Positions 1 through 64,000 of a stretch of 64,000 nt of DNA are shown in pieces. Numbering within the stretch: the first letter of the stretch is position 1; every line of letters starts with the position of its first letter. The stretch is from Eledone cirrhosa (lineage: Eukaryota). Both the position numbers and the translations under genes were made by a program. The DNA lies in NCBI GenBank assembly GCA_964016885.1, contig OZ024741.1, positions 155,744,001-155,808,000 of the forward strand, given 5' to 3'. The notes below the pieces were generated by a model that worked only from the letters and a program-made list of their open reading frames with translations, was not told the DNA's origin and did not search any database.

Positions 1-774
1 AAAAGGCATTGTTACATGATGAATGACTTGTTCATACCTTTCCAGGTGTTGATGTAGTTCTAAAATATATTTGAGTTTCATAGTTTGTGAGATCATTCAG
101 CAAATTAACACTCATACAGATTTAAATGAGAATCATGATAACCCACAAAATCCTAAAAGCTCTCTGCCTACAGGATGTAGAGAGCAGTGTTCTGAAAATG
201 ATACTGTTTGAGGAGTTCATTCAAGATTTTTAAGATTTTCGAAAGACTTTTTGTCGGTATTGTAGTGATACATATCACTATAAGTTGGCATAACTTACTG
301 TACTTAGTTTAGATAACGCTGTGTGTTGATAGATGCATTTCATCTTGTTACAGTGGATTTGATACGTTTTGGTCTAAGCTAAAATCTCTGTGGTAGCCTT
401 GTCACTAACATGTCAGTACATTTATATGTAATATTTAACATTTACCTATTGCGTATATATTATGTATATTCTCATTTAACTTTCATGTATTAATATCTAT
501 TTCCATGTTACATTTATGGATTTACATTTATGTATTACTAATGGGTTTTTAGCATTTAGCATTTGTTTGTATGTATATTTTATGTTATATTGTCAGCTAG
601 ATGACGTGTTGTTGAATCGGTAAATTCATATAACTACATCCGTCTCGACTTGCCAATTAAATGAGTTTTTCCATTTTTTTTTTTTGTTTTCAACTAATTT
701 GGTCTCCGGTCGAAAAGTAACGATAAAATAGGTGTGAAGTCATGTACAATATATATATGCGTTTGCCGTACGCG

Positions 775-817
<43 letters not shown>

Positions 818-2595
818 ACACACACACACACAGAGACACACACACACACACATACACACACACACATATATGAAGGTAGTTAAGGCTTTATTTATGTCTA
901 TCCGGAATGAATGTTTAAACAAGAACGCTGCTTACCAGAGAGATTGACTAAGCGGTATGTCTTGAATCGTATAGCATAGATATCCAAGCAGGCGATTATG
1001 GTATATGTAAAATATCATAGAGTAGATTAATATAAGAAAGTGTTGCACCAAGAAAAAAAAGTCGTCGGCGTGAAGAGATTATGCATTTATAATAACCACA
1101 GAAACATGTTTCTGTGTCTATTATAAATTATCTACATACGCTGACTGAAATATATATTGTTCAATCATATGCAATATTTAAATATTTACTACATTTCACC
1201 AGAAAGGCTATACTAGTGGAATTCAACTATTCACTACGAGGTAGAATTCAGTACTGAGATTTTTGTTTAAGAAAATGTAAACAAGTTAAAAATAGTATGA
1301 TATACACTAAGTTAATGTGAGAGTAGAGAGAAGTGGGGGTGGCGTAAAGAGTTTAACACTATCAATCCGTGTGCTGTGATTTGGAACAATTATTCTTTGA
1401 CCATTGTTATAGGTGAAAGTTTTGATGTTTACCATATATAGGAGTAGAGAATTTATGAATAGAGGGACAGAGAAAGATAAGGTAGAGATTAAGAGTAGAC
1501 TAGAGTGTATAAGGTGGAAAGGAATTAAGAAAATGGGATTGTTTTGAATACTACTGAATCCATTGGGCGAGAAAAGTTCAAATGCCACAGTAAATGTACC
1601 AAATAGGATAGAGTAAAACATAGCTCACTATGTCTATCAACGACGGGAACTCTTTTCCCGTAACACTCAGCTATCCACCGCTGACCACCGAACAGGTCCC
1701 TGAAATCTTTGTCTTGTATAGTATGAACAGCACATTTTTCTTCATGGATCTCCCTGTTCACCTGTTGCACACTCACAGCGCATGGTGTTCTCGTACTACC
1801 AAACGGTACCTCGTCATCACTCACTGTAACGCCTCCTAAGCAGCCAATCCTATCCATTCCCATTGCCACATCAATTCCATCCACCACGTTGTCGATCACG
1901 ATCAGCCGCAGCCTTATTTTCATTCCTCGTGCCACCACCTTCACCTCACTCCATCTAATCTCCCTACAGCCGACTGTCTTTACACTACTCATCCCGCTCC
2001 TCTTTTTGACCAACTTCGAAATCACTAAGATCGTTTTGTAGCTCGTGTCAACATGGGCTAGTGACAACTTCCACCTGCACAAGAAGCACCTCTACGGGTA
2101 GCGACTGCAAGAACACCTCTACTCGCTTCTGAGCGTAGCTACCGGCTCAGTAAATCCCCTTTGACCGTTCCCTGTTCGTAATTGTTGGCGATGTGGCCTA
2201 CCCGCATACACAAGTAGCACATTATTTCAGGATTCGGCTACTTGTATTCAAAGACCTTTGAATGCCGGCGGTCGAGCGTTCATGGGGGTTCTTCTCCCGT
2301 TCCTTTTGTCGATCGTCGATCGTCGCCGACCGCTTTGGGCTTCCGTGGCTGCTAACGCTGCAACGTTCTGCTCAACGCCTCGTGTCACTACGAGGGTCTG
2401 TGTGATTAGCTGACTCATGGCTATTTTGTTGTTGCCCGACAACTGTTGGAGCCTCACCGAATTTCATCGGACAAACCGTTCACGAGGATCATTCGTGCGG
2501 TTCTTTCTAGATTCTCTCTTGTGAAAATTTTCACCGCGAACATGTTCAGCTGCTCTCCCATCGATTTCGCACTCAAGCGGACATTGACCTACCTG

Positions 2596-2848
2596 GTGCA
2601 GATCCTGGCCGAGATCGAACATCAGACCCCGAGCAAGATGGCTGGATAACATACATGAGCTCGATTGGTCTGCTTGGGTATCCAGCCGGATCAGTTGGAG
2701 TTGGTTGCTTTTGACATGAGCCGCTGGAAGGAGTGTTTGAAGACTCTGCTCCCACAATCCTCTGAAGAAGAAGAAGAAGAAGAAGAAGAAGAAGAAGAAG
2801 AAGAAGAAGAAGAAGAAGAAGAAGAAGAAGAAGAAGAAGAAGAAGAAG

Positions 2849-2878
<30 letters not shown>
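2596..2878 (+). mobile_element. 5'-truncated RTE-clade LINE 3' end with (GAA)n tail
   Basis: Joining frames gives ...PRARWLDNIHELDWS/LGIQPDQLELVAFDMSRWKECLKTLLPQSS, similar to the RTE ORF C-terminus. It is followed directly by a pure GAA run (2764-2877). Confidence 0.6.
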
Positions 2879-2879
<1 letters not shown>

Positions 2880-3676
2880 TGTAGTAGTATTAGTGCTCTC
2901 TCCAGAGATGCATCAATGGACTCCTAAATCAAACTAAGGATACAAGAAGCATTCAGTAGATTTGAGGGACAAATCTGGTAGGTCAGAGCCATCTCGACAT
3001 GCCCTAAGATAAGTCCTGATTGCTATCTTGTACGCTTCTGAGGCTTCGTTCTCAGGCCGGCAGCATGTCAAGATATTAAATGGATTCCATAAAAATGCCT
3101 AAGGCGTATCTCGAACATTAACTTGCAGTTATTTACAGCTCACACCGATATTCTATAGAGGGCCAATACTTGCACTGGAGAGGACATTTAAGCTGGATGT
3201 GGTATGAGATTGACTAAGCAAATTTGGTGTGGAGTGCTAACTCTTGAAAAAGGCCCAGACAACCACAAGAAGCGATTCAGGAATGTTGTTGAATGCAACC
3301 CTAAGAGTCTTAGAAATAGTGTCGAGGCAGAGAGAAGATCTGGCTGAAGATGGTTGTAATCACTTTGAGGTCAAACGAATTGAACATTCAGTGTTTAAAA
3401 GAGTCTTTAGGAAAGCTGATGTAGGCTCTGCCGCGGTGGAGGATGTCTGTAACTTCTCCGGAAAGGATTTTCCTTTTAGTGCTCAGGTTGCTAGTAATTT
3501 AAGAGGTCACAGCAATCAGCTGTTTGCGGCCGATTATGTGGATGTCCTCTCTGAAAGGCCAGTGACGTATTCATGTCAGATATCAACATCGGATTCTAAA
3601 GTTGTTCTAAATTATATAAAGATGGGGTAGAACACTCACACACACACACACAAACACACACACATGAATCTGTCTG

Positions 3677-3748
<72 letters not shown>

Positions 3749-3896
3749 AGTATTAAGTTGTTAAACAATATTCGATGATTATGTCAATAAATGAGTTTTA
3801 CAGTAGATTGGAAGCGCTCAACGGAGATAAAAAAATTATTTTCAGTTATTAATATTAAAATATAAGTATTAATAAAATAGATGTTCTTTTGATCAA

Positions 3897-3957
3897 TTAC
3901 ATTTTATTATACATATTTCGGATGTACAACAGTACGTCCTCATCAGACAAAATATAA
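3897..3957 (-). ncRNA. Type I hammerhead ribozyme
   Basis: Minus strand: AUUUUGU CUGAUGA GGACGUAC..GUACAUCC GAAA UAUGUA UA^ AUAAAAU. Core intact and stem I pairs. Confidence 0.85.
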
Positions 3958-4624
3958 TGATACATGACATACCCTGAGATGGTAAATTATTAAGATTTAA
4001 TCAAGGTTGTGATTACCTGATAGAAAATTTTACTTATATATCTGTGTGAGATTGCGAAAACGTAATGAATTCATTAGAGAATGTGTGAGTAAGAAAAAAC
4101 GTTGCATACTTAAAGTGTTCTAAAATTTTAAATTGTATGATACTACAAAATATCTAGGGAAACGTTTCATGAATCATAACAGCCAGTGACAGCCACTGGA
4201 AAAAGATTTATAAGGAGGGAAAGATAAAGTGTGGTTTTTTTTTTCGAAAGTTAAACGGTTAGAATTTGAAAATATTTAATTCACATTACTATTATAAATT
4301 AAATATTTTCAAATTCTAACCGTTTAATTTTCGAAACAAAAACTCCAGACTTTATCTTTCCCCCCTTATAAATCTTTTTCCAGTGGCTATCACTGGCTGT
4401 TATGATTCATTAGACGTTTCCCTAGATATTTTGTAGTATCATACAATTTAAAATTTTAGAACACTTTAAGTATGCAACGTTTTTTCTTACTCACACATTC
4501 TCTAATGAATTCATTACGTTTTTGCACTCTCACACATATATTATATAGGTAAAATTTTCTATCGGGTAATCACTATCTTCATTAAATCTAAACCATTTAA
4601 CATCTCAGGGTATGTCATGTATCA

Positions 4625-4692
4625 TTATATTTTGTCTGATGAGGACGTACTGTTCTCTGTTGTACATCCGAAATATGTATAACAGAATGTAA
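4625..4692 (+). ncRNA. Type I hammerhead ribozyme
   Basis: AUUUUGU CUGAUGA GGACGUAC..GUACAUCC GAAA UAUGUA UA^ ACAGAAU. Intact core with a near-palindromic minimal stem III. Confidence 0.85.
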
Positions 4693-4727
4693 TTGATCAA
4701 AAGAACATCTATTTTATTAATACTTAT

Positions 4728-4764
<37 letters not shown>

Positions 4765-4955
4765 GGTTTGAGGTTCACCACTGTATAGAGCTGGTCTATT
4801 CCGTATGGTCAATCGTAATGCAATAATATAGAGAGTACTCAACGTAAGACAGTTCAACCTTCTTTGTTTTTGTAGTTGGTGGTGCTATTACGGAGTTAAA
4901 TATTATAATGAAATGACAGGATGCTGGATTTGTGTAAATCCTTGAAAGGTTTATT

Positions 4956-5013
4956 ATACTATGATCATTTCAATGACCGGGTTCCGTGTGAATCCGGTGA
5001 TATCATCAGGTAT
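4956..5013 (-). ncRNA. Type I hammerhead ribozyme (family A)
   Basis: AUAC CUGAUGA U-AUCACCGG..CCGGUCAU-U GAAA UGAUCA UA^ GUAU, with a palindromic UGAUCA loop III. Confidence 0.8.
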
Positions 5014-5551
5014 TCGAAATATAATACGTGAATGTAATAGATAAAATCCATGGGGCTGAAAATCGAGGACCCGAGGGCGACCGCTATTCTGTTCCTTCAG
5101 CTTCAGCCGGTCGCCCTGGAGTGACGTGGCTAAAGTTTATAGTATGCTACTACCGGTCAGATAAACGAGAACAGAAAGGGATGGGAACATAAGTTAACGT
5201 CGATCTCATGACACAAGGTAAAAGAAAGAAAGAAAGGAAGGAGAGAGAAGGGGGAAGACAGAAGAGAAGAAGCCAGGTTTAATGTCAGCTAAAAGAAGAA
5301 AGGCAACTACTACCGGTCAGATATAGGCAAGCAAGAGGGGAAGGAAGATAAGTCTGCGGGAGGAAGACAGGAAGAGGGAAGAAGAGAAGGAAGAGAAGAG
5401 AGAAGTAGAAAAGTAAGGGTTGATGGCTACAAGAAGGAAGATAGAAAGAAAGAGGAAGAGAGGTCGATATTAATGTCAAACCACAGTCAGGCCAGGAGTG
5501 GCGCGAGAAAATTTTCACAGGGACCCGCATCTTAGCAGAGGTGAATATATT

Positions 5552-5695
5552 TGTTTCTACTTTAGGCACAAGGCCAGCAATTAACCAGTTCATTACTGGT
5601 ACTTCATTTCATCGACCCCGTAAGGATGAAAGGCAAAGTCAACCTCGGCGGGATTTGAACTCAGATCGTAAAGGGACGAAACTATGCTGGAAAGC
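5552..5695 (-). mobile_element. tRNA-derived SINE, 5'-truncated
   Basis: B-box GAGTTCAAATCC on the minus strand and a 13-bp TSD AGGTGAATATATT (5539-5551, 5696-5708). Absent from the sister arm at ~8320. Confidence 0.9.
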
Positions 5696-8600
5696 AGGTG
5701 AATATATTGGGAGTCAGTGTGTTACAGTGTTTAGACTTCTAGGATGAAGTTAAACAAATTAATAATCAATATTCAATATTAAAGAGGTTAGAGAATTTAA
5801 AGTTCAACAGTTTAACATTTTATTATATAATAGTTCCGATTTGTTCTGTAATTTAAAGGTACTATGTGGCGGTTAAAACACCGGCCGCGCCCCATGGCGA
5901 ATTAAGCTACGCCGAGTATTTTCATTTACCGAAAGAAGGGGAAATTTATTTTTCCAAGCACTCCAGGTGAGCTCGTTCGCCAGGGAGCTGGTCGCGCCGC
6001 CATTAAAACCCTACCAACAGTCCGACAGAAAGTTGGAACTTTAAAATTTTGCTTAGAGAAGTAGAAGAGTAATGGTTGATGGCTACAAGAAGGAAGATAG
6101 AAAGAGAGAGGAAGGAAGGTCGATATTAATGTCACACCACAGTCGGGCCAGGAGTAGCGCGAGAAAATTTTCACAGGGACCCGCATCTTAGCAGAGGTGA
6201 ATATATTGGGGGTCAGTGTGTTACAATGTTTAGACTTATAGGATGAAGTTAAAAACTTAATAATCAATATTCCATATTAAAGAGGTTAGAAAATTTAAAG
6301 TTCAACAGTTTAACACTTTCAGGTTGATATATCTAATAGTTCCGATTTGTTCTGTAATTTAAAGGTACTATGTGGCGGTTAAAACACCGGCCGGGCCCCA
6401 TGGCGAATTAAGCTACGCCGAGTATTTTCATTTACCGAAAGAAGGGGAAATTTATTTTTCCAAGCACTCAAGGTGAGCTCGTTCGCCAGGGAGCTGGTCG
6501 CGCCGCCACTAAAACCCACCCAACAGTCCGACAGAAAGTTGGAACCTTAGAATTTTGCTTGACTCTATCGGATGAAGTTGAAAGAATTCAGAATAACATT
6601 ATAAATCTAAGGAGTAAGAAGATTGAGAATTGAACAAACAGAAAATTGAAGATTAAACATTTAAATAACTTCTATGAGGTTTTGGGTTGCGGGGTTTAAT
6701 TAAATAGAGTCTTTTATGAAGAAACGTTAATTGTATTATGTAGATCTGTAATTTATCCTAGTGGGATGTAGAGTACGGGATATAGTCGTGTAATGTTTAA
6801 TTTTTGTTCTCAGGAGGAGACATTCTAGAGTCGTGTGCTAATGGGTACAGGTCCCAATGTGAGGAGTAGAAATACATGGATACAAAGAAGTGGAATACGT
6901 GGAAGAGCCCATTGGTACAGCAGAGGTATAAATACATAAACATATCAATATATAGGTATAAACATGTAAATAAACCAACAAGAGTGGTGTTGGAGTAAGA
7001 TGGAGAAATCAAGACATATTAGAATTACAATATAGTTCAGGTTGCAGTATTTATGTTCCGGGGGTGGGGGGGGGGGGGCAATCCTGTGTCGTGTGCTAAG
7101 GGTACACGCGAGTAAAAGTCCGAATAAGGGAAGTAAAAAGTACATGGATGTATAGAGGTAGAGTACGTGGAAAGGCATTAATACAGCAAACAAAGATGTG
7201 AAGATATAGATAAAAAAACAATAGTCGTTGTCTAGTAAATGTAGAGTTCAAGACACAGGAGAAATACAATATAGTTCAGGTTGCAGTATTTATGTTCCCA
7301 GGGGGAGATATTCCAGTGACGTGTGCTAAGGGTACACGCGAGTAAAAGTCCGAATAAGGGAAGTAGAAAGTACATCTTTGTTTGCTGTATTAATGCCTTT
7401 CCACGTACTCTACCTCTATACATCCACGTACTTTTTACTTCCCCTATTCGGACTTTTACTCGCGTGCACCCTTAGCACACGACATAGGATTGCCCCCCCC
7501 CCCCCGGGAACATAAATACTGCAACCTGAACTATATTGTAATTCTCCTATGTCTTGATTTCTCCATCTTACTCCAACACCACTCTTGTTGGTTTATTTAC
7601 ATGTTTATACCTATATATTGATATGTTTATATATTTATACCTCTGCTGTACCAATGGGCTCTTCCACGTATTTCACTTCTATGTATCCATGTATTTCTAC
7701 TCCTCACATAGGGACCTGTACCCATTAGCACACGACACTAGAATGTCTCCTCCTGAGAACAAAAATTAAACATTACACGACTATATCCCGTACTCTACAT
7801 CCCACTCGGATAAATTACAGATCTACATAATACAATTACGTTTCTTCATAAAAGACTCTCCTAACCCAAAACCTCATAGAAGTTATTTGAATGTTTAATC
7901 TTCAATTTTCTGTTTGTTCAATTCTCAATCTTCTTACTCCTTAGTTTTATAATGTTATTCTGAATTCTTTCAACTTCATCCGATAGAGTTAAGCAAAATT
8001 CTAATGTTCCAACTTTCTGTCGGACTGTTGGTTGGGTTTTAGCGGCGACGCGACCAGCTCCCTGGCGAACGAGCTCACCCTTCTTTCGGTAAATGAAAAT
8101 ACTCGGCGTAGCTTAATTCGCCATGGGGCCCGGGGCGCGGCCGGTGTTTTAACCGCCACATAGTACCTTTAAATTACAGAACAAATCGGAACTATTAGAT
8201 AATAAAATGTTAAACTGTTGAACTTTAAATTCTCTAACCTCTTTAATATTGAATATTGATTATTAATTTTTTTAACTTCATCCTAGAAGTCTAAACACTG
8301 TAACACACTGACTCCCAATATATTCACCTCTGCTAAGATGCGGGTCCCTGTGAACATTTTCTCGCGCCACTCCTGGCCTGACTGTGGTCTGACATTAATA
8401 TCGACCTCTCTTCCTCTTTCTTTCTATCTTCCTTCTTGTAGCCATCAACCCTTACTTTTTTACTTCTCTCTTCTCCCCTCTTCCTGTCTTCCTCCCGCAG
8501 ACTTATCTTCCTTCCCCTCTTGCTTGCCTATATCTGACCGGTAGTAGTTGCCTTTCTTCTTTTAACTGACATTAAACCTGGCTTCTCTACTTCTTTCTTC

Positions 8601-8840
8601 CCCCTTCTCTCTTCTTCCTTTCTTTCTTTCTTTTACCTTGTGTCATGAGATCGACGTTAACTTATGTTCTCATCCCTTTCTGTTCTCGTTTATCTGACCG
8701 GCAGTAGCATACTATAAACTTTAGCCACGTCACTCCAGGGTGACCGTCTGAAGTTGAAGGAACAGAATAGCGGTCGCCCTCGGGTCCTCGATTTTCAGCC
8801 CCATGGATTTTATCTATTACATTCACGTATTATATTTCGA

Positions 8841-8898
8841 ATACCTGATGATATCACCGGATTCAGACGGAACCCGGTCATTGAAATGATCATAGTAT
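8841..8898 (+). ncRNA. Type I hammerhead ribozyme (family A)
   Basis: AUAC CUGAUGA...GAAA UGAUCA UA^ GUAU with an intact core. The third copy at 11236-11293 has GAAA>AAAA and a damaged stem II. Confidence 0.8.
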
Positions 8899-11340
8899 AA
8901 TAAACCTTTCAAGGATTTACACAAATCCAGCCTCCTGTCATTCCATTATAATGTTTAACTCCGTAATAGCACCACCAACTACAAAAACAAAGACGGTTGA
9001 ACTGCCTTACGTTGAGTACTCTCTATATTATTGCATTACGATTGACCATACGGAATAGACCAGCTCTATACAGTGGTGAACCTCAAACCTGAATAAATAA
9101 TGCTCCTGAAATGTTGCGCACTTCAAAATGTAATAATGAACAGCGGCATGGGACTGAATATATCTAACCACAATTCGAACTTTGGCTACCCGGTGTTTTC
9201 GCCTGGCCCATTGCTACTCCCCTCTCAGAATATCCGAACTTCGACGAAACTCCACGGATTAGACCACAACATGTATTGTACTGCACTGTATTAACTAAAT
9301 CGCTACCCTATACTTCTGGGCATGTATAACTCACACTGAACTCCCAGACTCGAACACACACACTGTTTCCACATCTATATGCATTATCTGACTGCAACTT
9401 GAATTACATTGTATTTCTCCTGTGCCTTGAACTCTTCATTTAATAGACAACGACTCTTGTTTGTTTATTTATATCTTTACATCTTTATTTGCTGTATTAA
9501 TGCTACTCCACGTATTCTACGTCTATACATCCATGTACTTTCTACTTCCCTTATTCGGACTTTTACTCGCGTGTACCCTTAGCACACGTCACTGGAATAT
9601 CTCCCCCTGGGAACATAAATACCGCAACCTGAACTATATTGTATTTCTCCTGTGTCTTGAACTCTACATTTACTAGACAACGACTATTGTTTGTTTATCT
9701 ATATCTTCACATCTTTGTTTGCTGTATTAATGCCTTTCCACGCACTCTACCTCTATACATCCATGTACTTTTTACTTACCTTATTCGGACTTTTACTCGC
9801 GTGCACCCTTAGCACACGACACAGGATTGCCCCCCCCCCCGGAATATAAATACTGCAACCTGAACTATATTGTAATTCTCCTATGTCTTGATTTCTCCAT
9901 CTTACTCCAACACCACTCTTGTTGGTTTATTTACATGTTTATACCTATATATTGATATGTTTATATATTTATACCTTTGCTGTACCAATGTGCTCTCCCA
10001 CGTATTCCACTTCTATGTATCCATGTATTTCTACTCCTCACATTGGGACCTGTACCCATTAGCACACGACACTAGAATGTCTCCTCCTGAGAACAAAAAT
10101 TAAACATTACACGACTATATCCCGTACTCTACATCCCACTAGGATAAATTACAGATCTACATAATACAATTAACGTTTCTTCATAAAAGACTCTATTTAA
10201 TTAAACCCCGCAACCCCAAACCTCATAGAAGTTATTTGAATGTTTAATCTTTAATTTTCTGTTAGTTCAATTCTCAATCTTCTTACTCCTTAGTTTTATA
10301 ATGTTATTCTGAATTCTTTCAACTTCATCCGATAGAGTTAAGCAAAATTCTAAGGTTCCAACTTTCTGTCGGACTGTTGGGTGGGTTTTAGCGGCGGCGC
10401 GACCAGCTCCCTGGCGAACGAGCTCACCTTGAGTGCTTACAAAATAAATTTCCCCTTCTTTCGGTAAATGAAAATACTCGGCGTGGCTTAATTCGCTATG
10501 GGGCCCGGGGCGCGGCCGGTGTTTTAACCGCCACATAGTACCTTTAAATTATAGAACAAATCGGAACTATTAGATATATCAACCTGAAAGTGTTAAACTG
10601 TTGAACTTTAAATTTTCTAACCTCTTTAATATGGAACATTGATTATTAATTTTTTAACTTCATCCTATAAGTCTAAACATTGTAACACACTGACCCCCAA
10701 TATATTCACCTCTGCTAAGATGCGGGTCCCTGTGAAAATTTTCTCGCGCCACTCCTGGCCCGACTGTGGTGTGACATTAATATCGACCTCTCTTTCTTTC
10801 TTTCTATCTTCCTTCTTGTAGCCATCAATCCTTACTTTTCTACTTCTCTCTTCTCTTCCTTCTCTTCTCCCCTCTTCCTGTCTTCCTCACGCAGACTTAT
10901 CTTCCTTCCCCCTCTTGCTTGCCTATATCTGACCGGTAGTAGTTGCCTTTCTTCTTTTAGCAGACATTAAACCTGGCTTCACTTCTTCTTTCTTCCCCCT
11001 TCTCTCTCCTTCCTTTCTTTCTTTCTTTTACCTTGTGTCATGAGATCGACGTTAACTTATGTTGCCATCCCTTTCTGTTCTCGTTTATCTGACCGGTAGT
11101 AGCATACTATAAACTTTAGCCACGTCACTCCAGGGCGACCGGCTGAAGTTGAAGTAACAGAATAGCGGTCGCCCTCGGGTCCTCGATTTTCAGCCCCATG
11201 GATTTTATCTATTACATTCACATATTATATTTCGAATACCTGATGATATTACAGGATTCATACGGAACCCAGTCATTAAAATGATCATAGTATAATAAAC
11301 CTTTCAAGGATTTACACAAATCCAGCCTCCTGTCATTTCC

Positions 11341-11403
<63 letters not shown>

Positions 11404-11599
11404 ATACTTGGGGAGGGTCATATTTGTGTAATATTGCCAGAATTAATAACAGAACACACTCATTGTTTGGTTGGTTTTCGCTTCTCGCTGTCTTTTATAT
11501 CGGTAATCTAACTTACTCGGTCCTCAATGTTGCCATTGACTGACCGACGGTCAAAAATAATACAGATACAATATAGACACAAACACATATATATAGTTT

Positions 11600-11641
11600 A
11601 TCATAAATCTTTCGTTGCACATCTGCAACATCGTCAGTGGT
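11600..11641 (-). ncRNA. Type I hammerhead ribozyme in PLE pseudo-LTR
   Basis: ACCA CUGACGA U GUUGCA GAUG UGCAAC GAAA GAUU UA^ UGAU. Stem I has one mismatch. Confidence 0.7.
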
Positions 11642-11873
11642 GTTATATTTTCCTCCTGTTGTGTTGTATGTCTACGCCATTTTTTATTCAGTCTGTCTAT
11701 ATATTTCTTTATTTATTTGCTTGTTTGTTTATTTTATTTTGTCTTCTTTGCGCATGCGTTTGCATGTGTGTATAGTGTTATGTTTGCTGTGTGATGGGTA
11801 ACTAGTGTGTGTTTATGTGCTTGTTGTTATTGTGCTTGTGTATATATTTATTTATCTTATTTTATTAACTTAT

Positions 11874-12270
11874 TTATACTTCTCTTAGGTCAGTGTTGTT
11901 TGTTTGGGTGTTGTTGTTATTCCATTCATTCTCTCTGTTTAGCTTTGGTCTTCTAATTTCTATTTCATTGGCCTCTCTGATTTGCCTATCTGCTGGGTCA
12001 TTTCTATGTTTAGATATTATTCTAATTTCTATGTTGTCTATGTTACCGTCATGTTGTTGTCTAGCATGTTCGTATAGTACTGACCCGTTTTTTCGTCCTT
12101 TTAGTTCCCCCCAGTGTTGGTCTATCCTTTCACCTTTGCTACGAGCTGTCTCACCTATGTATGTTGTTGTCGTGTTTCTGCAAGTACCCTCTGTACATCT
12201 TATGCTATAGACTACGTTTCTAGTTTTACAGTTTATCCGGGGGTTCACCTTACATATGATACATTTCCTA
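11874..12270 (-). pseudogene. Inverted copy of the PLE GIY-YIG endonuclease C-terminus, including the natural stop
   Basis: NCKTRNVVYSIRC..YIGETARS.GERIDQH...RQIREANEIEIRRPKLNRENEW; nearly identical to 13540-13760. Confidence 0.9.
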
Positions 12271-13760
12271 CATCCATTAACATTGATTTTGCTGTGAAAA
12301 GATGTGTGGAGATGATCATTGAGAGTGAGGTGGAGTTCTGCGACGTCGACACAGACGAACTGGGCCTCCTACTTAGACTTACCTACGACACTGACTACCT
12401 AGACAGCCATCACCTTAGATGTTTCTGCCCTAGTAGACCTATAAGAGGTAGACCCCCCACCATAACCTCAATGGCAAAAAAGACTCCTATGGGAAGGTGG
12501 ATTGGGTGGACCAAAGCTATACGGATCCCCCAAAACAATGATCAGGTAAGAAAAATGGTCGCACATGCAATAGGGGCTAGTATCAAAACTACACTAGAGG
12601 GCCACATATTTAAGTTCAATGAGAAAATCTACACCCAAAATGAGGGAGCAGCCATCGGCGTCAGCATAGCTGGTGATGTTGCCAACCTTTTCATGGTATG
12701 GTGGGAAAGGAGACTTAAAGATCTCCTTAATGAAAGCTCCATAGACCTCATCATGTACTCTCGTTATGTAGACGATATCAATATAGTTATAAGAACACCC
12801 CCACTAGAGAGCACTAACAAGTTTGATTTAGAACGTAGCACGATGGAAAGCATCCAGCAGATAGCTAATTCCATACACCAGAGTATAACTGTAACTACCG
12901 ACTTCCCTTCCAAACACGCTAACAATAGACTACCTGTATTAGACACAGAACTCTGGATTAACACTATAGACGAGAGAGCCCAAATTCTCCACTCACACTA
13001 TGCTAAACCCATGGCCTCCAAATATCTGATACTCAAAAACTCAGCAATGTCCAGTAGTGCTAATTTTAATATTCTGATCGCAGATTTGGTACGAGTGATG
13101 AAGAATGTGTCCCGCATGTGCGACCCAACAGAAATGGAAAGACACATCCAACACTTCATCAACCGCATGCAGTTCTCTGGCTACAACCAAAGAGACAGAG
13201 TCAGAGTATACGAAGGAGCCATGGAAAAGTATAAGACCCTCATAGAACTGGACATGAAAGGAATTTGCCCATTATACAGGAGCAAATCATGGAATAGCTT
13301 AGATAGGGCTAGACATAAGATAGGGAAAGCCACATCATGGTACGACAACCAGAGATACCAGAGATACCAGAGTGTCATGTTTGTGGACGCCACCCCTGGA
13401 GGGAAATTAGCTAACCAGTGTAGAAAGGCCCCGAGAAAGACCCACTTAAAAATAAAGGCGGTAGAAAAGCCAGGAACCACCATAAAATCCCTGATCAGCA
13501 AAACCTACCGTTTTAAGAAAACCCACTGTACTAATAGGAAATGTATCATATGTAAGGTGAACCCCCGGATAAACTGTAAAACTAGAAACGTAGTCTATAG
13601 CATAAGATGTATAGAGGGTACTTGCAGAAACACGACAACAACATACATAGGTGAGACAGCTCGTAGCATAGGTGAAAGGATAGACCAACACTGGGGGGAA
13701 CTAAAAGGACGAAAAAACGGGTCAGTACTATACGAACATGCTAGACAACAACATGACGGT
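12270..13760 (+). pseudogene. PLE reverse transcriptase plus GIY-YIG endonuclease, truncated at both ends but open
   Basis: RT motifs QNEGAAIGVSIAGDVANLFM, YSRYVDD and LPVLD; Cys-rich linker; VY...YIGETAR GIY-YIG motif. The listed ORF's first ~50 aa and YI tail are artefacts. Confidence 0.92.
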
Positions 13761-13779
13761 ATATATATATACCGTCATG

Positions 13780-13858
<79 letters not shown>

Positions 13859-13915
13859 ATGTATATATATATATGTGTGATTGTGGGTGTGTGTGTATAA
13901 ATATTTATATATAAA

Positions 13916-13994
<79 letters not shown>

Positions 13995-13999
<5 letters not shown>

Positions 14000-14355
14000 G
14001 TGGGTAATATTAAATATTATCCAATTACAAGTATGAGAATAGCTCGATGTAAAATAACAAATATAATACAGAATCGTTATAAATAACCATCAAAGAGTGT
14101 TTAATAATATTTATTTACTAACGATCGTTTCATCCAATCGCAAAACCGGATGTATCGCTGTATAAATCAAAAGTTAGTAGACAGATAACTCTCAAAGCTT
14201 TCTTCCCATATGCAGTATCCCCAGAATGCTCTCTGACAAAGTTACCTGTGTATTAACTTTTGATTTTTACTCTGATGGATCCGGTCTCGCACTTAGATAA
14301 AACGATCGTTAGTAATTAAATATTATTAAACACTGTTTGTTTGTTATTTATAAAG
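13995..14355. mobile_element. Old fold-back pseudo-LTR with two degenerate HHRs
   Basis: ~14078-14180 is inverted to ~14258-14354. Right arm reads UUACU CUGAUGG AUCC..AAAA CGAUCG UU AGUAA; left arm keeps GGAU GAAA CGAUCG UU AGUAA. Confidence 0.65.
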
Positions 14356-14376
14356 TATACAGAAATATGCACACAG

Positions 14377-14469
<93 letters not shown>

Positions 14470-14794
14470 CATACATATATATATATTTCAGTTGATCTAC
14501 TTATGATATATATAGGTGAATCTTAATGTCCAAAACGTTAACAATCATTCCCAAGTAAATGTGACATAAATGTTATATATTAAGATCACAGGGCTTACCC
14601 CACCAACTACTGCCGGCACTGCCAAACGTCTACAGGTCATAGTCAATCTTGCCTTCAACATACCTCCCTCTTTCTGTCATTTCTCTAATGAAATACACAC
14701 ACACTCACAGACACACACACAAACATACAAAAACACTCAGATAAACATACATATATATATATATGTGTGTGTGTGTGAGTGTGGGTTTACATAC

Positions 14795-14827
<33 letters not shown>

Positions 14828-14913
14828 GTAATAAAAATAATAATAATAATAATGATATATGTATATATATATATATATTGAATGTATATTATATACATAT
14901 ACATATTTATTAG

Positions 14914-14970
<57 letters not shown>

Positions 14971-15685
14971 TAAATTCATATACACATACATATATATATA
15001 TATATACACGCATATACGTACATATACGTACATATATGCATATATACATATTTACAAATATACATACATTCATATAAACGTAAATACGTATAGCTTTGTT
15101 ATTTTGTATTCATTACAACCCTTTTTCTACATTTTTATCTGTAAAAATAATGGCGGTTGGTGACAAACTTTATGAAACGATGAACGTGTAAAATGGGAAA
15201 ATTTAAAATACACTTGAACTTTATATATCAAAGGCAAATAAAACCAAAAAGAATCTATTTTGAAACAATGCCATATTGTGTTTAGTAGCTATTATCAGTT
15301 TAAATATAAAAACAATGTAAATCACTTTATGAATTTTGTGTTGAAAAAAGATAATTTTTTCTGCTTTGCAAATGGCGTCATAAAAACGAGAGTTTATGCC
15401 CTGCATATCGTATAGGGGCTGTTATCAGTCCCCGCTTCCATCAGTCTCTTTCTCTCTCACTCTCCCACTTTCTCCCAAACTGTGTATTTATCTATCTAAC
15501 TCTGTTTCTCTCTTTCACAAATTTTAGAAATAATTCTGCTTTTGTTTTGTTGATTCCCAAACTTATAGAAGCTGTAGGAAATACACACACGCATATACAT
15601 ACACACACACACACACACCCACAGACACACACACACGCATTCACACACACACACACACGCACACACACACACACACACACACACG

Positions 15686-15815
<130 letters not shown>

Positions 15816-15914
15816 TATATATATGTATATATAATATATATATATAAAGGTAAATATATATGTGTACATATGTGTGTGTGTGTGTGCGAAAAAAGAAGAG
15901 ATCACGAGAAAGCA

Positions 15915-15986
<72 letters not shown>

Positions 15987-15993
15987 ATATATG

Positions 15994-16065
<72 letters not shown>

Positions 16066-16066
16066 T

Positions 16067-16147
<81 letters not shown>

Positions 16148-16402
16148 TGCATATATAAACATCTATATTTATATATATATGTATGTTTGTATACGTGTAT
16201 ATATGTGCGTTTGTGTTTGTGTGTGGTAAGACCATTATTCAACTTAGTACTCCAGGCTTGAATCGTTTTGCTAACTGTATGGTTTCATATGCAAAGCACG
16301 TGTCATTGTGTGTGTAATTATAAATATATTGATATATGCATATATAATCATACGTATATACATAAATACAAACACACACACACACACATAGGTACACACA
16401 CA

Positions 16403-16474
<72 letters not shown>

Positions 16475-16944
16475 AGCAAAAATATTGATAGAATTTATTG
16501 CTGCGAGGTTACACCAGTGAATTTAGAAACAGGAGTTTCACGTTTAATACTTTATTACGTTTTTAGACAATTTGCACAACTAGTTTTCTATACTTGCTTA
16601 TATATATCTAAATATATGCTAACATATGTAAATCGTTACAAATAAGCAGTATAGACGGCGGTAATTTGAGAGTAGGAATTACTTTACATGAATACATTTG
16701 TAAACTGAACACAGCAAGGTTCCTATGGCGAGGATAATGATGGTTCCAATAGAAGCAGATGATGTTATGATACTGAAAATGAAAGAATTATTTCCGTAAT
16801 TTCTTTATTCTGTGACTTGTTTCAGACATTAGACTTTCAACATGCTGGGGTATCGGCTTGAAGGGACTCAGTCGTTTATAACATCTCGAATGATTGCTGA
16901 AGAAGCGCACACAGTAATCCTAAAGGTACACACACACACGCGTA

Positions 16945-17319
16945 TATCAACTCAAAAGTTACTGGAGTAAATATTCAATGATATTAAATAAATGGAAACT
17001 AAATTCATAAAACCATATTTATTTTATTATATATATTTCAAGGGTACCAAAACTTTGGTACGCTTTTCTCAGATAAAATACAAAGTTTGTTTTATAAATA
17101 GAGACATACCCATGAAAATTCTACCTTATTGGTGGGATATTCTCTGGATATTCTCTGGATATTCTCCAGAGAATATCCAACCGATAAGTTAGAATTTTCA
17201 TGGGTATGTCTCTATTTATAAAACAAACTTTGTATTTTATCTGAGGAAAGCGTACCAATGTTTTGGTACCCTTGAAATATATATAATAAAATAAAATATA
17301 GTTTCCATTTATTTAATAT

Positions 17320-17325
<6 letters not shown>
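16945..17325. mobile_element. Fold-back pseudo-LTR; intact HHR at 17233-17293 (+), G8A-mutated copy on minus
   Basis: Arms ~16975-17150 and ~17165-17325. HHR: UAUUUUAU CUGAGGA AAGCGUACCAA..UUGGUACCCUU GAAA UAUAUA UA^ AUAAAAUA. Confidence 0.85.
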
Positions 17326-17388
<63 letters not shown>

Positions 17389-17533
17389 AACCAAATATTA
17401 ATATGGTTCATTGATTACTCAATGAATATAGTTTTACAATAGATTAAAAGCACTCTACAATAAAGTTTTCTGGAGTTATTAATATTATTCAGTATATTAA
17501 TAAATGAAGATATTCACATAATCAAAATATATG

Positions 17534-17595
17534 TTTTATTATATATATTTCGAAGGTACTGTGCTGTTTTTTCAGTACGTCCTCGTCAGATAAAA
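17534..17595 (-). ncRNA. Type I hammerhead ribozyme in inverted pseudo-LTR upstream of a PLE
   Basis: UUUUAU CUGACGA GGACGUACUG..CAGUACCUUC GAAA UAUAUA UA^ AUAAAA. Confidence 0.85.
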
Positions 17596-17639
17596 TACAT
17601 GGAGTTATTATTCCTCAATAACTCCTAACCTACTAAATA

Positions 17640-19439
17640 AGGTGCTTTCATATGCATATAAACACACGGATCTATCTAGTGACGAGATTAATATTATTTT
17701 AACGGCAAGGCGAACCTTGATCGATTTTAATAATGATTTTTAGACTAGATCTGATGGGCAAAACAACTTTGACATTACTATGGGGTCGTCCGATTCGGCG
17801 CAAGTTATCGATCTTTTGAGAACGTTCATCCTTAATTTGATAAACAGAAAACTGCTGGAGATTACCGGTGGTTTATATAGAGACGACATATTATTTCCTG
17901 TAGTTAGGCATAATAATAGCGAATTAAATAGAGTAAAGAAAGTAATTATAGAATTCTTTAAAAATTATGACCTGAAATTAGAAGTAGAAAATAACAATAA
18001 AATAGTTAATTTTTTAGATGTAACTCTTAATTTAAACTCAGGCCTGTATTACCCTTTCCATAAACTCAATGAAAACTTAAATTATGTTAGCTTTTACTCT
18101 AATCATCCTAAAGTGTTAAAAATGCAATAGTCAATAGTGTCCAACAACGAATATCCAGACAATCTGCTAATAGATCCATATTTAATAGTAAGGCTGTATA
18201 TTATAATGAAGCGTTACATAAAACAGGATATAAAATAATATTGAATACGTAGAAAACAATAATATTAATTATAAACACAGTATTCATAATAATAAAAATA
18301 GAACTGACTGTAAAAGCAACAACTTGAGGAATAAATCGGGGAAAAAACTAAGGACTAGATCTATAATTTGGTATGCTCCGCCAGCATCTTTAGCTATTAA
18401 AACACCCTTAGCACATTTATTTTTTAAAGCCTTGGATAAATGTTTCCCTAGATCACATATCTATCTTCAATAGACACACAGTTAAACTCTCTTATTCAAC
18501 AACTATGAATATTGCTCAAAATATTGCAACAATAGTAAAATTCTTAATTTGAATCAGCATATAATTAGCGATAATAAAAATAATAATAATAATACATTAG
18601 TTAATGTGAGTAACAATAACAATAGTTTAAATATGAATAATAGTAGAACACCTAGAAATAATAATGATAATATGAATAGTTTATGTTATAGAAATAACAT
18701 TGAATTGAATTGTAACTGCAGAAGGAAATCTGAATGCCCTTTACAAAATAATTGCCTTGACAAGAATCTAGTGTATAAATGTACCATTAAGACAAATAAT
18801 AATTGTTTCTACTTTAGGCACAAGGCCAGCAATTACCCAGTGCATTACTGGTACTTTATTTTATCGACCCCGTAAGGATGAAAGGCAAAGTCAACCTCGG
18901 CGGGATTTGAACTCAGATCATAAAGGGACGTAACTATGCTGGAAAGCATGGCGTCCAACCCTCTACCAATACTGCCAATACACCACCTCATTAAGACAAA
19001 TAATAATAATACTTATAACTACATTGGTGCCACTTCATCGAACTTTAAGTTTCGCTTTTCCAATCATAAACACCCGTTTTCTAATCCAGTTGAAACATTT
19101 TCTACATCACTATCACAATTAATATGGTCTTTGAAAGAGAAAAATATTAAATACTCAATTTCTTGGAGTAAATTAAAGAATTCTGATTCCTACCGTAACG
19201 GTTCCATTTCACCAAATTGCCATCTTTGCAATTTAGAGACTCTATTAATAAGTACAAATTATGTTAATTTAATTGATAAGAAGAAAGAATTATTTGGAAG
19301 CTGTCTACATAAGTCTGGAAGAACCTTTCAAGCATTATACAAATTTCGAAAAAAATATCGACTATTCTTGAAATATTATTATATATATAACGTTTTGCCT
19401 TACCTTAAAATTGTATATCGTTTTTATATAGTAAATTAA
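17640..19439 (+). pseudogene. Decayed PLE RT plus GIY-YIG (probably Hydra-type)
   Basis: FDITMGSSDSAQ, GLYRDD, VNFLDVTLNL, SNHP, CNCRRKSECPLQNNCL..VY, YIGATSSNFKFRFSNH, CHLCNLE. Contains stops, frameshifts and a SINE insertion. Confidence 0.88.
18804..18988 (-). mobile_element. Full-length tRNA-derived SINE inserted in the PLE endonuclease
   Basis: A-box TGGCAGTATTGG and B-box GAGTTCAAATCC on minus; TSD CATTAAGACAAATAATAAT (18785-18803 and from 18989). Confidence 0.92.
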
Positions 19440-20192
19440 TTTCATGATGAGTCTCGGTATCCTAAATTTGGATTTAGAAAGGTCATTGTTTAACTAGAAA
19501 TTTCTGAATTTGAGGTTTGAAATATCTTTTGGCTTTCAAAATACTTAGATATCTTAAATGTTCACATATGATGACCGAGTTATCTTCCTTTGTTTACATT
19601 CTACGTAAATAATTTTGTTCTGTCCAAATTGCTTGCTAATGTATATTTAACATGATTTATACAGTTTAATAATATATGGAAAATCCTTAAAGGGAAACTA
19701 TATATAATAAGATATAATTACGGAAGTAAAATCGAAATGATAATACTTTTAAGTATAACTCCTAATTAATCCTGTAATGAAATGACAACCAATGAATTGA
19801 AATGATTTTATAATGAAAATAGAATAATTCAGATAATAATTCTTAACATAATATAAAATATATATACTGATGGTGATATATGTATGGGTTTTAATAAATA
19901 TCCTTATACATATTTAATATGTATTTAAACATGCTTTAAAGATAAAAATGTTTTTGAATATTGTAACAAAATATTTAGTAAATATATTACTTAATTAAAC
20001 TATGGTTCTGATTGCTATAGAAAATATTTTTATATTGTTTAATTTGGATATGATATATTAGTAAACAACCAAATACAAAATATATTAAAAAATCTCATGG
20101 TATTTAATTGGTCGCCTCTATTTGATTTAATATTTGAAAACAAAGGTCACACATCATTTCTCTTTCTTTCTTTTTTACCATTGTTTCTTTCT

Positions 20193-20239
<47 letters not shown>

Positions 20240-20642
20240 CCTTTCTTCCTTAATACATCTATTTACGCATTTAAATATTTATGTATGTATGTATTTATTT
20301 ATTTTCTTCTTGCATTTCCTCATACTCACCCCTTTTATACCCATATCTCGCTCCACATCCTCTTCTTCATTAAATTTAGGTTTATCATGTTATTATTTGT
20401 GGTATATAAATGTTGAGATTTGTTGTAATAAAGCACTGCCAATACTGGAATTGAACCGTCAAGACCATGTCATACATCAATTTATATATATATATATTTA
20501 TATATATATATATATATAAGTTAAAACAATAAAATACAAATTCAAGTCATTAGGAATATGCTTCACTGCTTTACGGTCTTTTCTATGTGATAATAATACA
20601 TCGTACGCATATTTCGTTATCGATCTATGTAAGGTTAGTTAC

Positions 20643-20768
20643 AAAATATCAAATAAGGAATATATTTACCTACGTGTATATCGTCAGCCGTTGTTAAAAG
20701 CAATCATTGCTTTTGACAACGGCTGACGATATACACGTAGGTAAATATATTCCTTATTTGATATTTTG
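20643..20768. repeat. Near-perfect palindrome with ~60-bp arms
   Basis: CAAAATATCAAATAAGG...AAAAGCAAT / ATTGCTTTT...CCTTATTTGATATTTTG, essentially no spacer. Confidence 0.9.
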
Positions 20769-20942
20769 AAGAATCCTTCCAGGAGTGCATGCAAGCGTGG
20801 CAGAAAAGGATGGAAAAGTTTATTAGACTCCAGGGGGATTACTTTGAAGGAGAACCCAAACTTCACACTCTTAGTGTGAAGTTTGGGTTTGAAATAAATC
20901 TTTTGTGACATCAGTCCTGGAACTTTTCTGACACACCTCGTA
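20769..20942 (+). mobile_element. Mariner transposon 3' fragment with terminal inverted repeat
   Basis: Translates to ESFQECMQAWQKRMEKFIRLQGDYFEG (mariner C-terminus) and ends ...GAACTTTTCTGACACACCTCG-TA. Confidence 0.8.
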
Positions 20943-20982
20943 TATATACATATATATATAGAGAGAGAAAAAGGGAGAGAGA

Positions 20983-21049
<67 letters not shown>

Positions 21050-21278
21050 GTTAATCTATTAAAATTGGCCCACTGACGAAAGTTCGTATCTTAACGCGCT
21101 AGTTTTCCATTTGATCGTGGTGATTATCACGTTTCTTTGGGACGAGAAACCCCAGCTGTCTAAGCATGCATTAGAAATGTATATTGCTAATATAAAGTAA
21201 TTAATATTTCTTTCTTCCAACTTATTATATGCTCTATATATCGTTTGTACAAGATAACTAAATTGTTGTACCAATAAC

Positions 21279-21455
21279 TGTTTCTACTTTTGGCACAAGG
21301 CCAGCAATTACTCAGTACATTACTGGTACTTTATTTTATCGACCCCGTAAGGATGAAAGGCAAAGTTAGCCTCGGCGGGATTTGAACTCAGAATGGCAAG
21401 GGCCGTAACTCTATGCGTCAAAGCATGGTTTCCGACCCTCTACCGATACTGCCAA
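21279..21455 (-). mobile_element. tRNA-derived SINE
   Basis: Same family as 18804; TSD TACCAATAAC. Confidence 0.9.
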
Positions 21456-21580
21456 TACCAATAACGATATCTTGTCATATCCCTCTTTTTCGAAGGTTTT
21501 AGTGTCTCTACATCAAAAGGCTGAGCAAGTCGATATATTTTTTATATACCAATATTTTCATTATATATATATATATATAA

Positions 21581-21634
<54 letters not shown>

Positions 21635-21654
21635 GTGTATATATATATATATAA

Positions 21655-21803
<149 letters not shown>

Positions 21804-21814
21804 CACACACACAG

Positions 21815-21847
<33 letters not shown>

Positions 21848-22360
21848 AGAGGTAAACATAAATAACAAAACAAGTGGCACAATACAAACACACGTATCAA
21901 CTCAAATTTAATTATGGACAACTACTATCGTGTCTAATTAATAAGATGGTCTAATGATGGGGATCGTCTTCTTTATATTAATAATTATCCATTTTATAAT
22001 TTTTTCTACTTTTTGGCACATAATGGTAATTACTCGAAGACATGTTGTATATGACTGTGGGGGCGCATATTGCTAATGTAATATAAGTAATATTTTGAAT
22101 GTTCTACTTCGTTCAATGGTATTTCTTTGGAAGATACTAAAAATGTTGTATCCATAACATTATCCTTTATGAGTGCACTTCGATTTGATATTTTTGCTCC
22201 CGATTTACATTGTATGGCTATGGTACAACATGTTGGTATTTTGTATATTGATTTAAACTCATTTGTACAAACACACACACACACATATATATGTATATAT
22301 ATATTTGTATTACACACACACACACACACACACATACACACACACACACACACACACATG

Positions 22361-22394
<34 letters not shown>

Positions 22395-22397
22395 ATA

Positions 22398-23732
<1,335 letters not shown>

Positions 23733-24155
23733 TAAAATAATTCAAAAAATATATTGAGATATATCAATTGAGAAACAGACTAGGCTCTAATAAATATATT
23801 CATAGATATCAATATATCAATTACAAATTTAGGTGTTAAATAAAGCATTAATCCCATAACGATTATGCTACATTTAAATGGCCGAGCTTCCAAATATGAC
23901 CATCTAATCATAATCAGATCTGCTTCTGAGAATCGAGGAATATTGAATGTTTACCATCGATTTAGGTAAATGATACCGATCACCAATTATCGAATTAAGG
24001 TGAACCTCAATCAAGACCATGAAACTCTTCATCAGTTTGTTTAAGTCTTCGCCAAAATACATATATATCTCGTGCTATATTAAGTTCTTTATCTCTACCC
24101 TTGGGCAAAATTATTTAAATGTTTTGCTCGTGGTGTAAATAAAACATTATATATA

Positions 24156-24506
24156 CTAGCTGCCGTACCCAGCTTCGCCCAGGTAAACAGATGATAAGAG
24201 AAGACAGGTAAAACAGAAAATGACTGTATTGGATGTTTGTCTGGTTACAGTATGAAGCGAGTCCGTGGTGTGTGTATGTGTGATACCAAACACAGTAAAA
24301 AAAATCTTCCAGATATACCAGATTCTTCGTTGTACGGTTTGTGCATAGTATATGAACAATTCTAGGTGCTCCCACCTAGAATAGTAACCTCTAGGAGATG
24401 GTTCATCTTCTGCCTGACTGTAAAACGTGTATCATTGCATAGACGTGGTTGTTCCACGTTTCTCAAAAGGATGATGGAAGTTCCAATCTTTTATATTATA
24501 TGTAGA
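24156..24506 (-). mobile_element. Short non-autonomous Helitron, possibly serving as the 3' end of the adjacent large Helitron
   Basis: Minus strand: A|TCTACATATAATATAAAAG...ACCTGGGCGAAGCTGGGT hairpin, then ACGGCAG CTAG|T. Confidence 0.75.
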
Positions 24507-24519
24507 TATAGATATAGAT

Positions 24520-27500
24520 AATTAATATAAAAGATGTCCGTCAATGTAAAAAAGGTCCCTATTTACTTGAAATGGTTTATACAAATTAATATGGATATGG
24601 ATAACATGCTTATCTATAAGTGGTCAGCTATAATAATAAAACAACAAATTATATGACACAAAAATTTATTCACTAATTTCCAGGCTCTTAGCCACTGAGT
24701 AATAGACAGTCAATAATTCCCAGAGTTCAACTCGGGGAGGTGGCGGATCCTTCTACTTCGAAAATAGAATCATTTTTCAATATTACTCTAGCCCTGGCCG
24801 GCCATAGGCACCAAACGTTTTGCCAGACTCACTATATGATGAGGTTTTATTACCACCGCTATCAGAAGCGATAAATTTGAAGGCAATTTCTACCAATATT
24901 TGTTGGTTTTTATTGCTCATTATCGACAATAAATGACATTGAACAGAAATGATAACTCTGTCAAAGTTCACAATACTGATCAAAGGACACCAATGTCCGA
25001 ATCATTTACGTCGCTTATTGATAGCATTAAAGATATGCATACATCAGCTCAAAGCTTCATTATAGACAATATTCAGGGTTGTTCCTCTGTTAGTGGTATC
25101 AATTGCAAATTTTACACCATCAGGATCGCACACTCGAGATGCAGCAACATACAGTTGCCCATGGCTGAATGCTGGATCATTCAACTAGACACCGACTCGC
25201 TTGAAAGTCTGTCTCTGTGCCTTGTTGACAGTCATGGAGAAGGCCAAATTGACGGGAAACTGTCTCCTTTGCCAAATAAATGACAGCATATCTTCACTTG
25301 GTCTCAGCATGAACCTCGGAATGAGAACCGATTCCTCTCTGCCTGGGAGTTTAGCTTCTAAAACTCTTCCGTTAATCAATCTCTCAACAATCAATCTGGT
25401 ACCATTGCAAAGACCCATTTTATGATTGATATTTCTAAGCAATATAATTGGCATACCCTTTTTCAACCTCAAAATATGTGGGGGGGATCCGGGTATTTGA
25501 AGTGAATTCAAATACTCAGTCGGAACATCCATATTGTTCTGCTGATTAAGCTCCATTGCATCCGTACTGACGGTCAACCATTCCTCTCCAGGAAATATTC
25601 CGGCTACTTGTGAATTTATTTCATCGACCGTTGCATTCGTATGAGTTAGAATAACGCGTTCCGATATCCAGGAGATGCCAAAAAGCATTCAAATTAGGGA
25701 ACACCCAGTCAATCATTGCTTGGCGGTCCAGTGGCATGACCAAATGGTCTGGGATTCTTACAGTCTGATTATCACCAACGTGTGGCAATTCATCGTTTCC
25801 CAACTGCATCAACCATCGGCCGTTTTTCTTAGCCTCTTCATTTTGCCCGAACATACGAAGTCGCATATTATCGTGTAATCGCAAAACTCTGAAATGGCGC
25901 CACAACGGGGACTTTTTCAGACATGCATCGACAATTTGCGCTCTTTGAGAATTCCTAACAATTGGTAGCACCTGTCTGAAATCACCACCAAGAACGAGTC
26001 TTCCCACCGAATGGCAGGTCACTACCACAGATATCTCTCAAACTTCTGTCCAATGCCTCCAGCAAATATCTGTGTGCCATTGAAGTCTCGTCCCAAATAA
26101 TCAGAGACGTATTGCGTATAAGGCCCGCGAGTTCACTTTGTCCTGTAATGTTACAGCCACTCTACTCATCCGGAGCCAATGGAGCCTTGACGCATGAGTG
26201 GAAGGTCCTTTCCCCACTCAGCAAAGTGGAAGCGATCCCACTGGTGGCCACAGGGAGAGCAATCTTCCTCTGAGCTCTGACTGCCCATAACATAGTGTTG
26301 AAACAGAATGTCTTTCCGGTGCCTCCTGGAGCATCTATGAAAGCACAAAGTTGCTCATTAGTGGAAATCGAGTGGAGAACGCCATCGACTAATTCTCTCT
26401 GAGATTGGGTCAACATTGGCATACGTTCATCCACAATACGTTGCTGTTCCAGTAGATCAAACTGGAATAGTTCCCTCCGATCGAGTGGCAATCGTCTAAG
26501 CTGCAATCTCATGTTCAATGCTAAGACACGTTGCCGCATTTCTTCATCAGGAATTGGCAAATTGAAATCTGTTAAACATTTGAAATGAACTTCAAGCAGT
26601 TGCTCATCATCGACCTGAAGATGATGCCTAAAATCATCAACCATAATTCCCCAATGGCGTTCAAATAACTCTCTTGGATCGGCAGGATTGCAGAATCCTA
26701 TAATCGTGACAAACAACTGCCTTATTTGAGCTGCCATCTGTGTGGTTCCTGCAGCTTCCATGGCGTTATCCCATTCAGCGTCATCTTGAAGGAATCCCAA
26801 ATGCTGACACACAGCCTGGTATGTTTCATATTCCACGGCATTGATTGTTTTCAAATCAGCGAAGCTCTGTTTATCTCTCGAAAAATGACTATGCAACATA
26901 ATTCGGATATAAAACACATCACCAGATGCTGGATGGACATTACAAACCCATCCAATAGTCATGAATCTCAACTTTTGTGTTCTATCATTCCATTTCTTTC
27001 CATTCTTATCCCACGTATAGTGCGAAGGGAAATCGCAGAAGAGCTGCCTTTGACCCGGGTTCAAAGTATGTTCCCTATTATGCTTGAACCACTCAGTCAA
27101 TTCCGTCTTAGGAGGTGGTGCGTTAGCAATTCTTTCGACAGCTCTTCTAGTGTCCTGAAAACAGAGCATTTGCCTATTCTCTAAGTGAACCGTCAGTTTC
27201 TGAACGCTGGGTTTGCGTTCATTGAGATCAAAGTCGAACAATCTCCAGCAAGCGTCGCTCGATCCAATCGAGCGAACATCCTGGAACCTGCCAACTTCAT
27301 CTCCTTGGTTCGCTTCCTCATTCCTGACATTGATCATTGCTCGATCATGACCTTTGGTAAACATATTTGAATAGATATTTGCAAGCTTTCACTGCGCTAT
27401 AAATTTCCACATTAATATGACAACGATATTTCATAATCAAATATGGATTGTATGACACAACCCATTGATTTGTAACCTGTCGACCGTTTACATTTTCAAC

Positions 27501-30170
27501 CAAACCGCCATCGGCAGGCGACCGTATTCTGTATGAGGGATGAGCACCCCCATCGTTCCAGGAAGTGTTCGTGACAAAAGATTTCGGAAAGTGCTTACTG
27601 CATTGGCCATTTTTCATGCAAGGCGCTTTCTGATTTGCTACTCCGCATTGGTTGTGCACCATTGACTTTTGCCACCAAGTTGCGTAGTGCCTCATTCTCC
27701 GGCAGTTCAGCACACACAATGCTGTCGACATCCTCAGCACATCTCAATTTGCAATCTTTATGTAAAATGATCAGAAAATGTGCATGTAGCAATCCTCTTT
27801 TTTGGAATTCAATTACGTATGTAAAAGCAACTATACCTCCAAAGATTCCCTCTTTTTCTACATCATCCATTATCTTTTTCAGATATCCTTTGAATACTCT
27901 TGCCACAATATCAGGACGGTCCTTTGGCTGTTGTCCTGGCCAAAGTGCATCCTTAATATCAGTCCATTCCGGATTGCATGTAACCGTTATAAACAAATCT
28001 GACTTTCCAAACTTTCTAACAATAGACATTGCATCCTGATAGCGAATGTTCATATATCTCGAGCCGCCGATGAACGACCAAGGCAAAATGATGCGTCGAC
28101 CAATTTGCTTGTAATTGGCATTATCGGCTGTTATCGCATCCTGTATATTATTATACAATTCAGCTCTGATATGTTGCTGATGTGTAGCTATATAATTTAG
28201 CCTTTGATTTTCGATCTTTGCGAATGCCATACAACAGTATTCCTGGAACAATCTGCTGGCTTGAAATAGCGCATTTCTCTGTTGATTCCTGTCGTTCAAA
28301 TGGAACGCGTAAAAGTCGCGAATCGAATTATTGTGTCTATTGCCACCTCCCTGTTGATGCTCATTCTCATGATCATCTAAATGAACAGATATGTTCCATC
28401 CATTTTCACCTTTTGGGAATAAAAGAACATAATGCAATGGATCGTATGCCCTATTTGACTCATTGATAGTCTTGAGACCACCATCTCTGCGATTGAGGAC
28501 GATATCTCTCGATCCAGGCTTATCGTCCATCAACACAGCAACTTCACGAAATCCTTCAGGGGCATTATATCGCCGTTCGTGTTGATTCCTTGGCACTGCG
28601 TCAGCCTTAATCACCAATGTTTGCTGCGGAACATTTTGCAGTTCAGCCACCAACATGAAATCCATAACATAAGGATTACACTGTCTAAGCCATGATTGCA
28701 AATCACGGATCAAATCACTTAACATTTGCCGTTCAAGTTCAGTTATATTTCCCGGCAACTTCATCCAACCGATCCTGATATCCTCCTCCGATTCACTATA
28801 ATCTGGATCGTTAACGTAAATTTGAGCGAATCGAGGCCTCTCTCCTGGGGTAACTTCTAAATTACCGATACACTGATACAAACGGCCTTGAATGACTACA
28901 TTCGGTTGCCATCCTCCACTCTCAAACATCTCACTAACTCTCTGCGATGCTAAAGCTAATGAATTGTTAATTTGCCGCGAATATTTGCGCAGTAATCTAC
29001 CTCGGTCTCCTTGATCACCCCACACACCTAGTATTTTAAACTCCGGTGACTTCTCATCATTCGGCATTCGCAAGGGTTCTAGTTGAACTCCACCTTTATG
29101 ACAGCACATTGTGGTCCACGTCTTTTCGTACCTCCAAAGCAATGCTCCACAATGTCGACACTCTGCTCGTCCACCAATCTGAAAATGATACGGTTGCCAT
29201 GATCCATTTTTAATATCATCCGTTCGCCTTCTAGCCTCTTTACTGGAATGCGGAGCACTTTGGCGACACATTCTCTGAACTTCTGTATTGCGCTGGCGCT
29301 GTTCAGCCAGCTCCTCTTCATCCATCGCAGCACGCCGTTGCTGCTGAATTCTGGCCATCTGCTGATGATGCTCAGCCAGTTCATCTTCAACCATCGCAGC
29401 ACGCCGTCGCTGTTTGGCTCCAGTGTTTCGTTGGCGTTCTTCAGCCAGCTCATCTTCCTTCGTTCCGATGGCGCTGGTCGGCCCGTTTTCTTCATTGCTG
29501 GCTGAACGCCGTCGCCGCTGTAGTTCACTGTTTGATAAAGTCGAATTGCTTTTATTATCAGTATTCATTTCGAGCAATTGTCAAAAAATGTAACAATAAT
29601 AAATATAAAAGATGTCCGTCTATGTAAAGAAAGGTCCCTATTTACTCCCTTCACAACTCTGTGTATGTTAGAATGACAGACAGGCACACAGACAGATAAA
29701 CTGCGTGGCCATTGTGGAACGCCACACACATACACGCATGGAAACGCGCACACGCACGCAAACTTACACACGCACACACTCACATATGTTGATAGTTTTT
29801 ATTTTTGTGGAAAGCTGCACGCACGCATACACACATAAACATACGCGCACGTACATACACACGCATACATATTAATAGTTATTGCTTTCCTTCCCCTCTT
29901 ATTTCCACACACTTCACACACACACAAGTCTCTACACTGACACATATACATAGTGTATAAAAAATGACACAATAATAAATATGTTAACAGTTATTGAACA
30001 CAGCGTTCACACTCTCCCCTCTCACTCCCTCAATGGCATTATGCATATTAATATAAGTTTGTCGTCGTTGAGCTGGGTGGAGTCGTTTGAAACCTATGAA
30101 CCAATGATAATCGAGAATTATGACACACGGAATACTGACGTTCTTGAAATTAATAAATATATATATATAT
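24520..30170 (-). mobile_element. Decayed autonomous Helitron 1 (ends approximate)
   Basis: Contains the Rep/Hel pseudogene. A 5'-like AT-rich end lies near 30170, where the family B element is inserted. Confidence 0.75.
25040..29577 (-). pseudogene. Helitron Rep/PIF1-like helicase, frameshifted
   Basis: Rep motifs DLFITVTCNPEW, EFQKRGLLHAH, KYLFKY; helicase motifs FIDAPGGTGKT, GGDFRQVLP, GLCNGTRL, RRQFPVNLAFSMTVNKAQ; spread over at least five ORF pieces. Confidence 0.95.
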
Positions 30171-30171
30171 G

Positions 30172-32232
30172 TTTGTTGGTTCACCACTGGATAGAACTGG
30201 TCCTTCCGTATGGTCAACCTCGATGTAATATTAGAGAGAGCACTCGACCTAATGCAACTCACCCGTCTTCGTTTGTGTTGTTGGTTGTGCGTGTACGGAG
30301 TTAGTTATTATAAAATAACAGTAGGCTGGACTGGTGTAATTCCTTAAAGGTTTATTATACTATGAACATTTCAATGACCGGTTTCAGTATGAATTCGGTG
30401 ACATCATCAGGTATTCGAAATTTAACAAAGGAATATAATCCATGGAGCTGAAAAGGCAGATTGACACGAAGGCGGCCACCCATTTAGCAGTTTCTAGTTC
30501 GGTCGGCCGCCCTCAAGTGACGACTACCAATTCTTCTTATGCCTTTCTGGTGAAGGGGCATAATCTTATAGTGCACTACTACCACTCCGTCAGGGACAGA
30601 GGCTAGCGGTGGGATCAGGTTACATTGAAGTTTGTCAGGAGTGCTAAAAAGTGTTAAGAAATATATTTTTTCAAAATACATATATATCTTTAACAAAGCT
30701 ATATATAGTGGGCGCCTATACATTATATTTTTCGTTGTAGGATCAGAAATTACGATTACCGATTAGAAATGTAAAATTTATGCTCAGAATTAAAAGATAT
30801 CATTTAAGATGAGATTAGAAAAGAAAGAGGTTTAAATTTGGGAGATTTAGTTAAAGAATTTACAGAAGGAGGCGTTTATGAAAAGGTTAATTGTATTATT
30901 GATAGTCACGATAAAGTTTCAGGGTAGAATATAAAGTCAGGACTAAGCCCATGTTTGGCGGTCAGTAACCAGCGACGTTGCGGACTCTCAGCCCACTTGG
31001 GGCCCAATGACGTGTCAACCGTTCCGAGTATTTTCGTCTACCGAAAGAAAGGGAAATTTATTTTTCCAAGCACTCCAGGAATGTTAACTATCTCAGGCAC
31101 CGGGGGTGCTAGCAGGAAGCCCGCCACCGTCGGCTGATCATCGTGTATACCAAACGTTTCTTAGTTATTCACACTGGTGGGGGACTTAGTTAAAAGGATA
31201 GTAGAATGAGGCATGATACATTTTAAAGTTAAGCGTAGAATTCAAAAATACTGTTTGGCGGTCAATAACCGGTGGGACGGCGGATTCCAAGCCCGCACAG
31301 GGCCCAAGGACGTAACAGCCGTTCCGAATATTTTCGTTTACCGAAAGATGGGGAAATTTATTTTTCCAACCACTCTAGGAAGGCTGATCGACTCGAGCGC
31401 CTGGCGTGCGATCGGGAAAGTCGCCACATCAGTCGGATCATCGCGTGTACCAAACGATTATTAGTTATTCACACTCGTGATGTCAAGTTTATCAGTGGCA
31501 AAATCTAATGAAATGGGTAAGAATACTATATTTAGTCCCCAATTAGCCCGGGTTATACTGTATGTAGTGTGATTCCTGAGTGGGTGTGGGGAGTGATTAA
31601 AGATAAACATATATAAAGGGTACAGAGAATAATATTCTAGGGTCGTGTGCTAATTTTAGGTACCAGATGAGTATATAAGGAGAGTAAAGTGAATAAATAC
31701 ATAAATAAATAAAATGCAGTCATGCCCAGGGTGGTAATTGTGGGAGTAAAAATGGAAGTAAATAAAAACATATCGAAGGAATCAAAATACAGAAGAAATA
31801 AAATACAGATCAAGGTGTAACAAATAAACAATAGATAACACAGTTAGAGAATACATGGTTATAGATATAGATATAGAGGATGGAAGAGTTGGAGTGGTAT
31901 CAGATCATACTTAGTGTAGGTTCGAGTCTTAATTTTCAATGTGAATCCCAAAACCTTGGAATATATGATAGATAATTCAGTCAATACAATACAGGGTATA
32001 ATAGAATATGTTGATTTTTTGAAGAATCTATGAAGTCAGACGGAGTTTGAGTGTTCCTGACAGGCAAGCAGCAATGTATGGTCCGGGCGGGCGATAGACA
32101 TAGCTTAATGCAGCCAAAATCCGAATGGTGTGCAGTTAGTCCCATGTTGCCGATAGCTGTACACTGGAGCCAAGGGCCCCTGTTCCTTATTACATCTGAA
32201 AGCGCTCGAATTTTTCCTGGAGCTTTATTTGT

Positions 32233-32236
<4 letters not shown>
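30172..32236 (-). mobile_element. Long non-coding HHR retroelement (family B), a single ~2.06 kb unit and diverged relative of family A
   Basis: Both ends align with family A unit ends (32050-32235 with 9096-9250; 30172-30450 with 4765-5060). HHR at 30357-30414, two copies of the structured domain, (AT)n flanks. Confidence 0.85.
30357..30414 (-). ncRNA. Type I hammerhead ribozyme (family B)
   Basis: AUAC CUGAUGA U-GUCACCG..CGGUCAU-U GAAA UGUUCA UA^ GUAU. Confidence 0.75.
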
Positions 32237-32306
<70 letters not shown>

Positions 32307-32455
32307 AATATAGGTAAACAGGCCTTATGGAGTGCTAGAAAGAGCTCCGGGCGAATTTATTGCAATCGGCTCAAAACTAATTTACAGAAATTAGGAGCAG
32401 AAATAACTTAATTTTAGGTTTAATTAATTGTTTCTACTTTTGGCACAAGGCCAGC

Positions 32456-32544
<89 letters not shown>

Positions 32545-32668
32545 TATATAAAATAGGTAACGAATAGTGAATGGTAAAAAGTAAATAATAAATAGTAATT
32601 AATTACTTGATGATAATATTAATAACTTAGTGATATTAATTATTTTAATCCTCTATCAGGCCCAGTTT

Positions 32669-32737
32669 AAAATTTAAAATTTAAAATTTAAAATTTAAAA
32701 TTTAAAATTTAAAATTTAAAATTTAAAATTTAAAATT
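32669..32737. repeat. (AAAATTT)n heptamer microsatellite, about 10 units
   Basis: Read directly from the sequence. Confidence 0.9.
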
Positions 32738-32894
32738 TGTCCCACTACCATTATATTATAGACACATGTATGAGTGCAAGCGAGTGCGTGTTTGTGCATA
32801 TGCGTTTATGTATACTTATTCGTATGTATGTGTATGTATGCGTGTGTGCTTGTATATGTGTATGTGTGTGTATGTATATATGTATATATATACA

Positions 32895-32961
<67 letters not shown>

Positions 32962-32972
32962 TTATATATGTA

Positions 32973-33029
<57 letters not shown>

Positions 33030-33152
33030 ATGCGCACGTGTGTATGTGTAGATATATATATGTGTGTGTATGTGTATGCGTGTGTGTGTGTATATTTGTG
33101 TGTTTGTGTTTTTTCTTGTGTATATATGTATATATGTGTATGTATGTATGTA

Positions 33153-33183
<31 letters not shown>

Positions 33184-33225
33184 ATGTGTGTGTATATGTA
33201 TATATATATGTATACACACACACAC

Positions 33226-33273
<48 letters not shown>

Positions 33274-33292
33274 GTGTGTATGTGTAGGTATG

Positions 33293-33375
<83 letters not shown>

Positions 33376-33820
33376 AAGTGTTTTTGTATGTGGTTGTGAG
33401 TATGTAAATATATTTTATTCTTTCCATTCTACAAAAACACTCTGGCTACCTGTGGCTTGTATGTTAACTTGACCACTCACCCCAGTCTGTGCCATGATTC
33501 GGTCTTGTTTAATGTTTAATTTCTATTACCAACCCGCCTAAAAAAATTCCCCTACTATATATCTGTTGAATTACTATTCTTGGGGTTTTTATTTATTTAT
33601 TTTTTTATTTATTTTCTTTATTTATTTATTCATTTATCTATTTATTCATTTATTTATTTATTTATTTCAAAAGAGCACTCCGGCTAATTGACCACTCGCC
33701 AAAGAAAAAACGGTCTGTGCCATGTTGTGGTCCTGTGTATCTAAATACCCCCCCCCCCATCCACCACCCCTCCCTTACCATTACCTAAATGTATAAATAC
33801 GAGAACTTAATATGACACCC

Positions 33821-33871
33821 AGCTTCCTGAAGATTTCATCTGAATGAAACAGTACTAGTCCTGTAGAAGCT
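33821..33871 (+). ncRNA. Type I hammerhead ribozyme
   Basis: AGCUUC CUGAAGA U-UUC AUCU GAA-U GAAA CAG UACUAGUC CUG UA^ GAAGCU. All three stems form. Confidence 0.85.
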
Positions 33872-33982
33872 CCTATAAAATACATTTTTTTTACTCTGAC
33901 ATGTATTGAGTACCTTACTTACTGTGGTTATCCCCGACTCAACCCGGGACCTACGTATATATATATGTATATATATATATAT

Positions 33983-34822
33983 ATGCGCATGGGCAGAAAC
34001 GGTCACTTCATCCATACCGCGGGCGAAAGGTGTAAGGGAGATAACTGCAAAAGTCCGAAGAGTAGTTGTTAAGAAAATTAGAATGTTGCTGTTATTCAAT
34101 CCGGAGCCTTGTAGTTATGTAAGAGGCGTTTCCAGACATGTGGACAACGTGTGAAGATTTCACCCTTGGTTTAGGCAATCGCTATTGCGTAATCTCCTTA
34201 GAATATTTATCCGTTCATCAATGCACAGTCCACAAGACGGATTGCCCCTCGTGTATGATTTGGAATTAGTGATTGCTTTCCATTGAATGGAGTAGTCTAT
34301 ACTTGAGTCCTTGATGGACCATACGTGGCTCGCGAGTTTCGTGGATGATCGTTTGTCCGGGTACCTAAAGGTCGACTGATGGTTCAGGAAGCGTTTCTTA
34401 CATCAGCCCTCTGCCATGCCCACATAGGATTTGATCTCCTGTGGTTGATTTGGTCGGTTGGAAGTGACCACATGTCTGGAAACACCTCTTACATAACTAC
34501 AAAGCTCCGGGTTGAATAACAACAACATTCTAATTTTCTTACCAACTCGAACTACTTTTCGGACTTTCGCAGTTATCTCCCTTACACCTTTCGCCCGTGA
34601 CATTGTATCGCTTGGGTGACGTGACCGTTTCTGCGCATGCGCGTTCATGGGGTTATACTTCCTATTCCGTATAACCATGACCAGTCCGAGCGAAAATCCG
34701 GTAAGGTGAGACAATTGTTCTCAGTATGGTGAACTAACTGTTGTGTTACCACTTCTACCTAACCCGCCCCATGGACTGAGTGTTCTACCACTACGGATAT
34801 TACCTTCAAGTGTTCTACCTCT
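33983..34822. mobile_element. Fold-back PLE fragment (GIY-YIG C-terminus on minus) with a decayed HHR at ~34686-34725
   Basis: 33983-34143 is inverted to 34467-34640. Minus 34145-34440 reads SYVGMAEG*CKKRFLNHQSTF..LASHVWSIK..CGLCIDE. The tail is homologous to 55280-55410. Confidence 0.8.
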
Positions 34823-34849
34823 ATATATACATATTTATATTTGGCTATA

Positions 34850-34927
<78 letters not shown>

Positions 34928-35039
34928 TTTACAGGTGTGGTAGAACTGGGCGACATGACCGCCCCCCAATAATATTTTTCTGCCCAAAATACCGAAACAC
35001 ACATCTATATGTATATGCGCTACAATTATGAACATGTTA

Positions 35040-35835
35040 TGTAGAGATAGATGGGAGATACAGATACAGAAAGGGGGAGAGTTCCGTGTAGTAGATATTG
35101 AAAGAGGGAGAGTTTGATGTAAATTGATATAAAGAGGGGTTTTGAAGAGAAGTCCATGTAGTTGATATAGAGAGGGGTGAGTGTGGTATTACTTGATATA
35201 GAAAGGGAGATTTGAAGAGAGTTTCATGTAACAGGTATAGAGAGGGGGGAGGTTGGTGTTAATTGATATAGACAAGGGGATAGGAAGATATTGCTGTATG
35301 GTTGACGTAGAGACGGGTGGTGGTGGTAATGAATAGAGTAAGAGGATAGTTAGAGATAGGTTTTGATAGATATAGATAGGGGGAAAATATTTTAGTGATA
35401 GATGGAGTGAGAGGGAATGAAAGAAAGAGTGTTGTAATACAGATATAGAGAGAGGAATTGTTTGGTGGTAATTGATATATAGAGGGGGATTGAGAGAGAG
35501 AGTATCGTGTAGTAGATATAGAGGGGTGTAGATTTCAATGCTTGTAGATATATTGAGGGGTTTGGGAGTGATGAATATTGCTAAATATAGAGAATGTGTG
35601 ATGGATAGAGAGAGAATGATTGCTAGAGAGTGTGGTAGAGATGGCGAGGTGGAGAGTTTGGAGATGATCGATATTAAAAGGGGGATTGGGAGAATATTTT
35701 GAATGTTTGATACAGAGAAGGGAAAAAGTTGGTGATTATAGACATAGAGAAAAATAATGGGATAGTGCCGTGTAGTAGACATGGAGAGGGTCCCAAATAA
35801 TAGGATGGGTGAGATTAAGGGATGGGGCTTGGACA
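35040..35835. repeat. Degenerate purine-rich minisatellite
   Basis: A GTAGATATAGAGAGGG-like motif recurs about every 30-45 bp with strong strand asymmetry. Confidence 0.65.
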
Positions 35836-36133
35836 ATCGGTAATTGTATACTTCACGTCTGTAAATATGGGATTTCTTGTAATGTTATTTTTTTGTCGTA
35901 TATACTGTTTTTTAATATAAAATAAAATAATTAAACCTGAGATTAGGTCAATTTTTGATGGGCGTACGATTGGAAACTCAATACAGAAGTAGAGTTTAAA
36001 TATTCATTTATAATGGCTAAGTGATGAACCTTGTTACTCTGGATGATCCATTAGTACACAGGTAAACTGTGTACTAATGGATCATCAGACATGACTGGTG
36101 ATCCTATGAGTGCGCAGGTGAAACTTTAGAGTA

Positions 36134-36192
<59 letters not shown>

Positions 36193-36575
36193 AAGAGAGA
36201 GAAAGAGAGAGAGAAAGAGATGGAGAGAGAGAGAGACAGAGAGAGACAGTGAGAGGGAGAGAGAGATGAATAAATTGGGTATATTACCAGTTTATTACCA
36301 AATACGAAGAAGCTCGATATATCAACCTAAGGAAACGGTGAAGAGCATTACTTTTTTGTTGTCATTATATATATGCGGGTAATTGCTGGCCTTGTGCCTA
36401 AAGTAGAAACAATTATATATATGCGGGTATAACGAATACCATTGCAACTAATTTTTCAGTATAATGAAATTGTTTTCAATTCCCGGTCAATCTTGTTATA
36501 AAGAATTTTTCGTTACATCGAATTATTTTTATACCCCGTGAATTTCGTTATAACTAATTTCACTGTGTATATATA

Positions 36576-36800
36576 TAGAGGCGGTCGAACTGGGGGTAGG
36601 GTGCCCCCCCCCCCAATAATTATATTTTTCTCCACAAACTAACATCTATTTGGATATGCGCTACAATTTATGTAGATGTTATGTTTATCGCATATCGAAG
36701 TTTTCTGACTATTTTAGAGTGCAAAGAGCTAAGCTAATTACTAAAACTAAATTGACCAAATTTGGCCCCCACCAATTCAGAAATGCTTCCACCGCCCGTG
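36576..36800. mobile_element. Putative hAT-type MITE (related 5' part at ~34930-35040)
   Basis: Imperfect TIRs AGAGGCGGTCGAA / TTCCACCGCCCGTG; no clear TSD. Confidence 0.4.
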
Positions 36801-37190
36801 ATTTATAAATGTACTCACGTGTGTGGGCTTATTCATCCGCGCGCTCGCGCGTTACAGGTCTTACCATCACCGCCACCACCACACAACATATACACACACC
36901 ACCAACGCCGCCGTTGCAGCCATCCCCTCCGTACGACTTAAACCCACCACTCCGACTTTCTCCTTCACCCACCACACACACCCTCCACCTCAATCCATTA
37001 AACTCAATCTGACTGGGGTGGGCGATGATAGTGGGAGTTCGGCTCCTCTGTGTTTCGACCTGGTGTACGTGTATCTGTATGTTTAATGTCTTATCACACG
37101 TCACCTATAATTATAAAACTAATCGTTATCTTAGGATCGATATTCATGCCTATCTAATGATATCTCTGCTTAATTACAAGATCTCGTAGA

Positions 37191-37842
37191 TCTATATATA
37201 TAATACTGAGATTGTCTGTCTGTATGTCTATCTACTAAAACGGTCGGCACACATCTCCTCCTAAACCGTACGTTCAAATTTCGGTGAAATTGCTACACTT
37301 ATAGATGAAGGTCCGACGGAGACATCGGTAAAAGAAATGTTCAAATCGACCCACGCCAAGTGCAAAAATCGAATTTGTAATGTATTGATTTTTCAGTTCA
37401 AATGTATAAATAGAGATGAGAGACGAGTTATTTCCCTTTTATGGCGTCATTTGTTTTTCGGACCAGCAAAATTTTAACCTGCAAAATTCATGAGTTCGAA
37501 GTTTCAACATCAAGCTTCCATTTTGCTTCATTTCCATTAAAAAGTCTTTTAAAACAATATTTTTACTTGAAAACAAGCCTATTTGAATACACCGTAAAAC
37601 GAGCAAATATTTAATAAAAAAAAGCATTGATCGATATATATAATCTCGAATAAAGCCTTATGAGATTTTCATTTAGAAGCAATGATTTTAAACGACTGTT
37701 GGTTGAGGGAATATTAATCAAAAGTACCACATGAAAATCTATACTGTAGACTCTACAGTTATTAAGCCAAGAAAGGAACTTAACATTGTAACTTTAACAC
37801 AGCTACTGAGCAGCCCCGAGCAACGCTGGGCTTTACTGCTAG
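37191..37842 (+). mobile_element. Complete non-autonomous Helitron
   Basis: A|TCTATATATATAATACTGAG start; GCCCCGAGCAACGCTGGGC hairpin and TTTACTG CTAG|T end; A|T target. Confidence 0.9.
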
Positions 37843-37849
37843 TAATCTA

Positions 37850-38521
37850 TATAATCTCACCTCCCAGTACTTCCTTAGAACTTTGCCACTATCATATCCT
37901 TGCTACACACATACACACACACCCTGCACTACCCACCTTCATTTCTCTATTCCATTTTAACCACCACTGCCAGCCACACCTCCACCCCTCACCATTGACT
38001 CGTTCACAGAGACTTCCTCCTTCCACCTCTGCCCCTACCCTTTTATGAGCATTGAGGTAACACCCCTCCCGTACCCCGAAGTTCTTTCTTACATATCGCC
38101 CACCAAAATCTCACCCACACACTCCCTGCAACCACAGCTTTGCCTTTCCCCAAAGATACACCTACCCCATGCCACTCGGCATCCGTGACTTTAGAACTCT
38201 TGTAATTTGCCCACCTCGGAGTATACACACATGGGCACACGCAACCAACAACCACACATTTCTGGCAAGCACAGATACCAGAATACACACTCTCACACAT
38301 ATGTATAAAAACACATCTTCATCAACAACACACTTAAAACCCATACACAAGCAAACGCACCATGATGTGCACCACACCTACGCACAAACACGCGCTGCAC
38401 GTCGTCCTCCCCCACAACCAGTGTGCTGGACTTGTCCTATATTATTACACAAATATGACCCTCCCCAAGTATAACAATATTTGTTTCGAGCACGATTTCA
38501 TATAAAAAACCTCGCAAAACT
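37850..38521 (+). mobile_element. PLE 3' UTR/pseudo-LTR fragment with tail
   Basis: Ends CACAAATATGACCCTCCCCAAGTATAACAAT, matching the minus-strand terminus at 11399-11430, plus a ~40 bp tail. Confidence 0.6.
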
Positions 38522-38743
38522 ATATATATATTAATATATATATAAAATCAGAATTGGTGCTCTGAAACAGCGATGTATATATGAATATATATATAGTGTA
38601 TTTGGTAATACACTGTATGCTTAATTAAAAGCATTTTGAAGACCTTACGCTATTGTTTTAATGTAGTGACTATGTCACTTACTTCTTTTTACAACAAACA
38701 AAGGGAGATAAGTTGACAGATCTCTGTTTCATATATATATATA

Positions 38744-41700
38744 CTAGCAGTTTAGCCTGGCGTTGCTCGGGTTTGTTCATTTGCTATGAAAAGTTACATA
38801 CAGGTAAACGTGGCTTCAAAGAGAATAAGCTTATCAATTAAGTGCATAAAGCGGTTGAGCCGGTTGTTAAAAGTTACGAACCAATTAGTATTTTGGACAA
38901 TCAATGATGGGTTAATAATCTTCCAATAGGGAATTTAGCAGACCAAAGTTGCAAGATGGTGGCCCTGATGCCACTGGGTGTCAGATCTGTCCGCCATGGG
39001 TGAGCCTACCAGGGAATAGTTTTCCAGACGGTATAGCTCCACCACCTCCAATACCTGCACCAACATCTATAGCACCTCTTTGTAGACGATATTGCGTGTC
39101 ATCCATTGAGGAGTGTAAGCAAAAAGTCCATTCCTGCACCCTACGCGGGAACAGGCAACAAAGTTGGCCATGGTAGGAGCATGGCTCCTCCAAATGGATT
39201 CCCGCCATCAACAATGTTTGCCCTTGTGACTTGTTAATGGACATGGCAAAAGATGGTCACACCGGGAATTGGGATCGCCGGAAATCGAACGAAATATCTG
39301 ACGCCGAGGGAAAAATGTTCATCCTTGAAATGAAAACATTCTCCCTTCTCCCGCACCCCGTTACAATGGTGGCCTCAATCAAGTGGGGCGTCAGTGACTT
39401 GACGACCATGCGAGTACCGTTGCACTGCTTTGGTGGACGCAAGTTCCTTATTAACATAATGGGACAGCCAACCCTAAGCTGTGAGGTGGGAGCCCTGGGG
39501 GATCAAGGGAATTTAATAATAACAACCGGATAATTAACGATATTGTCGGGGTCTGACGTCTGGTCGATAGATTTGAAGATGTGCTCTTTACCTGGAATTT
39601 TGTCAATCAGCTGCTCATTAATAAAATTAACCATGGCATATTTGGGAGCAAGGATAGCTGTTTCGCTGAGCCAATCGAGGTTTTTAAAGTTAGATGAGAC
39701 GTTAGGAAAAACTGCTTACCAAAGGTCAGAAGGGCTGCTCACAATGTTGCACAGGGAGTCGATTGCTATGCCGCCCTTATCATCCGCAGGGACCTTGCCC
39801 TCACCAAGTGCTAAAATGTTCTGAGCAAATGCTGCAGACATGTTGTCACCATGCAAATGAGCACGCATATTTGTGCTCAGGTACAAAGTCTTCACCTGGA
39901 GTCACAACGTGGACGATTTAAGGCAGGCACGCACTTCATCAGCTCTTGTCCCTTTGGGGATGACAGGCAGCGTTTGCCGAAAATCCCCTGATAGCAGAAG
40001 GGTTACGCTACCCATAAGAGCCGTAGAATCCCTAATGCCTTTCAGGGTCCTGTCCAATGCCTCAACGGCAACCTTGTGTGCCATTGTGCACTCATCCCAA
40101 ACAACGAGGCAACATTTTTTGAGAACCAGAGCTTCGGGTGAGCTCTTACTGATATTGCATGTTGGTGTCTCAGTTTTTACTAAATCCAAGGGGAGTTTAA
40201 AGGTTGAATGTGCTGTCCTGCCTCCCGGCAGCAGAGTAGCAGCGATCCAGGACGATGCAACGGCCAACGCAATTTTTCTCTCTTGACGAATCATAGCGAG
40301 AATCAATTTCGCTACAAAATGTTTTCCAGTACCCGCAGGAGCATCGAGAAAGTAAATACACCCTGTCTGATTTTCAACCGCATCAATGATAGATAAATAG
40401 GCCAACCTTTGGTCCGACAGAAGTTTGGGCTCATTTTCCTCGAAGTATTGGGAAAGAGATTCGATGTAATATGCTGTTTCCCGCAACAAATCCGGGGCCA
40501 ACGTGTTAGCTTCCTCTCTGACGGTTGACGGCAAGCCATACGTCGCCAACTCATTCCCACCCATGTCGAAGAGGGCGTTCTCGATATCAATGACTGCCCT
40601 GTTGTAGATAATGTCGCTGTAACCAACTTCCACTGAAGGATACTGTAGATGAGTCAGGCGCAGGAAGTCCTCAGACATGAAATCTCTGTACCTGACTCAT
40701 ACAGATTTGGGATCACGCAATTCACACCTTTGAAGCAAAATGGCAAAGAGTTCCCGTAGACTTTTAGGTGATTTCAACAAAGCACCCTCTACTAATGTGG
40801 AATCCCATTGCGAATCATCTTCCAAAACGCCATGCTTAAAGCAGGCTTCCCGGTACGTATCACATATTTCTTCATCAACAGTTTTGAGGTCCTGGAAACT
40901 TTGTGGGCCTACAACTTCATGCAGAAGAAGGCGGAGATGAAAACACTCATGCTGACTTGGGGGTACAGTGTAAACCCTTCCAAGACAGCTGTCAGATTTT
41001 ACACCAGGATTTCTTTCAACAGCCTGACCTGCCTTTCTTCGCACCCAAGTGTTTTTCGACCATATAAAGTAGGATGGAACCTGGGGGTACACAATTGTTT
41101 GCGCAAATGTATCGAACTGGCAAAGTTTGAAGAAACCCGTCAGAATGGTCTCTTTCGGATCGGCGGCCAACTTGGCGGTGGTTTGGTCCGTAAAGTAAAC
41201 CCTTTGCCCATTTTCCAAACGTACCGCAAGCTGTACGATGGCGGGGTGCGTTGGTGTAGGGGTAAAGAAAATAGGCGCCAAAAAGCTTCATTGCTACTGA
41301 TGTACCGCCCCGCCAGGTATTCTGTGACCACGTCCCTGCTATTTTCAGCTTGAAATGCGAACCAAGAGAAATCAGAGCCCTTATTTACATATTTGCATAT
41401 GTATTTTATCGACTTGATGTATTTTATCAACTCAACTTTGATGTGGGCGTTGAACATCTTCAAGAGAAACGGGCAGTAACGGACCACCCATCTATTGTCG
41501 ACTTGACCTCCCTTTACTGTTGGGGTGAATCCACCGTTATCGGGCCGTCTCCGCCTGTACAGGGGGTACCCGTCGCCACCAGTCTGAGTCTCGCCAACAA
41601 ATGTTTTGGGGTATCCCTTACTGCACGAACTCCATTTCAGCCACGTGTGATGCTCATTAGGACCCGAAGCACACGGACCATGAATCATGTTAGCTTTGAC

Positions 41701-64000: not shown

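Follow-up and report, generated by a model that had tools for sequence, protein, structure and literature searches.

A conserved two-hairpin core in two non-coding Penelope-like elements of Eledone cirrhosa, a putative protein-docking RNA module

The stretch of Eledone cirrhosa DNA that we analysed (64,000 nucleotides, the window) carries two related elements, A and B, which by their sequences are non-coding, non-autonomous, hammerhead-bearing Penelope-like elements. Their units measure 2.1–2.4 kb and are inserted in (TA)n, in partial-tandem and inverted arrangements:

4755..7375, minus strand: element A, inverted and 5'-truncated, with (TA)n at its end
4960..5009, minus strand: hammerhead motif of this left A copy (pattern scan, alignment)
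7372..11342, plus strand: element A in partial tandem (about 1.7 units), with (TA)n at its end
8845..8894, plus strand: type I hammerhead motif of family A (pattern scan, alignment; predicted, not an Rfam match)
9391..10080, plus strand: ~230-bp internal repeats of A, each with the TTAGCACACGAC motif
11240..11289, plus strand: hammerhead motif of the right A unit, decayed, with AAAA in place of GAAA
30153..32233, minus strand: element B, one whole ~2.08-kb unit with TA repeats on both sides
30361..30410, minus strand: hammerhead motif of family B, 70/77 identical to A over motif and flanks

The left A copy is interrupted by a ~145-bp dispersed repeat (5552–5696). The family A hammerhead comprises CUGAUGA, a long helix II, GAAA, a palindromic helix III and an AUA triplet, and the motifs at 8845 and 11240, the second one decayed, lie 2395 nt apart. 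B is a monomer that starts and ends at a position equivalent to A ~9090–9099; this single unit-length, permuted copy is what a circular or more-than-unit template would give. B keeps the TTAGCACACGAC motif once (31653, minus strand), and both elements keep two AATAAA sites, one closely following the hammerhead cut and one at the end of the unit. A tblastn search with 16 Penelope-type proteins gave no match to an RT or GIY-YIG remnant in A or B, the longest ATG ORF of the two is 89 aa, and the RT-GIY-YIG remnants of the window share no DNA with them. No autonomous element carrying the core described below was found within the window. The elements contain no detected tRNA gene, and the predicted folds of most of their 150-nt segments are no better than those of shuffles; self-pairing does not run through the whole unit.

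A and B were classed as Penelope-like on a type I hammerhead near one end, the insertion pattern and target, and the absence of an RT or endonuclease ORF. Penelope pLTRs and insertion units (PMC4209133, PMC8557442, PMC11167929) share the atypical hammerhead with its long helix II and palindromic helix III; the insertions described in PMC8557442 have the same architecture as A and B, which is also matched by the internal RT starts of PMC11167929. Endonuclease-positive Penelope-like elements also form partial tandems with an inverted 5'-truncated copy, show two alternative ends, use (TA)n targets and have an AC-rich end downstream of the hammerhead, whereas their extension at one end is 30–40 nt (~150 nt in A and B). 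Non-LTR retrozymes (PMC7229834; 10.64898/2026.07.22.740005) are likewise non-coding and bear a type I hammerhead, and a Penelope origin and mobilisation are proposed for them. Their units stand head to tail with a hammerhead in each, an arrangement to be set beside the two motifs of A, one of them decayed, and the monomer B. Retrozyme units are, however, given there as 170–400 nt (51–972 bp in a vertebrate survey), and a retrozyme is a small (150–1000 nt), largely self-paired monomer, which A and B are not. The hammerhead is the only conserved internal module described in the available portions of Cervera and de la Pena (2020) and Li et al. (2026).

Upstream of the hammerheads, a 56-base core with two hairpins recurs. 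The six copies reported in the first-pass annotation were all recovered:

5912..5967, minus strand: core A1, intact; P1 GAGUG/UACUC, P2 GGAAA-AAUAAA-UUUCC (5940–5955), P3 UUUCG-GUAAA-UGAAA
5862..6010, minus strand: whole folded domain of A1, the core atop a ~30-bp irregular basal stem (predicted)
6418..6473, minus strand: core A2, intact, within a ~506-bp internal duplication of the left A copy (BLAST, covariance model)
8078..8106, plus strand: core A4, 5' half (P1 5' strand and P2) deleted (BLAST, covariance model)
10427..10481, plus strand: core A3, 5' arm of P2 (the AAUAAA hairpin) mutated (BLAST, alignment)
31024..31079, minus strand: intact core B1, its P3 with a G-C closing pair and a GUAGA loop (BLAST, alignment, fold)
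31324..31379, minus strand: core B2; P2 and P3 intact, a different helix taking the place of P1 in the modelled ensemble

A BLAST search of the window with the core gave these six at E 4e-26 to 6e-11, the next match having E 0.35. A covariance model built from five of the six copies that it recovers, run over the whole window with filters off, scored the same six at 36–99 bits and nothing else above 12 bits. The 16-nt hairpin occurs four times at up to 2 mismatches (0.15 expected). The six copies are thus real, but as a sample they represent three independent lineages only (A, B1 and B2): four cores are intact (A1, A2, B1, B2), A1 and A2 are near-identical (55/56), and A3 and A4 are damaged copies of the A core. 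Every copy lies on the strand of a downstream hammerhead motif, and the core stands 614–760 nt upstream of a type I hammerhead motif. The domain was duplicated separately in A (506 bp) and in B, where the B1 and B2 domains are 300 bp apart.

As for the fold, the AAUAAA hairpin of the first description is indeed predicted in the four intact copies; that description was incomplete, since a second hairpin, P3 (UUUCG-GUARA-YGAAA), had been missed. Both P2 with its AAUAAA hexaloop and P3 with its GUARA pentaloop are predicted on the hammerhead strand in 4/4 intact copies, with pair probabilities of 0.94 for P2 (0.44–0.85 on the other strand) and 0.77–0.91 for P3 (0.26–0.83). The helix GAGUG/UAYUC (P1), also part of the earlier description, held in A1, A2 and B1 (0.90–0.95) but not in B2 (0.08); its loss from the predicted B2 ensemble means that the three-way junction is not constant. 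By itself the core has no unusual stability (z −0.5 to −1.9).

We then considered the flanks, which had been said to differ completely yet always to pair. The first statement did not hold, B1 and B2 being 75% identical, ungapped, over 231 nt, and A and B having 11–14 of 30 flank bases in common, plus short blocks. The second one did: the native 30-nt flank duplexes of A, B1 and B2 reached −31.5, −22.5 and −31.4 kcal/mol, values matched by 3, 21 and 2 of 1000 shuffles, so that by modelled energies the flanks of each lineage self-pair better than shuffles. The four A-by-B pairings gave only −14.5 to −19.9, and the B2 5' flank paired with the B1 3' flank at −25.2, better than B1's own duplex.

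The three pairwise core identities are alike (50–53/56; A versus B, 51–53/56). Between A and B the tail is identical at 140/180 positions, and the spacers on each side of the core align no better than shuffles (0.36 and 0.32, compare with 0.40 and 0.35). At the level of sequence, the core is a conservation island as tight as the hammerhead. Between B1 and B2, 6/56 positions differ in the core and 51/175 outside it (Fisher P 0.004). Eight distinct substitutions were seen among the four intact cores, six on unpaired positions and two keeping a pair (G-U/G-C), with no pair broken (P about 0.011, 20,000 random placements); junction bases carry 4/8 of them, or 6/8 with the bulge counted. Read on the other strand, both paired substitutions would become C-A mismatches, in line with the proposal that G-U pairs favour the hammerhead strand; one of them is a CpG transition, a change that is common anyway. 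Covariation, suggested as a check, did not lend support: none of the 17 core pairs shows a double-sided change, 12/17 never vary and are therefore uninformative, and the B1/B2 consensus fold has three compensatory pairs, not above shuffled columns (mean 2.8; 115/200 as high). A protein-coding explanation of the core, reading W-K-N-K-F-P, is refuted at the sequence level, as stops close it in B1 and B2, where they adjoin the core in the sole open sense frame, and the substitutions spread evenly over codon positions in all six frames. Taken together, the sequence comparisons and predicted folds support selection on the core.

In agreement with the view that no known RNA family is involved, Rfam 15 gave no match in the window (best E around the domains 0.9 and 2.7, far below gathering scores); the hammerhead motifs of A and B also had no Rfam match and were called by pattern. 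Beyond the window, the core pattern had no hit in viral sequences or metagenomes. Single matches were rejected: a core-pattern match in Myroides among prokaryote genomes (chance, with neither P1 nor the P3 3' arm), a half-core match in viral contigs (chance) and a hammerhead-pattern match in metagenomes (gene-dense contig, helices absent). Among 11 sequencing runs, none of those listed being an RNA run, eight contain part of the stretch and none half of it; contigs of 4/11 were compared with 6200–6750 only. Runs X7 and X8 cover only non-core parts of this interval and are uninformative on the core. In run X1, summed contig depth, which is no copy number, peaks on the core (45,659 and 54,995; the 27 remaining bins have 1,444–26,294), which hints weakly that further families may share it; the two core variants listed in this run (6425, 6430) fit the pair-sparing pattern. 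In run X6, from another organism, one contig (record 11, depth 3.6) matches only 6418–6473 and is unlike A on either side, giving the same core edges; one low-depth X6 contig differs in the P3 region (at 6442). We found no literature on such a module, exact core words included, although Repbase, Dfam, SINEBase, bioRxiv supplements and the octopus library PMC13282606 may hold such families unnamed; the core words (exact short words) are absent from the supplements of both PMC8557442 and PMC5786205.

The reading we favour, with a probability of roughly 55%, is that mobilisation depends on the core as a cis-acting RNA module to which a protein docks, in the manner of the Alu SRP9/14 domain or of a SINE body. 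The long basal stem, free in its sequence, would present the two short fixed-sequence hairpins on the hammerhead strand, and a protein would read the AAUAAA and GUARA loop hairpins, as suggested by stems and terminal loops kept letter for letter while junction bases vary. This protein would bring the non-coding RNA into the transposition particle, and copying would start at the end of the unit, which lies ~200 nt downstream of the cut made by the hammerhead. The docking partner is tentatively the helper RT-endonuclease itself; an only slightly less favoured candidate is a host RNA-binding factor, which would stabilise the uncapped hammerhead-cut or circular RNA, or carry it to ribosomes making the helper protein, a delivery we liken to the role of SRP9/14 for Alu. 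Among possible functions, RT recruitment or host-factor binding is our best inference. Counting against docking, protein binding and initiation in Penelope are known from a region downstream of the hammerhead, the full pLTR being dispensable (PMC11167929; one Penelope element, in vitro), whereas the module of A and B lies 600–760 nt upstream.

How Penelope-like elements, the closest telomerase relatives among retroelements, choose and transport their template has been studied in vitro in one element. A non-coding parasite keeps only its cis needs: here these are the hammerhead and the insertion end, together with a short motif upstream and the core module. At 56 nt, and with variants and two knock-outs supplied by nature, the module lends itself to probing, pull-down and deletion, which makes the question of RNA choice testable. 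A further-reaching and rather unlikely view is that a non-coding circular RNA parasite of 2.1–2.4 kb has its genomic form in A and B and carries a docking domain for a telomerase-like Penelope RT, or for a host factor delivering the RT. Such a parasite would be several times larger than described animal retrozymes, and with its core the class would gain a first defined RNA fold that recruits a protein, comparable in role to the Alu SRP domain or the telomerase RNA activation domain and a compact handle on how Penelope enzymes pick their template. As a DNA promoter element or a conversion tract, the core would be ordinary.

The foremost alternative is that the core works as double-stranded DNA, with two palindromes serving as transcription-factor sites within an internal promoter or enhancer that was doubled in both families to raise transcription. 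Paired palindromic sites also show fixed arms and variable spacers, the core lacks compensatory changes, its domain was doubled independently in A and B, and an internal promoter is described for Penelope pLTRs in PMC8557442. Such sites leave unexplained, however, both the self-pairing of three different flank sequences across the core and the one-strand G-U bias; in addition, the repeated TTAGCACACGAC motif is an equally good promoter candidate and a pattern scan found no Pol III A/B boxes on the sense strand. We consider this explanation unlikely.

A poly(A)-signal hairpin, whose loop would direct or regulate 3'-end formation, proved the weakest of the three functions first offered and is improbable. 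AAUAAA is invariant and wholly in the loop in 4/4 intact copies, and run X1 lists no variant of the hexamer at 4% or above. Yet the RNA would end about 600–760 nt before the hammerhead and about 800–950 nt before the insertion end, so that a working site fits poorly, both being lost from the template, and a tandem pair of copies would double the loss. Poly(A) signals have a cleavage site, often CA, 10–30 nt downstream and a U/GU-rich element beyond; here neither CA nor such a tract stands at the usual distance, and the 30 nt downstream are folded into P3 and P1. Moreover, the AATAAA sites after the cut and at the unit end are better placed, and conservation is just as strong in P3 and in the bases of the stems, something that a poly(A) signal does not require.

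Equally improbable is a catalytic or ribozyme-helper domain, that is, a new self-cleaving or ligating motif or an RNA-pairing module for dimer-type hammerheads. The core is as conserved as the hammerhead and its fold is branched, but its variability sits at junction bases, the reverse of the pattern of known small ribozymes. No ribozyme family matched around the domains at E up to 10 (Rfam), neither loop is self-complementary, and the hammerhead is 600–760 nt away. Metazoan Penelope hammerheads do cleave poorly alone, needing dimers or protein (PMC4209133, PMC11167929).

It is quite improbable that selection played no part and that a single 56-nt tract passed between the families by recent gene conversion or template switching: the window shows only three lineages and rearrangement is frequent among Penelope copies, but the alike pairwise identities, the tract edges, which in A, B1, B2 and the X6 contig coincide at the closing CC/GG pairs, and the sparing of pairs all argue otherwise. 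Least probable is a structure acting on the new cDNA strand (pausing, template switching or second-strand priming), for although family A folds better on the opposite strand (z −4.75 vs −2.96; flank duplex −34.6 vs −31.5), P2 is damaged in both A3 and A4 and the internal duplication spans the domain, at DNA energies the antisense strand has no common fold (basal stem in A1, absent in B1 and B2) whereas the sense strand keeps it in A1, B1 and B2, and the pair-keeping changes favour sense.

Returning to the docking module, the 5' Alu domain with SRP9/14 (Moldovan et al., 10.1101/2024.12.16.628748) is a working model only, a ~50-nt fold capturing the helper RT via a host protein; in Rfam the core matches SRP RNA neither by sequence nor by fold, and it is internal, not 5'-terminal. 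SINE bodies (CORE, V, Deu, Meta, Ceph; PMC4824008, PMC5786205) are likewise 40–80-nt internal blocks kept amid diverging parts of non-autonomous retroelements; some come from the helper's UTR. Unlike SINEs, A and B have no tRNA-, 5S- or 7SL-derived head or sense-strand Pol III boxes, and the partner would be a Penelope element. PTE cap-independent translation enhancers (PMC10484670) have the same T shape: their basal stem is long and bulged, a pyrimidine/C-rich strand connects two short hairpins, and a single base stands at the 3' junction. The core was rejected as a PTE, having no G-rich 5' bulge to pair with the C-rich junction (only a variable 2-nt UG/UU/UA), a 3-nt 5' junction and no ORF. 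A SECIS as in Naiad elements, an AUGA/GA quartet hairpin that follows a selenoprotein ORF, was set aside in the absence of such an ORF and of an Rfam SECIS match, as were features picked out by eye (a T-loop-like hairpin and a twister-like stretch in B, 5'-arm palindromes) that are absent from A or out of register. The core's 3' half may bear a faint likeness to the MIR CORE domain.

Within the window the 56-nt twin-hairpin core is present in six copies and nowhere else. The first-pass annotation had also counted six, and four of these are intact:

5912-5967, minus strand, intact core
6418-6473, minus strand, intact core
31024-31079, minus strand, intact core (B1)
31324-31379, minus strand, intact core (B2)
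10427-10481, plus strand, damaged core, AAUAAA hairpin mutated in its 5′ arm
8078-8106, plus strand, damaged core, 5′ half gone

The two damaged copies, both of family A, carry different lesions in the same hairpin (P2), and neither lesion is among the common variants of X1, a public sequencing run. The six copies reduce to three lineages (A, B1 and B2). The evidence base being the 64-kb window and public contigs aligned to 6200-6750, the module is real and selected, with three lineages in the window. An Rfam scan of the window gave nothing reaching gathering scores, and only matches with E of 0.9-9.8 around the two scanned domains, in agreement with the earlier view that the core belongs to no known RNA family. 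No description of it was found in the literature searched, repeat databases aside, and as far as that search reaches the module is undescribed; the core words are absent from the supplements of PMC8557442 and PMC5786205. The available portion of the main text of an O. vulgaris repeat paper (PMC13282606) does not mention ribozymes, and PMC10886601 was unrelated to the module.

The cores lie in two related Penelope-like elements. Family A (4755-11342) is composed of a 5′-truncated inverted copy, running from 7375 to 4755, joined at about 7372 to some 1.7 head-to-tail units, with (TA)n at both outer ends. Its putative hammerhead motifs are:

5009, minus strand, hammerhead motif
8845, plus strand, hammerhead motif
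11240, plus strand, decayed hammerhead motif

These positions give a unit of 2395 nt. Family B (30153-32233, minus strand) has a single motif, at 30410, and is flanked by TA repeats on both sides; since its two ends both correspond to A at about 9090-9099, B is one whole unit, permuted about 200 nt 3′ of the hammerhead cut. Starting and ending at one such internal point is what a single round of copying along a circular or tandem RNA would give, and a circular or more-than-unit template is proposed in PMC4209133. The hammerheads were identified by pattern and conservation; Rfam gives them no score. No RT or endonuclease remnants were found in A or B by tblastn with 16 proteins, nor any ATG ORF longer than 89 aa. 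The same insertion anatomy is described for Penelope-like elements in PMC8557442, and the ends of A and B, AC-rich and on the 3′ side of the hammerhead, are like those of the anole element examined in vitro (PMC11167929). Judged from their sequence, A and B operate like non-autonomous Penelope derivatives. They are close to animal retrozymes as outlined in PMC7229834 and 10.64898/2026.07.22.740005, but do not show their size and overall self-pairing. A GC-rich folded stretch lies just 5′ of the hammerhead (30420-30530 and 11100-11230; 61% A/B conservation), with a z of -3.6 on the sense strand in one B window.

The homology of A and B runs end to end and is alignable in islands only: identity is 70/77 in the hammerhead, 140/180 in the tail, 202/376 at the unit start and 51-53/56 in the core, compared with 0.32 (0.35 shuffled) in the spacer before the domain, that is, the core with its basal stem, and 0.36 (0.40 shuffled) after it. 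The TTAGCACACGAC motif is a further island, with nine copies at no more than one mismatch, eight in A and one in B:

6841, 7099, 7329, 7472, 7725, 9579, 9809, 10059 and 31653, TTAGCACACGAC motif

Each ~230-bp internal repeat of A has one copy and B a single one, all in surroundings that otherwise cannot be aligned; the motif is a candidate promoter or second binding site. B1 and B2 are 75% identical, ungapped, over 231 nt, with 6/56 differences in the core and 51/175 outside (P 0.004). Between 30950-31180 and 31250-31480, 25% of the 231 positions differ with zero gaps, and the remaining ~70 nt of the 300-bp unit is unalignable; the length constraint in the B domains seems to extend well beyond the core. 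One sense frame across the core resembles a protein motif, a candidate we rejected as B1 and B2 both have stops in this frame immediately 5′ of the core. In each of the six frames the B1/B2 substitutions are evenly spread among the codon positions, and the changed codons comprise 30-33 non-synonymous and 6-11 synonymous ones. With these stops and this even spread, coding constraint, which the first-pass annotation had named as one thing that would refute its reading, does not account for the core.

On the hammerhead strand, which carries the downstream hammerhead motif, a three-way junction is predicted for both intact A cores and B1, with helices P1 (GAGUG/UACUC), P2 (GGAAA/UUUCC, loop AAUAAA) and P3 (UUUCG/YGAAA), whose GUARA loop we take to resemble GNRA-type pentaloops. 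In context, pair probabilities in the four intact copies are 0.94 for P2 and 0.77-0.91 for P3; P1 lies at 0.90-0.95 in three copies but drops to 0.08 in B2, where that copy's own substitutions are predicted to form a different helix instead. Six of the eight distinct core substitutions fall on unpaired positions and two preserve the pair on the hammerhead strand, not on the opposite one; random placement gave zero broken pairs in 1.1% of 20,000 trials. The long stem claimed earlier for the flanks was recovered in all three lineages: the ~30-nt duplexes with their own partner (-31.5, -22.5 and -31.4 kcal/mol) were matched by 3, 21 and 2 base shuffles per 1000, and the four A-by-B pairings gave -14.5 to -19.9 kcal/mol, one within-B cross pairing being stronger than B1's own. 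Covariation, proposed as a check at the same time, did not support the core, with no double-sided change among 17 pairs and B1/B2 at shuffle level; RNAalifold on five copies, in an uncertain alignment, placed such changes in 7 of 49 pairs, all outside the core. The isolated core is not more stable than shuffles. As for the proposed sense-strand preference, the two pair-keeping substitutions speak for it, whereas in family A the opposite strand folds better. Taken together, these models make the fold on the hammerhead strand likely, if unproved, its firm part being two hairpins on a basal stem.

The stems and loops of the domain are fixed, the junctions vary and the basal stem is free in sequence yet paired, a pattern that fits a protein-read surface better than a catalytic centre. 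As the element is non-coding, such a site would serve only in producing its RNA, preserving it or passing it on, and we thus favour a docking module, either for the helper RT-endonuclease or for some host factor, with a probability of roughly 0.55 for the two together; every step beyond "conserved and probably folded" is one that we infer. Possible models are the 46-nt Alu domain binding SRP9/14 (10.1101/2024.12.16.628748) and conserved SINE bodies of unassigned function (PMC4824008, PMC5786205). The T shape is similar to that of PTE translation enhancers, but their defining G-rich bulge, as given in PMC10484670, is missing from the domain. The main rival, a DNA promoter or enhancer, appears unlikely. 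AATAAA is common to A and B immediately 3′ of the hammerhead cut, at the unit end and in the core loop:

~8898, ~9093, 11294, 4955, 30356 and 32229, AATAAA outside the core

The poly(A) signal suggested by the first-pass annotation is improbable, since the RNA would end 614-760 nt before the hammerhead and both families have AATAAA conserved at two better-suited places. We give a new ribozyme or hammerhead helper similarly little credence and a conversion tract slightly less; a structure at the cDNA level is very improbable, and under DNA energies the antisense strand gives no fold common to the lineages.

Public contigs from 4 of 11 listed runs were aligned to 6200-6750. In X1 (512 records) the summed depth, which is no copy number and makes the peak a hint only, is maximal over the core, at 45,659 and 54,995 compared with 1,444-26,294 in the remaining bins, and just two core variants reach at least 4%. 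Another run, X6, has a different organism label and 6 records, at depth 3-4: one contig holds A-type sequence over 6233-6465, and two contain nothing but core sequence. One of these core-only contigs matches 6418-6473 exactly, and one has a different reading in P3. Their loose ends, compared by eye with the B2 flanks (19/30 on one side, 14/30 ungapped on the other), suggest a further B-like subfamily.

The window is AT-rich and eukaryotic, with many TA/CA microsatellites, Helitron remnants and Penelope-type RT/GIY-YIG remnants. A dispersed repeat of ~145 bp (5552-5696) presumably resembles an octopus SINE, which would make the host probably a cephalopod. At 11930-13780 lies an RT-zinc knuckle-GIY-YIG remnant (591-aa frame, 26-42% identity to 15 unnamed proteins), whose own 3′ part is also present as an inverted fragment, with (TA)n at the end; it has no DNA in common with A or B. 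Two broken Helitron Rep/helicase regions occupy 25185-29580, which element B adjoins, and 39900-43700. The tandem repeat at 55543-57718 (442-bp unit, 4.9 copies) has a single hammerhead-like motif in each unit, on the minus strand; it is conventionally retrozyme-like and without the core. Short hammerhead-like motifs also occur in fold-back pairs (3910-3946/4636-4679 and 17241-17283/17557-17589) and singly at 11637, 54168, 55412, 59731 and 61179.
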